64,000 nucleotides of DNA, from assembly GCA_039029395.1 (NCBI GenBank), contig JBCCGG010000014.1, positions 48,622-112,621 of the forward strand, in the 5' to 3' direction. Below, in pieces: positions 1-64,000 of this stretch. A model generated the notes under the pieces. The model worked only from the letters and a program-made list of their open reading frames with translations, had not been told where the DNA came from and ran no database searches. The translations under genes were made by a program, and so were the position numbers. Numbering within the stretch: position 1 is the first letter of the stretch; every line of letters begins with the position of its first letter. The DNA comes from Pseudomonadota bacterium. Lineage in GTDB: Bacteria > Pseudomonadota > Alphaproteobacteria > Kiloniellales > JAKSDN01.

Positions 1-267
1 CACACCCTCGCGCTGAAACCGCGCCAGGGTCTCGCCGGCCAGATCGCTGGTCGCCACCGGATAGTCGACCACGTAGGTCGGCACCACGCCGTGGCGGGCG
101 AAGACCTCCTGGGCCCGGTGCTGAGCAGCCAGCGACGCGACCGAGGTGGAGTTGCGGTCAAAGGCCTTGTTCCAGTCGAAGTCCTCCTCGGTGTCGACGA
201 TGATCATGATCACCGGCGCCTCGAGCGCGGAGAGGTCGGCTGGACGGTTGCGCGCGACGTCAAACAT
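1..267 (-). CDS. WalW-like polysaccharide deacetylase family protein (5' part; runs off window)
   Basis: Manual translation MFDVARNRPADLSALEAPVIMIIVDTEEDFDWNKAF...VVPTYVVDYPVA. The VDTEE(D/E)FDW and PTYxVDYP motifs match WalW-type deacetylases of exosortase/EPS loci. Not in the ORF track. Confidence 0.75.
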   Translation of the reverse strand, partial: MFDVARNRPADLSALEAPVIMIIVDTEEDFDWNKAFDRNSTSVASLAAQHRAQEVFARHGVVPTYVVDYPVATSDLAGETLARFQREGV

Positions 268-297
268 AGGTGCACTCTAGGGCTGGAATTCCTGCGA

Positions 298-1233
298 TCA
301 AGCTAACGGCCTCAGCTCCAAGTCGGCGATGATGGGCAAGTGGTCGGAGCCCAGCCGGGGCCCGCGACTAAGGCTGCGGACGCTGAAGTGCCGGCTGACC
401 AAGACGTGATCGATCGGAATGCCAAAGCAAAACGCCGCCGCCGGCCAGGTCCAGAACCATGCTCTGCCCTGGGCCACGTTGACCATGTTCAAGGCCTCGA
501 CCAGCTCTCGATAGTAGGGCGACCAGGGCGAACAGTTGAAATCCCCGGCGATGATCTTAGGACCCTCGATCTCGGCCATGCGGGCCGCCAAGTCGCGAAA
601 GTGCAGGTTGCGAAAGCGCGCCTTGGCGCCGGTCTTGGGGCTCGCCGCGTGGAAATTGACGACCGTGACGGCTTGGCCTGCGATCTCGACCCGGGCGACG
701 ATCAGTGGCGTCCCCGTCGAGGCCGAGCGCGCCTTCATCCACGCGGTGAACGGCCAGCGGCTCAGAAGAAAGAGGTGATCGCCGGTGGTCTTTAAGGCCT
801 GGCAGGCATGGTGCAGGCGTTCGCCCGACCGGGGTCCGGGCCAGTCCAGATCTGCCTCCTGAAGCAGCAGCAGGTCCGGCTCCAGCTCGGCGACGTAGCG
901 ATCGACCGTTGCCGCATTGTGGTTCGGATAGGCCAGATTGAAGGTCGCGAGCCGAAAAGGAATGCCGCCTTGCCGGGCCTGCGGCAGGTCCGCGGGCTGC
1001 GCCGTGCGCAGCACCTCAAGCAGGTGTGGCAGCGCCGCCAACAGGGCCAACACCGCCAGATACCAGAATCCGGCGATCAGGGCCCAGGCGGCAACCAAGA
1101 CCGCCGCCAGGAGGTACTGCTGGCGAAAATGGCTCGCCAGGTCGAAAACCCACCAAAGGTTTGCCGCCCAACACATGAGGGTGGCGAGCCACAGGGCGTC
1201 GACGGCGAACCACAGCGTGCTTTCAATGTCCAA
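298..1233 (-). CDS. Endonuclease/exonuclease/phosphatase (EEP) family membrane protein
   Basis: N-terminal TM helices; motifs TFNL, LLLQE, IAGDFN, IDHVL, GSDHLP. Confidence 0.85.
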   Translation of the reverse strand: MDIESTLWFAVDALWLATLMCWAANLWWVFDLASHFRQQYLLAAVLVAAWALIAGFWYLAVLALLAALPHLLEVLRTAQPADLPQARQGGIPFRLATFNLAYPNHNAATVDRYVAELEPDLLLLQEADLDWPGPRSGERLHHACQALKTTGDHLFLLSRWPFTAWMKARSASTGTPLIVARVEIAGQAVTVVNFHAASPKTGAKARFRNLHFRDLAARMAEIEGPKIIAGDFNCSPWSPYYRELVEALNMVNVAQGRAWFWTWPAAAFCFGIPIDHVLVSRHFSVRSLSRGPRLGSDHLPIIADLELRPLA

Positions 1234-1417
1234 GATGTCCGCCCCGTCGAATCGCCGCGCCCCTAGCCCGAAAAACTAACCGCGCGGGACCGTCTAGACC
1301 AGCACCTCGATTGGCACCAGAGACGGGCCAGCCGGCGATCAGCGAGGGCCATTGCCAGCGCCCAAGCCGTTCTCTATCTCTAGCAGCCCGCTCTCCCACC
1401 ATTGGATGGCCCTACTC

Positions 1418-2179
1418 ATGACCAGCGAGGCATCGGTTCCGCCCGCCCTTTTCGCCTTCTTCGAAGCCATGCCGCGTCAAGGTCCAGGGTCCGAGGCCGT
1501 AACCCGGGACCTGTACCAGCGGGTGCGCCCCCTGCTGCCTCCGGTGCCCGTGGCGGCGGACATGGGCTGCGGCAGCGGCGCCGCCGGTCTGGTGCTGGCA
1601 GAAGACGGAGCCATGGTCACCGGGGTGGACGTGCATCGGCCCTACCTGGCGGCCCTCGAGCAAGCGGCCGCCAGGCGCGGCCTATCCTCATCCGTCGCCA
1701 CCCGTTGTGCCAGCATGACGGAGAGCAGGTTGGACGAGACCAGCCTGGATCTGATCTGGTCCGAGGGCGCGGTCTTCACGGTCGGCTTCGAGACGGCCTT
1801 GAGCGCATTCATGCCTCTGCTCAAGCCCGGCGGCATCGTGGTGGTCTCGGAGTGCGCTTGGTTCCAGGAAGAGGTGCCGGATGAATTGCGTACCTTCTGG
1901 CAGCGAGCCTATCCGGCGATCGCCACAGTTGGGTCCAACCTGCGCAGGGCCGAGGCGCTGAGCTATCGCTTTTTGAGCGCCGAGACCCTGCCGAGCGAGA
2001 TGTGGGAGCAAGAATTCTACCAGCCGATGGAAGCGTTGATCGCGCGGCATGGAGAGGATTGCTCGGCCGAAACCATGGAAATCATCCAAGAACTGCAGGC
2101 CGAGATCGATCTCTTCCGCCGGTTCCACGCCTTTTATGGCTATGTCTTCTTCGTCCTCCAGAAGCCCGAGGCTGGCTAG
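1418..2179 (+). CDS. Class I SAM-dependent methyltransferase
   Basis: PRQGPGS, DMGCGSG and DLIWSEGA motifs; start moved to the ATG at 1418 (uncertain). Confidence 0.85.
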   Translation: MTSEASVPPALFAFFEAMPRQGPGSEAVTRDLYQRVRPLLPPVPVAADMGCGSGAAGLVLAEDGAMVTGVDVHRPYLAALEQAAARRGLSSSVATRCASMTESRLDETSLDLIWSEGAVFTVGFETALSAFMPLLKPGGIVVVSECAWFQEEVPDELRTFWQRAYPAIATVGSNLRRAEALSYRFLSAETLPSEMWEQEFYQPMEALIARHGEDCSAETMEIIQELQAEIDLFRRFHAFYGYVFFVLQKPEAG

Positions 2180-3393
2180 ACCAGCACCTCGGCCGGCTCC
2201 GGATGGGACAGAAAGGCGGTCGGGCTGGCGGTCAAGCCATAGGCGCCCGACTGGAACACCACGATCAGGTCGCCGACCTCGGCGCGCGGCAGCTCGGCCT
2301 TGTCGGCCAGCAGGTCGAGCGGCGTGCACAGACAGCCGACCACCGAGGCCGTCTCGGTCTCGGCCACGCCGATCTTGGTGCCGACCGCGACCGGGTAGTT
2401 GCGCCGCACCACTTGGCCGAAGTTGCCTGAGGCAGCGAGCTGATGGTGCAAGCCGCCGTCGGTGATCAGGAAGACTTCGCCGCGCGAGACCTTGCGGTCG
2501 ATCACCCGGCTGACGTAGATCCCCGCCTCGCCCACCAGGTAGCGGCCCAGCTCGATCTGCACCTTCGCGTCCGGCAGACGCTCGGCGACTTTGGGCAGCA
2601 GCGGCGCCAACCCGGCGCCGACCGCGGCCAGGTCCAGGGGCTGGTCCTTGGCGAAATAGGGAATCCCGAACCCGCCGCCGATGTTGACCACGCGCACCGC
2701 GCCGGGCGCGTGCTGGGCCAACGCCAGGGCCAGATCCACGGTCTTGGTCTGGGTCTCGGTGATCGCATCGGAACGCAGGTTCTGAGAGCCGGAGAAGATT
2801 TGGAAGCCCTGAAAATCGAGCCCGAGCTCGCCGATGCGGCGCAACACCTCCGGCACCCGCTCGGCGTCGATGCCGAACTGCTTGGGCCCGCCACCCATGC
2901 GCATGCCGGACGCCTTGAGCTCGAAGTCCGGGTTGACCCGAACAGCGACCCGCGGGGTCACACCCTGACCTGCCCCGAGCGCGGCGGCCTGTTCCAGCTC
3001 GGCCTCGGACTCCAGATTCAGCGTGATGCCGGCGGCGACCGCCTGGCTCAGCTCGTCGGGGGTCTTGCCTGGCCCCGCGAAGGAAATGCGCTCCGGCGGC
3101 ATGGTGGTATCGAGCGCGGTCTTGAGTTCGCCGGCCGAGGCCAGGTCGAAGCCGTCGACCAGGCCGGCCAGATGCTGCACCACGGCCGCCATGGGATTGG
3201 CCTTGATCGCGTACTTGATCTCGACGCCGGCCGGCAGAGCAGCGCGCAGCTCGGCGACCCGACCCGAGATCAGCGCCCGGTCGTAGGCGAAGAAAGGCGT
3301 GCGGCCGACCCGCGCGGCGAGACGCTCCAGATCCCAGCCGCCGACCCGAAGCCGCCCGTCCGTTACCGCGAAGCCGTTGAGTTGCTCAGCCAT
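2176..3393 (-). CDS. Pyridoxal-dependent decarboxylase, exosortase A system-associated (diaminopimelate decarboxylase family)
   Basis: YAIKAN PLP lysine, FAGPGK, IGGGFG, ELGRY, GCLCTP, GAYG; ATG at 3393 overlaps the ligase stop (TGATG). Confidence 0.9.
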   Translation of the reverse strand: MAEQLNGFAVTDGRLRVGGWDLERLAARVGRTPFFAYDRALISGRVAELRAALPAGVEIKYAIKANPMAAVVQHLAGLVDGFDLASAGELKTALDTTMPPERISFAGPGKTPDELSQAVAAGITLNLESEAELEQAAALGAGQGVTPRVAVRVNPDFELKASGMRMGGGPKQFGIDAERVPEVLRRIGELGLDFQGFQIFSGSQNLRSDAITETQTKTVDLALALAQHAPGAVRVVNIGGGFGIPYFAKDQPLDLAAVGAGLAPLLPKVAERLPDAKVQIELGRYLVGEAGIYVSRVIDRKVSRGEVFLITDGGLHHQLAASGNFGQVVRRNYPVAVGTKIGVAETETASVVGCLCTPLDLLADKAELPRAEVGDLIVVFQSGAYGLTASPTAFLSHPEPAEVLV

Positions 3394-4964
3394 CAGGTCT
3401 CCTGAAAGAGGTCTTTGTAGCGCGCCGCCAGCCCAGCCCGGTCGATCTTGCCATTGGCGTTCTTCGGCATGGCGTCCAGAGCAATCACCTGCTGGGGAAC
3501 CATGAAGCCGGGCAGCTCGAGACGGCACTTGGCGAGGATCTCTTCGGCCTCCAGCATAGCGCCGTCGGGCGCGGTCGCGGCAACCAGGATCGCCTCGCCC
3601 AGCATGGGGTGGGCCAGGCCCAACGCGGCCACCTCGGCGACCAGGCCGCTGGCGTAGATCACCTCCTCCAGCTCGGTCGGACTGACCCGGTAGCCAGAGG
3701 TCTTGATCATCTCGTCGGCCCGGCCGATGAAGTATAGGAAGCCGTCCTTGTCGCGCCGGACCCGGTCGCCCGACCAGACCGCCAGCTCGGGCTGGCAGAT
3801 CCCAGCCGGCTGACCCGGCGCCGGCTTGAAGCGCTGGGCCGTGCGCTCTGGGTCGTTCCAGTATCCGAGCGCGACAAAGGGGCCACGGTGGACCAGCTCG
3901 CCCGGCTCCTCGTCGTCGCACAGGCTGCCGTCGGGCCGGACCACCAGGATCTCGGCGTTAGGCACCGCCTTGCCGATCGACTCCGGCCGTCCATCGACCT
4001 CGGCCGGGTCCAGATAGGTCGAGCGGAAGGCCTCGGTCAGGCCGTACATCAGATAGGGCTTGGTGTTGGGCAGGGCGGCGCGCAAGCGCTCCAGGGTCGG
4101 CCGAGGCATGCGCCCGCCGGTGGTCGCGACGTAGCGCAGGTTGGCGACCGCTTCCTCGGGCCACTCCAAGGGCGCCAACTGATTCAACAGCGGCGGCACC
4201 GCGGTCAGGCCCGTTATGCGCGCCCGGGCGCAGGCCTTGATCACGTCGCGCGGCAGCAGGTAGGTCATCAAGACCGCCTCGGCGCCGGCGCAAAAGGCCG
4301 TGGTAAGCTGGCTCAGGCCGGCATCGAAACTAAGCGGCAGAACGGAGAGGATTCGGTCGTCCGGCGTGTTCTCGAGATAGCTGCTGACGCTCTCGGCGCC
4401 GGCCAGCAGGTTGCGGTGCGACAGCACCACGCCCTTGGGCAGGCCGGTCGATCCAGAGGTATAGAGGATCGCCGCCATGTCGCTCTCGGTTCCCGGCGCC
4501 GGCCCGCGGCTCGCCGAGGCGCCTCGGGCGACAAGCTCGGCCCAAGGCAGGACGCCGCTCGCCGCCTGTTCGTCGACCACCACCTTGACCCGCAGATCCG
4601 GGCAGTCGGCCAGCACATCGGCCAGGGTCTCCAAGCGCGGTACAGAGGTGATCAGCACATCCACATTGCAGTCCTGCAGGATGTGCGCCACCTGGCGAGG
4701 CTTGAGCAAGGGATTGACCGGCACGAAAGCGCCGCCCGCCGCGGCCGCCGCGAAGAGCCCGATCACGGTCTCCGGGCGTTTTTCCAGGTAAACCGCCACC
4801 CGGGCGCCACGCGCCAAGCCCAGATCCAGGAGGCCACGAGCCACCGCGGCGACCTGCGCATCCAGCTCCTGGTAGCTCAGGTGCGTGCCGCCGCCGCTCA
4901 AGGCGGGCGCCTCCGGCCGCTGCCGGGCGGCCCTTGAGATCAGATCGGAAACCCTTTGGAGCAT
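3393..4964 (-). CDS. Acyl-CoA ligase (AMP-forming), exosortase A system-associated
   Basis: YTSGSTGLPKG, YGLTEAFRSTY, SGD, KTSGYRVSP, PKNANGKIDR; adjacent to the decarboxylase and ACP. Confidence 0.9.
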   Translation of the reverse strand: MLQRVSDLISRAARQRPEAPALSGGGTHLSYQELDAQVAAVARGLLDLGLARGARVAVYLEKRPETVIGLFAAAAAGGAFVPVNPLLKPRQVAHILQDCNVDVLITSVPRLETLADVLADCPDLRVKVVVDEQAASGVLPWAELVARGASASRGPAPGTESDMAAILYTSGSTGLPKGVVLSHRNLLAGAESVSSYLENTPDDRILSVLPLSFDAGLSQLTTAFCAGAEAVLMTYLLPRDVIKACARARITGLTAVPPLLNQLAPLEWPEEAVANLRYVATTGGRMPRPTLERLRAALPNTKPYLMYGLTEAFRSTYLDPAEVDGRPESIGKAVPNAEILVVRPDGSLCDDEEPGELVHRGPFVALGYWNDPERTAQRFKPAPGQPAGICQPELAVWSGDRVRRDKDGFLYFIGRADEMIKTSGYRVSPTELEEVIYASGLVAEVAALGLAHPMLGEAILVAATAPDGAMLEAEEILAKCRLELPGFMVPQQVIALDAMPKNANGKIDRAGLAARYKDLFQET

Positions 4965-5162
4965 ACCGTCTTCAGCACACCCGGTCGTGCCAAGTGAAAA
5001 AATCGCCGCCGCCGGCCGCGCACCGGGAATTTACGAGCGATAAACCTCTTGCACAATAAGATCAATTGCTTGCAAGAAGAATAACGTTAGTGTCTCTTGT
5101 CCAGCGTGCGCCCCAGGGTGCCGGGGCGGCAGACTGTCGAATTTAATCGCTTTGGAGCATCG

Positions 5163-5414
5163 ATGGACACCATCATCCAGGTACGGTCCCTACTCGGCGA
5201 AGTCCTCCAGCTGGGCGACCGGGCCCAGTCCCTGACCCAGGAAACGGCCCTGCTCGGCAGCCTGCCGGAGCTCGATTCCATGGCCGTGGCAAGCGTTATC
5301 GCGAGCCTCGAGGACCGCTTCGACATCATCGTCGAGGACGACGAGATTTCGGCCGAAACCTTCCGCACGGTGGGCAGCCTGACCGACTACGTGGAGCTCA
5401 AGCTGACTCAGTGA
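5163..5414 (+). CDS. Acyl carrier protein
   Basis: LLGSLPELDSMAV phosphopantetheine Ser motif; 83 aa, acidic; GGAG RBS upstream. Confidence 0.9.
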   Translation: MDTIIQVRSLLGEVLQLGDRAQSLTQETALLGSLPELDSMAVASVIASLEDRFDIIVEDDEISAETFRTVGSLTDYVELKLTQ

Positions 5415-6265
5415 GCGAGCCCGCCGACGCGCCCACGCCGTTTTTCCTGGACGGGCCTTCCGGCGCCCTCTTTTGCCACTATCTGCCGCCCCAAGGCGCC
5501 GCGCCCGGCGAGGCCGCGCTCTTCGTGCCGCCCTTCGCCGAGGAGATGAACCGCGCCCGCCCAATCATGGCGGCGCAAGCCCGGAAGCTTGCTGCGTGCG
5601 GCCTTGGGGTGCTGCTCCTCGATCTCTTCGGCACCGGCGACTCGGCCGGCGACTTCGGCGACGCTAGCTGGGCGGCCTGGCGCGCCGATATCACAGCTGG
5701 ACTGGATTGGCTCGAGTCCCAGGGCCACGGCACCTGCACCCTGATCGGCCTGCGCCTGGGCGCCTGTTTGGCGCTCGAGGCCGCCCGCGCGGCGCCCGCC
5801 GTCTCGCGCGTGGTTCTGTGGCAGCCGGTGCTGCGCGGCCAGGTCTACTTGCAACAGTTCCTGCGCATCCGGGTCGGCAGCGCCATGGTCAAGCAAGATG
5901 ACGCCGAGTCCGGGGAGACGGTCAAGGGCCTGCGCCAACGCCTCACGGAGGGCGAAACACTGGAGGTCGGCGGCTATGCCCTCAATCCAGGGCTGGCCGA
6001 GGCGATCGACGGGCTTACGCTGATTGACCTGGCCGCGGGCCTGACGGCACCGCTCCATTGGTTCGAGATCAGCGCTCAAGAGCCGCCGGCGTTGACGCCC
6101 GCCAGCCAGGCGGCCCAGGAAAAGCTCGCCGCCAGCGGTCTGACGCTCGACACCCGCGCGGTTCTCGGCGAAGCCTTCTGGGCGATCGAGGAGACCACCC
6201 CGGCCCCGGCCCTGGTGGCCGCGACCACGGCTTTGTGGACCACGTCACCCCGTTCTGAAAGCTAG
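5411..6265 (+). CDS. Hydrolase 2, exosortase A system-associated (alpha/beta hydrolase)
   Basis: PPFAEEMN, DLFGTGDSAG, GLRLG (Arg at the nucleophile elbow), LWQPV. Confidence 0.85.
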   Translation: MSEPADAPTPFFLDGPSGALFCHYLPPQGAAPGEAALFVPPFAEEMNRARPIMAAQARKLAACGLGVLLLDLFGTGDSAGDFGDASWAAWRADITAGLDWLESQGHGTCTLIGLRLGACLALEAARAAPAVSRVVLWQPVLRGQVYLQQFLRIRVGSAMVKQDDAESGETVKGLRQRLTEGETLEVGGYALNPGLAEAIDGLTLIDLAAGLTAPLHWFEISAQEPPALTPASQAAQEKLAASGLTLDTRAVLGEAFWAIEETTPAPALVAATTALWTTSPRSES

Positions 6266-7923
6266 GAAAGTCCGGCGGTTTGCAAGCCGGAGAGCATCCG
6301 CTCGACGCCCGGTCCGAGCCAGGTAAGATTCGCGCGCAGGGCATCGAGTGGCGGCGGCATGGAGCCAGACTGCTTGAGATAGCGCCCCAGCGCATCCCGC
6401 GCCGCCGCCTCTTGGCCATCCAGCGCCAGCGCGGAGACCAGGGCGAGATTTGCAAATCCGTCCATGCGCGCCTTGGCAAGCGCCCGGTTCAAGGCAGCGA
6501 TGGCCAGGTCGTCCTGACCGTTCTGGATATAGGCGAGCCCGAGATACTTCTCCTTCGTGAAAGGCCGGAACCTCGGGTTCAGCTCGAGCGCATGCTGGAA
6601 ATAGGGAATGGCCTTGCCGGGCTCGCCGTTCGCCATATGCACGAGCCCCGCGCAAACATGGCCGCAGTCCATGTTCGGATTGAGATCGATCGCGGTTTGG
6701 CAGGCCGTCATGCCGAGCTCGGGCTGACCGATGCGCGCGTATCCCGCACCGACCAACCAGTAGGGCTCTGCGTTCATGGGATCGGCCTCTGTCGCCTTCA
6801 GCGCCGCGTCGAGCGAAAGCTGGGCCGAATCCGGCCGGGTCACCCCCGGGATCGGCGTGAAGCCAGCAATGAAGTGGACAAAGGAGAGCCCGCCCCAAGC
6901 CGAGGAGATCCCTGGATCAAGCGCAACCGCCTTGCTCAGGAGGTCATGGGCCTCCTGGTAGTCCGTTACGCTTTCGTGGTTGTAAAGAAGCACGTTGCCG
7001 CGCAAGGCATAGTCCCAAGCGTCTTTGTCGATCTCGGGATGCTGGCGCTCGGTATCGGCCTTGCGCAGCTCGGCCCGAAGCACCGAGGCAATGCGCCCGG
7101 TGACATTGTCCTGAACGCCAAAAACGTCTTCGATTTCAGTTTCATAGCGATCTGACCAGAGGTGGCTGCTGGTCTCGCCGTCGACCAGCCGGGCGTTGAT
7201 TCGGGCCTTGTCGCCATTGAGACTCACGCTTCCTTCGAGCACGTAGCGCACACCCAAGTCGGCCGCGACCGAAGCGGCATCCACATCCTTATCCCGGTAG
7301 GTGAAGGAGGTGCTGCGGGATATCACGAAAGCGTCCCGGATGCGGGAGAGATCGGTGATCAAATCCTCCGTGAAGGCGTCCACCAGATAGTCCTTAGACG
7401 CATCGCCGGAAAGGTTGTCGAACGGCAAAACGGCGATCGACAGGTCTCTGTCCTGGGCCACGCCGCCGTCAGAGCCCTCGCCGAAGACCCAGACCGCCAC
7501 CACCGCTAGCCCGGCCAAACAAAGCAGCGCGACCGATGGGGCGGCGACCAAGCGGCCCGGCGGCTGTGAAAGTGTCTTGCGGTCCGGCGGGTCCTGATCT
7601 TTCGTCCCCGCCGATTCGAGCCGCTCGACAGCGGCAACGAACCGGACGCCCCGTCGCGGGTGGGTCTTGAGGAACTTTTGCTGCGCCCGGTCGTCACCAA
7701 GGGCCTTGCGTACGGCGCGGATCTGAGTGCTGATGGCAGCATCCGTGATGGCCTTGCCGTCCCAAATGTGCTCGCAAAGCTCGTCCTTGGTGACGAGCCG
7801 CCCAGGATTCTCGAGGAGATAGGCGAGCAGGTCGGAGGCCCGGGGCTCCAGCTGCACGGGGTCTTCTCCCTTTCTCAGGCCTCGGGCCCGATCAAAGAAG
7901 TAATCCCCGAAGCGATAGGACAC
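6262..7923 (-). CDS. CadC/OmpR-type wHTH + TM + TolB-like + TPR transcriptional regulator
   Basis: N-terminal YRFGDY..LVTKDEL..IW..RKALGD..THPRRGVRF; TM helix; IAVLPFDNLS module; TPR-like C-terminus. Confidence 0.85.
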   Translation of the reverse strand: MSYRFGDYFFDRARGLRKGEDPVQLEPRASDLLAYLLENPGRLVTKDELCEHIWDGKAITDAAISTQIRAVRKALGDDRAQQKFLKTHPRRGVRFVAAVERLESAGTKDQDPPDRKTLSQPPGRLVAAPSVALLCLAGLAVVAVWVFGEGSDGGVAQDRDLSIAVLPFDNLSGDASKDYLVDAFTEDLITDLSRIRDAFVISRSTSFTYRDKDVDAASVAADLGVRYVLEGSVSLNGDKARINARLVDGETSSHLWSDRYETEIEDVFGVQDNVTGRIASVLRAELRKADTERQHPEIDKDAWDYALRGNVLLYNHESVTDYQEAHDLLSKAVALDPGISSAWGGLSFVHFIAGFTPIPGVTRPDSAQLSLDAALKATEADPMNAEPYWLVGAGYARIGQPELGMTACQTAIDLNPNMDCGHVCAGLVHMANGEPGKAIPYFQHALELNPRFRPFTKEKYLGLAYIQNGQDDLAIAALNRALAKARMDGFANLALVSALALDGQEAAARDALGRYLKQSGSMPPPLDALRANLTWLGPGVERMLSGLQTAGLS

Positions 7924-7943
7924 AGCACAACTCCCGGGTCGAT

Positions 7944-7990
7944 TTTAGGAAAACTCAGACCATCCTTAGAGTTCCTCAAAGCGCCCTCAA
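7944..7990. promoter_or_regulatory. Five helically phased YTYAR direct repeats, candidate wHTH binding array
   Basis: TTTAG 7944, CTCAG 7954, CTTAG 7965, CTCAA 7975, CTCAA 7986; spacings 10/11/10/11 bp between divergent genes. Confidence 0.55.
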
Positions 7991-8085
7991 GCACAAGTGC
8001 AAGGCCCCCGGCACAGTGGATTCGGCCCGCGTTTCGTCGGGCGCGTAAATCTTCAACACGGCTATTTCCACAGGAGGTTCAAAAC

Positions 8086-8514
8086 ATGATCAAGTGCCTT
8101 CCCGCCCTTATCGGCGCCCTCGCCCTAGGATCCCTAACCGCCATGCCGGCCATGGCGAGCCAGATGGAAGATGCGCTCGCCAATGGGGCTCGAAAGCTCA
8201 CAGCCGAGGAGATCACGAAGCGCCTTGCTGACAAGACCGTGACCTTCGAGAACCTCAACAGCGGCGCCAAGGTGCTCGTATACTACGATGGCGAGAATGG
8301 AACGATCTTGAAGCCAGTCGGCTCGAATCAAACGCTGACGGGGTTCTACGCCACCGACCTATCGGATCATGTCTGCGTCGGGATCAAGGGCGACGCGCCG
8401 ATGCGTCTGCGCTGTGTGAACGTGCTGCTGATCGACGGCGTCATGCACAAGTTCGAGCTCGACGGCAGTCTGCGGGGCCGGATCATCGAGGAGGTCGCCG
8501 GCAACATTATCTAA
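8086..8514 (+). CDS. Small secreted hypothetical protein (DUF995-like)
   Basis: Signal peptide MIKCLPALIGALALGSLTAMPAMA; AGGAGG RBS; two Cys in a beta-rich body. Confidence 0.75.
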   Translation: MIKCLPALIGALALGSLTAMPAMASQMEDALANGARKLTAEEITKRLADKTVTFENLNSGAKVLVYYDGENGTILKPVGSNQTLTGFYATDLSDHVCVGIKGDAPMRLRCVNVLLIDGVMHKFELDGSLRGRIIEEVAGNII

Positions 8515-8550
8515 CGCGCCGGCTCAGACCGAGCCAACGGGCGCTTCCGC

Positions 8551-9288
8551 TCAATAGAATCGATATCGGTACCAGTAGCGGGCGATTCCCTCGTAGATCG
8601 CGTAGCGGCTGGCCAGGAGTGCCCGGGTCGAGGGCAGGAAGTCGTAGATCGTGGAGCCTTCGCCGATGATTGTCAGCACGGTCGGCGCGGGCACCACGTC
8701 CAGGCCCCAATAGGAAAAGGCCTCAACCGCCCGGGGCATGTGCACCGCGTGGGTCACCAGATAGATCCGCTCGATCCCCTCATCGCCGAGCAACTCCGCT
8801 GCAAAGCGGGCGTTTTCGAAGGTCGAGCGCGCCTTGTCGTCGACCCAGCGCACGGGCACTTTGAACTCGTCCTCGAGGGTCGCGCGCATCGCTTCGGAGA
8901 GCGAGATGATCGATTGGCCGATCGGCCCGCCGGTGACCAGGAGCGGCAATCCGGTCTCGCGCTGGAGGCGCGCGCCATAGCGCAAGCGCTCGAGCGTGAG
9001 CCGGCCGACCGTGTCGCCAGCGTACTCCGGGGTGCGTGTGCGGATGTCGCCGCCGAGCACCACGATCGCCCCGGCGCCGTCCTCGGCCGCCGGCCGTACC
9101 AGGGGGATGCCATCGCCCACCGCGGCCGACAGATAGGCGCTGACCAGAGGCGTGGAAAGACCATAGAGCACCACAAGTGCCGCCGCCGCGACGAAGGTGC
9201 CCAGGCGACGCAGCCAAGGCCGCAGCAGGAGGCCGACGAGCACCCCCAGGCCGCAGAGGAACAGCGGATCGGTCAAGACCAATCTCAT
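8551..9288 (-). CDS. YdcF/DUF218 (ElyC-like) family protein
   Basis: IVVLGG, RLRYG, VTGG, STFENA, LVTHAVHMPRA. Confidence 0.88.
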   Translation of the reverse strand: MRLVLTDPLFLCGLGVLVGLLLRPWLRRLGTFVAAAALVVLYGLSTPLVSAYLSAAVGDGIPLVRPAAEDGAGAIVVLGGDIRTRTPEYAGDTVGRLTLERLRYGARLQRETGLPLLVTGGPIGQSIISLSEAMRATLEDEFKVPVRWVDDKARSTFENARFAAELLGDEGIERIYLVTHAVHMPRAVEAFSYWGLDVVPAPTVLTIIGEGSTIYDFLPSTRALLASRYAIYEGIARYWYRYRFY

Positions 9289-9356
9289 GACGCCGGTCTC
9301 GCCATGGGTGCCGCCGGCAGGCTAGACTGGCCCGGCGGCAGATCGGAAAGGGCATC

Positions 9357-9626
9357 ATGGTAAAGCTGATCGACTTCGCGGAAATCCAGCGCCTGCTCGA
9401 CGAGCTCGCGCCCCACGAGGGCGAGCTGACCGGCAACGAGCTGGAACTCTACCGCAGCCTGCGCGCCAAGTATCAGGAGCCAGTCAGCGGTCAGTTCGAC
9501 GACAAGATCTGTCTCGAGCTGCTGCTGCGAAACATCGGAATCCGGCGCGCCCACGGGCTCGCCCCCCAGGACGCCGGCGCCCGCCGGATCGACTTGCCAC
9601 GGGTCGATCAGAACGAGGACTCCTAA
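9357..9626 (+). CDS. Hypothetical protein (89 aa)
   Basis: Fills the intergenic gap with host-like codon usage; no family recognised. Confidence 0.65.
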   Translation: MVKLIDFAEIQRLLDELAPHEGELTGNELELYRSLRAKYQEPVSGQFDDKICLELLLRNIGIRRAHGLAPQDAGARRIDLPRVDQNEDS

Positions 9627-9636
9627 CCCGCGGCTC

Positions 9637-9888
9637 TCAGCCGCCCTTGAGCGGCGGCATGATCGCGAGGGCATCGTTGTCGGCCAGCTGGCGGGCGACC
9701 TGATCGGCCTTGGGCACGTTCTCGCCGTTCAAAACCACCAGATAGGTCGCGCCTTCGGGCAAGCCGAGCTGGCGCATGACGCCCTGGGGCGTCGCGCCTT
9801 CTTCGACCTCTAGCTCGGCCTTGTTGCCGACGCTGCCGGCCGGCAGATACTTGGCCAGGCTGCTCGATGTCTTGAGCGAGATCTTCAT
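9637..9888 (-). CDS. MoaD/ThiS family sulfur carrier
   Basis: Ubiquitin-like size, C-terminal PPLKGG; follows the AOR gene. Confidence 0.9.
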   Translation of the reverse strand: MKISLKTSSSLAKYLPAGSVGNKAELEVEEGATPQGVMRQLGLPEGATYLVVLNGENVPKADQVARQLADNDALAIMPPLKGG

Positions 9889-9893
9889 CGCGC

Positions 9894-11714
9894 CTAGAGC
9901 CCGAGCCTGGAGAGTGTCTCGTTGGTCGGCACGCCCTCGGTTGTCCAGCCGCGCTCCTGGTAATACTCGGGTATCATCTTGGCGATCTCCGCGACCTTAC
10001 CCTTGGCGGTGCCAGTGGGCGCCGGGGTTTCGAGCAGGCGCTTGGGCAGGTTGTCGTCGGCCTTGGTGAAGCCCGCCGCCAGATTGAACTGGCGCTCTAG
10101 GTTGAAGGTCCGCTCGCCCGATTCCACCAAGCGCTCCTCGCTCCACTCGCCCTCGCAGGCGGCGTCGACCAGCTGCTGAAACTCCGGCACGCCCCAAGCC
10201 GCCACGGTGAAGAGGCAAAGCCCAGTGGAGTCGATCATCGCCACCCGGTCCTGAGAGTCCTTGCAAGGCTTTGCTTTGCCGTTGCCGGTCTGGTCTTCCA
10301 TGTCCTCGGGGAAGGTGTCGTGCTTGAGGTGGCAGGCGCCCCGGTTGCTGGTAACGTAGCCCAGGCCCATGCCCTGGAGCGCGCGCGGATCGTAGCCCGG
10401 GAACTCCTGGCCCTTGACCCCCATGAAGAGCTCCGGATGGCCGTACTTCTCGCACAGGCGCTTGGCGCCAAGGCCGAGCTCCTTGCCGAAGCCCTCGCCC
10501 TTTCCAGTCTTCTCGGCCATCACGGTCAGCGCCTCGGCATTGCCGAAGTTCAGCTCCATACCGTCGGTCTGCTCCTTGGTGAGCGCGCCAAGCTCGTAGA
10601 GCTCCATGGCGGCCGATAAGGTCACGCCGAAGGAGATCGGGTCCATGCCATGCTCGTTCATCATGTAGCCGGCAAAGGTCAGCGCGTCGATGTCGTCGAC
10701 CGCGAGCATGGGGCCGAAGGCATAGGCGGTCTCGTATTCCAGCCCGCCCGAGGCGTGGCGGTACTCCGGCCGATTGACGATCGTGAAGTGCTGCTCGTCG
10801 ATATGGGCGATGCGCCCGCAGGCGATGGTGCAGCCGAAGCAGGCCTTGTTGGTGATCAGGTTGACGTGGCCGTGCTCGTTGGGCGTGGTCATGGCAGCCG
10901 GGTTGATCCTCTCGGTGCCGTCGAACTGGACCTCGTTGTAGTTGCGGGTCGGCAGGCCGCCAAAGGTCTCCATGGCGTCGATCATGTCGTTGGTGCCGAG
11001 CTCGGTCAGGCCCTTGCGGCCATCACTCTCGGCGAGCAGCTTGTTGGTCGCCTTGACCGCCTCCATGAAGCGCTTGGGATCGTCGACCGTGACGCCCAGG
11101 GTGCCGTGCACGCCGATCGCCTTGAGGTTCTTCGAGCCCATCACCGCGCCGACGCCGGAGCGCCCGGCCGCCCGATGCAGGTCATTGACGACGCAAGCAA
11201 AGAAGACGCCGTTCTCGCCCGCCTCGCCGATCGAGGCGACTTTCATCAGGGGGTTGCCGTGTTGCTTCTTCAGCCATTCCTCGGTGTGCCACACCGTGGT
11301 GCCCCAGATCTCGTCGGCCGGCAGGATCTCCACCTTGTCGTTGACGATATGGAGATAGACCGGCTTGGGCGAACGACCCTCGAGGATCAGCAGGTCGTAG
11401 CCAGCGTACTTGAGCTCGGCACCGAACTTGCCGCCCGAATTGGAGCAGGCGATCGCCCCGGTCAGCGGCCCCTTGGTGACCACCGCGTAGCGCCCGGAGG
11501 TCGAGGCCATGGTGCCTGTGAGCGGGCCGGTCGCGAAGATCAGTACGTTCTCCGGGCTTAAGGGATCGACCTTGGGGTCTATGGACTCGACCAGGTACTT
11601 GCTCGCCAGACCCCGTTCGCCCAGGTAGTCGTTGGCCCACTCCATGTTGAGGGGCTCGGTCGAGTGGGTGCCGTCGGTCAGGTTGATCCTGAGAACTTTA
11701 CGCTGCCATGACAT
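9894..11714 (-). CDS. Aldehyde:ferredoxin oxidoreductase (tungstopterin AOR family)
   Basis: ATGPLTG, SNSGG, RAAGRSGVGAVMGSKNLKAI, CxxCxxxC, EYET, GMDPIS, RGACH, DSTGLC. Confidence 0.92.
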   Translation of the reverse strand: MSWQRKVLRINLTDGTHSTEPLNMEWANDYLGERGLASKYLVESIDPKVDPLSPENVLIFATGPLTGTMASTSGRYAVVTKGPLTGAIACSNSGGKFGAELKYAGYDLLILEGRSPKPVYLHIVNDKVEILPADEIWGTTVWHTEEWLKKQHGNPLMKVASIGEAGENGVFFACVVNDLHRAAGRSGVGAVMGSKNLKAIGVHGTLGVTVDDPKRFMEAVKATNKLLAESDGRKGLTELGTNDMIDAMETFGGLPTRNYNEVQFDGTERINPAAMTTPNEHGHVNLITNKACFGCTIACGRIAHIDEQHFTIVNRPEYRHASGGLEYETAYAFGPMLAVDDIDALTFAGYMMNEHGMDPISFGVTLSAAMELYELGALTKEQTDGMELNFGNAEALTVMAEKTGKGEGFGKELGLGAKRLCEKYGHPELFMGVKGQEFPGYDPRALQGMGLGYVTSNRGACHLKHDTFPEDMEDQTGNGKAKPCKDSQDRVAMIDSTGLCLFTVAAWGVPEFQQLVDAACEGEWSEERLVESGERTFNLERQFNLAAGFTKADDNLPKRLLETPAPTGTAKGKVAEIAKMIPEYYQERGWTTEGVPTNETLSRLGL

Positions 11715-11750
11715 GATGCACTGTCCTCATGCTAGAAAAGATCGAGCCGC

Positions 11751-12221
11751 TTAGGCGGGCCGGCCGTGGCCGGCGAGCGCGGAGTCCTTCATGCGCTCAT
11801 AGCCCGTCCAGTCGGCCGGAACATAGGTGATCGCGTCGGTCGGACAGGCCTGCGCGCATTGAGGATCGCCGCCGCAAAGGTCGCACTTCATCACCTTGCC
11901 GGTGTCCTGGTTGTAGTTGATCGTGCCGAAGGGGCAGGCGATCGTGCAGACCTTGCAGCCGACACAGATGGAATCGCTGACCTCGACCGCGCCGGTCTCG
12001 GCGTTGCGCGAGATCGCGGAGACCGGACAGGCGTGCAGACACCAGGCCTCGGCGCACTGGGTGCAGGTGTAGGGTATCGCCCGCCGGCCGTGCTCAAACT
12101 CGAAGATCTTGATGCGCGATTTGGCCGGGTTGAAGCGGCCTTCATGCTCGAAGGAGCAGGCCATCTCGCACTGCAGGCAACTGGTGCACTTTTCAGGATC
12201 GATCAGTAGCGCTTTATGCAT
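11751..12221 (-). CDS. 4Fe-4S dicluster protein (AOR iron-sulfur subunit)
   Basis: Four Cys clusters (CTSCLQCEMAC, CTQC..C...CP, CVGCKVCTIACP, KCDLC..C...CP); start at MHKALL. Confidence 0.9.
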   Translation of the reverse strand: MHKALLIDPEKCTSCLQCEMACSFEHEGRFNPAKSRIKIFEFEHGRRAIPYTCTQCAEAWCLHACPVSAISRNAETGAVEVSDSICVGCKVCTIACPFGTINYNQDTGKVMKCDLCGGDPQCAQACPTDAITYVPADWTGYERMKDSALAGHGRPA

Positions 12222-12335
12222 TCCGTCCCTCATCTGAACAGACGGGGGCCGCAAACCTCCCCCGCATCGAGCCGGCACTTTAAAGGCTTCGGCGGCTTAG
12301 CGATAGACCCGAAAATTCTGTGGCTATTGGCCAGC

Positions 12336-12641
12336 TTAGGCAAGCAGATAGCGCGCCACGGCGACCGCCGCGACCCCGGCGCCGACGCCGGCGAAGTCGT
12401 TGCCGGAGAGCTGCCGGGCTATAAATGCGGCCAAGATGCCGAGCAGCTCCGGCGGCCGCCCGGAGGCGGCGGCCGGCGCCAGGATCGCGACCACCACGGC
12501 AAGCGGGATAGCCTGCAGCCAAGCCTCCACGCGGGGCGTGAGGCGCACCCAGCCCATGGCGAAGAAGCCCGCCGCCCGGCAGACGTAGGTGACCAGGCCC
12601 ATGGCCAGAAACGCGATCAGGAGATCAGGCGACGGGCTCAT
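12336..12641 (-). CDS. azlD: AzlD family membrane protein
   Basis: MGLVTYVCR..G motif, hydrophobic, overlaps azlC. Confidence 0.82.
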   Translation of the reverse strand: MSPSPDLLIAFLAMGLVTYVCRAAGFFAMGWVRLTPRVEAWLQAIPLAVVVAILAPAAASGRPPELLGILAAFIARQLSGNDFAGVGAGVAAVAVARYLLA

Positions 12642-13329
12642 GGCGCCAGGCCGCGGTCAAGCTGCCGGCCAGGCCGCCGGCCAGGATGTACCAAGGCCCG
12701 GGCAGGGCCCAATGAACCGCAATCGCACTGGCCGCGGCGGCGACGAGCGGCCAGAGATCGCCGCGCCCGCGCCACAGGCTAACCGCCATGGAGGCGCAAA
12801 AGGCGACCAGCAGGAAATCCAGCCCCCACGCCTCCGGCGCGCCGATCGCCCGGCCCAGGCGGTGGCCCAGCAGGGTGCCGCCCAGCCAGGCGGCGTAGAG
12901 CGCGAGCCCGCCGCCGACCAGGAAGGCGCCGTCGCGCCGGCCGGCGGCCCACTCGCCCATGGCCTGGAGCCAATTGGCGTCGCCCATGAAGAACAGCGAG
13001 CCGTAGGCGCGCGGCCGGCTGAGCCGTGCAAACCAGGGTCTGAGCGCGGCGCCCATCAACAGGTAACGGGCGTTCATGCCGAAAATCGCGATCAGCAAGG
13101 CGACCAGCGGGATCGGCTCGGCCCAAATCTGCAGGGCGACGATTTGGGCCGAGCCGGAGTTGACCAGAGCGCTCATCATCAGCGCCGCCGTCAGGTCGAG
13201 GCCGGCTTGGTCGGCCAACACGCCGAAGGCGAGCCCATAGAGCACGGTGCTGGCCGCGAAGGCGGTGATCGCCCGGGCGCCGGCCCGCGCGCCGGCAAGG
13301 GTGAAGGGGACCGGGTCCCGGCGAGCCAA
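12625..13329 (-). CDS. azlC: AzlC family branched-chain amino acid export permease
   Basis: SGSAQ, NARYLLMG, FFMGDANW, GLDF; TTG start at 13329 with AAGGAGG RBS. Confidence 0.85.
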   Translation of the reverse strand: MARRDPVPFTLAGARAGARAITAFAASTVLYGLAFGVLADQAGLDLTAALMMSALVNSGSAQIVALQIWAEPIPLVALLIAIFGMNARYLLMGAALRPWFARLSRPRAYGSLFFMGDANWLQAMGEWAAGRRDGAFLVGGGLALYAAWLGGTLLGHRLGRAIGAPEAWGLDFLLVAFCASMAVSLWRGRGDLWPLVAAAASAIAVHWALPGPWYILAGGLAGSLTAAWRHEPVA

Positions 13330-13330
13330 T

Positions 13331-13403
13331 CTAACCTCCTTAAGGGTTAGTTTGACAGAACCTAGGGCGCCTGCTTTCATTCGTCAACCATCATGGTGGT
13401 TAG
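13331..13403. promoter_or_regulatory. Two copies of the palindrome YAACC-N8-GGTTAG (candidate operator)
   Basis: CTAACC-tccttaag-GGTTAG (13331-13350) and TCAACC-atcatggt-GGTTAG (13384-13403) in the divergent gap. Confidence 0.65.
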
Positions 13404-13405
13404 AA

Positions 13406-14038
13406 ATGACGACCCTTGATCCCCTGCCCTCCTATGGCGACCGGACGCCCAAGCTGATCGGCGGCCTGCCCTGCTTGGACTTCGTCAACACGGTGGAGTG
13501 GCGCGGCGATCCCACGGCTTGGGGCGAGCACCTGATCAATTACGGCGAGCTGATCCATTGGGCGGGAGCGGCTGGCCTGGTGGCCCGCAGAGAGGCCAAA
13601 CGGCTGCTCAGCGCCGCCAAGCGCGACCCAGATGCGGCCCAAACGGTCCTTAAGGAAGCGGTCGACCTGCGCGAGACGCTGGCACGCTTGCTGCGGAGCC
13701 CAGATCTACCCGAAGAGTCGGACCTGGCGCGGGTCAACCGTCTGCTCGCCCAAGCGCCGGCGCGTGGCGTCCTATCGGCCGCGGATGGCGGATTCGCCTG
13801 GGCCGGCGGCGGTGAGTCCCTCTGGCGCCCGCTCTGGCCGGTCTTGTGGAGCGCCGCCGATCTGCTGACCTCCGAGCGGCTCGGCCAGGTGCGCGCCTGT
13901 TCCGATCCGCGCTGCGGCTGGCTCTTCCTGGACACCTCGCGCAACCGCTCCCGGCGCTGGTGCGCCATGGCCGACTGCGGCAATCGCGCCAAGGCCAGGC
14001 GGCACTACGCGAGGCGCCTCGAGCAGAAAGGCCCTTGA
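13406..14038 (+). CDS. ABATE domain / CGNR zinc-finger protein
   Basis: LDFVNT N-terminus; C-terminal CSDPRCGWLFLDTSRNRSRRWCAMADCGNRAK. Confidence 0.9.
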   Translation: MTTLDPLPSYGDRTPKLIGGLPCLDFVNTVEWRGDPTAWGEHLINYGELIHWAGAAGLVARREAKRLLSAAKRDPDAAQTVLKEAVDLRETLARLLRSPDLPEESDLARVNRLLAQAPARGVLSAADGGFAWAGGGESLWRPLWPVLWSAADLLTSERLGQVRACSDPRCGWLFLDTSRNRSRRWCAMADCGNRAKARRHYARRLEQKGP

Positions 14039-14045
14039 GCGGAGA

Positions 14046-14276
14046 TCAGCTGTTAGCAGGTGGCGCGACGCGCTTGTGGGCCTCCTCGATGATGGATTTG
14101 TTCAGGATTCGAACCGCGCCGACCATCAGCAAGCGCATGTCCTCGACGATGTAGTCCGCCAAGTCCTCGTCGGAGATCTGCTCGCCCTCGATATCTAGGC
14201 GAAAGCCCTGGCCTTGAATGCCGCCGCCGTTCGAAAAATCCACCTCGAAGTCGAACTGCACCCGTTTGTCGCTCAT
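14046..14276 (-). CDS. Small protein resembling the N-terminal domain of cyclase (kynurenine formamidase-like) family proteins
   Basis: RVQFDFEVDFSNGGGIQGQGFRLDI..LADYIVEDMRLLMVG.VRILNK; GGAG RBS upstream. Confidence 0.7.
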   Translation of the reverse strand: MSDKRVQFDFEVDFSNGGGIQGQGFRLDIEGEQISDEDLADYIVEDMRLLMVGAVRILNKSIIEEAHKRVAPPANS

Positions 14277-14346
14277 GATCCCGCTCCTGACCGCAGTTTC
14301 ATTTCCTGGCGCCGCATCGGCGCCAAGCTCAAAAAGTTTCGATCGA

Positions 14347-14384
14347 ATGTAACTAGTATTATAGGTTACATCGTGTTTTGTCAA
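14347..14384 (-). promoter_or_regulatory. Sigma70-like promoter overlapped by ATGTAAC-N11-GTTACAT inverted repeat
   Basis: Minus strand TTGACA-aaacacgatgtaacc-TATAATACT; inverted repeat at 14347-14371. Confidence 0.55.
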
Positions 14385-14398
14385 GAATGTTGCGGCGC

Positions 14399-14662
14399 TC
14401 ACCAAATCGCCGCGCCCAGCTCCGCCTTCTTGGCGTCCCAGTCGGGCTTCTCGAGCACCTGGATGCCGTTGGCCTGGATCAAGGCTTGGAGCGACCCACC
14501 GCGTTTCTCGTGGAACTGGGTCAGGCGGCCAGGGCCAGCCACCACCTCGAGGCCCTCGACCGTCTGGATCGCCGCCATCAGGGCTTCATTGCCGGCTGGG
14601 CTCATGACGGTAAGCAGGCGGCCCCAACTGTGGGTCCGGCCGATCAGGCCGTAGATCGTCAC
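14399..14662 (-). CDS. Hypothetical protein (87 aa)
   Basis: GTG start overlaps the GNAT stop (GTGA); MTIYGLIGRTHSWGRLL...ELGAAIW. Confidence 0.7.
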   Translation of the reverse strand: MTIYGLIGRTHSWGRLLTVMSPAGNEALMAAIQTVEGLEVVAGPGRLTQFHEKRGGSLQALIQANGIQVLEKPDWDAKKAELGAAIW

Positions 14663-15204
14663 GGCCGCTCGGGGCCTGGCAGGGTCCGGTCGCCCTCGCC
14701 CAGGGCGCGCTCCATCAGGACCGTGTCGACCCAGCGGCCGTGCTTGAAGCCAACCGCCGGCAGCACGCCGACCAGGGCGAAGCCCTGACGCTCGTGCAAA
14801 CCGACAGAGGCGTGGTTGCCGCTGTCGCCGATCACCGCGACCATGCGTCGGAAGCCTTGGGCCGTACAGCGGGCGATCAGCTCGGCCAGCAAGGCCTGGC
14901 CCAGTCCATGCCCCTGACAGTCCGGCGCCACGTAGACCGAGTCCTGGACGGCAAAGCGGTAGGCCGGCCGCGAGCGGTAGGCGCTGGCATAGGCGTAGCC
15001 GCCGACCCGGCCCTCGTGCTCGGCGACCAAGAAGGGGTAGCCATCGGCAACCAGGCCGCGATAGCGAGCCGACCAATCCGTCAGATCCGGCGCCGTCTCC
15101 TCGAAGGAGCCCAAACCGTGGGCCACGTGGTGAGCATAGATCTCGTGGGTCGCACTGAGGTCGGCCGCACTGGCGGCACGCACGCTCGGCGCGCTTGCCG
15201 TCAT
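14659..15204 (-). CDS. GNAT acetyltransferase (phosphinothricin/methionine sulfoximine acetyltransferase-like)
   Basis: SFEETAP, YRSRPAYRF, SVYV, GHGLG, VGFKHGRWVD; start overlaps the upstream stop. Confidence 0.88.
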   Translation of the reverse strand: MTASAPSVRAASAADLSATHEIYAHHVAHGLGSFEETAPDLTDWSARYRGLVADGYPFLVAEHEGRVGGYAYASAYRSRPAYRFAVQDSVYVAPDCQGHGLGQALLAELIARCTAQGFRRMVAVIGDSGNHASVGLHERQGFALVGVLPAVGFKHGRWVDTVLMERALGEGDRTLPGPERP

Positions 15205-16100
15205 CAGCTCGCCAGGCGGCGCCGGTCGAGGCCCGCCAGGGCGACCATGATCGGTGTCATCTGGGCGGCCAGGGCGTCGAGGCTGGCCGAGCGCTTGATC
15301 TTCATCTCGTCCATGTAAAGCCGCCGGCTGATCTCGATCTGCAGGGCATGAACGCCCTCGCGCGGCCGGCCGTAGTGGCGGGTGACGAAGCCGCCCGAAT
15401 AGGGCGCGTTGCACGCCACCCGGTAGCCCAGGCGTGCCAGTTCCTCGGCGACCAGCTCGGTCACCGCCGGCGCGCAGGCCGTGCCGTGGCAATCGCCAAG
15501 CACGAAGTCGGCCTTGGTCGGCGCCGCGCCACGCTCGGCCGAACCACCCCTGCTGGACACCGTGGACGGCATGGAGTGGCAATCGACCAGGATGCAGAAG
15601 CCGAAGCGCGCCTGGGTCGCCTCGATCAGCTCCTTGAGCGCCGTGTGGTAGGGCCAATAGCAGCTGCGGATGCGCCCCAGCGCCTCGCGAAAGCTGAGCT
15701 TGCCGCCATAGATCTCGGTTCCGTTAGCGACCACCCTGGCGATCGTCCCCAGGCCGGCGGCAACCCGGGGCGAGCGTGTGTTGGCATAGGCCGGCAGGGG
15801 CTCGTCAAACATCCCGGGGTCGAGCTCGAAAGGCTCCCGGTTGGGATCCACATAGGCGCGCGGAAAGAGCGCGCGCAGCAGCGGCGCGCCAAGGTTGGGC
15901 GCGGCGCCGAAGATCTCGTCGACGAAGCTGTCCTCCGAGCGGCGCAACATCAGGCGGTCGAGCTTGGACGCGGCGACGAAGGCCTCGGGATAGCGGTTGC
16001 CGCTGTGCGGCGAGGCGAAGACCAGAGGCATGGTTTGGCGCGAGGGCGCCAGCACCTCGTGAGAGGCCTCGGCTTCGGCGATCTGAAACTCCGCGTCCAT
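15204..16100 (-). CDS. N-formylglutamate amidohydrolase family protein
   Basis: SPHSG, SEDSFVD, RAYVDPNR, YWPYH, DCHSMPS, PYSGG, ALQIEI. Confidence 0.88.
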   Translation of the reverse strand: MDAEFQIAEAEASHEVLAPSRQTMPLVFASPHSGNRYPEAFVAASKLDRLMLRRSEDSFVDEIFGAAPNLGAPLLRALFPRAYVDPNREPFELDPGMFDEPLPAYANTRSPRVAAGLGTIARVVANGTEIYGGKLSFREALGRIRSCYWPYHTALKELIEATQARFGFCILVDCHSMPSTVSSRGGSAERGAAPTKADFVLGDCHGTACAPAVTELVAEELARLGYRVACNAPYSGGFVTRHYGRPREGVHALQIEISRRLYMDEMKIKRSASLDALAAQMTPIMVALAGLDRRRLAS

Positions 16101-16188
16101 CACTCCTCGAACCTTCTCGGGACCCTCTTCCTGTCTAGGCCATCTGCGCGCGCCTGTCACCGGGGTTTGCGCTGTAGCGCGTCCTTTC

Positions 16189-16265
16189 GAGTCATGGTAA
16201 AGGCTCGTTAACTTTTGTTTTCTATCTTCCAGCCTGAGTACTATCCTGCGGTTTCGGCTCGAGTC
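16189..16265 (+). promoter_or_regulatory. CtrA-like box (GTAA-N7-TTAAC, 16197-16212) flanked by two GANTC sites upstream of cpdR
   Basis: One mismatch to TTAA-N7-TTAAC; GAGTC at 16189 and 16261. Confidence 0.65.
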
Positions 16266-16300
16266 GGCCGCCCTGGATCCGAACTGGCGCAAAGTGTGAC

Positions 16301-16663
16301 ATGGCACAGATTCTGCTGGCCGAAGACGACGATTCCATGCGGGACTTTCTGGCCCGGGCCTTGACCCGTGCCGGCCATCAAGTGCGCGCGGTCGGCGACG
16401 GCATCGACGCCCTGACCACCCTGGGCGAAGGCCCGATCGACCTGCTGCTCGCCGACGTGGTGATGCCCGGCCTCGACGGCATCGAGCTGGCCCGGCGCGC
16501 CGCCAAGGAACAGCCCGGCATAAAGGTTATGTTCATCACCGGTTTCGCCGCGGTCGCGCTGAAAGCGCGCGACGCCACGCCGACCGGCGCCCGGGTGCTC
16601 TCCAAACCATTTCATCTGCGCGAGCTGGTCAACCAAGTCGACATGATGCTGGCGGCCAGCTAG
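16301..16663 (+). CDS. cpdR: Single-domain response regulator CpdR
   Basis: ILLAEDDDSMR, DVVMPGLDGIELARR, MFITGFAAVAL, LSKPFHLRELV; lies between FGase and tRNA-Val. Confidence 0.92.
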   Translation: MAQILLAEDDDSMRDFLARALTRAGHQVRAVGDGIDALTTLGEGPIDLLLADVVMPGLDGIELARRAAKEQPGIKVMFITGFAAVALKARDATPTGARVLSKPFHLRELVNQVDMMLAAS

Positions 16664-16738
16664 TTCCACTTGCCAAGCCCACGGACTTAGAGGTATACCG
16701 CCCCCGCTCCCGGCAGTGGCCCGGGACGCCACCCGGTG

Positions 16739-16815
16739 GGGCGCGTAGCTCAGGTGGCTAGAGCGCTTGCTTGACATGCAAGAGGTCCCTGGTTCAAGTC
16801 CAGGCGTGCCCACCA
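16739..16815 (+). tRNA. tRNA-Val (GAC)
   Basis: Acceptor stem GGGCGCG/CGTGCCC-A-CCA, anticodon arm CTTGC-TTGACAT-GCAAG, T-loop GGTTCAAGTCC. Confidence 0.97.
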
Positions 16816-16876
16816 TCCAACTCTTTGAAATGACCGAATAGATGCCCGATCGGTAGAATCCGGGCCGTGCCCGAAT

Positions 16877-17413
16877 CTAGGCCTCGCGCGAGCGCCAGGC
16901 CATCACCAGCAGCCAGAGTGACCAGACGATGTAGCTCGCGCTGAGGCCCAGCACCACGACCACCACGCGGGCGTTGGGGTCGGGAGTCAGCAGCACGGCC
17001 GCGGTCAGCAGCACTGCTACGACTGAAAAGGCGACCCAAAAGGCCCGCTTGGCCCGGGCGATCCCGGGCGCCGGGCGGGCTAGCACCCGAGGGCCGAAGC
17101 AGAAGGTGGTCCACATGGCGAACATGCCCGGCTGGAAGGCGTTGCTCCCGGGGCCGTTGCCCAGAAGAAACCATTCCACCGAAAGCCCGCCGATGCCGAC
17201 CAGGGCGTAGTGCACAAGGTCGGCCCGCCAGCGCGCGGCAATCAGCCGGTCAAGCAGCCGGCTGAGCCCGTAGGCCAGGCTGACGATCACCGGGTACGCG
17301 GCAAGCGCGATCCAGAAGGCCTGGGGCTTTATGCCGGCGACCAGTTTGAGCTCGGCTTCGGTAAACAGGCCGAGCAGCAGGCCGAACAGGAGAAAGCGCA
17401 CGTACTGTCCCAT
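16877..17413 (-). CDS. Hypothetical multi-pass membrane protein
   Basis: About 6 hydrophobic segments; start at MGQYVRFL (uncertain). Confidence 0.7.
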   Translation of the reverse strand: MGQYVRFLLFGLLLGLFTEAELKLVAGIKPQAFWIALAAYPVIVSLAYGLSRLLDRLIAARWRADLVHYALVGIGGLSVEWFLLGNGPGSNAFQPGMFAMWTTFCFGPRVLARPAPGIARAKRAFWVAFSVVAVLLTAAVLLTPDPNARVVVVVLGLSASYIVWSLWLLVMAWRSREA

Positions 17414-17610
17414 CGGTGGTCCCAGCAGCAAGGACTCGGTAGGCACGTGCCTCGCACTCATGAGGCAATGCCGGGTCTGTAAAACGATCCTTCAGGGCAT
17501 GATCGCCAAGCGGCCAGCGGCGTCGCAATTGACCAAGCATACGGACCACGAACCAAGGATGTTCTAGGGTGTAGAAACGCCCTGCAGCCACCTGCTGCGA
17601 GGAGATAGAT

Positions 17611-18765
17611 GTGAACGCGCGACGGCCATTGGAAGACATTATGCCGGACTGGTCCGCCCTCACGGTGGTCATTCTCGGCGTCACGGCCTTCACCGTTGCC
17701 CAGGGGCTCACCTATCCCTTGATATCGCTGCTCCTCGAGAGCAAAGGCGCCTCGGGCAGCCTGATCGGCCTTAACGCCAGCACCTACGCCATTGGAATGG
17801 CGTCGGCAACGCTCCTCATTGGTCGGCTGACGGCCTCGGCCGCGGGCGATAAACTGATCATCGCGGGTCTGCTCGGCTCGTCGCTTTCCCTTGCCAGCTT
17901 CGCCCTTTTCGACCTGCTCTGGGTCTGGTTCTTGGCGCGCTTCCTGCTCGGCTTCTGCGCCAGCGTGGTCTTCATGCTGAGCGAGGCCTGGCTCAACACG
18001 GCCTGCCCCGACCGGCTTCGCGGGCGGGCGTCGGGCCTCTACGGCGGCGGAATGTGCGCCGGTTTCGCGGCGGGACCGCTAGCGATCCCATTGTTCGGCA
18101 CCGACAACGGCTTCGCCTTCGCGCTGATCGCGGTCTATACGGCCTTGGTGGCGTTCGGCACGGCAATCTTGAGCCGAAAGGCCCGCACCAAGCCTGAGCC
18201 CTCGCCTGCCGGCGGCCTAATGAAATTCCTCCAGCGCGCGCCGATCCTGGTTGGCATGGTCTTCGCCTTCGGTTTCGCCGACATCGCGGCGATTTCAGTC
18301 ATGCCGGTCTACTTCATCAAGGTGGGTCACTCGGAAGCTTTTGCCGCCTTGAGTGTCACGATCATGGCGTTGCCGACCGCGCTCGCGCAGCCTCTTATTG
18401 GTATGCTGCTCGACAGGCTCTCTCGGCCGGCCGTCGCGACCGCCTGCGCCTTCTTGGCCGCCGTCAGTTTTCTGGTAATTCCCTACCTCCAGTCGCAGGT
18501 GGCAATTCTTTCGGTCTTTGCGGTCATGGGGGCGGCGAGCTTCGCGCTTTACACCTGTGCTTTGACCCTGCTCGGCGAGCGCTACACCGGCGGCTTGCTG
18601 GTCGCCGGCAGCGCCGTGTTTGCGCTCGCCTATGCTATCGGCAGCGCGTCAGGATCGACGGCGACCGGCCTTGCAATGGACTTCTTCGGACCGCCCGCCG
18701 CGCCACTCAGCGCGGGACTGGTGCTGCTCCTCTTTGCTATTTTGGTGACGGTGATTCGCCGCTAG
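17611..18765 (+). CDS. MFS transporter (YcaD-like)
   Basis: 12-TM pattern, SEAWLN..RGR..GLY, QPLIGMLLDR; GAGGAG RBS. Confidence 0.85.
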   Translation: MNARRPLEDIMPDWSALTVVILGVTAFTVAQGLTYPLISLLLESKGASGSLIGLNASTYAIGMASATLLIGRLTASAAGDKLIIAGLLGSSLSLASFALFDLLWVWFLARFLLGFCASVVFMLSEAWLNTACPDRLRGRASGLYGGGMCAGFAAGPLAIPLFGTDNGFAFALIAVYTALVAFGTAILSRKARTKPEPSPAGGLMKFLQRAPILVGMVFAFGFADIAAISVMPVYFIKVGHSEAFAALSVTIMALPTALAQPLIGMLLDRLSRPAVATACAFLAAVSFLVIPYLQSQVAILSVFAVMGAASFALYTCALTLLGERYTGGLLVAGSAVFALAYAIGSASGSTATGLAMDFFGPPAAPLSAGLVLLLFAILVTVIRR

Positions 18766-18830
18766 GACGTGAGGAGAGAGAACCACAAGGGGTGTTCTCG
18801 TGTGGCACGACCGGAGCTATGATGGGCCTT

Positions 18831-19622
18831 ATGACTCGCTATAACCAGCTGACTGCCTCAATCCTGGCCGCGCTGCTTCTCTGGCCGAGCTCACTACGCG
18901 CCGAGACCCTGCGGCTCGGCTACGAGGTCGCCTGGGGCAACTTCACCCTGGCCGAGGCCGAGGTCAAATACCGCGAGGACCAGACCCGCTACCACCTGGC
19001 CGGCCAGGGACGCACCGAGGGGCTTCTTGAGTGGTTCTTCACCTGGCACGGTACGGCCGAGACCGAAGGTCTCTTGGAGGCCACGGGCCGCCGGCCCCTG
19101 GCGCATCAGAGCGAAGGCACCTGGAACGACAGTACCCGCTCGACCCGGGTCGCCTGGCCGGGCAAGGGCCCGCCGACCACCGAGACCCAGCCGCCGCCCG
19201 ACCTAGAGCTGGTCACCCCCGTGCCAAAGGATGCCACGGCCGGCACCAGCGACCCCTTCACCGCGGTGCTACAGCTGCTCGACAGTCTGGCCGAGACCGG
19301 ACGCTGCGAGGCCGAAGCGAAGGTCTGGGACGGCCGGCGGCGCTATGATCTCGCGGTTGCCCACATCGGCCCCGAGACACTGGTGCCGGACCGACCCTGG
19401 GCCTACGGCGGGCCGGCCGTCGCCTGCGCGCTCAGCCACCAGCGAATCGGCGGCTTTTGGCGGGATTCCGAGGCGCCTGAAGCGACCCGCCGGGTGGTTT
19501 GGGCGGCCGAGATCGCGCCAGGCCGTTGGGCCCTGGTCCGCGCCGAGGTCGACACCAGCTACGGCACCGTGGTCGCCCGCCTAAAGCCCGCCCCAGACGT
19601 CAAGGCGGCCCTCGAAAACTAA
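18831..19622 (+). CDS. DUF3108 domain secreted protein
   Basis: Signal peptide; Y.VAWG, DPFTA, WDGRRRYDL motifs. Confidence 0.8.
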   Translation: MTRYNQLTASILAALLLWPSSLRAETLRLGYEVAWGNFTLAEAEVKYREDQTRYHLAGQGRTEGLLEWFFTWHGTAETEGLLEATGRRPLAHQSEGTWNDSTRSTRVAWPGKGPPTTETQPPPDLELVTPVPKDATAGTSDPFTAVLQLLDSLAETGRCEAEAKVWDGRRRYDLAVAHIGPETLVPDRPWAYGGPAVACALSHQRIGGFWRDSEAPEATRRVVWAAEIAPGRWALVRAEVDTSYGTVVARLKPAPDVKAALEN

Positions 19623-19633
19623 ATCAACCGAAC

Positions 19634-19649
19634 TGTGAACCATCTCACA
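19634..19649. promoter_or_regulatory. CRP-type box TGTGA-ACCATC-TCACA (perfect consensus)
   Basis: Intergenic; 21 nt before TAAAGC (-10-like) and upstream of the small ORF at 19712. Confidence 0.8.
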
Positions 19650-19711
19650 GCCCGACCCAACCGGCGGTGCTAAAGCCCCGCGCCATGAACTTTGCTTTTG
19701 AGGATCGGATC

Positions 19712-19867
19712 ATGGTGTCGGCAAAGGCGGCGCAACGTCTTGCGGTCGGACTCGGCCTGGCGTTCGGCCTTCTGTTCTGTCTCAGCCTCGAGGCCTTCGG
19801 CGCGGCGCCGAAGCCGACACATTGCTGCCCCAATTGCATGCTTTGCTCGACCGCATTCATTCCGTAA
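19712..19867 (+). CDS. Small secreted/membrane-anchored Cys-rich peptide (51 aa)
   Basis: MVSAKAAQRLAVGLGLAFGLLFCLSLEAFGAAPKPTHCCPNCMLCSTAFIP; GAGGA RBS, CRP box upstream, terminator-like hairpin downstream. Confidence 0.65.
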   Translation: MVSAKAAQRLAVGLGLAFGLLFCLSLEAFGAAPKPTHCCPNCMLCSTAFIP

Positions 19868-19877
19868 AATCGCTCGG

Positions 19878-19913
19878 CCGGCCGCGCCTTTCTGGTGCGC
19901 TTGCCGGGTTTTT
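19878..19913 (+). terminator. Possible intrinsic terminator after the Cys-rich peptide gene
   Basis: CCGGC-CGCGCC-tttct-GGTGCG-ctt-GCCGG followed by gTTTTT. Confidence 0.4.
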
Positions 19914-19941
19914 CCAGTCTCTTTAAGAGGCGGCCCGCACC

Positions 19942-20643
19942 ATGACCACGAATTTGCTCGCCAGATCGCTCGACGGCATCACGCTGCTCGACCAGATCCC
20001 GCCTGCCGATCTCAACCGCCTGTCGGAGCGCTGCAAATGGCAGCACTACGAGCAAGGCATGCAGATCCTCGGCCACATGGATCGTTCGGAGGGAATCTGC
20101 TTCGTCGTTCAGGGCAAGGCCCGGGTGGTGATCTACTCGGTCTCCGGCAAATCTGTCACCTTCCGGGACATCGCCGCCGGCGACATGTTCGGTGAGCTCT
20201 CGGCGATCGACGGCCAGGAGCGCTCGGCCAGCGTCGAAGCGCTCGAGCCCTGCACGATCGCCACCCTATCACCTGAGTTGTTCAGGGAGGTGCTGCAGAT
20301 CTATCCGGCGGTCTCGGCCGCTTTGCTGCAGCGCTTGACCGCCCAGGTGCGCCATCTAACCGAGCGGGTCTTCGAGTTCAGTACATTGGCGGTCAAGAAC
20401 CGGATTCACGCCGAGCTTTTGCGTCTGGCCCGCAAGACGCCCCACGACAACGGTCAGGCCTGGATCTCGCCAGCGCCGACTCACGCGGAGATCGCCAGCC
20501 GAATCTCAACCCACCGGGAGGCCGTGACCCGCGAGCTCAACCATCTAGCGCACTCCGGCCTGATTGAACGGAAAGATGGCAAGCTGTTGATATTAAACGT
20601 TTCTCAGCTCTCAAAGCTGGTCCAGGAAGTGACCGGCCACTGA
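19942..20643 (+). CDS. Crp/Fnr family transcriptional regulator (CRP-like, paralog 1)
   Basis: cNMP pocket FGELSAIDGQERSAS; HTH THAEIASRISTHREAVTR; no FNR Cys cluster. Confidence 0.92.
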   Translation: MTTNLLARSLDGITLLDQIPPADLNRLSERCKWQHYEQGMQILGHMDRSEGICFVVQGKARVVIYSVSGKSVTFRDIAAGDMFGELSAIDGQERSASVEALEPCTIATLSPELFREVLQIYPAVSAALLQRLTAQVRHLTERVFEFSTLAVKNRIHAELLRLARKTPHDNGQAWISPAPTHAEIASRISTHREAVTRELNHLAHSGLIERKDGKLLILNVSQLSKLVQEVTGH

Positions 20644-20685
20644 CCCTTCAGATCGTCCAAAATTTTTTCGAAAAACACGCGATCA

Positions 20686-20701
20686 TGTGAATATTCTCAC
20701 A
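20686..20701. promoter_or_regulatory. CRP-type box TGTGA-ATATTC-TCACA (perfect consensus)
   Basis: Intergenic, 42 nt after the crp stop; 21 nt before CAAATT (-10-like); upstream of the small ORF at 20789. Confidence 0.8.
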
Positions 20702-20788
20702 GCGCGATCCCCTTCCTTCTGACAAATTGGCGCCATGACAACGACACCGCCGCGCTAATGGGCGGTCACACAAGTGGAGCCAAAAGCC

Positions 20789-21031
20789 ATGTCTAAAGCA
20801 CCCGCCGCGGAACGCCCGAACAACCGCGGCATCGGCACACAGGACGTTCTCTCCGCCTGGATGATCTACCTGGTCTTCCTCGGCGCCCTGATCCTGCTGT
20901 CGACGCTCTACCTGCAGAACGACCGTGAAGAGGGCCTCTACACCGACGGCTCATCGCCGGATCTGGCCCTACAGCTGAATCAGGGCCATTGGTCGCGGCC
21001 GGTGATCGGCAACGCCACTGGCGGCGTATGA
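20789..21031 (+). CDS. Small single-pass membrane protein (80 aa)
   Basis: MSKAPAAERPNNRGIGTQDVLSAWMIYLVFLGALILLSTLYLQ...; GGAG RBS. Confidence 0.7.
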   Translation: MSKAPAAERPNNRGIGTQDVLSAWMIYLVFLGALILLSTLYLQNDREEGLYTDGSSPDLALQLNQGHWSRPVIGNATGGV

Positions 21032-21076
21032 AAACACCAAGTTCAAGCGGAATAGAGGCGCTGGGGGGCGCGGCAT

Positions 21077-22360
21077 ATGGGCGGTAAGAATACTGGGCGT
21101 GACGCACAGTTGGTCGACCGGGGCGTCCCAGCGGCGCCGATCGAGCGTTTCGCGCCGAGAGTCATGGTGCTGCCGTTCATCGACCTGAGCCTGGCGCCGG
21201 ATCCGATGCACATCGCCGACGGCTTGACGATAGACGTCACCACCGAGCTTGCCAGATTTCCCAACCTGCGCGTGCTCTCGCTCAACACGGCGCTGACCTA
21301 CAAGGGTTGGCCCGTGCCGCCCCAGCGGCTGCACGATGCCCTGGGCGCGCGCTATCTGCTGGAAGGCAGTGTCGAGCTGAGCAGCGACCGCTTGGTCGTA
21401 ACGGTTCAGCTGATCCGGGCCGCCGCAGATGAGGAGCTTTGGGCCGAGCGCTTCGAGCGGCTCGGCGCCTTCAGCCTGGACGACTATGACGACCTGATTT
21501 GCCAGATCGTCGCCGGCATGGATCGCCACATCGCTCAGGTTGAAACCGAGGGCGCGCTTCACAAGCGGCCCAGCGAGGTCAACGCTTACGAGGCCTATCA
21601 GCGCGCGATTCACAGCTTTTCGCACAACACAAAGGAGGAGCTTCAGGCCGCGCTCGACCTCTTCAGGAAGGTTACCGAGCTGGAGCCGGGCTTCGCCCGA
21701 GCCTGGGGCTATCTGGCCTACACCACGATCCGCGGTGTCACCTACGGCTGGATCGAGCCCGCCGCCATGGACCAGGCCCAAGATTGGGTGCGCCGGGCCC
21801 TGGAGCTTGATCCGACCGACTACTACAACATCTGGGACCTGGCTTTCCTGCATCAGAACTGCGGCCGCTTCGTCCAGGCCGAGCGGGCCTACCAGAGGGC
21901 ATGGCGGCTCAATCCCAACGACGCCGAGCTCTTGGCCGAGATGGCGGAGTTCTCGATCTGCAACGGCACGCCGAAATTGGCGATCGATCAAATGAGGCGG
22001 GCCATCGAGATCGCCCAGGATTACCCGCGTTGGTACGACTGGACCTTGGGCCATGCTTACTTCGCGAGCGGCGACTACGGGCGCGCGGTGGCGCGTCTGG
22101 AGCGGGACCCGGCACTGCCTTGCCATGCACGCCTGATCTTGGCCGCCGCGCTGGTCCATCTAGGCGAGCCGGAGCGGGCGCGCGCGATCGTCGGCCAGGT
22201 GCTCCAGGAGGAGCCGCGCACCTCGGTCGAAGGGCTGCGGCAAACAGATCGCCGCAGGCGGCCACAAGACCGCGCCCATTGGCTCAACGCCCTGCGCGCC
22301 GCCGGTGTGCCGGAACGCCCAGCGGGGGCAAGGCCCAACGTGGCGGCGGAAGAGGTTTGA
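21077..22360 (+). CDS. TolB-like + TPR protein without N-terminal effector domain
   Basis: VMVLPFIDLS..ADGLT.D.TTELARF, RYLLEGSV, AYEAYQR, TPR repeats; similar to the C-terminal part of the next gene. Confidence 0.85.
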   Translation: MGGKNTGRDAQLVDRGVPAAPIERFAPRVMVLPFIDLSLAPDPMHIADGLTIDVTTELARFPNLRVLSLNTALTYKGWPVPPQRLHDALGARYLLEGSVELSSDRLVVTVQLIRAAADEELWAERFERLGAFSLDDYDDLICQIVAGMDRHIAQVETEGALHKRPSEVNAYEAYQRAIHSFSHNTKEELQAALDLFRKVTELEPGFARAWGYLAYTTIRGVTYGWIEPAAMDQAQDWVRRALELDPTDYYNIWDLAFLHQNCGRFVQAERAYQRAWRLNPNDAELLAEMAEFSICNGTPKLAIDQMRRAIEIAQDYPRWYDWTLGHAYFASGDYGRAVARLERDPALPCHARLILAAALVHLGEPERARAIVGQVLQEEPRTSVEGLRQTDRRRRPQDRAHWLNALRAAGVPERPAGARPNVAAEEV

Positions 22361-22572
22361 GCCGCTGCAGAATGTTTCAACTAGAAATTATTCACCTCAG
22401 CTTGCAACTATATTCGATTGAAAACCCCAAACAATGACCGGTGATTCGCCCAATCTAGGCGCCGCAACGGGGATTGATGCTTTCGAAGCGGTGGGCCTCG
22501 GCTTAACATAAACGCCATTGATCGGCCGGGCCGGGCCGACGCCGGGCCTCGGCGCGAGAAGGAGCGGAAGCG

Positions 22573-24450
22573 TTGCGCGAGCCGGAGCGGGAAAGACGCC
22601 TCGCGGCCATTATGGTTGCCGACGCGGTCGGCTACAGCACCCTGATGAGTCGCGACGAAGAGCGCACTCACGATCAGTTCAAGTACGATCTGGAGAGTGT
22701 GATCAAGCCGACGATCCGCGACTTCCAGGGCGAGGTGGTGAAGACCACCGGCGACGGCATCCTGGCGCTCTTCCCCACCGTGATCCAGGCGGTGCGCTGC
22801 GCCGACCAGGTCCAGCGCAACCTCTGTCGGCCGCACGATGGGGAGTCGCCCGGCGACCACTTGACCTATCGGGTCGGCGTCAATCTGGGCGATATCCTGA
22901 TCGAGCGCGGCGACGTCTATGGCAACGACGTCAATGTCGCGGTGCGTCTCGAGGCGCTCGCCGAGCCCTGCGGCATCATCCTGTCGGGCGCCGCTTTTTG
23001 GAGCATCAAGGATCAAACCGAACTGCAGTTCGAGGAAATGGGTTTCCTGTCCCTCAAGAACATCCCAGAACCCATCGAGGTTTATCGACTGGTGCGCGAC
23101 CGGGACGTGGCCAGCGACGCAAACGCGCTGGCGCCGCCGCCTGACCGGGAGCCGGCCCTGCCGCCCGCCGGGCCCGAGGCCGGCGCACCGAAGTTCAAGC
23201 AGGTTTGGGCAGAAAGCGGCAAGAGTCTGCCGTCGCTCATCGTCCTGCCGTTCGACAACCTGAGCCAGGACCCAGAGCAAGAATACTTCTGCGACGGCCT
23301 GACCAACGACATCACGACCGACCTTTCGAAGTTTGCTAACCTCTTCGTGATCTCGGCCAACACGGCGCTCTCTCTCAAGGGGGCCCACCCGACGCCGGAG
23401 ACGGTGCGCCAGCGCTTCGGGGTCGACTACATGGTCGAAGGCAGCGTGCAGCGCTTCGGCAACCACATCCGCATCAACGCCCAGCTGATCGAGGCCGAAT
23501 CCGGGCACCATGTCTGGGCCGACCGACTGCAGCGCCAGTTCGACGACCTCTTCACCCTGCAGGAGCAAGTCGTGCGCGCGATCATTGCGCCGCTGGCCGC
23601 GCGCCTGGGCATCGCCGAGCGTGAGCGGGCGGCCCACAAGCAGACCGACGACGCTAGCGCTTACGAGGCCTTCCTCAAGGGCCAGTACTTCATGAACCAC
23701 TTCTACGGCATGGACGAAACGAGAAGCACGCTTGCCAGCGCCCGCGCCTGGCTCAATCGGGCGATCGAGCTCGACCCCGACTATGCCCGCGCCTGGGGTT
23801 GGCTGGCCTACACCTACATTCAGGCCTGGCGCCACGGTTGGGAGTCGGAGGCAAACGTCGAGCAAGCTTGCGAGATGGCCAGAAAGGCGGTCAGCCTGAA
23901 ACCCATGGACCACGACACCCACTGGGCGCTGGGCAGCGTCCTCTCCCACGCCGGGCACACCGAGCAGGCCTTGGCGGAATACCAGAAAGCGTTGGAGATC
24001 AACCGCAACGACGCCGATCTCTTCGCCGAGATGGGCGAGATGCTGGTCCACGCCGGCGAGCATCACCGGGCGATCAACCAGCTCAAGTTCGCCATGCAGA
24101 TCAACCCGCACTTTCCCGACTGGTACTGCTCGATTCTCGGTTGGGCCTACTACTTGCTGCGCGACTACGAGGAGGCGATCGCCGAAATCGGCAACATTGT
24201 CAGCCTGTCGGACGACGAGTATTTGATCCTGGCCGCCAGCCATGCCCGCCTGGCCGAGGCCGAGGCGGTTGAGGGCCGCGATGAAGAAGCCGCGCGCTTG
24301 CAGGCCAAAGCGCGTCGCCACATCGAGGGGTTTCTGAAGCGCCGTCCGGACTGGACAGTCGCCAAGCATGGGCGCATCACGATCCTGAAGCGGGACGGCG
24401 ATTTGAGCCACTACCTAGAGGGGCTTCGGCTGGCTGGGCTGCCGGCGTGA
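22573..24450 (+). CDS. Class III adenylate cyclase with TolB-like and TPR domains
   Basis: ADAVGYS and KTTGDG metal Asp residues, RVGVNLGD, GDVYGNDVNVAVRLE; the Lys/Asp pair suggests ATP specificity. Confidence 0.9.
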   Translation: MREPERERRLAAIMVADAVGYSTLMSRDEERTHDQFKYDLESVIKPTIRDFQGEVVKTTGDGILALFPTVIQAVRCADQVQRNLCRPHDGESPGDHLTYRVGVNLGDILIERGDVYGNDVNVAVRLEALAEPCGIILSGAAFWSIKDQTELQFEEMGFLSLKNIPEPIEVYRLVRDRDVASDANALAPPPDREPALPPAGPEAGAPKFKQVWAESGKSLPSLIVLPFDNLSQDPEQEYFCDGLTNDITTDLSKFANLFVISANTALSLKGAHPTPETVRQRFGVDYMVEGSVQRFGNHIRINAQLIEAESGHHVWADRLQRQFDDLFTLQEQVVRAIIAPLAARLGIAERERAAHKQTDDASAYEAFLKGQYFMNHFYGMDETRSTLASARAWLNRAIELDPDYARAWGWLAYTYIQAWRHGWESEANVEQACEMARKAVSLKPMDHDTHWALGSVLSHAGHTEQALAEYQKALEINRNDADLFAEMGEMLVHAGEHHRAINQLKFAMQINPHFPDWYCSILGWAYYLLRDYEEAIAEIGNIVSLSDDEYLILAASHARLAEAEAVEGRDEEAARLQAKARRHIEGFLKRRPDWTVAKHGRITILKRDGDLSHYLEGLRLAGLPA

Positions 24451-25357
24451 GACCTCGGGCGACGCGCGCCTCTTCGAGCAGCCACTCCCGGAAGGCTGCG
24501 ACCTTGGGCCGGTCGGCGCCGTCTTTCGCGCTCAGCAGATAGAAGGAGAACGTGAGCGGCGTGCTGAGGCGCGGGTCGAAGGGGCGCACCAACCGGCCGG
24601 CGGCGAGATCGTCGGCCACCAGGATGTCGCCGGTCAGCGCCACGCCCTGGCCGTCGAGCGCGGCCTGGACCGCCATGTTCTCCATGGTGAAGTGCGGCCC
24701 GCGGGTCGGGTCGATGTGGTGCAAACCGGCCGCCAGCAGCCACATGCGCCAGCTCGCCTCGGCGTCCTTCCAGTCGATGTGCAGCAGAGTGTGGTGTTTC
24801 AGATCCTCGGGCCGGCGCAATGGATAGGCGCCTTTCATCAGGACGGGGCTGCAGACCGGTGTGTTGACCTGGCCGAACAACCAGTCGACCCGCACCCCGT
24901 GGTAGCCGCCAGGGCCGTAGCGCAGCGCCACGTCGGCATCGCCGCGCGCCAAGTCGACCCGACGGTCGGTGCCGTCGATGCGAATCTCGATGTCCGGATG
25001 CCGCGCACGGAAACGCTCGAGCCGGGGCACCAGCCACAAGGCGCCGAACGCGGGGCTGACGCTGATGGTCAGCACCCCGCTCTCGCGGTTGGCGCGCATC
25101 TGCTCGACTCCCTGGGCCAGCGTGTCGAAGCCCAGGCTAATCGTCGGCAAGGCCGCTTGGCCGGCATCGGTTAAGCGCAGCGCCCGGGTCAGGCGGCGGA
25201 ACAGGGGCACCTGAAGCAACTCCTCGAGCGCCTTGACCTGGTGACCGACCGCGGCCGGCGTGACGTTCAGCTCGGCCGCCGCCTTGGTGAAGCTGAGATG
25301 CCGGCCGGCCGATTCGAAGGCCTTGAGGGCGTTTAAGGGCGGAAGCGGGCGAGACAA
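24377..25357 (-). CDS. LysR family regulator (GcvA-like)
   Basis: LPPLNALKAFESAGRHLSFTKAAAELNVTPAAV HTH; 3' end overlaps the cyclase gene. Confidence 0.92.
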   Translation of the reverse strand: MSRPLPPLNALKAFESAGRHLSFTKAAAELNVTPAAVGHQVKALEELLQVPLFRRLTRALRLTDAGQAALPTISLGFDTLAQGVEQMRANRESGVLTISVSPAFGALWLVPRLERFRARHPDIEIRIDGTDRRVDLARGDADVALRYGPGGYHGVRVDWLFGQVNTPVCSPVLMKGAYPLRRPEDLKHHTLLHIDWKDAEASWRMWLLAAGLHHIDPTRGPHFTMENMAVQAALDGQGVALTGDILVADDLAAGRLVRPFDPRLSTPLTFSFYLLSAKDGADRPKVAAFREWLLEEARVARGLTPAAQPAEAPLGSGSNRRPASGS

Positions 25358-25606
25358 TTTTCTATAGCCGAATTTTTCTAGGATATGAGCCGAGATCTTC
25401 TCGTTTGTTGAATGATCTAGATATTCATATTCTAACTATTAATCAAGGTACTACTGTCTCTCTGCGGAACCTCGCAGGCAGCCTTTAAGTCAAATCAATC
25501 TAGATCATGAGCGTATCGACGAATGGTCGAATCGAACCCCTCGGGAGGCCCCCGTGAAGTTCAACCACCTGCGCGCCAACCTCGGCAGAGATTCACATAC
25601 GCCGGC

Positions 25607-26455
25607 ATGGCTGAGCGCACTCAATCTGAGTACTTTGTCGGTGTCATTCTGGTCGCGATTGCGGCTGTGACCTACAGCACGGCGGGGTTGTTCACCAAGG
25701 GCGTTGCGGCCGGGTCGTGGGAGGTCATGTTCTGGAGAGGTTTTTTCGCTGCCGCGTTCACAACGCTCTGGATCATAAAAAGAGGCGCATTTCGACAGAA
25801 CTTTTTTGCCATGGGTTACAGCGGATGGGCGGTCGCGGTGGTAGGCGCATTGGGTACGGCGGCGTTCATCCCGGCCTTCAAGCTCACATCGATCGCCAAT
25901 GTTTCGCTGATCTATGCGGTTTCTCCGCTTATCGCGGCGCTACTTGCATGGCTCTTCATTGGAGAACGAGTATCAGCACGGACGATGGTGGGATGCCTTT
26001 GCGCGCTTTTGGGCGTCGGCATCATCGTTTCGGGATCCCTTGGTCAAATCAGCCTCAACGGCGACGTGCTGGCCTTGTGGATGACCACCGCGATGGCCTC
26101 GATCATGGTCATCTACCGAAAGTATCCTGAAACGCCGGGGGCGGGCCCCGCGGCGCTCCAATCAATTCTCTTGCTGCCCTTCGCCGCGGTGTTCGGCGAC
26201 CCGTTCGATGTTGAACCTACGGAAATCTACATTCTGTCCGCATTCGGACTGCTGTTCGCCATCGCGTCGGTAACCTTGGCAGAAGGCGCCAAACGAATTC
26301 CATCTGGCCAGACCGCTCTCCTAAGTTCCTTGGAAACGCCGCTCGCACCGGCGTTCGCATTCCTTCTATTCGCGGAGATCCCCAACACAGCAACCTTTCT
26401 TGGCGGCACGCTCGTGCTCTTCGCGGTGCTCTTAGCAATCAGAAACGATCCTTAG
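25607..26455 (+). CDS. DMT/EamA family transporter
   Basis: Two EamA repeats (SPLIAALLAWLFIGE, LETPLAP); lower GC than the flanks; start uncertain (25523 or 25607). Confidence 0.85.
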   Translation: MAERTQSEYFVGVILVAIAAVTYSTAGLFTKGVAAGSWEVMFWRGFFAAAFTTLWIIKRGAFRQNFFAMGYSGWAVAVVGALGTAAFIPAFKLTSIANVSLIYAVSPLIAALLAWLFIGERVSARTMVGCLCALLGVGIIVSGSLGQISLNGDVLALWMTTAMASIMVIYRKYPETPGAGPAALQSILLLPFAAVFGDPFDVEPTEIYILSAFGLLFAIASVTLAEGAKRIPSGQTALLSSLETPLAPAFAFLLFAEIPNTATFLGGTLVLFAVLLAIRNDP

Positions 26456-26530
26456 GCGCCTAAATGGTCTCCGAATTCTCCCGGCCGGTTCATCTGAAGT
26501 CGCCGTCCGGCGATGACCGCCCCTTCTTCC

Positions 26531-27829
26531 TCACGCCCCCGACTTGGCCGCATCGCCGGTGATCGCCCGGTCGCGAGTCTCGGGCATCATCATGGCAATG
26601 CCGATTGAGACCGCCGCGACCGCCATGAGGTACCAGGCCGGCGAGGTCTTGTCGCCGGTCACCGAGATCAGCCAGGTCGCCAGGATCGGCGCCGTGCCGC
26701 CGAAGATCGCGAAGTTGAGATTGTAGCCGAGCGATAGCGCGGTCAGGCGCACCCGGGTCGGAAAAACCTCGACCAGAGTCGCCGGCACCGGCCCACTCCG
26801 CGCGGCCACGAAGAGGCAGAAGCCGAGTTGGGCGCCCAACACCAAGGCGTACTCCCCGCCGCCCATGAGCTCCATCAGTGTGATGGAGAGCAGAAGAAAC
26901 CCAAGGCTTCCGGCGATCAGCACGGGGCGTCGGCCGACCTTGTCGGAGAGCCACCCGAAGAACGGCAAGCAGAGCGTGACGAACGCCATGGAAATCGTCC
27001 CGATGCCCAGCGTCTTGGCGAGCGACAGACCGCTGAAGTGATGGATGTAGGTGGTGAAGAAGACAAAGAGGTAATACTGGCAGACCGCGTTGACCCAGAG
27101 CATTCCGATCACGGTCACCAGGTTCTTCTTCTGGGTCTTGAGGGTATGGGCGACTGGGTTCTTGACCAGATGGCCGGCCTCCTTGGCGTCCTTGAAGGCC
27201 GGCGACTCCTCCATGGAGCGGCGCAGCCAGAGGCCGATCCCGCCAAGCACCAGGGACAGGAGGAAGGGCACCCGCCAGCCCCAGTCGTGCAGCTGCTCTT
27301 CGCTCAAGAGCACGGTCACGAGCGCCGCCGTCGCCGATCCGGCCAGGATGCCGATGAAGCAGCTGGTCATGCTCCAAGAGCCGAACAGCCCGCGGCGCGC
27401 CGGCGGCGCGTACTCCGAGAGATAGGAGATCGAGCTGGTGAACTCGCCACCGACCGCCAGGCCCTGGACCAGGCGCACCACGACCAGCAGGATCGGCGCC
27501 AGCACGCCCACGGAATGGTAGGTCGGCAGAAGGCCGAGCGCCGCGGTCGGCAGGGACATTATGACGACCGAAAACAGCAAGGCATGGCGCCGGCCGATAC
27601 GGTCGCCGATGTGGCCGAACAGCGCGCCGCCGATCGGCCGCACCACGAAGCCCACGGCGAACACGCCGAAGGTCGCGAGGTAGGACGCCAGCTTGTCGTC
27701 GCTGGGAAAGAACAGGCTTGAGATGATTGGCGCAAAGTAGCCGTAGAGCGCGAAATCGAACCATTCGATGCCGTTGCCGTATGCGCCGGCAATGATCGAT
27801 TTGAGCTGCTTGCGCTCGGCCAAGACCAC
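26531..27829 (-). CDS. MFS metabolite:H+ symporter (ProP-like)
   Basis: GNGIEWFDF, RPIGG..FG.IGDRIGRR, QGLAVGGE, WGWRVPF, ESPAF. Confidence 0.9.
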   Translation of the reverse strand: MVLAERKQLKSIIAGAYGNGIEWFDFALYGYFAPIISSLFFPSDDKLASYLATFGVFAVGFVVRPIGGALFGHIGDRIGRRHALLFSVVIMSLPTAALGLLPTYHSVGVLAPILLVVVRLVQGLAVGGEFTSSISYLSEYAPPARRGLFGSWSMTSCFIGILAGSATAALVTVLLSEEQLHDWGWRVPFLLSLVLGGIGLWLRRSMEESPAFKDAKEAGHLVKNPVAHTLKTQKKNLVTVIGMLWVNAVCQYYLFVFFTTYIHHFSGLSLAKTLGIGTISMAFVTLCLPFFGWLSDKVGRRPVLIAGSLGFLLLSITLMELMGGGEYALVLGAQLGFCLFVAARSGPVPATLVEVFPTRVRLTALSLGYNLNFAIFGGTAPILATWLISVTGDKTSPAWYLMAVAAVSIGIAMMMPETRDRAITGDAAKSGA

Positions 27830-27993
27830 CCCCTGATCCCCGCTCGGCCGCGCTTGGCTGGCCGAGGCGAGAGCATATCAGGTCCAGCCGATGCTTGGCA
27901 GTCTCAACGACGGGCTTGCCAACGGCCCCGGAAGAGGGAAAGCTTGCGGGCTGACGCTTCCGTGCAAAGAACCCTCGAAGGGGGAGACCTAAG

Positions 27994-28278
27994 ATGAGCT
28001 CAAGCCTGGATGCCTTGACCGCCGAGCGCGACCGCATCGAAAGCGAGATGGACAAGTTCGAGGAGGAGAAGGCCAGCCTGGAAAAGCAGGGTGCTGCTCT
28101 CGCCGAGCGCCGCGCCGCGGCGGAGAGCGCCGGCGACGACCTTTCCAAGCTCGACATCGAAGCCGAGCAGCTGGCCGAAGCCAAGCGCAAGAACGACCGC
28201 CAGCTCAGTCAAATTACAAAGCGCTTCAAAGACATCGAGGAAGAAATTGCCATGCTGCAGCAGAGCTCAATCGTGTAA
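27994..28278 (+). CDS. Coiled-coil hypothetical protein (94 aa)
   Basis: Heptad-like E/K/L/A composition; GGAG RBS. Confidence 0.7.
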   Translation: MSSSLDALTAERDRIESEMDKFEEEKASLEKQGAALAERRAAAESAGDDLSKLDIEAEQLAEAKRKNDRQLSQITKRFKDIEEEIAMLQQSSIV

Positions 28279-28369
28279 CCCAAGACGTTGATTGACGAGA
28301 AAATCATTTAATTTCAAATGATTGAAGATATTTTCTAAAACAATTTATCAGTTCGACGAGTACCCATAC

Positions 28370-28503
28370 GCACCCTGTATTCCGTGGGCGTTTACCGGAC
28401 CGAAAGCCTAATCTGGCAAGCTGATGGCTTCGCCAAGAAGGCGAAAGGCCCCGTGCGCAAGACGCCCCGCTTACTTCCGCTGGCAGGGTGCACGGGGCTT
28501 TCC
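28370..28503 (+). ncRNA. Candidate structured leader RNA (riboswitch-like)
   Basis: Nested stems GCACCCTG/CAGGGTGC, GGGCGTTT/AGACGCCC, AAGCC/GGCTT, CGCC/GGCG, plus an alternative 14-bp stem followed by a short T run; folded by eye only. Confidence 0.35.
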
Positions 28504-28631
28504 ACCCCTTGGCAGCCAGCGTGCGTTGCGGCCAAATTTCGCTCCGCCCAGCTGGGCTGGTCGTGATAGGTTCAACTCGCTCAAGAACGCCCATGGGTGC
28601 GCGACCTGGACACAAACGGACGGCCACCGCG

Positions 28632-29204
28632 ATGATCTGGCATAGGGACCCGCGTCCGCGCACCAGCCGACCGACCGCCGGTCGCGTGCGACGGCTCATG
28701 GCCGCCGCTTTCTTGGCCGCCCTGATGACCGTTCCGGGGCTTGCCGCTGGCGCCGAGCTGCCGGCGCCGACCGGCAAGGTCGTGCTCAGCGTCACCGGCA
28801 TGATTCGCCACGCAAACGACCTCCTGGACGGCCGCCGGGCCGCCCACTTCGACCGCACCATGTTCGAGGCTCTGGGCGCCAGCGCGCTTAAGACCACCAC
28901 CTTTTGGACCAAGGGCGAGCATCTCTTCGAGGGCGTGGACGGGCGCGCGCTGTTGGACCGGGTCGGCGCACACGGCTCGCGCGCCTTGGCGACCGCGCTC
29001 AACGACTATCAAGTCGAGATCCCACTCAGCGACTTCACCGATCACGCCGTGATGCTGGCCCTCAAGCAGGACGGGGAGTACCTGAAGATCCGCAACAAGG
29101 GGCCGATTTGGGTGATCTATCCGGCCGGGCAAACCGCCGGGCTGGCTGAGCGGGAGCTCCTGGCGCGCTCGGTCTGGCAGCTTCGGCATCTGGAGATCCA
29201 ATGA
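28632..29204 (+). CDS. Periplasmic PruR-like (SUOX/molybdopterin-binding fold) pterin-binding protein
   Basis: Signal peptide; TTTFW, FEGV, ALNDY..IP, RNKGPIWVIYP, RSVWQL; start uncertain. Confidence 0.8.
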   Translation: MIWHRDPRPRTSRPTAGRVRRLMAAAFLAALMTVPGLAAGAELPAPTGKVVLSVTGMIRHANDLLDGRRAAHFDRTMFEALGASALKTTTFWTKGEHLFEGVDGRALLDRVGAHGSRALATALNDYQVEIPLSDFTDHAVMLALKQDGEYLKIRNKGPIWVIYPAGQTAGLAERELLARSVWQLRHLEIQ

Positions 29205-31051
29205 TCGCGCGGCGCAGCAGCAAGCGCATGCTGGTGCTGGTCGCCACCCTGGCGGTCTTTCTGGTCAGCTTGATGATCACCTTCCAGCGCACTCGGGAGC
29301 TGGAGAACGATGTCGCCTCGGCGGTCAACGCGGCGATCTGGACCCTGGCCCAGACCGAGATCGAATACTATCGCCTGCTCAACGCCCTGCAGGCATATCA
29401 GGCGGGCGACCCGGCGGTCGACGGGGCGGCCGTGGCCGAGCGCTTCGAGATCTTCTGGAGCCGCGTGCCGGTGTTGATCGACGGACCCGAGGTCCGCCCC
29501 TTGCGCAACATCATCGACCTGGAGGCCCGGCTTGACCCGATCATGGAGACCCTGCGCCTGATCGAGCCCATGGTCTTCAGCCTGGCGCGCGACGACGAGC
29601 AGAGCTTCACGGCGATCTACGACGCCCTCGCGCCGATGGGCCCAAGCTTGCACCAGCTGGTGGTCGACGCCCATTGGCAGCAGGACTGGCAGCGCATCTA
29701 CCGGGCCGACGAAGGCCAATCCTTGCGGCTTGAGCTGGCGGTCTCCTTCGCCGGCATCATCATGAGCGGCGGCATCCTGATTACCCTGTTGATTCGCGAG
29801 ATCCGCGAGACAGAGCGATTGCTGCGTCAATCGAACGAGACCGAGGCCGAACTGGTCAAGACCCGCAACGCGGCAGAGCAGGCCAACACAGCCAAGTCCC
29901 GCTTCTTGGCCGCCGCCAACCACGATCTGCGCCAGCCGCTCCAGGCGCTCAGTATGCTCCTTGCGATCTTGCAGCGGACCACCGACTGGCACCATCGCCG
30001 GGCGATCTACGGCCAGATGACCAGCAAGCTCGAAACCATCGGCAACATGCTCAACGTGCTGCTAGACATCGGCAAGCTGGAGGAAGGTCGGGTCCAGGTC
30101 AACTTCAAGGATGTGCCGCTCGCCGAGCATCTCGCGCGGCTCGAGAACGAGTTCCGCCTACCGGCGGAAAAAGCCGGTCTGGAGCTGCGTTTCGTGCCGA
30201 CCCGCACGGTGGTGCGCAGCGACCCGATCCTGCTTGAGCGGATCACCGCCAATCTGGTGTCCAATGCGGTGCGCTACACCAACCAAGGCAAGATCTTGGT
30301 CGGCTGCCGACGCCGGGGCAACCGGGTGTGCCTGGAGATCTGGGACACCGGGCCCGGCATCGAGGCCGACAAGCTCTCCGAGATCTTCCAGGACTACACC
30401 CAGCTGGCCAATCCCTCGCGCGACCCGGCTCGGGGCCTCGGCCTCGGCCTTGCCATCGTCGAGCGCTTGGCCAAGCTGATGGAGCACAAGATCACTGTGC
30501 GCTCGACCCCGGGCAAGGGCTCGATGTTCGCGATCGAGCTGCCCTTCGTCCTGCGCAGCCAGCCCGAGCGCGTGACCCGGCCGGTGGCGCGCCAGGTCAT
30601 CGACGTGCTCGACAAAGCCACAATCATCCTGATCGAGGACGACGAGACCATGCTGGCGACCGGCACCCGGCTGCTGCGCATGTGGGGCGCGCGGGTGATC
30701 TCCGGACCGAACAGCGAGACCGTGCTCGAGCGGCTGAAGGGCCAGCGTGCGCGGCCCGATATCGTGATCGCCGACTACCGCCTGGCCAACCGCCAAACCG
30801 GCCTGGAGACGATCCAGGAGATCAAGGACTTCCTCGGGAGGGACATCCCCTCGATCGTCATGACCGGCGATACCGACCCCGAGGTCACCACCGAACTCGA
30901 GGCCTCGGGCAGCGCACTGGCCCACAAGCCGTTTAATCCGGTCGACCTGGAGGCGTTGATCGCCAAGCTGATCACGAGGAGCCCCTGCGTCCCGACGGCG
31001 CCCGCCGATCACCAGGAGGCGAGCGCGGCCAAATCCAGGATTCGTTTGTAA
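29201..31051 (+). CDS. Hybrid sensor histidine kinase/receiver with DcpA-type periplasmic domain
   Basis: Two TM helices; periplasmic W-x7-E (WTLAQTEIE) and R-x3-F-x2-R (RFEIFWSR); H-box NHDLRQPL, NAVRYT, DTGPG, GLGLG; receiver ADYRL..HKP; ATGA overlap with the upstream gene. Confidence 0.9.
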   Translation: MIARRSSKRMLVLVATLAVFLVSLMITFQRTRELENDVASAVNAAIWTLAQTEIEYYRLLNALQAYQAGDPAVDGAAVAERFEIFWSRVPVLIDGPEVRPLRNIIDLEARLDPIMETLRLIEPMVFSLARDDEQSFTAIYDALAPMGPSLHQLVVDAHWQQDWQRIYRADEGQSLRLELAVSFAGIIMSGGILITLLIREIRETERLLRQSNETEAELVKTRNAAEQANTAKSRFLAAANHDLRQPLQALSMLLAILQRTTDWHHRRAIYGQMTSKLETIGNMLNVLLDIGKLEEGRVQVNFKDVPLAEHLARLENEFRLPAEKAGLELRFVPTRTVVRSDPILLERITANLVSNAVRYTNQGKILVGCRRRGNRVCLEIWDTGPGIEADKLSEIFQDYTQLANPSRDPARGLGLGLAIVERLAKLMEHKITVRSTPGKGSMFAIELPFVLRSQPERVTRPVARQVIDVLDKATIILIEDDETMLATGTRLLRMWGARVISGPNSETVLERLKGQRARPDIVIADYRLANRQTGLETIQEIKDFLGRDIPSIVMTGDTDPEVTTELEASGSALAHKPFNPVDLEALIAKLITRSPCVPTAPADHQEASAAKSRIRL

Positions 31052-31126
31052 CATCAAATACTTATCGCCAATTCCTTAAAACGCAATTCGCCATGGCTCG
31101 TGTGTCGAAAAGCGTCGGCCGGTGGA

Positions 31127-31155
31127 TTGACAGGGCCCGGCGCTTCGCCTATGTT
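31127..31155 (+). promoter_or_regulatory. Sigma70 promoter of rpmJ
   Basis: TTGACA-N17-TATGTT. Confidence 0.7.
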
Positions 31156-31214
31156 CGCGCGCTTTCCGGCGGCGGCGCGAGAAGGCGCCGGAGCCGCCAA
31201 AGAGGATCGGGACC

Positions 31215-31340
31215 ATGAAAGTCGTAAACTCGCTTCGCACCGCCAAGCTGCGGGAAAAGGGATGTCGTCTGGTGCGCCGGCGCGGCCGCGTCTACGTCAT
31301 TAACAAAAAGAACCCGCGCTTCAAGGCGCGCCAGGGCTGA
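31215..31340 (+). CDS. rpmJ: 50S ribosomal protein L36, type B (zinc-free, YkgO-like)
   Basis: Manual translation [41 protein letters not shown] (41 aa, below the ORF-track cutoff). Confidence 0.95.
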
Positions 31341-31359
31341 ATCGGTCGGCAAGGCCAGA

Positions 31360-32337
31360 TCACATCATTCCCTGTTCGCTATAATAGCGCTTGGCGCCGT
31401 CGTGGAGCGGCGCGGAAAGCCCGGCCTTGAGCATCTGCTCGGGCTCTAGGTGGCGCAGCTCCGGATAAAGCGCCTTCAAGGTCGACAAGTTTTCGAACAC
31501 CGTAGCGACCAGATCGTAGACGGCCTCCTCCGGCACGTCGGACGAGCTGAACACGGTGATCGTCGAGCCGAAGGTCGGCACCGGCTCGTCGACGCCTTCA
31601 TAGATCCCGCCCGGGATGGTCATGGGCGCGAGATAGGGCGTCTCCGCGATCACCTTGTCCAGCGCCGCGTCACTGATCGGGACAATCTCGGCATCGCAGA
31701 TCCTGGTCATCTGCTCGATCGTCGAATCCGGGTGGCCGACTTCATAGGTGACCGCTTCGACCCAGCCGTGGCAGAGCGCCATGGACTGCTCGCCGGCAGC
31801 CAGCTCCTCGGCCAGCTGAAAGTCCTGCTTGGTCCAGTCCTTGGCCGCCATCACTAGGTCCATGGTCGCGCGGTTCTCGCTATAGGGGCGGCCGATGTTG
31901 ACACGCTTACCCGCCAGGTCGTCTATACCCTCGATACCGGCATTGCGCTTGGCGAGCAGAGTAAACGGCCGGGTGTCGATCGAGAACAGGCTGCGGATCG
32001 GCTCGAAGTCGCTCGACATGAAACGTACCGGTCCGGTGCCGGTCACCGCGAAGTGTTGCCAGTCTGAGCGGGCGATGCCGATGTCGCCGGCGCCGTCGCG
32101 GATGTTAACAAGGTTGGCGAAGGACTCCGCCGCGTCGCCGGCGGGGACCGGCGTGATCGTGCAGTCGAGCGAGTCGGCCTTGCGGTTGACCAGGGCGCAG
32201 AGCATCTGACCGAGCTCATAGTACTTGCCGTCCTCGTCGCCGACGATAGCGAGCTCCTCGGCCGCCCGGCCAGGCGCGGCCGTCAGCAGCAGCGCGAGCG
32301 CGGGCACGAAAGCGATCATTGTTCTCATGTTTGACAT
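31360..32337 (-). CDS. TAXI family TRAP transporter solute-binding protein
   Basis: Signal peptide; G.YY..G, DLAGKRVNIG, GHP, IPGGIY, APLHDGAKRYY. Confidence 0.88.
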   Translation of the reverse strand: MSNMRTMIAFVPALALLLTAAPGRAAEELAIVGDEDGKYYELGQMLCALVNRKADSLDCTITPVPAGDAAESFANLVNIRDGAGDIGIARSDWQHFAVTGTGPVRFMSSDFEPIRSLFSIDTRPFTLLAKRNAGIEGIDDLAGKRVNIGRPYSENRATMDLVMAAKDWTKQDFQLAEELAAGEQSMALCHGWVEAVTYEVGHPDSTIEQMTRICDAEIVPISDAALDKVIAETPYLAPMTIPGGIYEGVDEPVPTFGSTITVFSSSDVPEEAVYDLVATVFENLSTLKALYPELRHLEPEQMLKAGLSAPLHDGAKRYYSEQGMM

Positions 32338-32486
32338 CTCCTTGCGCTGGCCGCCTGCCTGGCCGGCATCCGTGGCACCCTGGAGCCCCGAAGCTCCGAT
32401 CAACAAGGACCGATGGTGATGCCATAATAGCGCGAATTGGCGGCCGCGGTCTATGATCGCGCGTCCGACCGCACCTTTGGAGTTCG

Positions 32487-33686
32487 ATGATGATGACTCT
32501 GCTCGCAGGCGCTCGCCCTGGCTTCATGGGTCTGGCCGCACTCGGGCTCCTGAGTATCGCCTGCGCCCAGGCGCCAGAACCGCCTCCGCCGCCAGTCAGC
32601 CCGCCGGCCGAGCGCGACGACGGTTGGCCGGTCGCGTCCTTGGGCGAGGCCGGATTCGACGAAGCGGCGATGGCCGCGCTGACCGACTCGATCCGCACTG
32701 GTGCGCTCTCCAACACCCACGCGCTTGTCATCGAGCATCGCGGTCGCCTGGTCTACGAAGCCTACTTCAAAGGCGAGGACGAGCGCTGGGGCAGACCTCT
32801 TGGGACGGTCAGATTCGACCAAGATACCCTTCACGACCTCCGCTCGGTGACCAAGAGCGTGACCTCCGCGCTACTGGGTATCGCGCTCGCCGATAATATC
32901 GACGAGTCTCTGAAGCGGCCGTTGATCGTGACCTTCGACGATTTGAAGGAGACCTTCGACGACGGCGCCGCGCAGGTCACACTGTATCATACGCTCACAA
33001 TGACCGCGGGCCTCGAGTGGAACGAGATGTCCGTGCCCTATACCGACCCAAGTAACGACGAGATCCGCATGGTCTATGCCGAGGACCCGGTGGCGATGGT
33101 GCTGGCCCGCCCCTTGCGCGACCCGCCGGGCAGCGCCTGGTACTACAATGGCGGGCTGACCCAGGTCTTGGCCGGCGTTATCGAACGGCAGACCGGCCAG
33201 CCGATCGACGCCTTCGCCGAGGACGCCTTGTTCGCACCCTTGGGAATCACCGACTATGAGTGGCTGGGCTCCCCGCTATGGGCCGAGGGCAGCTCGCCGA
33301 GCGCCGCTTCGGGATTGCGTCTGCGCGCCCGAGACCTCGCCAAGATTGGGTCTGTGATGCTGCACGACGGTGTTTGGCAGGGCCGCCAAGTAATCCCGGC
33401 TCGCTGGGTCGCGCTCTCGACCGAGCGCCACGTGGCGGAGATTCCTTGGAGCCCCTCGGGTGTCTATGGCTACGGCTTCATGTGGTACCCGGGGCGCAGC
33501 AAAGACGAGCGCGCCACCAGGATCGTCCGGGCGGCCGGCAACGGCGGCCAGCGGCTCTACATCCTGCCCGACGAGGGGATTGTGATTACGCTCTTCGCCG
33601 ACCTCTACAATCAGCGCAGCGACTGGATCGGCGAGCGTATACTGGGCGAAGTGCTTGCAGCCTACAGGCCAGCGTCAGAGCGCTGA
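32487..33686 (+). CDS. Serine hydrolase, beta-lactamase class C-like (possible lipoprotein)
   Basis: SVTK, LTMTAGLEW, WYYN, AGNGGQ; lipobox-like LSIAC. Confidence 0.87.
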   Translation: MMMTLLAGARPGFMGLAALGLLSIACAQAPEPPPPPVSPPAERDDGWPVASLGEAGFDEAAMAALTDSIRTGALSNTHALVIEHRGRLVYEAYFKGEDERWGRPLGTVRFDQDTLHDLRSVTKSVTSALLGIALADNIDESLKRPLIVTFDDLKETFDDGAAQVTLYHTLTMTAGLEWNEMSVPYTDPSNDEIRMVYAEDPVAMVLARPLRDPPGSAWYYNGGLTQVLAGVIERQTGQPIDAFAEDALFAPLGITDYEWLGSPLWAEGSSPSAASGLRLRARDLAKIGSVMLHDGVWQGRQVIPARWVALSTERHVAEIPWSPSGVYGYGFMWYPGRSKDERATRIVRAAGNGGQRLYILPDEGIVITLFADLYNQRSDWIGERILGEVLAAYRPASER

Positions 33687-33700
33687 TCGGCTCTGAAACC

Positions 33701-34495
33701 ATGTTCGCCAAGTACCTGGATCGGTGGGCGCTGATTGCCGACGGCACACCAATTGAAACCCACAACAGTCACCTTCTGCCGGTTCGCCGGCACGGCGTGG
33801 CCGCTATGCTCAAGGTGGCGACCGCGGCGGAGGAGCGGGCCGGTGCCAAGCTCATGGCGTGGTGGAACGGGTCCGGTGCGGCCAAGGTGCTCGCTTGGGA
33901 CGAGGATGCGCTACTATTGGAGCGCGCCGACCACAACGGTACCCTGGCTGCGATGGCCAGAACCGGCGATGACGACGAGGCCAGCAAGATTCTATGCCGT
34001 GTCGTCGCGACGCTCCATGAACCGAGGAGCGAGCCGCCGCCACCTCTCGTACCCTTGGAACAGTGGTTTCGGGCCTTGACCCATGACACGGAAGCGCACG
34101 ACGGCGTTGTCGCACATGCCGGCGCGACCACCCGCGACCTGCTCGCCACCCAGCGCGAGGTTGTTTCCCTTCATGGCGACATTCACCACGGCAATGTACT
34201 CCATTTCGGAGAGCGGGGCTGGCTGGCGATCGACCCCAAGGGTTTGGTCGGCGATCGCTGTTTCGACTACGCCAACCTATTCTGCAACCCGGACCATGAG
34301 ACCGCGACAGCGCCCGGCCGCTTCGCCCGGCAGGTGGCGGTGGTCGCCGAGGCGGCGCGGCTCGAGCGCCAACGGCTCTTGCGCTGGACCCTGGCCTGGG
34401 CCGGTCTCTCGGCGGCCTGGTTGATCGAGGACGGTGCTTCGGCGGCGACCCCTCTCTGTGTCGCGGAGCAAGCGGCAAGAGCGCTCAAAGACTGA
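33701..34495 (+). CDS. Aminoglycoside/hydroxyurea phosphotransferase, APH(6)/StrB-like
   Basis: AMLKV, WWNGSGAAKVL, LLLERA, LHGDIHHGNVL, WLAIDPKG, AGLSAAW. Confidence 0.88.
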   Translation: MFAKYLDRWALIADGTPIETHNSHLLPVRRHGVAAMLKVATAAEERAGAKLMAWWNGSGAAKVLAWDEDALLLERADHNGTLAAMARTGDDDEASKILCRVVATLHEPRSEPPPPLVPLEQWFRALTHDTEAHDGVVAHAGATTRDLLATQREVVSLHGDIHHGNVLHFGERGWLAIDPKGLVGDRCFDYANLFCNPDHETATAPGRFARQVAVVAEAARLERQRLLRWTLAWAGLSAAWLIEDGASAATPLCVAEQAARALKD

Positions 34496-34585
34496 GCCGC
34501 GCCGCGGTCCTTGTTCTGCTTTGAGAGCCCTAGCTTCTGCTGTACCCATGGGTGCCTCAACTTGAGACCGAACCGGAGGTCGACC

Positions 34586-34945
34586 ATGGGCGCAGAAGAG
34601 TCGCGGCGCGACCGCACAATCAATTATATCGAATTCGTGGTCGCCGACATCGCCCGGGCCAAGGCGTTTTATGGCACGGCCTTCGGCTGGACCTTCAAGG
34701 ACTATGGGCCTGCCTACTGCGAATTCTCCGACGGCCACATGACCGGTGGCTTCGAGGCAGGTGAGCCGGCACCGGCCGGCGGGCCATTGGTGGTTCTTTA
34801 TGGCAGCGATCTGGAAGCGCTCATGGCGCGAGTCGAGGACTCTGGCGGCAAGATTGTCAAGCCGCTCTTCGCCTTCCCCGGCGGCCGGCGCTTTCACTTC
34901 ACGGACCCCGACGGCTACGAGCTCGCGGTCTGGACCGAGACCTGA
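34586..34945 (+). CDS. VOC/glyoxalase family protein
   Basis: INYIEF, FYGTAFGW, FPGGRRFHFTDPDGYELAVW. Confidence 0.88.
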   Translation: MGAEESRRDRTINYIEFVVADIARAKAFYGTAFGWTFKDYGPAYCEFSDGHMTGGFEAGEPAPAGGPLVVLYGSDLEALMARVEDSGGKIVKPLFAFPGGRRFHFTDPDGYELAVWTET

Positions 34946-34949
34946 GGGC

Positions 34950-36071
34950 TTAGGGGGCGATGAAGGGCAGAGTCGTGATCGCAAGCGCGCGGGGCGCGGT
35001 GCCGACTATGACGCGAAGGTCGTCGGCCCCGTCGTGGACCTCGTTGCTGACGATTCCGAGGGCGATGTTCCTTTGCAAGCGGTGCGAATAGGCCATTTCG
35101 CTGAGCGTCCCGACGGCCTCGTCGCCGCGCAGGATGTCCAGCGGATGCTGGTTGCCGGTGACCGGCGGCCCCTCGATGAAGAGCCCGACGCGCCGGCGCC
35201 GAACCCCGGCCCGCTTGATCTCCACGAGCGCATCCCGGCCGATGAAATCCTGCCCGCTCTCCAGCTCGACCAGATGGCCCAGGCCGATCTCGAAAGGATC
35301 GACCGGGTTGCTCTGCGCGCGCCCATCCGCACCGTAGGACACCAGGCCGCTTTCCAGCCGCTCCAAATCGTTGGGCGCGCCCGGGCCGATGTCGTAAGCG
35401 CGGCCAGCGTTTTTCACGATCTGCCAAAGCTCGCTGCCCCGGGCACCGTCCTGGAGGTAGAGCTCGAAGCCGCCCTGTTTCGACCAGCCCGAGCGCGCCA
35501 GCACCAGGGGGATGCCCTCAAGCTCCGTCTCCTTGAACCAGAAGTACTTAAGGTCTTCGACCCAAGCGCCAAAAAGATCCCGCGCCAGATCCAGCGCCTT
35601 CGGCCCCTGGATCGCCATGGGCGAGACGTCGGGCTCGAAGACCCGCACATCTAGCCCGCGCTCCCGAGCGATCGCGGCGGCCCAAAGGGCGATATCGCTG
35701 TCGGCGATCGAGAGCCAATAGCGCGCCTCGGCCAGTTTCAGGAGCACCGGATCGTTGATCAGGGTGCCGTCGTGATCGCACAGCGCCACGTAGCGGCCCT
35801 GGCCGACGGCGCAGCGCGTGAGGTCCCGGGTGGTCAGGTATTGAGCCAGCGCGCCGGCGTCGGGCCCGCTCAACTCGACCTGGCGCTGGGCGGCCACGTC
35901 CCACTGGGCGACGCCCTCGATCAAGCGCCGGTACTCGCCCTCCGGATCGCCATAGTGGCCGGGAATGTACATGTGATTGTAGACCGAAAAGGCGCGCACA
36001 CCCTCGGCTAGGGTCGCCTCGAAATAGGGCGATTTGCGGATGTTGGGCGTGATCGAAAGCCGAAATGTCAT
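34950..36071 (-). CDS. GcvT-family aminomethyltransferase, DmdA-like
   Basis: VYNHM, WDVAAQRQV, INDPVLLKL, EPDVSP.AIQGP, ARSGWSKQGGFE, ERLESGL.SYG. Confidence 0.85.
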   Translation of the reverse strand: MTFRLSITPNIRKSPYFEATLAEGVRAFSVYNHMYIPGHYGDPEGEYRRLIEGVAQWDVAAQRQVELSGPDAGALAQYLTTRDLTRCAVGQGRYVALCDHDGTLINDPVLLKLAEARYWLSIADSDIALWAAAIARERGLDVRVFEPDVSPMAIQGPKALDLARDLFGAWVEDLKYFWFKETELEGIPLVLARSGWSKQGGFELYLQDGARGSELWQIVKNAGRAYDIGPGAPNDLERLESGLVSYGADGRAQSNPVDPFEIGLGHLVELESGQDFIGRDALVEIKRAGVRRRRVGLFIEGPPVTGNQHPLDILRGDEAVGTLSEMAYSHRLQRNIALGIVSNEVHDGADDLRVIVGTAPRALAITTLPFIAP

Positions 36072-36074
36072 CGC

Positions 36075-38375
36075 TCAAGCACCGTCCGCGGCCTGCCGGG
36101 TGACGAAGATTGGGCTGGACCAGGCGTTGAAGCCGTCCTCGGTGGTAACCCGCACCCACAAGGGGTTGTCGCCGGTGGCCGCGAGCGCCACGGGCACCGT
36201 CCGGGCGATCTCCCGACACTCGAGCCGGTGGGGCAAGCGAAACACCCGGATCCTGCGTTCCAGGCCGCCGGCCTCGAGCACGCTGTCCTCGAAGCCGATC
36301 TCATCCAGGTCGAGGGTCGCGGAGACGTGGCCGGTCTCGATCTCCAGGCTGGCGTCCGCGCCCGTCTCGATCCAGGCGTCGAAGCCACCAAAGTTCCCGG
36401 TGGTTAGCGTGTCGAAGGTCACAAGATCGGGGTCAACCAGCGTGGTGGGACGCTCGTGGTTCCAGGCATTGATCGGCGCGATCCGCGCGAAGGTGCCGCC
36501 GTGGAGCCGGGCGTGACCGGCCCAGGTGGTCTGGCGGCCGCGCCCGCGATACTCCGCCCCCTGCCAGATCACCCGAATGCGCTGGCCCAGGCTGGCCTGA
36601 TCGTAGCCGCGCAGGGTCTCGACCAGCGCCGTGCCGTTCAGGACATCGATGCGCTCAATCGACGTGCCGGCGATGCACTCGACGAACAGCTCGAGCCTGT
36701 CCGCGTCGCTCTGGACGATGTCGCCCATGATGGCCTCTCGGGTCGCCCGGCCCTCGACCTGAAAAAAGCGCGGGTCCCGTTCGAACAGCGTCGCCTCGTC
36801 TTCGAACCGGGCGCGCACCTCCAGGTGCAGGCGGTTGCCGGTCGTGCCGTAATGGTGGCGCCGGCGCAGGCAGTCGAACAGCCCGTCGCGGGTCAGCTCG
36901 TCGGTCAGGAAGCAGGTCAGCCCGCCATAGGCCCCGAAGCTCGCCGCGCCCGGATAGCTGGCGCCCGGCCGGCCCTTATGGCCGTCGCTGTTGCACACCA
37001 CGCCCGACCGGTGGCCAAGCGCGAAACCGTCGGTCAGCAGCCACTCGAAGGTGCCCCAGGCCGAGTGTATCTCCATTGCCGTCTCCAGGCGCGGGTCGTG
37101 GGCCTGCTTGATGTCCGCATAGCGCCCGCCGACATGGGCATAGACCACGCAGTCCTCGCCCTGCAGGTCTTCGAACAGCTGGGCCGCCGTGATGGAATCG
37201 CTGTCTATGTCGGAGCGGTCGGGCAGCAGCGCGTGGGAGGAGCGGTGGATCTGCCGGCCTTCCTTTCTGAAGTAAACGTTGCGGTCGCCGCCGACCGCCG
37301 TGTTGCCGGACCACTCGTAGCCGGGATAGGTGACGAAGCGGTGGTCCTCCTGATACTCAGCCGTCAGATCGTTGATCAGCGCCCAGAAGGCCTTGTTGAT
37401 CTGAAAATCGTTGGCCTGGTGGCTGGTCGCATCGAGGAAGGCCAGATCGCGCGCGAAATCGAAATATTCCCGCGCCGTGTTGATGCCGACGGTCTCACCG
37501 CTTTGCCCATGCATGTCGCCCCAATAGCCGGCGACCGGGCCATCGCGCACCACCAGGGGGCTCGACTCGGCGCGCAAGGCCCCATCGGCACCGAACACCG
37601 AGACCCGCAAGATGCCCTCACCCGCCACCGAGAGGCCATCAAGTACCATCGCCCGCTGCTCCGGCCCGTAAGCAACCTCGCTCGGCAGGCCGTCAACCGC
37701 GATGGAGGGCCGCAAGGTCAGGGTCTCGGCCGCCTGGCCGGTCGGGTTGCCCCAGCGGTCTTCGGCCTTGAGGCCGAGCCGGAAGATCTCGCCGGGGCGC
37801 CGCAGGCTTGGCAGCACCGCCTTCCAGACCGCCGGCGGGCCAGGCACGATGGCAATCACCGGGGTGTCGGGGATCGGCACGAAATGGCCGGTCGCGCAGA
37901 CGTCGGCCAGCACCTTGAACTCGAAGCCGCTTTCGCAAAAGGTCTGGAGCTTGAGGCCAGGCGAACCTTCAGAACGGTCGCCGAAGACAATCGTGATGGT
38001 CTCGCCCTCGTAGAGTCCCTCGCCGCGCACCATGACCCTGAGCGAGCGGTACCAGGGGCGCTGCTCTCCGCCGTCCTGATAGGCGAGCTGGAGGCGCGCG
38101 CCGTTGCTGGCCCGGGCGGTGACATAGTTGACCGCCCGGGGGTCGTCCATCTGCAGCCGGCCCCAGTCGTTGGAGTAGCGATGGACGATCTTGATCGAGC
38201 CGGTGTCGTCCAGGCCGAAGCGCCCGGCGGTATAGACCAGGGAGAAGCTCTGTAGGCTGCGCGCCTCGAAGGCGCCGCTCGGGGTCAGATGGGCGCTGCC
38301 GTAGAGCACCGGATCGGCGCCGGGCTCGGCATTGGCCCAGGCATCGCCCACAAAAACGCTCTCGACCTTCGGCAT
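36075..38375 (-). CDS. DUF3604 domain (PHP-like metallohydrolase) protein
   Basis: WGDMHGQS, HQAND, GYEWS, AHVGG, EIHSAWG, NSDGHKGRPG, AWSSPIF. Confidence 0.82.
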   Translation of the reverse strand: MPKVESVFVGDAWANAEPGADPVLYGSAHLTPSGAFEARSLQSFSLVYTAGRFGLDDTGSIKIVHRYSNDWGRLQMDDPRAVNYVTARASNGARLQLAYQDGGEQRPWYRSLRVMVRGEGLYEGETITIVFGDRSEGSPGLKLQTFCESGFEFKVLADVCATGHFVPIPDTPVIAIVPGPPAVWKAVLPSLRRPGEIFRLGLKAEDRWGNPTGQAAETLTLRPSIAVDGLPSEVAYGPEQRAMVLDGLSVAGEGILRVSVFGADGALRAESSPLVVRDGPVAGYWGDMHGQSGETVGINTAREYFDFARDLAFLDATSHQANDFQINKAFWALINDLTAEYQEDHRFVTYPGYEWSGNTAVGGDRNVYFRKEGRQIHRSSHALLPDRSDIDSDSITAAQLFEDLQGEDCVVYAHVGGRYADIKQAHDPRLETAMEIHSAWGTFEWLLTDGFALGHRSGVVCNSDGHKGRPGASYPGAASFGAYGGLTCFLTDELTRDGLFDCLRRRHHYGTTGNRLHLEVRARFEDEATLFERDPRFFQVEGRATREAIMGDIVQSDADRLELFVECIAGTSIERIDVLNGTALVETLRGYDQASLGQRIRVIWQGAEYRGRGRQTTWAGHARLHGGTFARIAPINAWNHERPTTLVDPDLVTFDTLTTGNFGGFDAWIETGADASLEIETGHVSATLDLDEIGFEDSVLEAGGLERRIRVFRLPHRLECREIARTVPVALAATGDNPLWVRVTTEDGFNAWSSPIFVTRQAADGA

Positions 38376-38388
38376 GAAACGCTCCCGA

Positions 38389-39465
38389 CTACCGTGGTCC
38401 CATCGCTTGGATCAGGTCGAGCAGCCTATTGGTCCGTGCGGTCAAGTTCCAGGGGTCGAGCGGCGCGGCGAGCCCTGGATCTAGGTCGCCCACCGCGTCC
38501 CGGGCCGCCTCGGTGAAGGCAACAGCACCGTCGGCGGCGATTTCCTCGATCCCGTCCAGCTTGCCGATGCGCCGGTTGAAGGCGACCGCGTCCTGAAGCT
38601 TCGCGTTCTCGGGCAGGTCAAGCGTGACCTGTCCCCGGTCGATCGACACCGGATAGCCGCCAGGCAAGCCTTGGGGCGCGGGTGCGGAAAGGCGGCGCGG
38701 CGGCGCGCCGGGCAGCAGGGCGCTCAAGACCGGCAGTGCGGCCGCGGCGGTGATGACGTTGTAGATCGGCCCGGGAGCAAAGGCCTGGCCGGCGTAGGCT
38801 AGTTCGTCCTCGCGCGCGCCGTCCTCGCCCAGATAGACCCGGGCGAACAGCTCGGGGTCGGCCGGCGCCTTGGCGGTCATGGCGCCGTAAACATGGTGGT
38901 GATGCCCGACCACCCGGACTAGGGGACGCTCGTCGCCGCGTGCCTTGAGCGCCGCTTGGATGCGCAGCTGGAGGATGCTGACATTGCCGAGACCGATCGT
39001 CGGCGCAAGCCCTCGGGTCGCCAGGATCGGATGGATCCCGTCGGGCATGGAGATGTTGGCCACGGGCACCGAAAGCCCGAGTTCGCGCACGACAGTCATG
39101 AGGTTCGTCACGATCGGCAGCTGGGCCGGCAATTGCAGGGCGATGCCGGCGGCCGCCAGGGCACGCGCGGTCGGATGGTCCCGTCCGATGATCGACCAGG
39201 GGCTGATCAGGCTGGCGGCCTGGATGATCAGATCGGGCCGGGCTTTGAGTAGCAGCGCTTCGAGTGCCAGGGCGTCGCACCCATCGACCTCCTGGAAGCC
39301 AACCTTTGCCTCGTGGCAACACGCCAGCATGGCGACCTGCGCGCCGGCCGGCGAACCCGGCCGGTCCGCCACGGTCAGCTCCGCCACGCCGCCCAGGCGC
39401 AACAGGCCGTCGGCCATGCGCAGGCCGACGTCGCCGCCGCCGAGCAGAAGCACTTTCGCCGCCAT
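38389..39465 (-). CDS. Rossmann-fold NAD(P)-binding hypothetical oxidoreductase
   Basis: N-terminal VLLLGGGDVG; GLGNV; C-terminal GLPGGYPV. Confidence 0.72.
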   Translation of the reverse strand: MAAKVLLLGGGDVGLRMADGLLRLGGVAELTVADRPGSPAGAQVAMLACCHEAKVGFQEVDGCDALALEALLLKARPDLIIQAASLISPWSIIGRDHPTARALAAAGIALQLPAQLPIVTNLMTVVRELGLSVPVANISMPDGIHPILATRGLAPTIGLGNVSILQLRIQAALKARGDERPLVRVVGHHHHVYGAMTAKAPADPELFARVYLGEDGAREDELAYAGQAFAPGPIYNVITAAAALPVLSALLPGAPPRRLSAPAPQGLPGGYPVSIDRGQVTLDLPENAKLQDAVAFNRRIGKLDGIEEIAADGAVAFTEAARDAVGDLDPGLAAPLDPWNLTARTNRLLDLIQAMGPR

Positions 39466-39470
39466 CGCTG

Positions 39471-40337
39471 TCACCTCGCCGGCTTGGAAGGCCAAAGCGC
39501 CAAGGCAAGGCCTGTGAAGATCGCCAGGCTACCGGCGATCTGCAGGCCGCTCAAGCTGTCCCCCAAAAGCAACGCCGATAGGCTCATGCCGAAGACCGGC
39601 ACCAGCAGAAAGAAAGGCGCGACGGAGGCCGCCGGATAGGTCACGAAGAGCCGGCCCCAAATCGCAAAGGCCAGCAGGGTCGCCAGCAGCGCCGAGTAGG
39701 CGACCGCGCCCAGGGTCGTCCAGGTGATCGTGGCAAGCAGGCCGGTCAGGGAGCCGCCGCTCTCGAACACCAGCGACAGGATCAGCAGCGGCAGCGGCGC
39801 CGCCAGGCTCATCCAGACCGCGACACCGAGCATCTCCACCTTGCCCAAGGATTTCAGGAGATTGTTGCCGAGCGCGCCGGACAAAGCGGCCAGGAGGATC
39901 AAGCCGAGACCGCCAAGCGCCCCTGCCTCGGCGCGGTTGATCACCAGAAAGCCGAGGCCCAGAAGCGCCAACCCCATGGCAAGCGCCTGGCGCCGGGTCA
40001 GGCGCTCTGAAAAGGCGACCATGGCGATGACGATGGTGAAGAATGCCTGAGTGTGGACCAGAAGCGAGGCCAGGCCCGGCGCGATGCCGTGGGTCATGGA
40101 AAGGAACAGAAAGCCGTACTGCCCGGCGCCCAACAGCAGGCCGAGTAAGATCAGGGTGCGCCAGGGCACCGCCGGGCGCGGCACCACGGCGATGAAAAGG
40201 GCGGCGGCCAGGAATCGGATGCAGGCGAAGAATATCGGCGGCGTCGCCTCGAGCGCCACGGCGGTGACCGGAAAGGTCGCGCCCCAGATCAGCGCCGCCC
40301 CGGCGCCCAGCGCCACGTCCTTCGGAGCCATGGTCAT
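39471..40337 (-). CDS. EamA/DMT family transporter
   Basis: LIWGATF, RF, QAFFT, APFFLLVPVFG. Confidence 0.88.
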   Translation of the reverse strand: MTMAPKDVALGAGAALIWGATFPVTAVALEATPPIFFACIRFLAAALFIAVVPRPAVPWRTLILLGLLLGAGQYGFLFLSMTHGIAPGLASLLVHTQAFFTIVIAMVAFSERLTRRQALAMGLALLGLGFLVINRAEAGALGGLGLILLAALSGALGNNLLKSLGKVEMLGVAVWMSLAAPLPLLILSLVFESGGSLTGLLATITWTTLGAVAYSALLATLLAFAIWGRLFVTYPAASVAPFFLLVPVFGMSLSALLLGDSLSGLQIAGSLAIFTGLALALWPSKPAR

Positions 40338-40353
40338 GACGCGGGCGCCGCGC

Positions 40354-41508
40354 TCACCGCTTGGGCCAGGCCCAAGGCGGCGCCTCGACATCCTGGATGA
40401 CGGTCTCGCCAAGCTCTTTCGCGAGGCTGTGGCTGACGGCGGCCTCCTCGTCCTGCAGGGCATCGACCAGCTCGCTAGCGTGGCTCACGACGATCACTTG
40501 GGCGCGCCGGGCGACATTGGCGATGAGCCGCGCCAAAGGGGCCAACAGGCTGGGGTGCAGGCTGGTCTCCGGCTCGTTCAACACTAAGAGAGGCGCCGGC
40601 CGCGGGCTCAGAAGCGCGATCGCGAGCAGCAGATAGCGCAGGGTGCCGTCGGACAGCTCAGCGGTTCTCAAAGGCCGCAGCAGGCCGTGCTGGTGCATCA
40701 CCACTTCAAACAGCCCATCGGCGGCTTGCACCTCCAGGCTACTGCCGGGAAAGGCATCCTCGACCGTCTCTTCCAGAGCCGTCGGGTCGCCGATTTCCCG
40801 GATCGTTTGCAGTGCAGCCCCCATGTCTGCGCCGTCGCCGGCCAGAACCGGCGTGCGGGTGCCGATCTGGGGCCGGCGTGCCGGGGCCTCCGGGTCGCTG
40901 CGCAGGCGGTCGTAGAACCGCCAACCGCGCATGCGCTCGCGCAGCTCAAGCAGCTCCCGGCCGCCGTCCGGATCGGCGGCATGGGTCATCATGCTGTCGT
41001 AGGGCGGCAGATTGCTCAGCACCCGCCGGCGCTTGCCTGCATCGTCCAGCAGTTGGACGCCTGGGCCTTGCCTCGTCGCGATCTCGTTCGAGCGCTTCAG
41101 GCATTCGCCGATCCACAAGGCCTCGGCCTTAATCTCCGGATCCAGGCCGAAAAAAGAGCCGCCGCCCTTCGGCAAGCCGAGATCGATGGCATAGCCGTAG
41201 TCCTCCGCGGCGAAGCCCAGTTTGAGCCCGACCCGCTCCGTGCGCCGGGTGCCCTGGACCGGCACCTCCCCGCGCTTCATGCCCCGGGAGAAAGCCTCAG
41301 GCCCAGCCCAGAGGGTTGAGGGCAGCCCGCCCTCCCTGGCCAAGGCGCCGATCGCCCGGCCCTGAGCGACGTCCGCGAGCAGCCGGATCGCCTTGTAGAG
41401 ATTGGATTTGCCGCTGCCGTTCGCTCCGGTGATCACGGTCAGCTGGCCGAGCGGAAGCACAAGCTCGCGCAGGGAGCGATAGCCGGAAACGGCGAGGGTC
41501 AGGATCAT
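40354..41508 (-). CDS. AAA/ABC-type ATPase (RecF/SMC N-terminal-like)
   Basis: Walker A GANGSGKS, signature LSDGTLR, LNEPETSLHP, VVSH. Confidence 0.87.
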   Translation of the reverse strand: MILTLAVSGYRSLRELVLPLGQLTVITGANGSGKSNLYKAIRLLADVAQGRAIGALAREGGLPSTLWAGPEAFSRGMKRGEVPVQGTRRTERVGLKLGFAAEDYGYAIDLGLPKGGGSFFGLDPEIKAEALWIGECLKRSNEIATRQGPGVQLLDDAGKRRRVLSNLPPYDSMMTHAADPDGGRELLELRERMRGWRFYDRLRSDPEAPARRPQIGTRTPVLAGDGADMGAALQTIREIGDPTALEETVEDAFPGSSLEVQAADGLFEVVMHQHGLLRPLRTAELSDGTLRYLLLAIALLSPRPAPLLVLNEPETSLHPSLLAPLARLIANVARRAQVIVVSHASELVDALQDEEAAVSHSLAKELGETVIQDVEAPPWAWPKR

Positions 41509-41576
41509 GGGCGGGTCCTATTGATCGAAGAGAGTTCAGAGCTGGACTTGCCAAACGAGCCCGGCACCAACCACGG

Positions 41577-41957
41577 TCAGTTACTCCGCGTTTGCTCAAT
41601 CAATCCGGAGACATCCTTGGCGTTCAGTGTTCTGAGCTCCTCAAATGCGGCAGAGGTCGCCGATTTGTCCCCGGTACCTTCGCCGGAAAGTTGATAGCCG
41701 TTACCCTTCGGGTAGAATACGAAATAGAAGGGTGTGGCGGGGTTTCCTTTCGCGGATACGATCACAACGGTCTGCTGGTCATTGCAGCTATATACCAACC
41801 ACTCTGTCGCACCATAAATCTTGTGGACGGGCCCGACGTCACAAGTCAAAGGAGTCGGCTCCTGGCTGGAGGCCGGTGTGAAGGCGATGGCTCCAGCGAG
41901 CATCGCAAACATGGCCATGCCTGCCCAAGAGACATTTCTTTGGGCGTTGAGATACAT
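41577..41957 (-). CDS. Small secreted hypothetical protein (low GC)
   Basis: Signal-peptide-like N-terminus, two Cys; visibly lower GC than the flanks. Confidence 0.7.
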   Translation of the reverse strand: MYLNAQRNVSWAGMAMFAMLAGAIAFTPASSQEPTPLTCDVGPVHKIYGATEWLVYSCNDQQTVVIVSAKGNPATPFYFVFYPKGNGYQLSGEGTGDKSATSAAFEELRTLNAKDVSGLIEQTRSN

Positions 41958-42005
41958 CGTCAGGGTCCCCGTCTCACCTTTTCGAATTCATCAACTACAG
42001 TCAGT

Positions 42006-42041
42006 ACGTCTGCTACCTATGATACGTATCATAGCAGAAGT
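42006..42041. repeat. Palindrome CTATGATACGTATCATAG inside the inverted repeat ACGTCTGCTA/TAGCAGAAGT
   Basis: Perfect 18-bp palindrome at 42017-42034; outer arms match 9/10. Confidence 0.75.
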
Positions 42042-42161
42042 TTGCGCTTTGTCTGCTGTTGGATCGCCGACCGACAGCTCTTCTTCCAGTGGGGCCAGTT
42101 GACCCCCCTCACCCCCCACCCCATAGTGTTCGCCCGTCCCATTCGTGGAGACTAAACGCCT

Positions 42162-43649
42162 ATGAAGATGCCCGATCCGGACCAAGGCGTGCTCGCCCGC
42201 CGGCGCGAGATCGTCGACGCGCTGAGGGTTATCGTGCCGGGCGAAGGGGTGATCGACGACGCCGACGCGCTCAAGGTCTACGAGAGCGACGGCCTTACCG
42301 CCTACCGCCAGCCGCCGATGATCGCCGTGTTGCCGGAGACGACGCAGCAGGTCAGCGAGATCCTCAACTACTGCATGGAAAACGGCATCAAGGTGGTGCC
42401 CCGGGGCGCCGGCACCTCGCTCTCGGGCGGCGCCCTGCCTTTGGCCGACGGGGTGCTGTTGGGCTTGGGCAAGTTCAACCGCATCCTGGAGATCGATGTG
42501 GACAACCGTTGCATCGTCGCCCAGCCCGGGGTGACCAACCTCGGAGTCACCCAAGCGGTCGAGGGCGAGGGCTTCTACTACGCGCCCGACCCTTCCAGCC
42601 AGATCGCCTGCACGATCGGCGGCAACGTGGCCGAGAACTCCGGCGGCGTCCATTGCCTGAAATACGGCCTGACCACCAACAACCTGCTGGGCCTCGAGGT
42701 GGTGCTGATCGACGGCACGGTCGTGCGCCTGGGCGGCAAGCACTTGGAGGCCGAGGGCTACGACCTGCTCGGCCTAATGACCGGCTCGGAAGGCCTGCTC
42801 GGCGTGGTCACCGAGGTCACCGTGCGCATCCTGAAAAAGCCCGAGACCGCGCGTGCGCTCTTGCTCGGCTTCGCGACCAGCGAGGCGGCCGGCGACTGCG
42901 TTGCCGCGATCATCGGCGCGGGCATCATCCCGGGCGGCATGGAGATGATGGACAAGCCTGCGATCCACGCCGCCGAAGCCTTCGTCAAGGCCGGCTATCC
43001 GCTCGACGTGGAGGCGCTTCTGATCGTCGAGCTGGACGGCCCCCAAGTGGAAGTCGACCACTTGGTCGAGCGGGTCTCCGCCATCGCCGACGACTGCGGC
43101 GCGGTCACCAAGCGCCTGTCCCAGGACGAGGCCGAGCGCCAGCGCTTCTGGGCCGGTCGCAAGGCGGCCTTCCCGGCGGTCGGCCGGATTTCGCCCGACT
43201 ACTACTGCATGGACGGCACGATCCCGCGCGGCCAGCTGCCCCTGGTGCTGCGGTCCATGCGCGAGATGAGCGAGAAGTACGAGCTTCAGGTCGCGAACGT
43301 GTTCCACGCCGGCGACGGCAACCTGCACCCATTGATCCTCTACGACGCCAACAAGCCCGGCGAGCTGGAGCGGGCCGAAGACTTTGGCGCCGATATTCTG
43401 AAGCTTTGCGTCCAGGTCGGCGGCGTCTTGACCGGCGAGCACGGCGTCGGGGTCGAGAAGCGCGACCTCATGCCCGAGATGTTCACCGAGGACGACCTCA
43501 AGCAGCAGCAGCGGGTCAAATGCGCCTTCGACCCGGGCGCCCTGCTCAATCCGGGCAAGATGTTTCCCGAGCTGCACCGCTGCGCCGAGCTCGGCCGCAT
43601 GCACATCCACAAGGGCGCCCTGCCCTTCCCCGAGTTGCCGCGCTTCTGA
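42162..43649 (+). CDS. glcD: Glycolate oxidase FAD-linked subunit
   Basis: PRGAGTSLSGG, APDPSSQIACTIGGN, HAGDGNLHP, GEHGVG.EK. Confidence 0.93.
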   Translation: MKMPDPDQGVLARRREIVDALRVIVPGEGVIDDADALKVYESDGLTAYRQPPMIAVLPETTQQVSEILNYCMENGIKVVPRGAGTSLSGGALPLADGVLLGLGKFNRILEIDVDNRCIVAQPGVTNLGVTQAVEGEGFYYAPDPSSQIACTIGGNVAENSGGVHCLKYGLTTNNLLGLEVVLIDGTVVRLGGKHLEAEGYDLLGLMTGSEGLLGVVTEVTVRILKKPETARALLLGFATSEAAGDCVAAIIGAGIIPGGMEMMDKPAIHAAEAFVKAGYPLDVEALLIVELDGPQVEVDHLVERVSAIADDCGAVTKRLSQDEAERQRFWAGRKAAFPAVGRISPDYYCMDGTIPRGQLPLVLRSMREMSEKYELQVANVFHAGDGNLHPLILYDANKPGELERAEDFGADILKLCVQVGGVLTGEHGVGVEKRDLMPEMFTEDDLKQQQRVKCAFDPGALLNPGKMFPELHRCAELGRMHIHKGALPFPELPRF

Positions 43650-43652
43650 TTG

Positions 43653-44879
43653 ATGGCCGATACCTGGAAAGCGGAAAGTGAGGCCCAGGTGGTCGAGGCG
43701 GTCGCCTGGGCGGCGGCGGAGTCCCAGCCGCTCGAGGTCGTCGGGCGGGCCAGCAAACGCGGACTCGGACGCCCGGTCCAGGCGGCCCACGGGCTCGACC
43801 TCTCGGGTCTTTCCGGCATCACCCTCTACGAGCCCGAGGAGCTGGTGCTTTCCGCCCGGGCCGGCACGCCTCTGGCCGAGATTGCCCAGGCGCTGGAAGA
43901 AAAGGGTCAGCAGCTCGCCTTCGAGCCGCCGGACCTGGGGCCGCTGTTGGGCCAGCCGGCGGGCGCCGGCTCGGCGGGCGGCCTGGTCGCCTGCAATCTG
44001 GCCGGCCCGCGGCGCCTCAAGGCCGGCGCCGCGCGCGATCATTTCCTGGGGCTCGAGGCTGTTTCCGGGCGCGGCGAGTCCTTCAAGTCGGGCGGCCGCG
44101 TGGTCAAGAACGTCACCGGCTACGACCTCTGCAAGCTCCTGGCCGGTTCTTACGGCACGCTCGCGGCCATGACTCAGATTACCCTCAAAGTCCTGCCCAA
44201 GGCGGAGAAGACCCGCACGGTCCTGCTCTACGGCCTGGACGACCGCCAGGCGGTCGCCGCCATGACCCGGGCGGTCACCTCCTCGCACGAGGTGTCGGGC
44301 GCCGCCCACCTGCCGGCCGGAGTCGCCAGCGAACTCGAGATCGCCTATGTGGGCGCGGTGGGCGGCGCGGTCACCGCGCTCAGGGTTGAGGGCCCGGCGC
44401 CCTCGGCCGAGTACCGGGCCGCCGCCTTGCGCCGGGAGCTGGGCGATCTGGCCGAGACCGAGGAGCTGCACGGCCACAACTCCGGTCGCCTCTGGCAGGC
44501 AGTCGGCAACGTCGAGCCCTTCGTCGGATGGGACGAAGCCGTGGTCTGGCGCCTTTCCGTGGCGCCGAGCCAAGCGCCCGACGTGCTGGCGCGCTTGGGC
44601 GCGCTCAAGGGCCTCAGCCACTACTGCGATTGGGGCGGCGGGCTGATCTGGCTCGCCCTGCCCAGCGCCGACGACGGCCATCATCAGGCGGTGCGCGCGG
44701 CCCTGGGCGCGGACGGCGGCCACGCGACCCTGATCCGGGCGCCCGAGACGGTGCGGGCCGCAGTGCCGGTGTTCCAGCCTCAGGCGCCCGCATTGGCGGC
44801 GCTCAGCCAGCGAGTAAAGGAGGCCTTCGATCCCCACGGCGTGCTCAATCCCGGGCGCATGGCGGCGGGGCCCGCTTGA
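43653..44879 (+). CDS. glcE: Glycolate oxidase FAD-binding subunit
   Basis: YEPEELV, FEPP, GGRVVKNVTGYDLCKL, DWGGGLIW, FDP.GVLNPG. Confidence 0.92.
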   Translation: MADTWKAESEAQVVEAVAWAAAESQPLEVVGRASKRGLGRPVQAAHGLDLSGLSGITLYEPEELVLSARAGTPLAEIAQALEEKGQQLAFEPPDLGPLLGQPAGAGSAGGLVACNLAGPRRLKAGAARDHFLGLEAVSGRGESFKSGGRVVKNVTGYDLCKLLAGSYGTLAAMTQITLKVLPKAEKTRTVLLYGLDDRQAVAAMTRAVTSSHEVSGAAHLPAGVASELEIAYVGAVGGAVTALRVEGPAPSAEYRAAALRRELGDLAETEELHGHNSGRLWQAVGNVEPFVGWDEAVVWRLSVAPSQAPDVLARLGALKGLSHYCDWGGGLIWLALPSADDGHHQAVRAALGADGGHATLIRAPETVRAAVPVFQPQAPALAALSQRVKEAFDPHGVLNPGRMAAGPA

Positions 44880-44882
44880 GCC

Positions 44883-46172
44883 ATGCAGACCAGTTTCACC
44901 TTGGCCCAATTGGCCGATCCGGACACCGCCGCCTCGGAGCAGATCCTCAGGACCTGCGTGCACTGCGGCTTCTGCACCGCGACCTGCCCGACCTACGTGC
45001 TGCTCGGCGACGAGCTGGACAGCCCGCGCGGACGCATCTACCTGATCAAGGACATGCTGGAAAACGACAGGCCGGCCTCGGCCGAGGTCGCCAAGCATGT
45101 GGACCGCTGCCTGTCGTGCCTATCGTGCATGACCACCTGCCCGTCAGGCGTCAACTACATGCACCTGGTCGACCACGCCCGAAAGAAGGTGCGAGAAACT
45201 CATCGGCGGCCGCCGCTCGAACAGCTGGTGCGCCAGGCGCTCGCCGTGATGTTGCCCGACCCGGGGCGCTTCCGCCTGGCCCTGCGCGCGGCCGGTCTCG
45301 CCAGGCCCTTCAAGGCGCTGATGCCCAAGCGTTACCGGCCCATGCTCGATCTGGCGCCGGCCCGCCTGCCCGCTTATCAGCCGCTTCAGGGTCCCCTGAC
45401 TTTTCCGGCGGAGGGCGCGCGCAAGGCCCGGGTGGCGCTGTTGGCCGGCTGCGCGCAGCAGGTCCTGGCACCCCAGATCAACCAAGCGACGGTGCGCCTG
45501 CTGACCCGGGCCGGAGTCGAGGTGGTGGTCGCCGGCGGCACCGGCTGCTGCGGCGCCCTGGTCCACCACATGGGCGACGAGGCAGCCGCCCGGAAGGCCG
45601 CCCGCGCCAACGTCGCCGCCTGGCGCGGTCTGATGGCAGACGACGGCGGCTTGGACGCGGTGGTGATCAACGCCTCGGGCTGCGGCACCATGGTCAAGGA
45701 CTATGGCTTCCTGCTGCGCAACGAGCCGGGCAACGCGGAGGTGGCGGCCGACATCTCGGCGCGGGCCAAGGACATCTCCGAGCTGCTGAGCGAGCTGGGC
45801 CTGCCGGACCAGACCCGCGAGACCGGCCAGCGGGTCGCCTACCACGCCGCCTGCTCGCTCCAGCACGGCCAGAAGGTGACGGCCGAACCGAAGGCGCTGC
45901 TGCGGTCTTGCGGCTTCGAGGTGCTGGAAGTGCCCGAGGGCCACCTCTGCTGCGGCTCGGCGGGCACCTACAACATCCTTCAGCCGGAGATCGCCGGGCG
46001 CTTGCTCAAGCGCAAGCTCGCCAACATCGCGCGTCAAGCGCCCCAAGCGATCGCGACCGGCAACATCGGCTGCATGACCCAGCTGGCCAGCGGCACCGAG
46101 ACCCCGGTGGTCCACACGGTCGAGCTGCTCGACTGGGCGACCGGCGGGCCGAAGCCAGTGGGGCTTCAGTAA
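44883..46172 (+). CDS. glcF: Glycolate oxidase iron-sulfur subunit
   Basis: CVHCGFCTATCP, DSPRGRI, CLSCLSCMTTCP, two CCG domains. Confidence 0.93.
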   Translation: MQTSFTLAQLADPDTAASEQILRTCVHCGFCTATCPTYVLLGDELDSPRGRIYLIKDMLENDRPASAEVAKHVDRCLSCLSCMTTCPSGVNYMHLVDHARKKVRETHRRPPLEQLVRQALAVMLPDPGRFRLALRAAGLARPFKALMPKRYRPMLDLAPARLPAYQPLQGPLTFPAEGARKARVALLAGCAQQVLAPQINQATVRLLTRAGVEVVVAGGTGCCGALVHHMGDEAAARKAARANVAAWRGLMADDGGLDAVVINASGCGTMVKDYGFLLRNEPGNAEVAADISARAKDISELLSELGLPDQTRETGQRVAYHAACSLQHGQKVTAEPKALLRSCGFEVLEVPEGHLCCGSAGTYNILQPEIAGRLLKRKLANIARQAPQAIATGNIGCMTQLASGTETPVVHTVELLDWATGGPKPVGLQ

Positions 46173-48031
46173 CGCTGCGCCAAGACCGCCTGAATGGAGT
46201 CGATGGCGCCGAAGGCCGCTTTCAGCATCTCGCGCTGGGTGGCGCCGAGCTTGTCTAGCGAGATCCAGTTGGTTGGCGCCACGCCGGTGCTGGCATCATG
46301 GAGATGCTGGCCCAGGCGAATGTCGTTGAGGTGACGGTAGGCCTCCAAGGCGTCTTGCAAGGGCGCCTCCAGCTTCGGCTCTACCTGGCGCAAGTGCTCC
46401 AGCCGGTCGAAGGTGTTGCTGGAGTCCAGATAGCGGTGTCGAAGCGCCAGGATCCGGGCGAAATCGGTGATCGGCTGAAGGCCCCGCCGCTTGATGTCGA
46501 TCGCCCGGCCGCTCTCGGTCTTGACCGCGCGGATGCGGCCGAACAGGCCGTCGACCGGCGAACGGTTCCGAATTACGCCCTGGGCCAGGTGCCGCAGGAA
46601 ACGGGGATGGTTCAGCAAGGCCTCCACCAGGGCCCGCTTGACCGGCTCGGCCAGGAAACAGGCGCCGTGCACGGCCCTGAGATCGCAGGCGGCGGCGACC
46701 TGCATGACGTGATGGCCGGTCGTCCCCGACAGCCAGTCGTCAAACTGCCGCGGCCAGCGCTCCAGACTATGGCGCCATAGGGGATTGCCGGCCATCATGC
46801 CACCCTGGCAGAGGCGCAAGCCCACTTGGTCCAAATCCTGGTTGACCCGCGCCGCCCAGGTGGCCACCCACCTTTCCACCTCGGATAGGGTGATTTCCGG
46901 CGCTTGGTAGACGAGGGCGTTGTCTTGATCGGTCTTGAGGCTCATTTCGCCCCGGCCTTCGCTGCCAAGGGAAAGCCAGGCCCAGGAGAAGTCGCCATCG
47001 GGCCGCCCCTCGGCCAACGCGGCCTGGCTCAGGGCGATGACCCGGCCGGTCAGCTGGTCGTTGACCAATGTGTTGATGGTGATCAGGTCCTGGGCGCGCA
47101 CGCCGCGCCGATAGAGCTGCAGCAGATGCCGGTCGGCTTCGCGGCGCAGCTCCGCAAGCTGCGCCAGTGCGGTCGCGCGGCCGATCTGTTCCAGTAGCAG
47201 CATGGGGCTGTAGCCGTGGGACCGGGCGATGTCTTTGTGCCGGACCACGCCGAGCAGCGGGCCGTCCGGCCGGGCGCGAACCAGCAGGTGGGAAAGGCCC
47301 TTGGTCGCCATCTCGATCAACCCTTCGAAGAGAGAGTTACGGGCGGTCAGGAGTCCGATTTCGCGGCTCATCACCGACTCGACCGGCGACTCCGGCGGCG
47401 CGCCGGCGGCGAGGATCTTGCCGCGCAGGTCCCGGTCGGTCAGCAAGCCGAGAACCTCACCCTCGGCCATCACCACCAGATGATCGGTGCTGTGTCGGCA
47501 CATCAGCTCGGCCGCGTCCCGCACCGAGAGCTCGGGCCCGCAGCAGGGCGCCGGCCGGTGGATCAGGTCGCTCAGGCGCGTGCCGAAGAGAAACTGGGCG
47601 CCGGAGAGATCGTAAAGAGTGACGTGATGGCGGGTGTAGGCCCGGATGTCGCTTTCGAAAAAGGCCAGCACCCGGGGGTGCTTGTCGCAGAGCCCGTGGA
47701 AGACCTCGGCAGGAATGAGCCCAAGGGTGACCTCGCCGAGCGCCTCGGCCCGATATGGCAAGGGTCCGCCGCGCAGGAGGCCATAGTTGCCGAACATCTT
47801 GCCGACGCCGAAGGTTCGGGTCGTGCCGCCGGGCCCCGCTTCGATCAGGCGCAGCTGGCCGGCCATCACCAAATAGAGGTGGTCGTGGCTCTCGTGGCCC
47901 TGCTCGAGAATCACCGCGCCGTCGGGATAGCTCGCCAAAACGATCTCGCGCGCCAAGGCACCCCGCTCGGACTTGGAGAAGCCCGAGAAGGGTGCCGTGC
48001 GCGCGAGCTGCCCGAGGAGCTCGTGGTCCAC
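46166..48031 (-). CDS. cNMP-binding + CBS + DUF294 nucleotidyltransferase protein
   Basis: N-terminal cNMP-like domain, CBS pair (GLLTDRDLR), LGSEGRGE...TDQDNAL, DIKRRG..PI. Confidence 0.87.
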   Translation of the reverse strand: MDHELLGQLARTAPFSGFSKSERGALAREIVLASYPDGAVILEQGHESHDHLYLVMAGQLRLIEAGPGGTTRTFGVGKMFGNYGLLRGGPLPYRAEALGEVTLGLIPAEVFHGLCDKHPRVLAFFESDIRAYTRHHVTLYDLSGAQFLFGTRLSDLIHRPAPCCGPELSVRDAAELMCRHSTDHLVVMAEGEVLGLLTDRDLRGKILAAGAPPESPVESVMSREIGLLTARNSLFEGLIEMATKGLSHLLVRARPDGPLLGVVRHKDIARSHGYSPMLLLEQIGRATALAQLAELRREADRHLLQLYRRGVRAQDLITINTLVNDQLTGRVIALSQAALAEGRPDGDFSWAWLSLGSEGRGEMSLKTDQDNALVYQAPEITLSEVERWVATWAARVNQDLDQVGLRLCQGGMMAGNPLWRHSLERWPRQFDDWLSGTTGHHVMQVAAACDLRAVHGACFLAEPVKRALVEALLNHPRFLRHLAQGVIRNRSPVDGLFGRIRAVKTESGRAIDIKRRGLQPITDFARILALRHRYLDSSNTFDRLEHLRQVEPKLEAPLQDALEAYRHLNDIRLGQHLHDASTGVAPTNWISLDKLGATQREMLKAAFGAIDSIQAVLAQRY

Positions 48032-48034
48032 CTG

Positions 48035-48154
48035 CTAGACTACTTTTTTGCCTTCGCGTCTGGCTTGGCGCAGGTCTCGGATGAAGCTGTAGACGATGAT
48101 CACCAGGACGACGGCCGCGATGATCGGCCACATGAGAATGTAAAGTGTTAGCAT
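48035..48154 (-). CDS. Putative transporter small subunit (39 aa)
   Basis: Manual translation MLTLYILMWPIIAAVVLVIIVYSFIRDLRQARREGKKVV; GGGAG RBS; between the SSS and DUF294 genes. Confidence 0.8.
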   Translation of the reverse strand: MLTLYILMWPIIAAVVLVIIVYSFIRDLRQARREGKKVV

Positions 48155-48177
48155 TTGCTTTCTCCCGCTTGGGATTT

Positions 48178-49863
48178 TCAGTTGGTGGCCTTGACGGTGT
48201 TGGGTGACGCTTCGGGCGCGTCCCCTTCGCCGCCTTCCTGGAAGGAGGTCACCCGCTGGCCGATCAGCGCGAAGTCGAACTCCTGCTTGGCCGCAAGGCT
48301 GACGCCGACGCAGATGATCGTGCTGGCGCCGTAGGCGGTCAGGGAGCCCAACAAGACTGTGTAGTCGTGCAGGAAGTTGAGGAAATAGAAAGAGCAGACC
48401 ACGGCGCCGATCGCGCCGACCACAAGCCCGGCGATGCGGCCGAAGAACCCGAAGGTCATCAGACCGACCACCACGCCGCCGCCGACACCGGCGATGATCT
48501 CAAAGATCGCGCCGATTGGGCCATCCAAGGGAACCACCTCAAAGCGCACTAGGCAGAATAAGCCGAGGCCGCCGATCACCGCCCAGATGAAGGCCGCGTT
48601 GGTCACTCGGTTCCAGTAGCAGCTGGCGATGACGGGAAACACGATGGCCCCCCAGAGCGCGCCGACGAAGACCAGCATGACCAGGATGTTGAAGGAGAAG
48701 CTGGCCAAGATCAGTCCCATCGCCGTGGCGACGATCATAGTGATGCGGCCCAGGAGCAGCATCTTCTTGGTGTTGGGCCGGCCCTTGGCAATATTGCGGC
48801 CGTAGATGTCGGTCATCATGATCGCCGAGAGGGCCGAGAGATCGGAATCCGCGGTCGACGACAGGGAGCCGATCACCAGGATGAAGAACAGTGCGATGGC
48901 GAAGGGCGGCAGATAGCTGGAGGCCATCTGGGGAATGATGTTGTTGAGATCCCCCTCGTGGGGCGCCATGCCGATCAAGAGCGCCATGAGGCCGAGCATG
49001 CCGAGACCGATGACGATCGAGCCGTAGCCGATGGTGGCCGTGATGAAGGTCGGCTTGATCAGATCCTGACGCACGGCGAAGAGCCGCTGGGCGATCGTCT
49101 GGTTGCCGATCGCATAGGCTAGGACGGCGACGAAGAAGGGCGCGCCCTGCTCTAAGATCGCCTTGGTGGAGAAGAAGTCCGCTTGCTCCGCGGTGACCCG
49201 GGACAGGCCCTCGCGCAGAACGTCGGTGCCGCCCAGGCTGAAGAACACCCAGGGGATGATGATCACCGCGACCGCCATCATGGCGACCACCTGGGCGAAG
49301 TCGGTCAGGATCGAGGCGCGGAAGCCGGACCACAGGGTGTAGGACAGAACGCCGACGCCGGCAATCAAGACGCCGGTCTGGAACGACAAAGGCGAGAGCA
49401 CCGAAACCAGGGCGCCGGCCGCCGTAAAGTTGACCATCAGGCTGATCACGCTGCCCAGGAGGTTGGAGACCGCGAGGATCAGCTGGCTACCGCTGCCATG
49501 TCGCGCCTGCATAATCTCGGCGAGCGTGTGGGCATGGGGCGCCAGCTTGCGGAAGCGCAAGCCGTAGGGATAGATGAAGAGGATCATCAAGGCGCCCCAA
49601 AAGCCGTAGTGCATGGGCCCTGAGAGGCCGTAGTTGTAGCCCGATATGGCGGCGCCGTAGAAGGACGCGGCCCAGATCCAGGTCGCCGTCATGCTCGCCG
49701 CGGAGATGCCGAAGCCGACCTCGCCGCTGGAGACCATGTAGCCGTCGACGTTCTCGTTCTTTTGGTTGACGTAAGTCGACATAAAGAAGGTGAGGCCATA
49801 GAACAGCAGCAATAAAAGAAGGACGATGGGCGTCGAGAACTGGAAAAACACCGGTTCAGCCAT
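48178..49863 (-). CDS. Sodium:solute symporter (SSS) family protein
   Basis: SMTATWIWAAS, AHTLAE, SGFRASILTD, SLSSTADSDL; many TM helices. Confidence 0.9.
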   Translation of the reverse strand: MAEPVFFQFSTPIVLLLLLLFYGLTFFMSTYVNQKNENVDGYMVSSGEVGFGISAASMTATWIWAASFYGAAISGYNYGLSGPMHYGFWGALMILFIYPYGLRFRKLAPHAHTLAEIMQARHGSGSQLILAVSNLLGSVISLMVNFTAAGALVSVLSPLSFQTGVLIAGVGVLSYTLWSGFRASILTDFAQVVAMMAVAVIIIPWVFFSLGGTDVLREGLSRVTAEQADFFSTKAILEQGAPFFVAVLAYAIGNQTIAQRLFAVRQDLIKPTFITATIGYGSIVIGLGMLGLMALLIGMAPHEGDLNNIIPQMASSYLPPFAIALFFILVIGSLSSTADSDLSALSAIMMTDIYGRNIAKGRPNTKKMLLLGRITMIVATAMGLILASFSFNILVMLVFVGALWGAIVFPVIASCYWNRVTNAAFIWAVIGGLGLFCLVRFEVVPLDGPIGAIFEIIAGVGGGVVVGLMTFGFFGRIAGLVVGAIGAVVCSFYFLNFLHDYTVLLGSLTAYGASTIICVGVSLAAKQEFDFALIGQRVTSFQEGGEGDAPEASPNTVKATN

Positions 49864-50022
49864 GGATCTGCTCCAATCCTGTTCTTCGGATGAAAGTGTC
49901 GAACGTCGACGCGGTGATGGGGATCCTGGTTGCCGAGATCTCGAATCGTCCTACGGTCACCCTGTGTCTCCGATCAGCCGCCCCATTTTTGGCTAGCGAT
50001 TACACGCTTCTTGATTCTTCAA

Positions 50023-50094
50023 GCATAAACTATATTTGTGAATACGTGAGCTCAATAAAGGAATACTATGCCAAATACATAAGGAATAGTTATG
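50023..50094. promoter_or_regulatory. LysR-type T-N11-A boxes in the divergent promoter
   Basis: CATAA-GGAATAG-TTATG (50078-50094), with related copies near 50023 and 50054. Confidence 0.6.
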
Positions 50095-51030
50095 CGTAGA
50101 ATCCGACAACTGCTCCCTCCCTTGACCGCGCTGCCGGCCTTCGAGGCCTCCGCCCGGCTGCGCAGCTTCACCCAGGCGGCGGCCGAGCTCTACGTCACCC
50201 AAGCCGCGGTCAGCCGGCAAATTCGGGTGCTAGAGGAAAACCTGGGCGTGCGCCTCTTCGAGCGCAGCCATCGCCGGATCACCCTGACCGAGGAAGGCCA
50301 GCGCTTTCAGCACGTGGTCGCGGTCGCGCTCGATCTGGTGGCCAACTCGGCAAGCGAGCTGCGCGGCGAGGTAACCAGCGCGGATCTGACGATCGCCGCC
50401 GATCTCTCCATGGCACACCTTTGGTTGCTGCCGCGTCTGCCGCTGTTCCGCGATGCCTTTCCCGACATCGTGGTCTCGATCCTGGCCTCGGAGCGGGAAG
50501 CCGATTGCCTCAAGGAAGGCATCGACCTGGCGCTGCTTTACGGCGACGGCAACTGGCCCGGGTTCGACGCGCGGCTTCTGGTGCGCGAGGAGATCTTCCC
50601 GGTCTGCAGCCCGAGCTACCTGACCGACCGTCCTGCCATCGAGGGTCCCGAGGACCTAGCCGATCAGGTGCTGCTCGACCTGCGCGGCGAACGCTGGGAC
50701 TGGGTCGACTGGCGCCAGTGGCTGACCGCGAAGGACGTTGCGCTGCCCGAGGACGCGCGCACCCTAGCGTTCAACAACCTGCCGCTTTTGATTCAGGCCG
50801 CCTGCCGAGGCCAGGGCATCGGTCTGGGTTGGCGTTGTCTGGTCGACGACCTGTTGGATGAGGGCACCCTGGTGCAGCCATTCGACCTCTCTTTGCGCAC
50901 CGACCGGGGGTACTACGTGCTCAAGCGCGCGAACATCAGGCTCTCGCCGGAAAGCCAGGTTCTCTACGACTGGGTGATCCGCATGAGCGAGCGCGACAGC
51001 CAGGGCGCCGTCACAGCCGCTCGAGAATAA
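50092..51030 (+). CDS. LysR family regulator (GcvA-like)
   Basis: LPPLTALPAFEASARLRSFTQAAAELYVTQAAVSRQI. Confidence 0.92.
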   Translation: MRRIRQLLPPLTALPAFEASARLRSFTQAAAELYVTQAAVSRQIRVLEENLGVRLFERSHRRITLTEEGQRFQHVVAVALDLVANSASELRGEVTSADLTIAADLSMAHLWLLPRLPLFRDAFPDIVVSILASEREADCLKEGIDLALLYGDGNWPGFDARLLVREEIFPVCSPSYLTDRPAIEGPEDLADQVLLDLRGERWDWVDWRQWLTAKDVALPEDARTLAFNNLPLLIQAACRGQGIGLGWRCLVDDLLDEGTLVQPFDLSLRTDRGYYVLKRANIRLSPESQVLYDWVIRMSERDSQGAVTAARE

Positions 51031-51601
51031 GGTCCAGACGGGACACCGCGCCTTCGGCCCGACCGGTGGGATCATAGAGCAAGGTATGCCAGCCCAAAGC
51101 GGATGCGGCCGCGAGGCTCTTGGGCCGGTCGTCGACAAAGAGAACATCGCCGGTCGCGCACCCGGCGGCCCGTTCCAAGGCTTTGTAGATGGCCGCGTCC
51201 GGCTTGCGAACGCCGACCTGGTCCGAGATGACGAAGCCATCGAAGTAGGCCTCGATGGCAAAGGCGCGCCGCAGCTTGCGCGACCAATCGGAAAGATCGT
51301 TGGAGAGGCACCAGATGGCCTCGGCCCGCTCCCGCGCCGCAGGCAGAAAATCGCTCAAGCCGTCCGACAGGGCGTGGCCCGCCAGGTAGTCGTCCTCAAG
51401 TGCCGGCGCGAGGCCGACCCGGCGCCAGAATTGAGCGGCCTTGAGCCGGCCCAGGCTGGCCTCGTGGTAAGCCCCTTCGACCTCATCCCGCTTGCCCTCG
51501 TTGCGTTCCACGAAGGGCACCAGCAGCTCGGCCACGTCGTCGCCGGCCCGGTAGATCACGCCCATGGCGTCCAGCACCAGGACCCGTGGCCGGCCGGTCA
51601 T
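51011..51601 (-). CDS. HAD family hydrolase
   Basis: LDAMGV motif I, LSND, RKPD, FVDD. Confidence 0.85.
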   Translation of the reverse strand: MTGRPRVLVLDAMGVIYRAGDDVAELLVPFVERNEGKRDEVEGAYHEASLGRLKAAQFWRRVGLAPALEDDYLAGHALSDGLSDFLPAARERAEAIWCLSNDLSDWSRKLRRAFAIEAYFDGFVISDQVGVRKPDAAIYKALERAAGCATGDVLFVDDRPKSLAAASALGWHTLLYDPTGRAEGAVSRLDLILERL

Positions 51602-51604
51602 GGT

Positions 51605-52687
51605 CTAGCCCTGTAGCCCCTTGACCGCGGCGCGCGTGGTCTCGACCGCGCGTTCCCAAATCATCTCCTTCCAATCCGGCGCGTCCTGATAGAAGGCATC
51701 GCGGATCTGGCCTTTGATGGCCTGGCCTTTCTTGGAGCCGACCTCACCGTGGACGTGCAGCCAGTTGTCGGCGCGCAGCGCCAGGCGCACCTCAGGCGAG
51801 GGAATCGTGCCGTACTCCAGGGCAACCGCGGTGAGCTCCGCGTTGGGAAGCTCGGCCTCCATGCCGATCACGTTGGGCCCGCAAATCTCCACCGAGCTGG
51901 AGGTCCCCAGGGCTGGCGAGGTCACGTCGCCGTCGAACCACTCCTGGGCGCGCTGGTGCCCGGGCGAATTGGCCGCATGCACGCAGATCCGCTCGCCATA
52001 GCCGCGCGGCCCGAGCCCGGTGTGGAAGTCTATGACCGCAACCTTGCGGGTCCGGGCAAGCTCCTCGGCGAAGATCCGGCGCAAGACCCGGTGCGACCAG
52101 GTCGGGCCCCGGCCGCCATAGAAAATCCCCTCGTCATGGCTGTACTGCCCGGCCGAGATGGCCTGGCGCAGGGCGTCCTGGCCGTGGCGTTCGACGTAGT
52201 CATCGAACGTCTTCTGGGTCTGGGCGATCACGGAGTCGTCCCAGCTTTCCGGGCAAATCGCGTCTTTGAGGGCCTCGTAACCGGGATTTTCCGGATAGGC
52301 GGCGCCGTGGTCAACAAAGTTGCGGTTGAGATCCACGTTGTCCTCGGTGACCCGGCGCAGCCAGGCGAAGCCGTGGGGGTTGATGGCGTGAATGTGCAGT
52401 TGGGCAGTGCCCGCCGGCAGCTCTCCGGCCAGGCCGCTTTCCAGCCAGGCGACCTGGCAACCGTTGCCGCAGAAACCCTCGACCCCGTGGGTACCCGAGA
52501 TGGTCACCAGCACCCGCTCGGCATCCTGCGGGCCGAGCCAGGCGAGATCGCAGCTCAGGCTCTCCCCCTCCGGGCCCTCCAGCGGGCTCTCGAAGCGGGT
52601 TTGCCGGGCGCCGGCCGTTTTGGCCGCCTCGGTAAAACGGCGGCGCGCCGCCGAATAGTCCTGTGCGAAGTAAGACTCTGCTGCCAC
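51605..52687 (-). CDS. DUF2817 / M14-like metallopeptidase
   Basis: SGTHGVEG, NPHGF, NVDLNRNF, DFHTGLG, LEYGT; GTG start after GGAGAG. Confidence 0.85.
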   Translation of the reverse strand: MAAESYFAQDYSAARRRFTEAAKTAGARQTRFESPLEGPEGESLSCDLAWLGPQDAERVLVTISGTHGVEGFCGNGCQVAWLESGLAGELPAGTAQLHIHAINPHGFAWLRRVTEDNVDLNRNFVDHGAAYPENPGYEALKDAICPESWDDSVIAQTQKTFDDYVERHGQDALRQAISAGQYSHDEGIFYGGRGPTWSHRVLRRIFAEELARTRKVAVIDFHTGLGPRGYGERICVHAANSPGHQRAQEWFDGDVTSPALGTSSSVEICGPNVIGMEAELPNAELTAVALEYGTIPSPEVRLALRADNWLHVHGEVGSKKGQAIKGQIRDAFYQDAPDWKEMIWERAVETTRAAVKGLQG

Positions 52688-52764
52688 GGGCCTCTCTCCC
52701 AGATCATCCCATTGTGAAGGGCCTGCCCTTGGGTTGGGACGGCCTTTGGGGCATAATAGGGCCC

Positions 52765-53319
52765 ATGAAACTCCTGCGCGCAAGCCTTCTGCTGCTGTTC
52801 GCCAGCCTCCTTGGGCTACCGGCCGCGGCCGACCAGACCGACCAGCGCCTGCCCGGCCTGTTCGACGAGCTGCTCGCCGCCAAGAACCCGCAAGACGCCC
52901 GTCAGCTGGAGGGCCTGATCTGGCAGATCTGGTACGAGCATGACGACAATGCGATTCGGCTGCTGATGCGCGACGGCCGGGGCGCCATGAGCCGGCGCGA
53001 CTTCACCTCGGCCGAGCGGTCCTTCAATCAGGTGGTCAAGATCGCGCCGCGCTATGCCGAAGGCTGGAACGCCCGGGCCACGCTCTACTACCTGATGGGC
53101 CGCTACGAGGACTCGTTGGGCGACATCCTGGTCACCCTGGACCTGGAGCCGCGCCATTTCGGCGCCCTGTCGGGCCGCGGCCTGATCTATGCCGAGCTCG
53201 AGGAGTGGGACAAGGCGCTTGAGGCCTTCGAGGCGGCGCTCGCCGTCAACCCCCACATGGCCGGCGCCCGGCATAATGCCGAGGCCCTGCGCAAGAGCCT
53301 GCAGGACAAGGAAATCTAA
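52765..53319 (+). CDS. Secreted TPR protein
   Basis: Signal peptide; P.YAEGWNARAT, LEPRHFGALSG. Confidence 0.87.
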   Translation: MKLLRASLLLLFASLLGLPAAADQTDQRLPGLFDELLAAKNPQDARQLEGLIWQIWYEHDDNAIRLLMRDGRGAMSRRDFTSAERSFNQVVKIAPRYAEGWNARATLYYLMGRYEDSLGDILVTLDLEPRHFGALSGRGLIYAELEEWDKALEAFEAALAVNPHMAGARHNAEALRKSLQDKEI

Positions 53320-53426
53320 GCCTCTCGTCCGATCCCGCGCATGGCCGCCATGCGCCGGCCGGGCTAGGGGATCACCCCTTGGTGGTGTAGGCTCTCTCAT
53401 CGATCCTTCGATCAAGGGACCGAGCC

Positions 53427-54635
53427 ATGGCATCGACCTCCGCCTGGCGCGCGCCGGGCGTGATTCTCTTTTCGGCCGCGATCATCCTGGCCCTCAACAT
53501 GGGGGTGCGCCAGACCTTCGGCCTGTTCATGGACCCGGTCACCACCGCGTTCGATATGTCGCGCTCCAACTTCGCGCTCTCTGTCGCCGTGCAGAACCTC
53601 CTGTGGGGCCTTCTGACGCCTTTCTTCGGCGCCATAGCAGACCGCTACGGCACCGGCCGGGTGCTGGTCGTCGGCGCACTGATCTACGCGCTTGGCCTGG
53701 TCACCATGGCCCTGGGCGAGAGCGCCGGCACTTTTTATCTTGGCTCGGGCCTGATGATCGGCATCGCGGTCAGCGCCTGCGGCTTTCCCATGGTGTTGGC
53801 GGCGGTCGCGCGCTACAGCCCACCGGAAAAGCGCGCTTTGGCGCTCGGGCTATCCTCGGCCGGCGGCTCGGCGGGGCAGTTCGTGCTGCTGCCGGGCAGC
53901 CAGATCATGATCCAGGAGATCGGCTGGACCACGACCCTGCTGGTGCTGGCCGCCGCCTGCCTTTTGATCATTCCGCTGGCCCGGGCGCTCAAGGGCAAGC
54001 CCGAGACGCCCAAAGCCGGCGGTCTGTCGATCGGCGAGGCGCTCGCCGAGGCCGGGCGCCACCGGGGCTATCTGCTCGCCAACGTGGGCTTTTTCGTCTG
54101 CGGCTTTCACGTCGCCTTCATCGCGACGCACCTGCCGGCCTATATCGTCAGCTGCAACCTCTCGCCCTTCGTCGGCGCCACCGCGCTGGGCGTGGTCGGC
54201 TTTTTCAACATCATCGGCGGGGTCATGGCCGGCGTGCTGGGCCAACGCTTTCAGCGCAAGAATCTGCTGACCCTGATCTACCTGGCGCGCGCCATCGTGA
54301 TCGCCGCCTTCCTGTTGGGGCCCAAGACCGAGATCGCGGTCTGGCTCTTCTCGGGCGCCTTTGGGCTGCTGTGGCTCTCCACCGTGCCGCTCACCAGCGG
54401 CCTGGTGGGCATCCTCTTCGGCCCGCGCTACATGGCGACCTTCGTCGGCATCGTCATGCTGAGCCACCAAGTGGGCGCCTTCTTCGGCGCCTGGCTGGGC
54501 GGCCTCAGCTGGGATATGACCAACTCCTACGATTCGGTCTGGATCATCTCGGTGCTGCTGGGCCTCCTGGCCGCCGCCTGCAACTGGCCGATCAAGGAAG
54601 AGCCGGCGCCGATGGCGGCCGAAGGGGCGGCGTGA
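53427..54635 (+). CDS. MFS transporter
   Basis: GVRQTFGLF, QNLLWG, ADRYG, GFFVCGFHV, WLSTVPLTSG, HQVG. Confidence 0.9.
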   Translation: MASTSAWRAPGVILFSAAIILALNMGVRQTFGLFMDPVTTAFDMSRSNFALSVAVQNLLWGLLTPFFGAIADRYGTGRVLVVGALIYALGLVTMALGESAGTFYLGSGLMIGIAVSACGFPMVLAAVARYSPPEKRALALGLSSAGGSAGQFVLLPGSQIMIQEIGWTTTLLVLAAACLLIIPLARALKGKPETPKAGGLSIGEALAEAGRHRGYLLANVGFFVCGFHVAFIATHLPAYIVSCNLSPFVGATALGVVGFFNIIGGVMAGVLGQRFQRKNLLTLIYLARAIVIAAFLLGPKTEIAVWLFSGAFGLLWLSTVPLTSGLVGILFGPRYMATFVGIVMLSHQVGAFFGAWLGGLSWDMTNSYDSVWIISVLLGLLAAACNWPIKEEPAPMAAEGAA

Positions 54636-54926
54636 GGGCGGGCTGTAGGCCGGCAGCGGGAAAGTCAATCTTTCAGTTTGCTTCTTCCATCACCAGAACC
54701 AGGGTTCCTGGTCCCACAATAGCAATGAGCTGCTATCAAAGTATGTGCTAACGCCCCCTATCAATCGGTCGAAATCAACCCGAACCGACCTTGCAGCTCA
54801 GGCGATGTGAGCAGCCGCTATGCAACCGCGTCTTTCACGAGACTCAAGTCCACCGAGGATCGATCCGCCTTAAAAGTCGCCAATCAGAAGTGAAGCGATT
54901 GAGGTTTCATTTCATGACTCACAAGC

Positions 54927-56438
54927 TCAAACTCCTTGCAACTTAAGCCGTTCCACAGCCTCATAAAAAACGCCGAGCGTTGTTTCTGAGACCATTCCCA
55001 TCGTTTTTGGATAACTCGCAAAACTGAAACTTGGGTACTTCGAAATGAGCGCGTTGTAGGTTCTTCGAGCCTCTTCACGCTTGCCTTGGAGACTTTGCGA
55101 GAGGCACCTGATGACATAAGTAGATTCGAAATCTGGCCCAGAACTCGTCAGAGATTCCGCTTCTTCTGCGTTTCCGGAAAAAAGCAGGTTCCGCCCTTTC
55201 GCAAAGATTTGGAAATCCAGCTTCTTAGGACAGAGGTTGTCCGCGACATCAATCAGTTTTTGGGCTAGCTCGTACTCGCCGACGATAAGCGTCAATGCAG
55301 ATGCACAAGTCAGCGCCGCGTGCGATTCATTTTCTGAAAGATCAGCTGCCCGGATGGCTACGTTGTTTGCTTCAGCAAGCCTACCGGTTGATGCGAAAGC
55401 CCGCGCACAGTAAGACAATATCATGGGATCTCGATCATCAAGTCGAAGCGCACATTCCGTCGAAGAAACCATCTCATTCAACCACTCGTCTTGACTCCGC
55501 TCATTCGAGATGGATTCCCCCTTGTCACAGAAGAACGCTCGAACGAGGTGATTTCGGGCAAAGTCAGGATCAAGCCCAATCGCCGCATCGATATGCGCCA
55601 ATCCTCTTCGCATGCTCTTGTTATCAAAGCATTCTTCCAGACGGCTTGCGACCACATAATTCTCATAGGCGTCCAATGCGGACGGTGGTCGACGCCCTGC
55701 ATACCGTTGCTCGGCCCGAAGAATTGCTCCTCCAGTGCCGCCGAGCTCGTTTGCCACGGCTAGCGCAATTCCTCCGGAGAGTTCTGGCAAGGATGAGATC
55801 GCCCGATCATACTGATCTGCCCAAACATAAAGACCGCTCCTGCCATCCACTAGTCGGAAGTTCGCCCGCAAACGATCGGTCCAGGCCGAGAGACTGCTTT
55901 CCACGACGTAGTCACATCCAAGCGCGCCAGCGATCTCAGCTATGGGAATTGACTTGTCTGCGTCAAATGAGGCAGCTCGGGCGATCACGGCAATATCGCT
56001 AAACCGCGCAAGATCGGTGACTAGTTCATCCGCCATCCCATCTGCAAAGCGCTGCCAGCGTTCACCACCTTCTAAGCACTCCGGACGAAGGACAGCGACA
56101 CGCGCACGCTGAGTCACCCCTGGCTCGATGGCCTTCCTCCGTACGAGATCGACACCACCCAAAAGGCGGAACCCCTTCCCCCTAATGGTCTCGATATAGA
56201 TTGGATTGGCAGCCGAATCCCCAAGGGCTTGGCGCAGATCAGAAATGTATTCCCTGACAAGGTCCGGAGTTACATGGATGTCTCTCCATACCGTCCTCAA
56301 GATTTCATCCCGGCTTACAACCTCTCCTTGGCGTGCGACGAGCACCGTCAAAACCGACGTGGCCTTCCTCGTCAAGCGAGCGATTTCGTTGCCTGAGGAG
56401 AGGCTGTTTGCTGAGGGATCGAAAGACCAAATCTGCAT
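54927..56438 (-). CDS. wHTH + TolB-like + TPR transcriptional regulator
   Basis: GEVVSRDEIL..VW..LRQALGD..IETIRGKGFR; ADGMADELVTDLARF; LDAYENY; TPR-like tail. Confidence 0.85.
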   Translation of the reverse strand: MQIWSFDPSANSLSSGNEIARLTRKATSVLTVLVARQGEVVSRDEILRTVWRDIHVTPDLVREYISDLRQALGDSAANPIYIETIRGKGFRLLGGVDLVRRKAIEPGVTQRARVAVLRPECLEGGERWQRFADGMADELVTDLARFSDIAVIARAASFDADKSIPIAEIAGALGCDYVVESSLSAWTDRLRANFRLVDGRSGLYVWADQYDRAISSLPELSGGIALAVANELGGTGGAILRAEQRYAGRRPPSALDAYENYVVASRLEECFDNKSMRRGLAHIDAAIGLDPDFARNHLVRAFFCDKGESISNERSQDEWLNEMVSSTECALRLDDRDPMILSYCARAFASTGRLAEANNVAIRAADLSENESHAALTCASALTLIVGEYELAQKLIDVADNLCPKKLDFQIFAKGRNLLFSGNAEEAESLTSSGPDFESTYVIRCLSQSLQGKREEARRTYNALISKYPSFSFASYPKTMGMVSETTLGVFYEAVERLKLQGV

Positions 56439-56559
56439 TGTGACAACTCAGCCGACAAAGAATTTTCCAGATCTACGAAATAATTCTTTCACGATAATGC
56501 GCATGGACCTCGAGCACAATAGCAAGAGATGTTTTGACTAGAGCAACAAATCGCAAGTT

Positions 56560-56910
56560 CTATCTTTCGCGGTAATGCGCAGCCAAGTGCTTGAACTCTT
56601 TCAAAGTGCGCAAGGATGAACGAGGAGGAGTTGGTTTGGTATCGCGTCGATCAGCGCTGGTTCGCTCTAACTCGACCGGACTCGTTTGCACATCGCGCAT
56701 GCCTGGTTCGTTTGGAGTTGTCAGAACATATTGACACTTCGCCATTACGACTTCGCCATGGCGGACATCGACGAGCGGATGCTCAAGAACGCTCTGTCTC
56801 GCTGCAGCACAGGCTGCGTTGTCCTCGAATTGAATCGGTAATGATCTGTCTTCACAATATAGAAGATCGCCGCTGCAAACGACTACGTACAGGAATATGG
56901 AAAGACCCAT
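56560..56910 (-). CDS. Small hypothetical protein with four Cys (possibly secreted)
   Basis: Hydrophobic N-terminus LSIFLYVVVC, C-x6-C...F...C...C pattern. Confidence 0.55.
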   Translation of the reverse strand: MGLSIFLYVVVCSGDLLYCEDRSLPIQFEDNAACAAARQSVLEHPLVDVRHGEVVMAKCQYVLTTPNEPGMRDVQTSPVELERTSADRRDTKPTPPRSSLRTLKEFKHLAAHYRER

Positions 56911-57672
56911 AATGCGCCCCACCCGAATTGTTCATGGTTGAATGTTTTTCGCGATGATTACTGTCGATTCTTAAAGCGATTCAACCGCATCTGGACACGG
57001 AGAAGAAAGGCGCCAATCTGTAAGCCACGGTCGAGCCAGAGCTTCGCTTTATGGGTACCGATGCTCAATTTGCATTGCTCTTCCACCTGTTTGGAAACTA
57101 TGAAAGTCGACACCTCCCTACTGCGCCAGCACTCGACTGGGTGACAAACCAGTGTGTCATTGGCCTTGCAACCGGGTTCAACACTCGCATTCGAAGTCCA
57201 CCTGAGATGCCCCCTACAAAGGAAGAAGCAGGTCTTGGGCTGCAGTGACCAAGATTAGGTATTCTCAGTGCGGCCAAGTGTGGAGTTTTCGTGGAGTCTT
57301 CGTTTCGGCGCGTTGTTCATCTCACCGAATTTCGCCGATCGGTCGGAGCTAAGTCTGACAATAAGTGTAGTTCCACCCAATACCGACGAATCTTCTCGCG
57401 TGAGATTTGCTTGTAACTACTTGTCAACAATTGGCAGGTTGCTGTTCTGCAGTACGCGCCTCAATCTAGTTTGGGAAGATCCGGACATGGGCTTGAAGCC
57501 GCTATCGACAGCAAAGCCATAGAAAAAGTATATCTGGCCGATGGCCGTCACTTGTCTCGCGGCATGCCTGAAATCAGCAATAGGTCAAATATTTCCTTTT
57601 GTTGACCTCCAATTTGTGAGCTGCTTGCGAACCCAATTTGTACGTGACCGCCTCCGCCACCTCACTTGCCCT

Positions 57673-59100
57673 CTACTTCCCTACCCACGCGATCCTGAGC
57701 AAGTTCGTCGTCCCCGGTGTGCCAAACGGCACCCCAGCCGTCACCACGATCTTCTCGCCAGCCTTGGCGATGCCTTCTTCCAGCGCGATCGCGCAGGCCT
57801 TGTCTGTCATCTCCTGGGTGTTCTTCACGTCGTCCGTGTGCACGCAGTGGGCACCCCACAGCAAAACCAGGCGTTGGGCCACCGCGATCTTGTTGGTGAG
57901 GACAATGACCGGCACGTCGGGCCGTTGGCGCGCGGCGCGCATGGCGGTCGAGCCCGACATGGTGTAGGTCACGATGGCCGCAGCCCCGATTGTCGTGCCC
58001 ACTTGGGCGGCCGCGGTCGAGATCGCGTCGGCGGCGGTCGCTTGGGGCTCGGGATGGAGCGCGTGCAGCAGGCGCCGGTATGAGGGGTCCTGCTCGGTGC
58101 TGGTCACGATGCGGTCCATCATGTCGACCGCCTCGACCGGGTATTGGCCGGCCGCGGTCTCGGCCGAGAGCATGACCGTGTCGGCGCCGTCGTAGACCGC
58201 GGTCGCCACGTCGGAAGCCTCAGCGCGGGTCGGCGCCGGGGCGCTGATCATGGATTCCAGCATCTGGGTCGCCACCACCACCGGCTTGCCGGACAGGCGG
58301 CAGGCGCGGATGATCTCCTTCTGGCGGCCGGGCACCTCCTCGGGCGGCATCTCCACGCCCAGATCGCCGCGCGCCACCATGATCGCATCCGACTGCTCGA
58401 CGATCTGGTCGAGACAGGCGAGCGCGGCGGGCTTCTCGATCTTGCTCATGACCGCGGCGCGCCCGGCGATCAGCCGCTTGGCCTCGGCGATGTCCTCGGG
58501 CCGCTGGACGAAAGAGAGGCCGACCCAGTCGACCCCCAGATCGAGCCCGAAGGCGAGATCGCTCAGGTCCTTATCGGTGAGCGGCGAGATCGGCAGCACG
58601 ACGCCTGGCAGGTTGACCCCCTTGTGGTCGCGCAAGGGGCCGCCGGCGATCACCTCGGTGCGCGCGAAGCCGGGCCCGCAGTCGACCACCTTGAGGCGCA
58701 GCTTGCCGTCGTCGAGCAGCAGGTCGGTGCCCGGCTCGAGCGCCGCGAAGACCTCGGGATGGGGCAAGGGCGCGCGGCTCGAATCGCCCTCGGCCGGGTC
58801 CAGGTCGAGCCGATAGCCGGCGCCGGCCTCGAGCATCACCGTGCCCCGTTTCAAGCTGCCGACCCTTAGCTTAGGGCCCTGCAGGTCCAGGAGCACGCCG
58901 ATCGGCCGGCCGGACTCGCGCTCGAGCGCCCTGATCAGCTCGTAGCGCCCCTTGTGGTCGTCATGTTCGCCGTGGCTGAAGTTGAGCCGGAAAACGTCGG
59001 CCCCGGCCTCGAACAGCGCCTTGATGGTCGCCTGATCCGAGCTGGCCGGGCCCAAGGTCGCGATGATCTTGGCCTTGCGTTGCCGTCTGAGCGTGCTCAA
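57673..59100 (-). CDS. pyk: Pyruvate kinase
   Basis: KIIATLGPAS, FRLNFSHG, DLQGPKLR, KIEK, MVARGDLGVE, ATQMLESM, MLSAETA. Confidence 0.95.
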   Translation of the reverse strand: MSTLRRQRKAKIIATLGPASSDQATIKALFEAGADVFRLNFSHGEHDDHKGRYELIRALERESGRPIGVLLDLQGPKLRVGSLKRGTVMLEAGAGYRLDLDPAEGDSSRAPLPHPEVFAALEPGTDLLLDDGKLRLKVVDCGPGFARTEVIAGGPLRDHKGVNLPGVVLPISPLTDKDLSDLAFGLDLGVDWVGLSFVQRPEDIAEAKRLIAGRAAVMSKIEKPAALACLDQIVEQSDAIMVARGDLGVEMPPEEVPGRQKEIIRACRLSGKPVVVATQMLESMISAPAPTRAEASDVATAVYDGADTVMLSAETAAGQYPVEAVDMMDRIVTSTEQDPSYRRLLHALHPEPQATAADAISTAAAQVGTTIGAAAIVTYTMSGSTAMRAARQRPDVPVIVLTNKIAVAQRLVLLWGAHCVHTDDVKNTQEMTDKACAIALEEGIAKAGEKIVVTAGVPFGTPGTTNLLRIAWVGK

Positions 59101-59119
59101 CCCCCGATTCCCCCCGGTC

Positions 59120-59236
59120 CTAGCGCAAGATCGGATCAGATTTGTTCAATCTGATCCGTGAATCCTCCGCTGCCACAATATGCTAGAGACTGATTCACGG
59201 ATCATATCGCATCGACATGATCCGATCAGGCTCTTG
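59120..59236. repeat. Composite palindromic element (RIME/REP-like): two inverted hairpin units
   Basis: Hairpins CGGATCAGATT-N5-AATCTGATCCG and CGGATCAT-N11-ATGATCCG; inter-unit inverted repeat TGATCCGTGAATC/GATTCACGGATCA; both units start with CTAG. Confidence 0.7.
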
Positions 59237-59312
59237 CCTGCCGAGGGACAAGAATGGGCGCGCGCCGCGGATGGGACAACCAAAAAGCGGCGGGGCGTTG
59301 GCTGGGAAGGCG

Positions 59313-59447
59313 CTAGTAGTCCAGAAGGAAGGGGGTCGCCAGCATCAAGAGGAAGGGGCCGGCCATGATCACGGCGGCCAGGACGACAACCACGTCCAAC
59401 GAGACCATTGCCATTTTTCGACTGAGTGTCGTCAATAGACTCGGCAT
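59313..59447 (-). CDS. Small single-pass membrane protein (44 aa)
   Basis: Manual translation MPSLLTTLSRKMAMVSLDVVVVLAAVIMAGPFLLMLATPFLLDY; GGAGG RBS 8 nt upstream; CRP box upstream. Confidence 0.7.
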   Translation of the reverse strand: MPSLLTTLSRKMAMVSLDVVVVLAAVIMAGPFLLMLATPFLLDY

Positions 59448-59519
59448 CTCAAATCCTCCGACCTGGACCGCCAAAATGATGCGGTTTCAGGTATTTGGCG
59501 CGAATTTGCCGCAAATTTA

Positions 59520-59535
59520 AGTGACGGCCATCACA
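59520..59535. promoter_or_regulatory. CRP-type box (minus strand TGTGA-TGGCCG-TCACT, 9/10)
   Basis: Intergenic, 35 nt after the stop of crp paralog 2 and upstream of the 44-aa ORF. Confidence 0.72.
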
Positions 59536-59570
59536 TATCCTTGAGATCCCGCGAGCACCAAGGCCGCCGC

Positions 59571-60272
59571 TCAGGTCGCCTTCGAGCCCGAGCTGGCCGC
59601 CAGGAAGCCGGTCAGCTTATCCCGGTCCATGAGATATAGATTGCGCCCCTTGCGACGCAGCAGGCCGTCGGCATAGAGCTGGCTGAGCGCGCGGGCCACG
59701 GTCTCCCGGGTCGTGCTAACCCGGCTGGCGATCTCGCGCAGAGGCGGCAGAGGCCGAACCACCCAAAGCCCGTCGACCGCGGCGTCGGGCTGGGCCATGC
59801 GCAAAAGCTCGGCATAGACCCGCTGGGTCGCCGCCAGGGTGCTGAGCTCCATGATGCGCACGTCGCCGGCGCGCACCATTTGGGCGAGACGAAACAGCAC
59901 TTTGAAGGTGACCTCGACCCGCTCCTCGAGCAGGCGATGGAACTCGGCCGCCTGGAGCAGGGCAACGTAGGCCGGCTCGGCCGCCACGGCGCTTGCCGAG
60001 CGAGGCTTGCCGTCGATCGCCGAGAGCTCGCCAAAGCAGTCGCCGGCCAAGATCCGGGCGAAAGCGACCTCGCGGCCCGTCAGGCCGGTGTTCACGATAT
60101 GAACCGAGCCCTCGAGGATGAAAAAGACCTCGCGCGCCTCGGAGCCGTACTCCAGGATGCGCTCATTCGCCTTGTAGCGCCGCCAACGGCAGCGCGCCTC
60201 CAGGCGGTCCAAGGTTTCCCGGTCGAGATCGGCAAACAGCTCGATCTGCGCCAGCGACTTGGTCTCCGTCAC
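59571..60272 (-). CDS. Crp/Fnr family transcriptional regulator (CRP-like, paralog 2)
   Basis: FGELSAIDGKPRSAS pocket; HTH LREIASRVSTTRETVAR; 233 aa, like paralog 1. Confidence 0.92.
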   Translation of the reverse strand: MTETKSLAQIELFADLDRETLDRLEARCRWRRYKANERILEYGSEAREVFFILEGSVHIVNTGLTGREVAFARILAGDCFGELSAIDGKPRSASAVAAEPAYVALLQAAEFHRLLEERVEVTFKVLFRLAQMVRAGDVRIMELSTLAATQRVYAELLRMAQPDAAVDGLWVVRPLPPLREIASRVSTTRETVARALSQLYADGLLRRKGRNLYLMDRDKLTGFLAASSGSKAT

Positions 60273-60344
60273 CGGTCAACTCCTGCTCAAGTGCCTGGTT
60301 GGCAATCTGCGCCAGGTTCTGTTTTCAGCCCCTTGACGCCGAGC

Positions 60345-61370
60345 TTACACCACCTGGAAGCCTTTGGCATAGGGATCGGCGTCATCGATGAAAATGGTGT
60401 TGAAGCCGGTCACCCGCGCCCAGCCCTCGATCGAAGGCACGATGGCCGCGTGATTGCCGACCTTCGCCTCGGCCACGACCCGGCCGTGGAATGTGGAGCC
60501 GATGATCGATTCGTGGATGAAGCTGTCGCCGACCGAAAGCTCGCCACGGGCCGCCAGCTGGGCCATGCGCGCCGAGGTGCCGGTGCCGCAGGGGCTGCGG
60601 TCGATCGCCTTGTCGCCGTAAAACACGGCATTGCGGGCGTGGGCCCCGCTGCCCTCGCTCGGCTTGCCGGTCCACATGACATGGCTGACGCCGCGTATCG
60701 CCGGATTGTCCGGGTGCACCACCTCAACCGCGTCGTTGATAATGGGGCGCAGGGTGAGCGAGAGGCGCAGAATGTCGCCGGCCGAATGGTGCTCGAGCCC
60801 GCGAAAGTTCTCTTGAGGCTCGATGATGGCGTAGTAGTTGCCGCCATAGGAGACGTCGAGCTTCAAGGGACCTAGCTCCGGACAGGTGACCTCGACCCCC
60901 TCGAGCGCCAGATAGGCCGGCACGTTGGTGAGGCGCACGGACTCGACCTTGCCGTTTGTCATGGTGTAGGCCGCCTCGACCAGCCCGGCCGGGGTGTCGA
61001 GCATCAAGCGCCCGGGTTCGCGCGGCTGCACCAGGCCGCGTTCCAGGGCGAAGGTCACGGTGCCGATCGTGCCGTGGCCGCACATGGGCAGGCAGCCGCT
61101 GGTCTCGATATAGAGCACTCCGATATCGCAGTCCGGCCGGGTCGGCGGATAGAGGATCGAGCCGGACATCATGTCGTGGCCGCGCGGCTCGAACATCAGG
61201 CCGGTGCGGATCCAATCGTAGCGCTCGAGGAAATCCAGGCGCCGTTCGCTCATGGTGGCGCCCTCCAGCGGCGGCCCGCCGGCGGTCACCAGGCGCACCG
61301 GATTGCCACAGGTATGGCCGTCGATGCAGAAGAAGGTGTTGGGCTTGAGCGTAGTCTGGGCGACAGTCAT
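60345..61370 (-). CDS. 4-hydroxyproline epimerase (proline racemase family)
   Basis: DGHTCGNPVR, EPRGHDMMSG, catalytic PMCGH and DRSPCGTG. Confidence 0.9.
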   Translation of the reverse strand: MTVAQTTLKPNTFFCIDGHTCGNPVRLVTAGGPPLEGATMSERRLDFLERYDWIRTGLMFEPRGHDMMSGSILYPPTRPDCDIGVLYIETSGCLPMCGHGTIGTVTFALERGLVQPREPGRLMLDTPAGLVEAAYTMTNGKVESVRLTNVPAYLALEGVEVTCPELGPLKLDVSYGGNYYAIIEPQENFRGLEHHSAGDILRLSLTLRPIINDAVEVVHPDNPAIRGVSHVMWTGKPSEGSGAHARNAVFYGDKAIDRSPCGTGTSARMAQLAARGELSVGDSFIHESIIGSTFHGRVVAEAKVGNHAAIVPSIEGWARVTGFNTIFIDDADPYAKGFQVV

Positions 61371-61432
61371 GGGCACCTTATAAGGCGCGATCCAGCCTTG
61401 GTGCAACCGGGCGCTCTGGCTATAGTTTAACG

Positions 61433-62233
61433 ATGAGCGAGACCCTGGACCTTTCCGCAACCCAGGCCGGCGCGGCCGAGCCCTACGAGTTGCTCAACCA
61501 GGGCGGCCGGACCGACCTGCTGCTGCTGTGCGACCACGCCAGCAACCAAATCCCGCCGGATCTGGCCGGGCTTGGCCTGGACGAGGCGGCGCTTTGCCGC
61601 CACATCGCGCTCGACATCGGCATCGCCGAAGTGACCCGCGACATGGCCCGGCGGCTCGACGCACCGGCCATCCTAAGCCGCTTCTCGCGGCTCTTGATCG
61701 ATCCCAACCGGCCGCTCGACGACCCGACCCTGATACCCCAGATCAGCGACGACGTGGTGATCCCCGGCAACAAGGGCCTGGGTCCGGCCGAGCGGGACCA
61801 GCGCCTGGCACGCTTCTTCAAACCCTATCACGCCGCGATCGCGCGCCACCTGGACGACGCGCACGCAGCCGGCCACCGCCCGGCGATCGTCTCATTGCAC
61901 TCCTTCACCCCGGTTATGAAGGGCAAGGAGCGGCCCTGGCAGATCGGCGTGCTGTGGAACGAGGACGGGCGCCTGCCCCTGCCCATGATCGCCCGCCTGC
62001 GCGCCGTGGGCCTGACGGTCGGCGACAACGAGCCCTACTCCGGTCGCGGCGGCCATGGCTACACCATGCACCGGCACGCCGATCAGCGGGGCCTGCCCAA
62101 CGTGCTGATCGAGGTGCGCCAGGATTTGATCGACACCCATCACGGCGCCGCCGACTGGGCGCTGCGTCTGAGCAACCTGTTGGACGACATGCTGTCGTCC
62201 GCGGACCTGCGCAAGAGAGGAGCTGCGCTGTGA
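61433..62233 (+). CDS. N-formylglutamate amidohydrolase family protein (second subfamily)
   Basis: CDHASN, HIALDIG, SRLLIDPNR, HSFTP, GDNEPY, IEVRQDLI. Confidence 0.88.
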   Translation: MSETLDLSATQAGAAEPYELLNQGGRTDLLLLCDHASNQIPPDLAGLGLDEAALCRHIALDIGIAEVTRDMARRLDAPAILSRFSRLLIDPNRPLDDPTLIPQISDDVVIPGNKGLGPAERDQRLARFFKPYHAAIARHLDDAHAAGHRPAIVSLHSFTPVMKGKERPWQIGVLWNEDGRLPLPMIARLRAVGLTVGDNEPYSGRGGHGYTMHRHADQRGLPNVLIEVRQDLIDTHHGAADWALRLSNLLDDMLSSADLRKRGAAL

Positions 62234-63402
62234 GCGAACCGAGCTTTACGATCGGCATCGAGGAGGAGTACCTCCTGGTCGACAAGGAAACCCGCAACCT
62301 GATCGACCAGGCGCCCGACAGCCTGATGAGCGAGTGCGAGCGCCGCCTGGAAGGCCGGGTCAGCCCGGAGTTCCTGCAGTCCCAAATCGAGGTCGGCACC
62401 AGCAAGTGCGCGACCTTGAAGGACGCCGCGGCCGAGATCGCCCAGCTGCGCCTGACCGTGGCCGAGGTCGCCGCCGAGCACGGCTTCGCGCCGATCGCCG
62501 CCTCTACCCACCCCTTCGCCTTGTGGGACGAGCAGAAGCACACCAACAAGGAGCGCTACAACATCCTGGCCCGCGACATGCAGGCGGTGGTGCGCCGGCT
62601 CTTGATCTGCGGCATGCATGTCCACGTCGGCCTGGACGACGACGAACTGAGGATCGATCTGATGGGCCAGGTCGCCTACTTCCTGCCCCATATCCTGGCG
62701 CTCTCGACCTCTTCGCCGTTTTGGAAGGGCGAGAACAGCGGCCTCAAGTCCTACCGACTGGCGGTGTTCGACGAGCTGCCCCGGGTCGGCCTGCCCGAGC
62801 ACTTCGACTCCTGGGGCGAGTATCAGCGACACCTGGCGATCCTGATCCAAGCCGGCCTGTTGGAGGACGCCAGCAAGCTGTGGTGGGACGTGCGGCCCTC
62901 GGCGCGCTTTCCGACCCTTGAGATGCGCGTCGCCGACATCTGCACCCTTGCCGCCGACGGCACCACGATCGCCGCGCTCTACGTTTGCCTGCTGCGCATG
63001 CTCTACCGCTTGAAGCGCTCCAATCAGCGCTGGCGCAAGTACGCCAATATGCTGATCCGGGAGAACCGCTGGCGCGCCCAACGCTACGGCCTGGACGAAG
63101 GCCTGGTGGACTTCGGCAAAGGCGAGATCGTGCCCTACCACGACCTCCTGGAAGAGCTCCTGAGCCTGGTCCAGGTGGACGCCGCCGCGCTCGACTGCTG
63201 GGACGAGGTCAAGGGCGCGCGCGAGATCCTCAAGCGCGGCACCAGCGCCCACCGCCAAATCGCCACCTACAAGGCCGCCTGCAGCGCCGGCGCCGACCCG
63301 CGCGAAGCGCTGCACCAGGTGGTCGATCAGCTGATCGCCGAGACCGTGGAGGGCCTGGATGCGGCGGGCGATGCCGAGCGGGCCGCCGCCGCCGGGCGCT
63401 AG
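62230..63402 (+). CDS. Carboxylate-amine ligase, YbdK/GCS2 family
   Basis: GIEEEY, QIEVGT, CGMHVHVG, SSPFW, WWDVRP, TLEMR, ENRWRAQRYG; GTGA overlap with the upstream gene. Confidence 0.9.
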   Translation: MSEPSFTIGIEEEYLLVDKETRNLIDQAPDSLMSECERRLEGRVSPEFLQSQIEVGTSKCATLKDAAAEIAQLRLTVAEVAAEHGFAPIAASTHPFALWDEQKHTNKERYNILARDMQAVVRRLLICGMHVHVGLDDDELRIDLMGQVAYFLPHILALSTSSPFWKGENSGLKSYRLAVFDELPRVGLPEHFDSWGEYQRHLAILIQAGLLEDASKLWWDVRPSARFPTLEMRVADICTLAADGTTIAALYVCLLRMLYRLKRSNQRWRKYANMLIRENRWRAQRYGLDEGLVDFGKGEIVPYHDLLEELLSLVQVDAAALDCWDEVKGAREILKRGTSAHRQIATYKAACSAGADPREALHQVVDQLIAETVEGLDAAGDAERAAAAGR

Positions 63403-63459
63403 ACAAGCACAGGCTGGGCACCAATATGCTCGCTCAAGACAATCACAGGAAGCGATGAC

Positions 63460-63768
63460 ATGACGATCGACGACAAGACCCGCACCGAACTGGAGGCCGC
63501 CGCCTTCCGCCACCTGGTTGAGCATCTGCGCGAACGCACCGACGTGCAGAACATCGATCTGATGAACCTGGCCGGCTTTTGCCGCAACTGTCTGTCCAAA
63601 TGGTACAAGGCCGCGGCCGAGGAAAAGGGCCTGGAGATCGACTACGAAGCGGCCCGCGAATTGGTCTACGGCATGCCCTACGGCGAATGGAAGGCCAAGC
63701 ATCAGTCCGAGGCCACCGCCGAGCAAAAGGCCGCCTACGCAAGAACGGTCGCACAGCAGCAGCACTAG
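63460..63768 (+). CDS. DUF1244 family protein
   Basis: ELEAAAFR.L..HL, VQNIDLMNLAGFCRNCL, VYGMPY.EWK. Confidence 0.9.
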   Translation: MTIDDKTRTELEAAAFRHLVEHLRERTDVQNIDLMNLAGFCRNCLSKWYKAAAEEKGLEIDYEAARELVYGMPYGEWKAKHQSEATAEQKAAYARTVAQQQH

Positions 63769-63774
63769 TCGGGC

Positions 63775-64000
63775 GTGGCCGCTGGGCATTTCGACCGGGT
63801 GATCTTCGCCGACTGGTCGGCTGCCTCGAGCCCCGGGCCGCGCCAACCGGCGCCCGATAGCTGCTGGGTCGCCTGGGGCACCGTTGAGCGCCGACCCGCG
63901 CCCAGGTACTGCCGCACTCGGGCCGCCGCGGAACACTTCATCAAGGAACTCGCCCACGAGGCCATGGCGGCCGGCGAGCGCTGCCTGATCGGCTTCGATT
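63775..64000 (+). CDS. Partial CDS, DUF429-like/RNase H-fold hypothetical protein (runs off window)
   Basis: Manual translation MAAGHFDRVIFADWSAASSPGP..DSCWVA..RTRAAA..LIGFD. Confidence 0.6.
   Translation, partial: MAAGHFDRVIFADWSAASSPGPRQPAPDSCWVAWGTVERRPAPRYCRTRAAAEHFIKELAHEAMAAGERCLIGFD

Follow-up and report, generated by a model that had tools for sequence, protein, structure and literature searches.

The window analysed here is a 64-kb stretch of DNA (64,000 nt) in which a gene encoding an ABATE/zf-CGNR protein stands back-to-back with an azlC–azlD gene pair. The genes, together with the translation signal of azlC, are arranged as follows.

13406..14038, plus strand: gene for a 210-residue ABATE + zf-CGNR protein (Pfam), the proposed regulator
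12625..13329, minus strand: azlC, first gene of the proposed target operon (Pfam AzlC, PF03591, 104 bits), with a proposed TTG start at 13329
12336..12641, minus strand: azlD (Pfam AzlD, PF05437, 55.5 bits)
13335..13341, minus strand: azlC Shine–Dalgarno sequence AAGGAGG, 5 nt before the TTG at 13329 (read from the sequence)

Pfam assigned two domains and no others to the product of the 13406–14038 gene, i.e. ABATE (PF07336; residues 22–157, 72.6 bits against a gathering cut-off of 24.4) and zf-CGNR (PF11706; residues 162–204, 70.8 bits against a gathering cut-off of 24); there was no TetR_N helix–turn–helix domain. The four zinc-ligand cysteine residues (C165, C170, C186 and C191), G192 and N193 are invariant in an alignment of 19 sequences, and R194 is invariant in an alignment of eight. 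On these sequence criteria the protein belongs to the ABATE/zf-CGNR family. Its two-domain architecture is also that of the founding ABATE + CGNR zinc-finger protein, Jann_2411 from Jannaschia sp. CCS1 (PDB 3H0N), which phmmer matched to it with an E-value of 1.2e-5. Jann_2411 is reported to be a dimer; its treble-clef finger was predicted to bind DNA and its N-terminal domain is a putative ligand sensor, and the authors proposed ligand-controlled DNA binding (PMC2954205).

The mechanical list of open reading frames had lengthened azlC to an ATG at 13380. We favour the TTG start at 13329 because it is preceded by a strong Shine–Dalgarno sequence and because orthologous AzlC N-termini begin to align at residues 2–3 of the TTG-start protein; in addition, a stop codon lies immediately upstream of the AzlC start at locus L029. 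The same ribosome-binding site and ortholog N-termini support 76 nt as the correct length of the gap between azlC and the CGNR gene (13330–13405). The azlD gene overlaps the end of azlC by 17 nt and, by family membership and homology, the products of the two would here form an amino-acid exporter, with branched-chain amino acids, histidine or others as substrates. The azlCD pair is thus flanked upstream by the ABATE/zf-CGNR gene and downstream, on the same strand as azlD (9894–12278, minus), by genes for a 4Fe–4S dicluster ferredoxin and an aldehyde:ferredoxin oxidoreductase. Pfam analysis of the neighbours on both flanks found no Lrp/AsnC-family gene in or beside the azl operon, in keeping with the suggestion of the first-pass annotation that the usual Lrp-type regulator has been replaced at this azlCD pair.

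The same annotation had reported that the gap holds two copies of YAACC-N8-GGTTAG, and had read them as a probable operator. Both copies are exact and their coordinates were confirmed.

13331..13350: candidate operator site 1, CTAACC-tccttaag-GGTTAG, with perfect 6-bp arms (CTAACC at 13331–13336 and GGTTAG at 13345–13350, 8 nt between); read from the sequence
13384..13403: candidate operator site 2, TCAACC-atcatggt-GGTTAG (TCAACC at 13384–13389 and GGTTAG at 13398–13403, 8 nt between); read from the sequence

Site 1 spans the azlC Shine–Dalgarno sequence, the AAGGAGG lying inside it as had been described, and is separated from the azlC TTG start by 1 nt. Site 2 ends at 13403 and the ATG of the CGNR gene begins at 13406 (13406–13408), so that the 2-nt interval given earlier is correct; the two bases are AA. 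Read on the minus strand, the left arm of site 2 with the two bases that precede it is GGTTGAC.

These two sites stand out from their surroundings. Within the 64-kb window, YAACC-N8-GGTTAG with at most one mismatch has three matches, of which two come from site 1 (one per strand) and one from site 2, against 0.44 expected, and none of 100 shuffles reached three. In the whole genome (6,158,662 bp) the exact pattern is found only in the azlC–CGNR gap, where both sites fall within 73 bp, whereas the reversed control pattern occurs ten times. We also derived a weight matrix from 36 N8 sites at 22 other loci, all of them in other genomes; it ranked site 2 first (29.8 bits) and site 1 second (26.5 bits) genome-wide, with the next unrelated match at 18.6 bits. 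The exact pattern TAACC-N(8,9,18,19)-GGTTA has two copies in the genome, each upstream of a CGNR gene; one is site 1 and the other is an N18 site before a paralogous CGNR gene on contig 24. Sites with at most one mismatch number 103 in the genome, or approximately one per 60 kb.

A third family-like palindrome, TAACT-N9-GGTTA, lies at 14350–14368, 312 bp beyond the regulator stop codon. It overlaps the −10 element of the sole consensus promoter of the region (TTGACA-18-AATACT, 10 of 12; 14355–14384, minus strand), which points to an acidic 76-residue open reading frame (14046–14276, minus strand) that matches no Pfam family and is without a homologue at the other loci compared. As one-mismatch sites are expected about once per 60 kb, this palindrome may be due to chance, or it may be a third operator.

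To place the arrangement in a wider context, we drew on two sets of relatives. A protein search of 61 related genomes gave matches in 18, and in five further places among these genomes (L015, L018, L019, L020 and L022) a CGNR gene is divergent from azlC or azlCD; at L019, L020 and L031 the azlC gene was found by tblastn, having been missed when the neighbour was picked as the longest divergent open reading frame. A second scan, over one genome per species, gave at least 586 public relatives, and among the best 80 of these, which were kept, ten have the CGNR gene divergent from azlC. With L080 (identical to L022) counted once with its twin, there are 15 unique divergent CGNR–azlC loci, including that of the window, distributed over several proteobacterial orders, and their regulators have 32–52% identity to the protein of the window. 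At least one N8 palindrome, matching in nine or all of the ten arm positions, is present at each of the 15. Both sites are present at eight loci, the azlC-proximal site only at five and the regulator-proximal site only at two. Where present (13 loci), the azlC-proximal site lies 0–25 nt ahead of the azlC start, and the regulator-proximal site ends 0–10 nt ahead of the regulator start; in ten of the 15, GTCAACC-N8-GGTTA stands immediately before the CGNR start. From one locus to another the two sites are 40 to 54 bp apart, and a phasing that would favour cooperativity is therefore not conserved. From these comparisons the CGNR–azlCD pair appears to be a recurrent module, which is new with this analysis.

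The proposal of a CGNR operator carried the expectation that the motif recurs upstream of other CGNR genes, for which motif discovery had been recommended. We therefore collected the 250 nt before 99 CGNR genes from many phyla (80 public loci and 19 from relatives), leaving out L009 (at a contig end, with no upstream DNA), L017 (a near-copy of L016), L024 (a partial match), L006 (the third paralogue of this genome) and loci duplicating the window's own genome. Every 5-mer inverted repeat with a spacer of 0–30 was then scanned, independently of the starting motif. TAACC/GGTTA emerged as the top half-site: TAACC-N18-GGTTA, present at 27 loci, ranked first and TAACC-N8-GGTTA, present at 11, ranked third; the N19 form was counted at seven loci and the N9 form at four, and repeats of these four spacers were absent from the in-gene and far-upstream control sets. 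When one mismatch was tolerated, spacers of 8 (28 loci) and 18 (35 loci) stood out sharply in the histogram, followed by 19 (12 loci) and 9 (seven loci), the remaining spacers having 0–9 loci each.

The motif is indeed present at other CGNR genes. Two of the 99 regions are duplicates (L030 of L008, and L080 of L022) and were counted once with their twins. Among the 97 unique upstream regions, in which related genomes are non-independent samples, 71 have a site with at most one mismatch and 47 an exact one; the in-gene controls gave 0/97, the far-upstream controls 1/97, and 200 dinucleotide-preserving shuffles gave a mean of 1.4 regions with a site and a maximum of five. The other 26 regions are without a site by the criteria used, and as several of them have other spacers or lie in operons, 71 of 97 is a lower bound. 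Most N18 loci have two sites, 41–52 bp apart. Site-bearing loci belong to the Chloroflexota, Bacillota, Actinomycetota, Acidobacteriota and Pseudomonadota. The first-pass annotation knew of no established binding site for CGNR proteins, and our search of the full-text literature outside subscription journals likewise found no published DNA site for the ABATE/zf-CGNR family, nor a DNA target, regulon or ligand.

The motif accompanies the regulator gene in the company of many different neighbours. The divergent neighbours of site-bearing CGNR genes comprise more than ten kinds, among them AzlC, alpha/beta hydrolases, EamA, MFS, DinB_2, glyoxalase/VOC, class III aminotransferase and DUF1223, the neighbour being taken as the longest open reading frame on the divergent strand, a rule by which some were without a Pfam match or mis-picked. 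A second azlCD pair of this genome lies behind a CoA-transferase gene and has neither a CGNR gene nor a site. When we searched for the motif first, as a pair of sites, in 401 genomes of the class, it was found in the window's own genome and five others (the reversed control pattern in two), and all five of the other matches stand immediately before a CGNR gene, none of them beside azlC. On this evidence we assign the motif to the CGNR family rather than to azlCD. Four of the five face a glyoxalase-family gene. Six CGNR genes of the N8 class (L111, L112, L114, L115, L050 and L055) face small glyoxalase/VOC-family genes. Besides azlCD, glyoxalase/VOC genes may thus be a second recurrent class of candidate targets of the 8-bp clade.

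The genome of the window has two further zf-CGNR genes. The second (contig 24, L026) has an exact TAACC-N18-GGTTAC 29–56 nt upstream and stands back-to-back with a class III aminotransferase gene, and the same pair and site are found in a related genome (L028). Given this N18 site and the N8 sites of the window, two paralogues in one cell have common half-sites with different spacers. The region before the third, more distant gene (contig 35, L006; 49.7 bits) shows no clear TAACC/GGTTA site.

We next compared the spacer class with the phylogeny of the proteins. A quick maximum-likelihood tree was made of the 99 proteins; on it the N8 label requires three changes, compared with 21.7 when shuffled (0/500 as low), and every N8 row is from the Pseudomonadota. 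Constraining the 25 N8 rows to one clade gave a likelihood above that of the tree from the free search, with a p-AU of 0.737 which, since the N8 group was defined after inspection of the tree, means only that a single origin is not rejected. The 8-bp form thus appears to track one proteobacterial protein clade, and this 8-bp-spacer variant of what is apparently a family-wide operator is new here. The two main spacers differ by 10 bp, i.e. one helical turn. We found no alignment column, and no distance between ABATE domain and finger, that separates the N8 from the N18/19 proteins. At six loci (L032, L036, L038, L044, L056 and L090) the N18/N19 sites enclose a further GGTTA-like element, placed as in an N8/N9 site, reading TAACC-N8/9-GGTTA-like-N4/5-GGTTA, which may be a link between the spacer classes. 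An actinobacterial clade (L071, L081 and L106; support 99*) has an exact TAACC-N9-GGTTA, with a methyltransferase-domain open reading frame and alpha/beta hydrolases as neighbours.

We can picture, tentatively and with somewhat more doubt than belief, a family in which all members would read one half-site, TAACC/GGTTA, and subfamilies would differ by exactly one helical turn, the spacer being 18–19 bp in the majority of phyla but 8 bp in the one proteobacterial clade that includes the protein of the window. This could reflect two dimer geometries or flexibly tethered zinc fingers able to extend by a further turn; the 8-bp clade would have been recruited repeatedly to AzlCD, and amino acids would be the first candidate class of effector.

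The following elements place the sites relative to putative promoters.

13382..13387, minus strand: putative azlC −35 element TTGACG, overlapping the left arm of site 2
13359..13364, minus strand: putative azlC −10 element TAGGTT, 17 nt after the −35
13352..13357, plus strand: TTGACA abutting site 1, a weak and tentative −35 element of the CGNR gene (read from the sequence)

The azlC −35 was placed here because GGTTGAC is a −35-like element aimed at the divergent gene. It recurs, in that GT precedes the left arm in 13 of the 15 sites at other loci with a CAACC arm, which gives GGTTGAC on the opposite strand. As for the −10, TAGGTT is found at equal spacing in L008 despite an otherwise different spacer, L045 and L057 have TAGTTT, and TAnnnT occurs 16–18 nt after the −35-like element at seven of 19 loci; where the distance between sites is shorter, the distal arm itself (TATAACC) takes the place of the −10. 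The azlC transcript would tentatively start near 13352, in which case site 1 would span approximately +2 to +21 and site 2 would overlap the −35. For the CGNR gene, TTGAC after the distal site is also present in L008, L018 and L077, and we found no convincing −10 candidate to go with the TTGACA at 13352–13357. As a consensus sigma-70 scan of 13250–13480 found no promoter (nor a terminator) and the hexamers are weak, the promoter map is a tentative one.

Comparison among genomes shows the palindromes to be real, conserved and tied to CGNR genes. The operator reading draws support from the 71 of 97 CGNR regions, from all 15 azlC-linked loci and from the weight matrix of other genomes that puts the two local sites at the top of this one, and we regard it as very probable that the CGNR protein binds both palindromes directly. 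It would do so as a homodimer in which each subunit sets its treble-clef zinc finger on one TAACC/GGTTA arm; palindromic sites fit a dimer such as that of Jann_2411, and imply dimerization only indirectly. On site 2 the protein would cover the putative azlCD −35 together with the 5′ end and start codon of the regulator gene, and on site 1 roughly the first 20 nt of the azlCD mRNA with its ribosome-binding site, where it would also abut the possible regulator −35. With the sites occupied, azlCD and the regulator gene would both be off. The ABATE domain would sense a small molecule, plausibly an amino acid or analogue exported by AzlCD, and the ligand would release the protein and derepress the exporter. 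In this genome the regulon would be local, comprising azlCD and the regulator itself. Repression we infer from the positions of the sites only, which coincide with the putative −35, the predicted start of the transcript and the ribosome-binding site, and on balance we lean towards the CGNR protein being a ligand-released repressor of azlCD. Taken as a whole, a dimeric CGNR protein that sits on both palindromes, represses azlCD and its own gene and is released by a small molecule is the reading we consider likely.

The same protein on the same sites could instead be an activator or a dual regulator, with ligand-bound activation from site 2 near −41.5 and site 1 serving autoregulation or repression. 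The putative −10 (13359–13364) does put the centre of site 2 at approximately −41.5, the classical position of a class II activator, and the azlC −10 (TAGGTT) is weak, with no consensus promoter, weak promoters often being activator-dependent. Lrp is known to control the exporters BrnFE (Corynebacterium glutamicum) and YgaZH (Escherichia coli) as an activator; these too are AzlCD-family exporters under an amino-acid-responsive regulator, although one of another family, and this precedent is why we keep the activator in view. However, the location of site 1 over the azlC transcript start and Shine–Dalgarno sequence suits repression, as does the distal arm in the −10 place at shorter-distance loci, and we consider activation rather unlikely. 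It is also conceivable that the palindromes act as RNA hairpins that make a protein unnecessary, the stem of site 1 hiding the azlC ribosome-binding site and site 2 forming a 5′ hairpin of the regulator mRNA. The 5′ region of azlC does fold with the arms of site 1 paired (−18.4 kcal/mol, z −2.15, equalled by six of 200 shuffles), but over 71 loci the arms keep the letters TAACC/GGTTA with no covariation, the sites vary in position relative to the genes, and the 8- or 18-nt spacers are AT-rich. These constant letters, varied positions and AT-rich spacers argue for sequence-specific recognition by a protein and make the hairpin reading very unlikely, although a hairpin and protein binding could coexist.

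That another transcription factor, global or of the Lrp type, binds here, with the CGNR gene as a mere neighbour, would fit the fact that azlCD homologues elsewhere are under Lrp-type control, and the case for CGNR binding is a comparative one. Against this, the motif stands beside CGNR genes in five phyla and with over ten kinds of neighbour, the second azlCD of the genome is without it, and the spacer class follows the CGNR tree, so that we regard a foreign factor as highly improbable. As to the two repeats being a functionless chance similarity, one-mismatch sites are not rare in this genome (the 103 noted above), but two of them within 73 bp, in an exact form that is unique in 6.16 Mb and kept in 15 orthologous contexts, leave this a negligible prospect.

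In TetR/TetA systems the operators are two palindromes in the shared control region of divergent regulator and transporter genes. The present locus resembles such modules in having a proposed one-component regulator back-to-back with a transporter operon, and two palindromes in a short shared region, which as operators would overlap the putative promoters of both genes; the TetR/TetA logic of autoregulation and ligand release is what we would extend to it. In contrast with the helix–turn–helix of TetR, which the protein of the window does not have, a zinc finger would here recognize TAACC/GGTTA, with 8- or, elsewhere in the family, 18-bp spacers.

With respect to its own family, no DNA site, target gene or ligand was reported for Jann_2411, whereas for the protein of the window we propose a specific operator, an arrangement of two such sites and an operon as the target. 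With respect to the exporter, work on Bacillus subtilis describes AzlCD as having a known amino-acid exporter function and azlBCD as repressed by the Lrp-type AzlB (10.1101/2022.07.07.499250). The azlBCD–brnQ system likewise joins an AzlC/AzlD pair to a local regulator of its own, the B. subtilis one being a repressor, but that regulator is of the Lrp type, whereas the one proposed here is an ABATE/zf-CGNR protein with no Lrp-type gene adjacent.

ABATE/zf-CGNR proteins form a large and widespread family that, ever since the structure of 2009, has carried the annotation 'putative stress-induced transcription regulators'. The present locus makes this family experimentally approachable, offering a candidate 20-bp operator, a two-site architecture and a compact local regulon, and the AzlCD-type target is of use in that the substrates of the exporter point to effectors worth trying. 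If our reading is true, AzlCD exporters are not always Lrp-controlled, and the ABATE/zf-CGNR family would have a second, shorter operator geometry.

Follow-up and report, generated by a model that had tools for sequence, protein, structure and literature searches.

A CRP-type gene flanked by two CAP-consensus palindromes

The window analyzed here, a 64,000-nt stretch of DNA from an uncultured marine alphaproteobacterium, contains crpA, a gene for a CRP-type transcription factor that stands between two TGTGA-N6-TCACA palindromes with 0 mismatches (boxes 1 and 2); no third perfect copy lies in the 64 kb. Each box is followed by a small open reading frame (ORF), sORF1 between box 1 and crpA and sORF2 behind box 2, and a stand-alone 'TolB-like' protein and a class III cyclase come next. 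Elsewhere in the window a second paralog, crpB, repeats the layout of crpA and box 2, that is crp, box and small membrane ORF (Table 1).

Table 1. Features of the crpA and crpB loci, numbered within the 64,000-nt window
Feature	Position	Strand	Basis and remarks
Box 1	19634..19649	.	Perfect palindrome; DUF3108 gene stop 12 nt upstream
-10-like element GCTAAAGC	19669..19676	+	Begins 19 nt past box 1; predicted transcription start ~19682
sORF1, 51 aa	19712..19867	+	Signal-peptide-like N-terminus; four Cys near C-terminus; GAGGA 7-8 nt before ATG
Strong hairpin and five-U run	19872..19913	+	5 nt past sORF1 stop; ends 28 nt before crpA ATG
crpA, CRP-type cNMP-binding transcription factor, 233 aa	19942..20643	+	Pfam/NCBIfam matches, CAP alignment, ortholog alignment
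Box 2	20686..20701	.	Perfect palindrome; crpA stop 42 nt upstream
Weak -10-like element GACAAATT	20721..20728	+	19 nt past box 2
sORF2, 80 aa, single transmembrane helix	20789..21031	+	Start 87 nt past box 2
Stand-alone 'TolB-like' + TPR protein, 427 aa	21077..22360	+	45 nt past sORF2; Pfam, homolog names
Class III cyclase (residues 1-180) + TolB-like + TPR module, TTG start	22573..24450	+	Pfam, solved relative
sORF-B, 44 aa, single transmembrane helix	59313..59447	-	Start 72 nt past box B; GGAGGA before ATG
Box B	59520..59535	-	One mismatch (last base T); 35 nt past crpB stop
crpB, second CRP-type paralog	59571..60272	-	39% identity to CrpA over residues 8-225; helix R-E-T-V-A-R

The boxes are enriched and lie behind crp genes

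An earlier note on this DNA had described two boxes flanking a Crp gene and estimated about 0.06 chance copies per window under a uniform-base model. Both boxes are where it placed them, and in 100 dinucleotide-preserving shuffles of the window perfect boxes averaged 0.02, with two or more in none of the 100. The genome-wide scan that it had proposed found 8 perfect boxes in 6.16 Mb, all eight outside the ORF mask, against 0, 1, 3, 0, 0, 0, 2 and 0 sites for eight control patterns. The 6-nt spacer is specific, as spacers of 5, 7, 8 and 4 nt gave 0, 0, 2 and 0 sites genome-wide, and one-mismatch sites were not enriched in the genome (38 versus 10–39 for controls). Across 41 genomes of the order, 168 boxes were found against 12 for the reversed control.

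Placement was counted at 38 crp loci, using sites with at most one mismatch and taking the 300 nt 3′ of the stop codon as the downstream zone. This zone (11,255 nt) held 21 sites, distributed over 20 of the 38 loci, versus only 5 in the remaining 123,058 nt, while four control patterns gave 0 sites in the zone and 0–1 elsewhere. Seven of 12 CrpA-type loci carry a downstream box at the position of box 2 and five lack it; among 18 more distant metagenome loci, several with little or no flank, we found one downstream and one upstream box.

The six further perfect boxes in the genome are associated with a 52-aa membrane ORF followed by a peroxiredoxin, a secreted heme peroxidase, a third CRP-type regulator (G000:C19:41208-41906, box 217 nt upstream), a membrane protein of ~335 aa (C15), a 154-aa protein of no known family (C24) and a 36-aa ORF (C31). 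The peroxiredoxin box was present at 1 of 29 loci compared, this genome's own, and the third-paralog box at 0 of 11 loci in relatives. These six mark a small predicted regulon specific to the genome, and the set of boxes as a whole is, on this prediction, a real CRP regulon.

CrpA is a predicted CRP-branch regulator

CrpA carries the Pfam domains cNMP_binding (PF00027, E 9e-18) and HTH_Crp_2 (PF13545, E 5e-13), and its closest solved structure is E. coli CAP (E 1.6e-17). In the CAP alignment the ribose and phosphate contacts G-E (CAP G71-E72) and R-S (CAP R82-S83) are kept, and the recognition helix R192-E-A-V-T-R197 is of the R-E-x3-R type rather than the FNR-type E-x2-S-R. To this extent the pocket and helix are as described earlier, but the C-helix base contacts of CAP, T127/S128, which the earlier note did not mention, are not kept and read L/T in CrpA. 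Across 12 CrpA orthologs (49–55% identity), G84, E85, R94 and R192-E-A-V-T-R-E198 are invariant, the residue following the phosphate-binding Arg is S (8 orthologs), A (1), T (1) or C (2), and the C-helix positions show L in 11/12 and T or S in 12/12. CrpA scores 82.5 bits with the NCBIfam E. coli CRP equivalog (NF008732), for which the cut-off is 266, and is not an ortholog of the enterobacterial CRP. The genome encodes 7 full Crp/Fnr regulators, three with R-E-x3-R/K and four with an FNR-type helix. By its domains and helix CrpA is a CRP-branch member of the CRP/FNR family, and box enrichment and placement indirectly back the prediction that it is probably the reader of TGTGA-N6-TCACA.

Promoter geometry

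In a class II CRP promoter the site is centered ~41.5 bp before the start, which leaves ~21 nt from the box to the -10 hexamer; this CAP-dependent geometry is said to go back to Busby and Ebright, whom PMC4681086 cites. Hexamers lie exactly 21 nt past both boxes, TAAAGC (19671–19676) behind box 1 and CAAATT (20723–20728) behind box 2, so the distance reported earlier as class II geometry stands, but each hexamer matches TATAAT at only 3/6 positions and both fail a stricter test that five other boxes pass. This test, a TA-type hexamer with at least 4/6 matches to TATAAT located 19–22 nt behind the box, was passed by 5/8 perfect boxes versus 1.7% of random non-ORF positions (P ~8e-8, for a post hoc criterion chosen after looking). 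Elements of the GCTAAAGC type, which we take to fit the alphaproteobacterial -10 consensus, occur at an identical offset behind three unlinked boxes and share the sequence GCTAGA, and C-A-A/C-A-T elements resembling GACAAATT occur at the same offset in CrpB-type modules. The box to -10-like distances thus appear to fit class II geometry regulon-wide.

Predicted small membrane proteins behind crpA and crpB

The codon score of sORF2 is gene-like (0.56 versus a gene mean of 0.63), and two database homologs share 66–69% identity with it. In five relatives a homolog lies 70–88 nt behind a box, and the frame, the position and an A-W motif before the single transmembrane helix are conserved in the family of 6 positional members and 2 database homologs. 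These data support sORF2, the 80-aa ORF that box 2 had been said to precede, as a conserved, gene-like predicted target of that box. The 45-nt gap between sORF2 and the following gene contains no significant hairpin. The product of that gene matches only TPR families in Pfam, has database homologs that carry the JGI name 'TolB-like protein', and aligns to residues 220–539 of the cyclase (35.6% identity over 320 aa), an alignment by which it is a paralog of the cyclase's non-catalytic part.

At the crpB locus, sORF-B belongs to a small-protein family in which D, P, L and P-F positions are invariant. A search with a family profile retrieved 73 representatives with E-values of at most 0.001, the majority between 37 and 44 aa in length. 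The family is defined by its fixed 38-aa length, conserved D, P-F and P-F and a box 70–79 nt upstream; no Pfam family matched at a meaningful score. A box is present at 10/20 CrpB-type loci, and at 9/20 it is followed 70–75 nt behind by a 38–44-aa ORF. The left half of these boxes is TGTGAY in 10/10; nine end in T, and the two perfect boxes of locus L061 end in A. One genome has a perfect box followed 79 nt later by a member of the sORF-B family, with no crp within 1.5 kb. Two small-protein families, apparently unrelated, occupy the same slot, directly behind paralogous crp genes and each past a predicted class II CAP box. The order of crp, box and predicted tiny membrane protein, found at the crpA and the crpB locus alike, is the core that evolution has conserved.

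The cyclase is adjacent to the module and probably not part of a closed circuit

The cyclase matches Guanylate_cyc (PF00211) at residues 11–172 (E 2.6e-7) as well as TPR, and among solved structures 3mr7 comes closest (E 6.6e-39). Read off the 3mr7 alignment, residues D17, K57, D61, D114, N121 and R125 make up what we take to be the class III motif of two metal Asp, substrate Lys/Asp and transition-state Asn/Arg, and the protein is a class III nucleotidyl cyclase whose predicted catalytic set is complete. The earlier note was right that a TolB-like/TPR protein and a cyclase with catalytic and ATP-specifying residues follow crpA. Its 'self-contained' circuit does not survive, as the genome holds 43 Guanylate_cyc matches, three CRP-type regulators and six further perfect boxes. 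The inclusion of this cyclase in the circuit is not supported either: the 212-nt AT-rich gap before it lacks a box even when 2 mismatches are allowed, and it follows crp in one relative only.

Comparison with known systems

Among known systems Rhodospirillum centenum CgrA and Sinorhizobium Clr come closest, as far as the available parts of the two papers describe them (PMC4681086, PMC5498481). The R. centenum excerpts report a perfect CAP box at a cyclase-crp cluster, together with autoregulation and strong induction of a small divergent ORF (PMC4681086); this precedent counts against the earlier note's remark that it knew of no description. Common to both organisms are an alphaproteobacterial CRP homolog, a perfect TGTGA-N6-TCACA box at the promoter and linkage of crp to cyclase genes, with feed-forward or autoregulation in R. 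centenum and predicted here; some of the strongest induction there is seen at that divergent ORF, RC1_3784, and at a hypothetical first gene. However, in R. centenum crp comes last in a cyclase operon, whereas here crpA lies between two boxes with the cyclase separate downstream, and CgrA has R-T, a longer nucleotide-binding domain and a preference for cGMP, whereas CrpA has R-S. Gene order and the R-S motif set the locus apart from a CgrA-type cGMP cassette, in a comparison made by published description. The portions of the R. centenum literature available to us describe no conserved module of a box and then a small membrane ORF directly behind crp. In genome G014, one box of a box-rich cluster has the same sequence as the published R. 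centenum one, a match of the box alone; the Crp-like genes of this cluster score 73–84 bits against CrpA, the nearer one being 28% identical.

In S. meliloti, according to excerpts, many cyclases feed the one CRP-type regulator Clr, in a system with cyaD1 and smc02177/smc02178, and as at crpA the products of target genes beside clr are non-cytoplasmic and of unknown function, within a regulon that is largely envelope-related (PMC5498481, PMC10187061). The Clr helix R-P-K-V-N-R and site HGTYHC-N4-GRWACA, as given in the text seen, differ from the R-E-A-V-T-R helix and CAP-consensus sites of CrpA (PMC10187061); these set CrpA apart from the Clr type, in agreement with the earlier note. CrpA resembles E. 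coli CAP in its palindrome, recognition residues and box-to-(-10) distance, and is unlike it in the low level of sequence match, the other C-helix contacts, and a small predicted regulon in which catabolic genes were not seen. Synechocystis SYCRP1 binds a CAP-like site, as predicted for CrpA, but is cyanobacterial and controls motility and carbon uptake, with a small membrane ORF link unreported in the excerpted source (PMC10187061).

Alternative explanations

It is very improbable that the palindromes are due to chance or are structural elements that bind no protein, such as weak terminators of upstream genes. Both do closely follow stop codons, and a minus-strand stem that includes box 1 is listed as terminator-like, yet a 5-bp stem without a U-run would not terminate, the enrichment is tied to the 6-nt spacer, -10-like elements stand at a fixed offset from the boxes, and box placement is kept at two paralogous loci across families. 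A more serious, though still unlikely, possibility is that CrpA is a target rather than the master, the boxes being read mainly by CrpB, by the third paralog or by several regulators: the recognition residues are common to all three paralogs, the third has its own perfect box, and 15 genomes without a CrpA ortholog still contain 47 boxes. On the other hand, boxes adjoin crpA orthologs at 7/12 loci, and those at CrpB-type loci can be told apart by a G+C-rich spacer and a final T, which suggests partly separate site preferences. We consider cAMP the more likely ligand of CrpA; the prospect that CrpA responds instead to cGMP, or to either nucleotide, as in CgrA or Clr, is the slightly stronger of these minority readings. 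An E. coli CRP T127L variant responds to cGMP, and CrpA has L/T where CAP has T/S, but the R-T signature of CgrA is absent and the neighboring cyclase has the Lys/Asp pair (K57, D114) that presumably specifies ATP. In the parts of PMC10187061 available, cGMP-activated alphaproteobacterial CRPs are known, cAMP-binding CRPs are T-T, T-N or L-N at the two C-helix positions, and SYCRP1 uses cAMP despite L/N.

The alternative that comes nearest to even odds concerns sORF1, the translation of which is uncertain: it may be no protein gene at all, the box-1 transcript being a small RNA or leader in which the hairpin attenuates crpA and the frame is incidental. We found no sORF1 homolog among 5.8 billion proteins, none in 40 relatives with an E-value cut-off of 0.01, and no Pfam or NCBIfam match; since no near relative was in the comparison set, this absence is weak evidence. 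Its codon score of 0.17 falls at the 1.4th percentile of true-gene windows (below 98.6% of them), and the same interval in loci L022 and L031–L033 lacks a conserved ORF. The hairpin behind it, a predicted terminator or attenuator, is strong (-25.2 kcal/mol, z -3.05, an equally stable fold in 0/200 shuffles), is picked up by a second terminator listing too, and sits between the sORF1 stop and crp. Yet frame 0 outscores both other frames and 99.9% of open off-frame windows, a properly spaced GAGGA precedes a signal-peptide-like order in the sequence, and an Rfam search matched no family. The Cys-rich ORF earlier placed behind box 1 is present, but with a weak coding signal; together with the terminator it could represent a secreted Cys-peptide under CRP control or a crp attenuator coupled to translation.

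Proposed circuit

Our overall model, to which we give a probability of roughly 60%, is that nucleotide-loaded CrpA would bind and turn on class II promoters at the boxes, where the palindrome stands in for the -35 element. Promoter 1 would yield a ~230-nt transcript with sORF1 that mostly stops at the hairpin, and read-through would provide positive autoregulation of crpA. Promoter 2 would drive sORF2, a predicted small single-pass membrane protein, with which the TolB-like/TPR gene is probably co-transcribed in this genome. Since the genome has ~40 cyclases and the adjacent one is probably transcribed separately, we regard the neighborhood as a signaling island and not a closed loop.

More speculatively, and with rather little confidence, single-pass membrane proteins of 38–80 aa may be hard-wired primary outputs of CRP-type receptors across the order and may modulate signaling by feedback. 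While the circuit type is already known, a conserved CRP link to tiny membrane proteins seems to be undescribed. If this link is true, the tiny proteins may tune membrane-associated cyclases or transporters, or hold the regulator at the membrane.

Perfect boxes around crpA and across the genome

The earlier note had described two perfect TGTGA-N6-TCACA palindromes flanking a crp-type gene, and both are present. The window has no other perfect box, and over 100 dinucleotide-preserving shuffles the mean was 0.02 boxes, with none containing two. The draft genome (G000; 6.16 Mb, 64.6% G+C), for which a contig scan gave uncultured Geminicoccaceae and further Alphaproteobacteria as the nearest named relatives, holds eight perfect boxes, compared with 0, 1, 3, 0, 0, 0, 2 and 0 for eight control patterns of equal composition or with other spacers. 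None of the eight falls within a rough ORF mask, which takes in 67% of the genome. The relaxed core GTGAY-N4-RTCAC occurs at 40 sites genome-wide versus 4–16 in four controls. In the genome-wide scan suggested in the earlier note, perfect boxes are enriched but one-mismatch sites are not (38 versus 10–39 in controls).

Taking the nearest gene faced by each box in G000 as its target, we obtained a mixed set (see table). The 36-aa ORF on contig 31 is not gene-like (codon score -0.26), and no homologue of the 52-aa ORF on contig 9 turned up in 40 relatives from the same order. Two results speak against a broad, conserved regulon: the peroxiredoxin is preceded by a box at only one of 29 loci, that of G000 itself, and not at the 28 others, and the box before the third CRP-type paralogue recurs in 0/11 relatives. 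No terminator beating shuffles was found behind the contig 31 ORF, the contig 9 ORF or sORF-B, the small ORF behind the paralogue crpB.

Features of the crpA and crpB regions and presumed targets of the eight perfect boxes (window positions unless a G000 contig is named)
Feature	Position	Strand	Description
Box 1	19634-19649		perfect box
sORF1	19712-19867		51 aa, after box 1; perfect-box target
TAAAAT	19865-19870		candidate promoter element in sORF1 end
crpA	19942-20643	+	CRP-type regulator
Box 2	20686-20701		perfect box
7-codon ORF	20735-20758		upstream of sORF2
sORF2	20789-21031		80 aa, after box 2; perfect-box target
TPR protein gene	21077-22360		stand-alone 'TolB-like' + TPR
Cyclase gene	22573-24450		class III cyclase
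crpB module	59313-60272	minus	CRP-type paralogue, then one-mismatch box, then 44-aa membrane ORF (sORF-B)
crpB	59571-60272	minus	CRP-type regulator
Perfect-box target	G000:C9:77308-78120 (L041), box C9:78105		52-aa membrane ORF, gene-like by codon score (0.55), then Redoxin-family peroxiredoxin
Perfect-box target	G000:C19:40976-41906 (L043, L145)		third Crp-type regulator, helix R-E-S-V-N-K, box 217 nt upstream
Perfect-box target	G000:C31:75758-75948 (L046)		36-aa ORF, signal-peptide-like start, low-G+C stretch, good -10
Perfect-box target			secreted protein, animal-haem-peroxidase family
Perfect-box target			membrane protein, ~335 aa
Perfect-box target			154-aa protein, no family

The class II promoter geometry proposed for boxes 1 and 2 stands as to distance, with the hexamers TAAAGC (box 1) and CAAATT (box 2) starting exactly 21 nt behind the boxes, but both fail a stricter test for a hexamer with at least 4/6 matches to TATAAT. 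Such a TA-type hexamer lies 19–22 nt behind five of the eight boxes versus 1.7% of random non-ORF positions (binomial P ~8e-8, with the criterion set post hoc and the orientation chosen towards the gene). Where three unlinked boxes have GCTAGA, boxes 1 and 2 have GCTAAAGC and GACAAATT at an identical offset, and elements of this type presumably match the -10 consensus of alphaproteobacterial housekeeping promoters more closely than that of E. coli. The 7-codon ORF begins exactly at the predicted class II start site of box 2.

CrpA and its paralogues

CrpA combines a cNMP-binding domain with a Crp-type helix-turn-helix, and its best solved relative is E. coli CAP (E 1.6e-17). Since it scores 82.5 bits against the NCBIfam CRP equivalog, below the cut-off of 266, it is not an orthologue of enterobacterial CRP. 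The closest crpA relative in metagenome contigs is 50% identical. The earlier claim that CrpA keeps the CAP pocket and recognition helix holds for most of the signature: across 12 orthologues (49–55% identity) the G-E pair, the phosphate-binding Arg and the entire helix R-E-A-V-T-R-E are invariant, but the residue after this Arg is variable. The positions of CAP T127 and S128 are occupied by L and T/S; a review describes cAMP-binding CRPs with T-T, T-N or L-N there, as well as two alphaproteobacterial CRPs that are cGMP-activated (PMC10187061), so that either nucleotide may be the ligand of CrpA.

G000 has 22 HTH_Crp_2 matches, seven of them full-length regulators, four with an FNR-type helix and three with a CRP-type helix (CrpA, CrpB and the third paralogue on contig 19). 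Because the genome also has 43 matches to Guanylate_cyc, the class III cyclase domain, alongside these three CRP-type regulators, the proposal of a self-contained circuit from cyclase to Crp to small proteins is untenable.

Box placement at crp loci of relatives

We gathered crp loci from the 40 relatives and sorted them by the better-matching paralogue. There are 12 CrpA-type loci without the unpublished genome G021 and 13 with it, the G021 locus having no box. Conservation of the boxes at orthologous loci, on whose absence the earlier note would have given up its reading, turned out to be partial: a box with at most one mismatch lies within 450 nt behind the stop codon at 7/12 CrpA-type loci, but not at the rest. 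A small membrane ORF with a common A-W motif starts 70–88 nt behind the box at six of the 12, and five of the 12 have a box (at most two mismatches) 245–308 nt before crp. Behind crp, 10/20 CrpB-type loci also carry a box, a variant with a G+C-rich spacer and, in nine of these ten loci, a final T; one locus (L061) has two perfect boxes. An ORF of 38–44 aa starts 70–75 nt behind the box at 9/20 CrpB-type loci. Across 38 crp loci, 21 sites fall in the 11,255 nt immediately downstream of the stop codons versus 5 in the remaining 123,058 nt, and four control patterns gave 0 downstream sites. Two further results likewise speak against a broad, conserved regulon. Eighteen more distant CrpA-like metagenome loci, several with little or no flank, yielded one downstream and one upstream box. 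Order-wide, with G021 included, we counted 47 boxes in 15 genomes without a CrpA orthologue (E 1e-20) and 121 in 26 genomes with one.

Other arrangements were seen among the relatives. One genome has three perfect CAP boxes spaced exactly 30 nt apart (G015:C1:1563547-1563622), and in another, two Crp-like genes, a 1-Cys peroxiredoxin gene and the gene of a 1153-aa SAM/cyclase protein are accompanied by four perfect boxes in a stretch of 9 kb (G014:C8:9000-20000, L062), one of these boxes being identical to the published R. centenum box. In three genomes of one genus (L031-L033), a conserved non-coding block of ~80 nt with no common ORF lies between the upstream box and crp.

The small ORFs

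Judged by its sequence, sORF2 looks like a real gene, in accordance with the earlier reading of an 80-aa ORF behind box 2. Its codon score is 0.56 versus a mean of 0.63 for true-gene windows, the other two frames are strongly negative, and GGAG precedes its ATG. Besides the homologues behind boxes in relatives, two database homologues share 66–69% identity, with the central helix and flanks kept. One of these lies on a contig whose length (46,792) equals that of the contig carrying a cyclase-less homologue of the TPR protein (64% identical), and so the two genes are probably neighbours there too. A protein atlas gave no usable match for sORF1 or sORF2 (all scores <0.9), and an Rfam search of 19300-24800 (E up to 1) returned two rows only, at chance level. 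Among sequencing runs, the stretch was found in a single DNA run, possibly the source of the window itself, and in no listed RNA run.

The crpB module has the same layout as crpA-box 2-sORF2, and sORF-B belongs to a widespread 38-aa family with invariant D, P, L and P-F positions and no Pfam family. A profile of this family against 1.84 billion representatives found 73 at E <=0.001, mostly 37–44 aa and matching end to end. In an even sampling of the class (400 genomes), only four others have it. One of these (G389) has a perfect box 79 nt upstream of the family member although there is no crp within 1.5 kb. The sORF2 and sORF-B families are not detectably related, given an hhalign probability of 1.4%.

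The 51-aa ORF proposed as the target of box 1 is there, but its status as a protein gene is uncertain: a large protein database returned only its own record, no comparable ORF occurs in the same interval at other crp loci, and its codon score of 0.17 is exceeded by 98.6% of true-gene windows, although it beats 99.9% of open off-frame windows. Weak matches in two of the 40 relatives (E 0.02–0.085) were taken as noise. A hairpin starts 5 nt past the sORF1 stop (-25.2 kcal/mol, z -3.05, with 0/200 shuffles folding as well), is followed by five U and ends 28 nt before the crp ATG, for which reason the box-1 transcript probably ends before crp.

The TPR protein and the cyclase

The TPR protein matches only TPR families in Pfam, and its N-terminal 208 aa gave nothing below E 1 against solved structures; the 'TolB-like' label reflects the source names of its homologues. 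It is a paralogue of the cyclase's non-catalytic two thirds (35.6% identity over 320 aa), and its database relatives are mostly cyclase fusions with the JGI name 'TolB-like protein/class 3 adenylate cyclase'. The TolB-like + TPR module, which resembles a portable sensor or scaffold, is also found stand-alone or fused to winged-helix (PF00486), BTAD (PF03704) or TIR (PF13676) domains.

The cyclase has a catalytic domain that matches the solved cyclase 3mr7 (E 6.6e-39). In agreement with the earlier note, D17, K57, D61, D114, N121 and R125, which we take to be the class III motif residues including the ATP-specifying Lys/Asp pair, are all six in place. No terminator was found before the cyclase gene. 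The 212-nt gap upstream of it contains no box at <=2 mismatches, and only in one relative is crp followed by this cyclase, which leaves a closed positive loop by way of the adjacent cyclase unsupported.

Discussion

The most likely reading, to which we give a probability of roughly 0.6 as a whole, goes beyond sequence, enrichment and conservation and consists of the following inferred steps. A nucleotide-loaded CRP-type dimer would activate class II promoters at box 1 and box 2. Box 2 would drive sORF2 and probably, by co-transcription, the TPR gene, which lies 45 nt past sORF2 with no intervening hairpin found. From box 1, a short transcript would be made and terminated, and some transcription would continue into crp. 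Alternatively to such read-through, crp could have a promoter within the end of sORF1, where TAAAAT is a candidate element that the promoter scan did not call.

The nearest precedent is the R. centenum cgrA cluster, which is reported to have a perfect CAP box before RC1_3785-gcyB-gcyC-cgrA, activation by CgrA of its own cluster and 60-fold induction of a small divergent ORF (PMC4681086). The present case differs from it in gene order, and the R-S signature of CrpA is unlike CgrA's. In S. meliloti, whose genome has many cyclases, Clr controls non-cytoplasmic proteins of unknown function encoded beside clr and cyaD1 (PMC5498481); Clr differs from CrpA in helix and site type, which bears out the distinction drawn earlier. 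What sets the present case apart from both systems is a conserved module of crp, box and tiny membrane ORF at two paralogous loci. The earlier note knew of no description of the cassette; Alphaproteobacteria were already known to have crp linked to a cyclase, with a CAP box, and the cassette itself is thus unsurprising, but for the small-ORF module no description was found in the literature searched. The full binding-site list of PMC4681086 may include further small ORFs.

The observation in the earlier note is thus confirmed and its interpretation partly supported: the predicted CRP regulon is of a known kind, and its conserved association with small proteins seems new. CRP regulons are textbook material. 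Annotation usually overlooks small membrane proteins, and for few of them is a regulator known. Here, conservation across families is confined to box targets of one sort, very small membrane proteins encoded directly after crp at both paralogous loci; one of these proteins belongs to a widespread 38-aa family that is unnamed in any library. Since each of these small membrane proteins is paired with a predicted regulator and a predicted signal, they are good candidates for small-protein roles in second-messenger signalling.

Follow-up and report, generated by a model that had tools for sequence, protein, structure and literature searches.

The window (the whole stretch of DNA that was analyzed, 64 kb in length) carries genes for two paralogous regulators of the CRP type, and behind each of them lie a palindromic box and a small membrane ORF. 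The features of the locus that concerns us most, read in the 5'-to-3' direction of the minus strand, are as follows.

59571..60272, minus strand: crp2, encoding a 233-aa CRP-clade cyclic-nucleotide receptor/transcription factor; GTG start, GGAG 7 to 8 nt upstream

59520..59535, minus strand: CRP-type box TGTGATGGCCGTCACT, matching the motif at 9 of 10 specified bases

59493..59498, minus strand: -10-like hexamer CCAAAT, 21 nt after the box

59455..59459, minus strand: GGAGG ribosome-binding site; the ATG at 59447 follows 7 nt later

59313..59447, minus strand: famA microprotein gene, encoding 44 aa with one transmembrane helix and reading MPSLL...PFLLDY

The box stands 35 nt past the crp2 stop codon and 88 nt ahead of the microprotein ATG. 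The original prediction for this DNA had named a 233-aa paralogous Crp with a RETVAR helix, a box 35 nt behind its stop, and a 44-aa single-transmembrane ORF with a GGAGG site, and all three were found at these coordinates, base for base.

The translated crp2 ORF contains FGELSAIDGKPRSAS and TTRETVARAL. Pfam identified in it a cNMP_binding domain (PF00027; E value of 3.5e-20, 72 bits against a cutoff of 27.5) and an HTH_Crp_2 domain (PF13545; 1.3e-11, 44.7 bits against a cutoff of 27), the pair that places Crp2 in the CRP clade within the Crp/Fnr superfamily. Its score against the enterobacterial CRP equivalog in NCBIfam (NF008732) was 82.4 bits, with the cutoff at 266; judged by its sequence, Crp2 is a CRP-like relative and not the E. 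coli CRP orthologue. Comparison with structure databases returned Vfr and E. coli CAP as the nearest solved relatives, with Clr (PDB 7pza) more distant. The sequence includes a G-E-L ... R-S-A cassette, which we take to be the phosphate-binding signature. In an alignment, Crp2 has Gly-Asp where the Vfr C-helix (...RKTTRKV...) has two Thr residues after Lys; the positions of these two Thr residues contact adenine in CAP, and given this replacement the effector of Crp2 could be cAMP or cGMP. Crp1 and Crp2 share 38% identity over 225 residues. A CRP-type F-helix is found in only three of the seven Crp/Fnr paralogues of the genome: RETVAR in Crp2, which fits the pattern R-E-x-x-x-R/K, REAVTR in Crp1, and RESVNK in the C19 paralogue. 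The other four have E-T-x-S-R, which is not a CRP-type helix; E-x-x-S-R is the FNR/FixK type, and the reference motif of CAP, RETVGR, reads TGTGA through contacts of its first, second, and last residues (PMC10187061, in excerpt), all three of which are retained in RETVAR. Two metatranscriptome runs yielded one contig each in this region (60129-60300 and 60011-60213), both of them over crp2 only and maybe reflecting DNA carry-over.

The genome is 6.16 Mb in size and metagenome-assembled, and its run record points to a marine sample. When the genome was scored with a weight matrix trained on 14 famA-linked boxes, all from other genomes, the box at 59520 ranked second overall, with 20.4 bits. The sequence CAAAT follows this box at a distance of 22 nt, and it recurs 21 nt past the box at 20686, which lies behind crp1. 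This recurrence had been pointed out in the original prediction, and comparison with relatives made CAAAT part of a conserved CCAnAT hexamer: in an alignment read by eye, C[C/T]A-N-[A/G]-T stands in the same register in 13 of 15 nonredundant famA promoters, 20 to 21 nt after the box. Class II CRP promoters have a box centered at -41.5. The box-to-hexamer spacing at the famA promoter fits a class II CRP-activated promoter and would put the transcription start near 59486, with the box center at about -41.5; the conserved hexamer is in line with the distance of about 41.5 nt that had been anticipated. A scan for the sigma-70 consensus only found no -35/-10 pair on either strand of 59000-60400, as is expected if the promoter is of class II. 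Neither the interval between crp2 and the famA ORF nor the sequence after the ORF yielded a terminator, so read-through from crp2 is possible. The fold of the 3' region was no better than that of shuffled sequences (z = -0.17), and Rfam gave no match in the intergenic regions.

The predicted FamA protein has basic residues at its N-terminal end, a conserved Asp at the start of its helix, and two PF motifs, and the structure prediction is a single helix spanning residues 4 to 41 (pLDDT of 91.7). The ORF in the window has the features of the family as a whole (about 38 aa, one helix, an Asp close to the helix's N-terminal end, and P-F...P-F in the C-terminal half) and matches the family profile with an E value of 1.3e-16; most members are 38 aa long. 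In a comparison of 44 FamA sequences, P31 and P39 did not vary, and conservation reached at least 90% at D18, F32, and F40. All 12 of 12 copies keep the frame open, with stops in the other frames, and GC3 is 0.80, compared to 0.57 and 0.36 in the alternative frames. Pairwise differences at the three codon positions numbered 1126, 757, and 1379. A purine-rich GGAG or GGAA is conserved in relatives at the position of the ribosome-binding site. The profile found 51 representatives at an E value of ≤1e-3 among 1.84 billion proteins. Searches of Pfam and NCBIfam returned nothing at an E value of ≤0.1 except a subthreshold match to OppC_N (16 bits; cutoff, 23.9), no PDB chain matched the profile even at an E value of ≤10, and the nearest clusters in the ESM Atlas are all unnamed. 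FamA is an unnamed family of about 38 aa without a match to a named protein family in Pfam, NCBIfam, or PDB. A role as a leader peptide for pyruvate kinase was considered and rejected, as the genes downstream vary among relatives or are convergent.

Among 41 related genomes, famA is present in 14, in 20 copies. A box with at most one mismatch lies within 400 nt upstream of 17 of these copies, and 12 of the 17 boxes stand 87 to 91 nt ahead of the start of the profile match; the three copies without a box (L033, L036, and L038) are all weak matches. Three further copies from other alphaproteobacterial families have perfect boxes, and in three famA copies a second box is found 32 bp upstream. In the alignment of famA boxes, the 6-nt spacer is free to vary and often not palindromic, in contrast to the conserved half-sites. 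Nine of the 20 copies are located directly behind a gene of the Crp2 clade on the same strand. Of the 11 that are not behind crp, 8 still have the box, and 2 adjoin genes for proteins with a CHASE2 domain plus a cyclase domain: in G009, famA is divergent from the CHASE2 cyclase gene, with the box between them, and in G007 the two genes are convergent. Beyond crp and, in these two cases, cyclases, no conserved neighbors of famA were seen. A search with Crp2 alone found famA in only 3 of 80 loci (L065, L068, and L069), with a box at each.

The second regulator locus, about 40 kb away on the plus strand, has a similar layout.

19634..19649, plus strand: perfect box TGTGAACCATCTCACA; a small Cys-rich exported ORF and crp1 lie downstream of it

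19942..20643, plus strand: crp1, encoding a paralogous 233-aa CRP-type regulator with the F-helix REAVTR

20686..20701, plus strand: perfect box TGTGAATATTCTCACA, 42 nt past the stop codon of crp1; the ATG of famB follows after 103 nt

20789..21031, plus strand: famB small membrane ORF of 80 aa, with a DVLSAW motif and then a hydrophobic helix

The hexamer CAAATT follows 21 nt after the box at 20686, and genes for a cyclase and a TPR protein adjoin crp1. ORFs related to famB are present behind Crp1-clade genes in four further loci (L046, L051, L052, and L053), with a box 86 to 104 nt upstream; L049 also fits the layout if an internal Met is the start. The idea that crp2 and its surroundings are a second copy of the crp1 architecture held for the layout, with the qualification that FamA and FamB are not homologous (hhalign probability of 0.6%). 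A tree of 36 Crp proteins placed all nine entries with a box plus famA in the Crp2 clade and all five with a box plus famB in the Crp1 clade, each with support of 100/100, and 9 of the 19 Crp2-clade genes, one of them at a contig end, had neither box nor famA behind them. This clade-specific linkage, together with the near-fixed distance of the box in 17 of the 20 famA copies, supports the proposal that the arrangement is a recurring module and not a coincidence.

Within the 64-kb window, TGTGA-N6-TCACA with at most one mismatch occurs at exactly three sites (19634, 20686, and 59520), against an expectation of 0.59; three sites were reached in 2 of 100 shuffles, and all three flank the two crp genes, as had been claimed. 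The claim does not extend to the whole genome, in which 46 such boxes, 8 of them perfect, are not confined to crp genes; a first-order Markov model predicts 71 boxes and 1.8 perfect ones. A single one-mismatch box is therefore not significant by count alone, and the significance of the box at 59520 comes from its position and conservation instead. By crude ORF calls, 34 of the 46 boxes and all 8 perfect ones are intergenic, against about 15% of bases left uncovered by ORFs in four contigs. About 30 of the intergenic boxes are other than those discussed above, and the crp-adjacent boxes are part of an ordinary CRP-type regulon. Genes preceded by other boxes include those for a redoxin, a haem peroxidase, a molybdopterin oxidoreductase, and hybrid histidine kinases, and a fourth box-driven small membrane ORF is located upstream of a redoxin gene.

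We hypothesize, with a probability of roughly 0.7, that a CRP-type dimer, most simply Crp2, activates a class II promoter for a membrane microprotein, that the cassette is inherited as a unit, and that the likely partner of the microprotein is a protein of the cyclic-nucleotide (cNMP) pathway. Crp2 would act as the receptor, loaded with cAMP or cGMP. A loaded CRP-type dimer would then bind the box just behind crp2; as Crp1 or the third paralogue of the CRP type might bind there too, Crp2 itself is the simplest candidate regulator only. The bound dimer would stand in for a -35 element and recruit RNA polymerase, as in class II activation, and the resulting mRNA would be short, with some 39 nt of leader and the GGAGG site. 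From this mRNA, a 44-aa inner-membrane protein would be made, with one helix, a cytoplasmic N terminus, and 2 to 4 residues outside. Through its conserved Asp and the PF...PF face of its helix, FamA may dock onto a larger membrane protein of the same signaling pathway, and regulator gene, site, and microprotein gene would pass together from generation to generation as one cassette.

One example of such a partner would be a CHASE2 receptor adenylate/guanylate cyclase, in which case cNMP output would feed back on cNMP synthesis. Feedback on membrane cyclases is the favored, though tentative, proposal for the function of FamA, and it derives from the two neighborhoods in which famA adjoins a cyclase gene. 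The genome carrying the window has 43 cyclase-domain matches, and CHASE2 cyclases are located in its regions G000:C2:88657-89697 and G000:C32:68163-69332. CHASE2 genes were found in 12 of 14 famA-positive genomes and in 17 of 27 famA-negative genomes; being common with or without famA, they are uninformative about a cyclase partner by co-occurrence. A bolder and rather doubtful extension would describe a “tail promoter” cassette for this group of Alphaproteobacteria: a regulator would keep its best site immediately downstream of its own gene and from there drive a small, exchangeable cargo (famA for Crp2, famB for Crp1, and, in a sister clade, possibly a small RNA). FamA would then be a membrane-embedded subunit dedicated to the tuning of CHASE2-type receptor cyclases.

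A full-text literature search for a small membrane protein linked to Crp gave no relevant result. MgrB (which acts on PhoQ), KdpF, and AcrZ are small proteins that span the membrane once and modulate larger membrane proteins. FamA is like them in its size, in its single helix, and in its presumed induction by a pathway on which it possibly feeds back; it has no sequence relation to them, and its mode of action is hypothetical. On the regulator side, E. coli CAP and Pseudomonas Vfr, the nearest solved relatives, share with Crp2 the domain pair, the F-helix pattern R-E-x-V-x-R, the motif TGTGA-N6-TCACA, and a box at what would be the -35 position (for CAP, the motif and the helix RETVGR are given in PMC10187061, in excerpt). 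Unlike either, Crp2 matches the CRP equivalog far below its cutoff, belongs to a genome with three CRP-type paralogues, and has its strongest conserved target directly behind its own gene.

Two alphaproteobacterial systems are also among the closest known. CgrA of Rhodospirillum centenum is a CRP-type cGMP receptor that binds TGTGA-N6-TCACA, and beside its gene cluster lies RC1_3784, a single-gene “small open reading frame” with the box TGTGAAGCAGTTCACA close upstream, whose expression depends strongly on CgrA (60-fold in one passage of the excerpted paper and 12-fold in another; PMC4681086). The likeness comprises the regulator type, the box motif, and a small box-bearing ORF near the regulator gene, with RC1_3784 compared by description only; unlike famA behind crp2, RC1_3784 does not follow the regulator gene but points away from the operon whose last gene is cgrA. 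Clr of Sinorhizobium meliloti is a Crp-like protein genetically linked to receptor cyclases and to its adjacent targets smc02177 and smc02178; the adjacent targets encode noncytoplasmic proteins, and all three targets studied in the paper are called noncytoplasmic, two of them with cleavable signal peptides (PMC5498481, in excerpt). The Clr system includes the CHASE2 cyclases CyaD1, CyaD2, and CyaK, and two famA copies likewise adjoin CHASE2 cyclases. The differences are that Clr has the F-helix RPKVNR and binds HGTYHC-N4-GRWACA and not the CAP motif (PMC10187061, in excerpt) and that its targets, unlike the 44-aa FamA, are not called small in the excerpted text of PMC5498481.

Several other explanations for the locus were weighed against a microprotein of the cNMP pathway. 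FamA could serve, as a small accessory subunit or an assembly factor, a membrane enzyme or transporter that has no part in cNMP turnover, and be simply one output of the CRP regulon. The redox and sensory genes behind other boxes of the genome are in keeping with this, as is the small membrane ORF ahead of the redoxin gene; we nevertheless consider it rather unlikely, given that the conserved neighbors seen were crp and, twice, cyclases and that the profile matched no PDB chain at an E value of ≤10.

The box might instead drive a short transcript that is mainly a regulatory or dual-function RNA, with the ORF secondary. Three of four genes in a sister Crp clade have a box 11 to 22 nt after the stop, followed by 150 to 250 nt without a plausible membrane ORF, and at two of these loci (L055 and L059) the stretch ends in a GC hairpin and a T run; at G000:C1:3803, a box and a CCATCT hexamer likewise precede a short, ORF-less stretch ending in a hairpin. 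For famA itself, this explanation is unlikely: amino acids are conserved at a constant length of 38 aa with an excess of third-position change, ribosome-binding sites are conserved, the leader is only about 39 nt long, and Rfam holds no matching family.

It is less likely still that FamA is a small hydrophobic, membrane-damaging peptide resembling a type I toxin, induced by cyclic nucleotides to slow growth or drive dormancy. Its small size, its single hydrophobic helix, and its apparent control by a regulator of the stress or starvation type would suit such a role, and the CRP-type CgrA governs cyst dormancy in R. centenum (PMC4681086, in excerpt). Against this, the sigma-70 scan of 59000-60400 showed no promoter-like site on either strand and so indicated no antisense gene, famA occurs in up to two copies per genome in ordinary chromosomal contexts, and the position-specific conservation of Asp, PF, and PF is more in keeping with contact to a specific protein than with nonspecific damage to membranes. 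Finally, a chance palindrome, a crp2 terminator, or a crp2 operator beside a spurious ORF is highly improbable and is contradicted already by the comparative data: although one-mismatch boxes are not above chance genome-wide and a 5-bp hairpin with TTAAATTT behind it could form from the palindrome, the half-sites are conserved around a free and often nonpalindromic spacer, the distances from box to hexamer and from box to ATG are fixed, relatives have short T runs behind the box, and the box accompanies famA in 8 of 11 copies that have no crp gene at hand.

Soil and marine Alphaproteobacteria encode dozens of adenylate and guanylate cyclases, the targets of which are mostly obscure. The crp2/box/famA unit, conserved in related bacteria, points to an undescribed small protein in cyclic-nucleotide signaling, and as the most faithfully conserved CRP-type target, traveling with the regulator gene or with receptor cyclases, the microprotein would offer a testable handle on the pathway. 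If FamA does tune CHASE2-type cyclases, it would be the first small-protein modulator of bacterial cAMP or cGMP synthesis; even if its function proves mundane, it is a clean case of comparative genomics validating a small ORF. The family adds a 38-aa sequence type, below the size at which annotation is usually comfortable, with a promoter recognizable from sequence alone, and should help to flag CRP-type regulons in uncultured lineages. The expectation that such ORFs had been missed by annotation was borne out in part: some sources list family members as “hypothetical protein,” and a protein identical to the 44-aa product of the window is on record in a protein collection (P0027).

The elements behind crp2, and behind its paralogue crp1 40 kb away, are as follows, a box being TGTGA-N6-TCACA with at most one mismatch.

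59571..60272, minus strand: crp2, a 233-aa ORF with a GTG start, encoding a cyclic-nucleotide-binding domain and a Crp-type helix-turn-helix
59520-59535 (plus-strand coordinates), minus strand: box TGTGATGGCCGTCACT, 35 nt past the crp2 stop
59498-59493, minus strand: hexamer CCAAAT, 21 nt beyond the box
59459-59455, minus strand: GGAGG, 7 nt ahead of the ATG at 59447
59447 (ATG) to 59313, minus strand: famA, a 44-aa ORF as read from the sequence
19942..20643, plus strand: crp1, with a perfect box 42 nt past its stop

The original prediction had described the Crp2 locus correctly in all details, and the CAAAT that it placed 21 to 22 nt beyond the box was confirmed at the 59520 and 20686 boxes. 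It had also named three boxes, all at crp genes; a pattern search of the window returned the same three, flanking both crp genes (0.59 expected; three or more in 2 of 100 shuffles). The two Crps align with 38% identity. At the Crp2 locus, contigs from RNA libraries covered part of crp2 and nothing else. The full-length stretch was present in one sequencing run only, a marine metagenome. At 59119-59243, in the spacer between famA and the pyruvate kinase gene, is a dispersed ~125-nt repeat that itself contains inverted repeats. Further copies of it lie elsewhere in the source genome, G000 (C7:113984-114108, with 83% identity; C11:64146-64262; C22:86790-86833; C16:1706-1738); many contigs from two unrelated metagenome runs match at 59101-59260.

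The G000 assembly (6.16 Mb, 64.6% GC, 96 contigs; window at C14:48622-112621) contains 46 boxes, 8 of them perfect, compared to a first-order Markov expectation of 71 and 1.8, respectively. One-mismatch boxes are not enriched by count, and the 59520 site alone is therefore not significant. However, by crude gene calls (ORFs no shorter than 70 aa and with a GC3 of 0.74 or more), 34 of the 46 boxes and all 8 perfect ones are intergenic, whereas ~15% of bases fall outside such calls (four contigs, 449,568 bases in total); G000 therefore has an ordinary CRP-type regulon. Boxes thus concentrate in intergenic DNA, whereas the outcome named beforehand as telling against the module was many equally good boxes in random positions. 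The deficit of boxes overall and the excess of perfect ones fit a picture in which near-consensus sites are avoided within genes. Box-adjacent genes include those for hybrid histidine kinases, a redoxin, a haem peroxidase, a calcineurin-like phosphoesterase, and a third crp paralogue. The box next to the phosphoesterase gene (C27:61117; one mismatch) lies immediately upstream of it, and the gene might encode a cyclic-nucleotide phosphodiesterase that CRP controls.

Among the 20 Crp2-homologue loci (our own included), 8 have a box within 400 nt past the stop, and in 5 of the 7 box-bearing loci other than our own, the box is followed by a 38-aa ORF that can be aligned with famA. No match to famA was found in Pfam or NCBIfam, no relative in the PDB at an E value of ≤10, and only unnamed neighbours in the ESM Atlas. 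A word-indexed protein search gave 30 clusters, none with a Pfam domain and with “hypothetical protein” as the sole name; when 1.84 billion representative proteins were searched exhaustively with HMMER, 51 matched at E ≤ 1e-3, 8 of them at E ≤ 1e-10. Almost all are ~38 aa in length or longer calls matching at the C-terminal end, while two long multi-stretch matches resemble hydrophobic repeats. The 44 members compared share two invariant prolines, and one aspartate and two phenylalanines are conserved in at least 90% of them. Twelve copies taken from related genomes keep an open frame of constant length, with stops in the other frames, and pairwise differences at codon positions 1, 2, and 3 number 1126, 757, and 1379; GC3 of the window's ORF is 0.80 in frame and 0.57 and 0.36 out of frame. 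Judged by these sequence comparisons, famA is a conserved gene. AlphaFold models the product as a single helix (residues 4-41, pLDDT 91.7), and because basic residues precede this helix, the N terminus would be cytoplasmic.

When 41 related genomes (own included), which are not independent samples, were searched with a profile, famA was located at 20 places in 14 of them. A box lies within 400 nt upstream at 17 of these places; the three places lacking one (L033, L036, and L038) are all weak matches. The box starts 87 to 91 nt ahead of the profile match in 12 of the 17, the match starting inside the profile in the remaining 5, and in the window it starts 88 nt ahead of the famA ATG. At three places a second box lies exactly 32 bp farther upstream. 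A class-wide sample of 401 genomes yielded famA in 8, counting our own; a perfect box at the equivalent distance is present at 3 of the 9 foreign places, and the others are weak, one clearly false. Scored with a weight matrix derived from 14 boxes linked to famA in other genomes, the 59520 site ranks second across G000. Fifteen nonredundant box-aligned famA promoters give the consensus TGTGAyGGCCGTCACTT, 18 variable bases, and gc-CCAnAT, and the hexamer lies 20 to 21 nt beyond the box in 13 of them (alignment read by eye). This spacing would put the box centre near -41.5 relative to a start ~7 nt beyond the hexamer. A CRP box centred near -41.5 is the geometry of class II promoters. A promoter scan found no sigma-70-type -35/-10 pair at the Crp2 locus. 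The 6-nt spacer within the box varies freely and is often non-palindromic, which favours a protein site over an RNA hairpin.

The crp gene and famA are directly linked (famA behind a Crp2-like gene, same strand) at 9 of the 20 places, and in a tenth pair, in G033, each gene lies at a contig end. In a maximum likelihood tree of the Crp proteins at these loci, 36 in number (midpoint rooted for drawing only; duplicates L004, L054, L055, L056, L058, and L060 omitted, as was L046, whose estimated start gave a stop; row L048 is from the unpublished genome G021), all 9 famA-linked Crps fall in one clade (100/100), together with 9 box-less rows and 1 box-only row. The Crp1 box is followed after 21 nt by CAAATT and, 103 nt from the box start, by an 80-aa ORF with one hydrophobic helix. 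Related ORFs behind Crp1-clade genes (together, famB) share the motif [D/E]-[V/I]-[L/V]-[S/A]-A-W plus a helix, with a box 86 to 104 nt upstream at L046, L051, L052, and L053, and also at L049 provided that translation begins at an internal Met. All 5 famB-followed rows fall in the Crp1 clade (100/100). The predicted recurrence of a crp, box, and small membrane ORF module is thus borne out, with each family tied to a single clade. Relatedness of famB to famA was undetectable (hhalign probability, 0.6%), and famB is less widespread, with matches in 9 of the 41 genomes at E ≤ 0.01, the 6 strong ones being the profile's own source loci. In a third clade (100/99), 3 of 4 rows have a box 11 to 22 nt past the stop and no membrane ORF.

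We favour, with a probability of roughly 0.7 to 0.8, a single reading in which the Crp2 unit would be a regulator gene carrying its own best target: a nucleotide-loaded CRP-type dimer would activate the class II promoter, and the resulting short mRNA would encode a single-pass inner-membrane microprotein. The simplest candidate for the dimer is Crp2; Crp1 and the third paralogue have the same helix type. Of 7 clear Crp/Fnr regulators in G000, 3 have a CAP-like F-helix (Crp1, REAVTR; Crp2, RETVAR; C19 paralogue, RESVNK), and the other 4 have the FNR/FixK-type E-x-x-S-R helix. The TGTGA half-site is read in CAP by the first, second, and last residues of this F-helix (RETVGR; PMC10187061). Named Crp2 relatives come from Kiloniellales, Rhodospirillales, and Dongiaceae MAGs and from Dongia. 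The closest solved structures are Vfr and CAP, with Sinorhizobium meliloti Clr more distant, and both Crp1 and Crp2 score far beneath the NCBIfam CRP equivalog cutoff. In the C-helix, Gly-Asp of Crp2 aligns with Thr-Thr of Vfr, at positions that contact the adenine in CAP. A cGMP response is described for two alphaproteobacterial relatives (PMC10187061). Another cyclic-nucleotide-binding domain, in a 622-aa open frame, lies between the crp loci (~47678-47932, minus strand).

What the microprotein might do is more tentative. Our leading candidate role, held at low probability, is that famA sits in the membrane and modulates some protein of the cNMP pathway, with a CHASE2 receptor cyclase the likeliest target. 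Two of the 11 famA places away from crp adjoin CHASE2-plus-cyclase genes (832 and 789 aa), divergently with the box between in G009 and convergently in G007. CHASE2 genes occur in 12 of 14 famA-positive genomes, with completeness of 86% and 69% in the two exceptions, and likewise in 17 of 27 famA-negative ones, so they are too common for co-occurrence to be informative. A role as accessory subunit of an unrelated membrane enzyme is only somewhat less probable. A function at the RNA level appears unlikely. That famA, small and helical, is a toxin-like peptide seems less likely still.

The closest precedent is Rhodospirillum centenum CgrA, which protects a perfect TGTGA-N6-TCACA upstream of the operon ending in cgrA (PMC4681086). 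S. meliloti Clr, which has smc02177 and smc02178 as adjacent targets and is linked to CHASE2 cyclases (PMC5498481), is a looser parallel, and its DNA motif differs from the box seen here (PMC10187061). A full-text literature search with partial journal coverage returned no description of a crp-linked microprotein.

Several further arrangements were observed around boxes and cyclases. Straight after the Crp1 cassette (21077-24450) come a TPR protein of 427 aa and an ORF of 625 aa that carries an adenylate/guanylate cyclase domain; cyclase-domain matches number 43 across G000. Just upstream of crp1, 78 nt beyond the perfect box at 19634-19649, a 51-aa ORF (19712-19867, plus strand) has a signal peptide-like N terminus and a four-Cys C-terminal peptide (CC-P-N-C-M-L-C); scanned in its 60-aa version, which begins at an ATG farther upstream (19685), it had no Pfam or NCBIfam match, and it could encode a small peptide that is secreted or binds metal. 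At L055, L057, and L059 (from G020, G034, and G028), which represent a sister Crp clade, the box lies 11 to 22 nt past the crp stop and is followed by 150 to 250 nt without a plausible ORF, closing at L055 and L059 with a GC hairpin and T run; these stretches, without Rfam matches, are candidate CRP-driven small RNAs. A gene, box, and short-transcript layout is also seen at G000:C1:3803, where a one-mismatch box 36 nt past an unnamed 139-aa ORF is followed by CCATCT at 21 nt and then by ~150 nt without an ORF, with a hairpin at the end. Scanning G000 for a box followed within 45 to 150 nt by a Shine-Dalgarno site and a hydrophobic ORF of 20 to 110 aa left four boxes. Three are those of the window; the fourth, TGTGAGGAGAGTCACA on C9 (C9:78105), is perfect and precedes by 71 nt a 52-aa single-helix ORF (MDSYTALWAAT...) upstream of a redoxin gene, a predicted fourth box-driven small membrane ORF in this genome.
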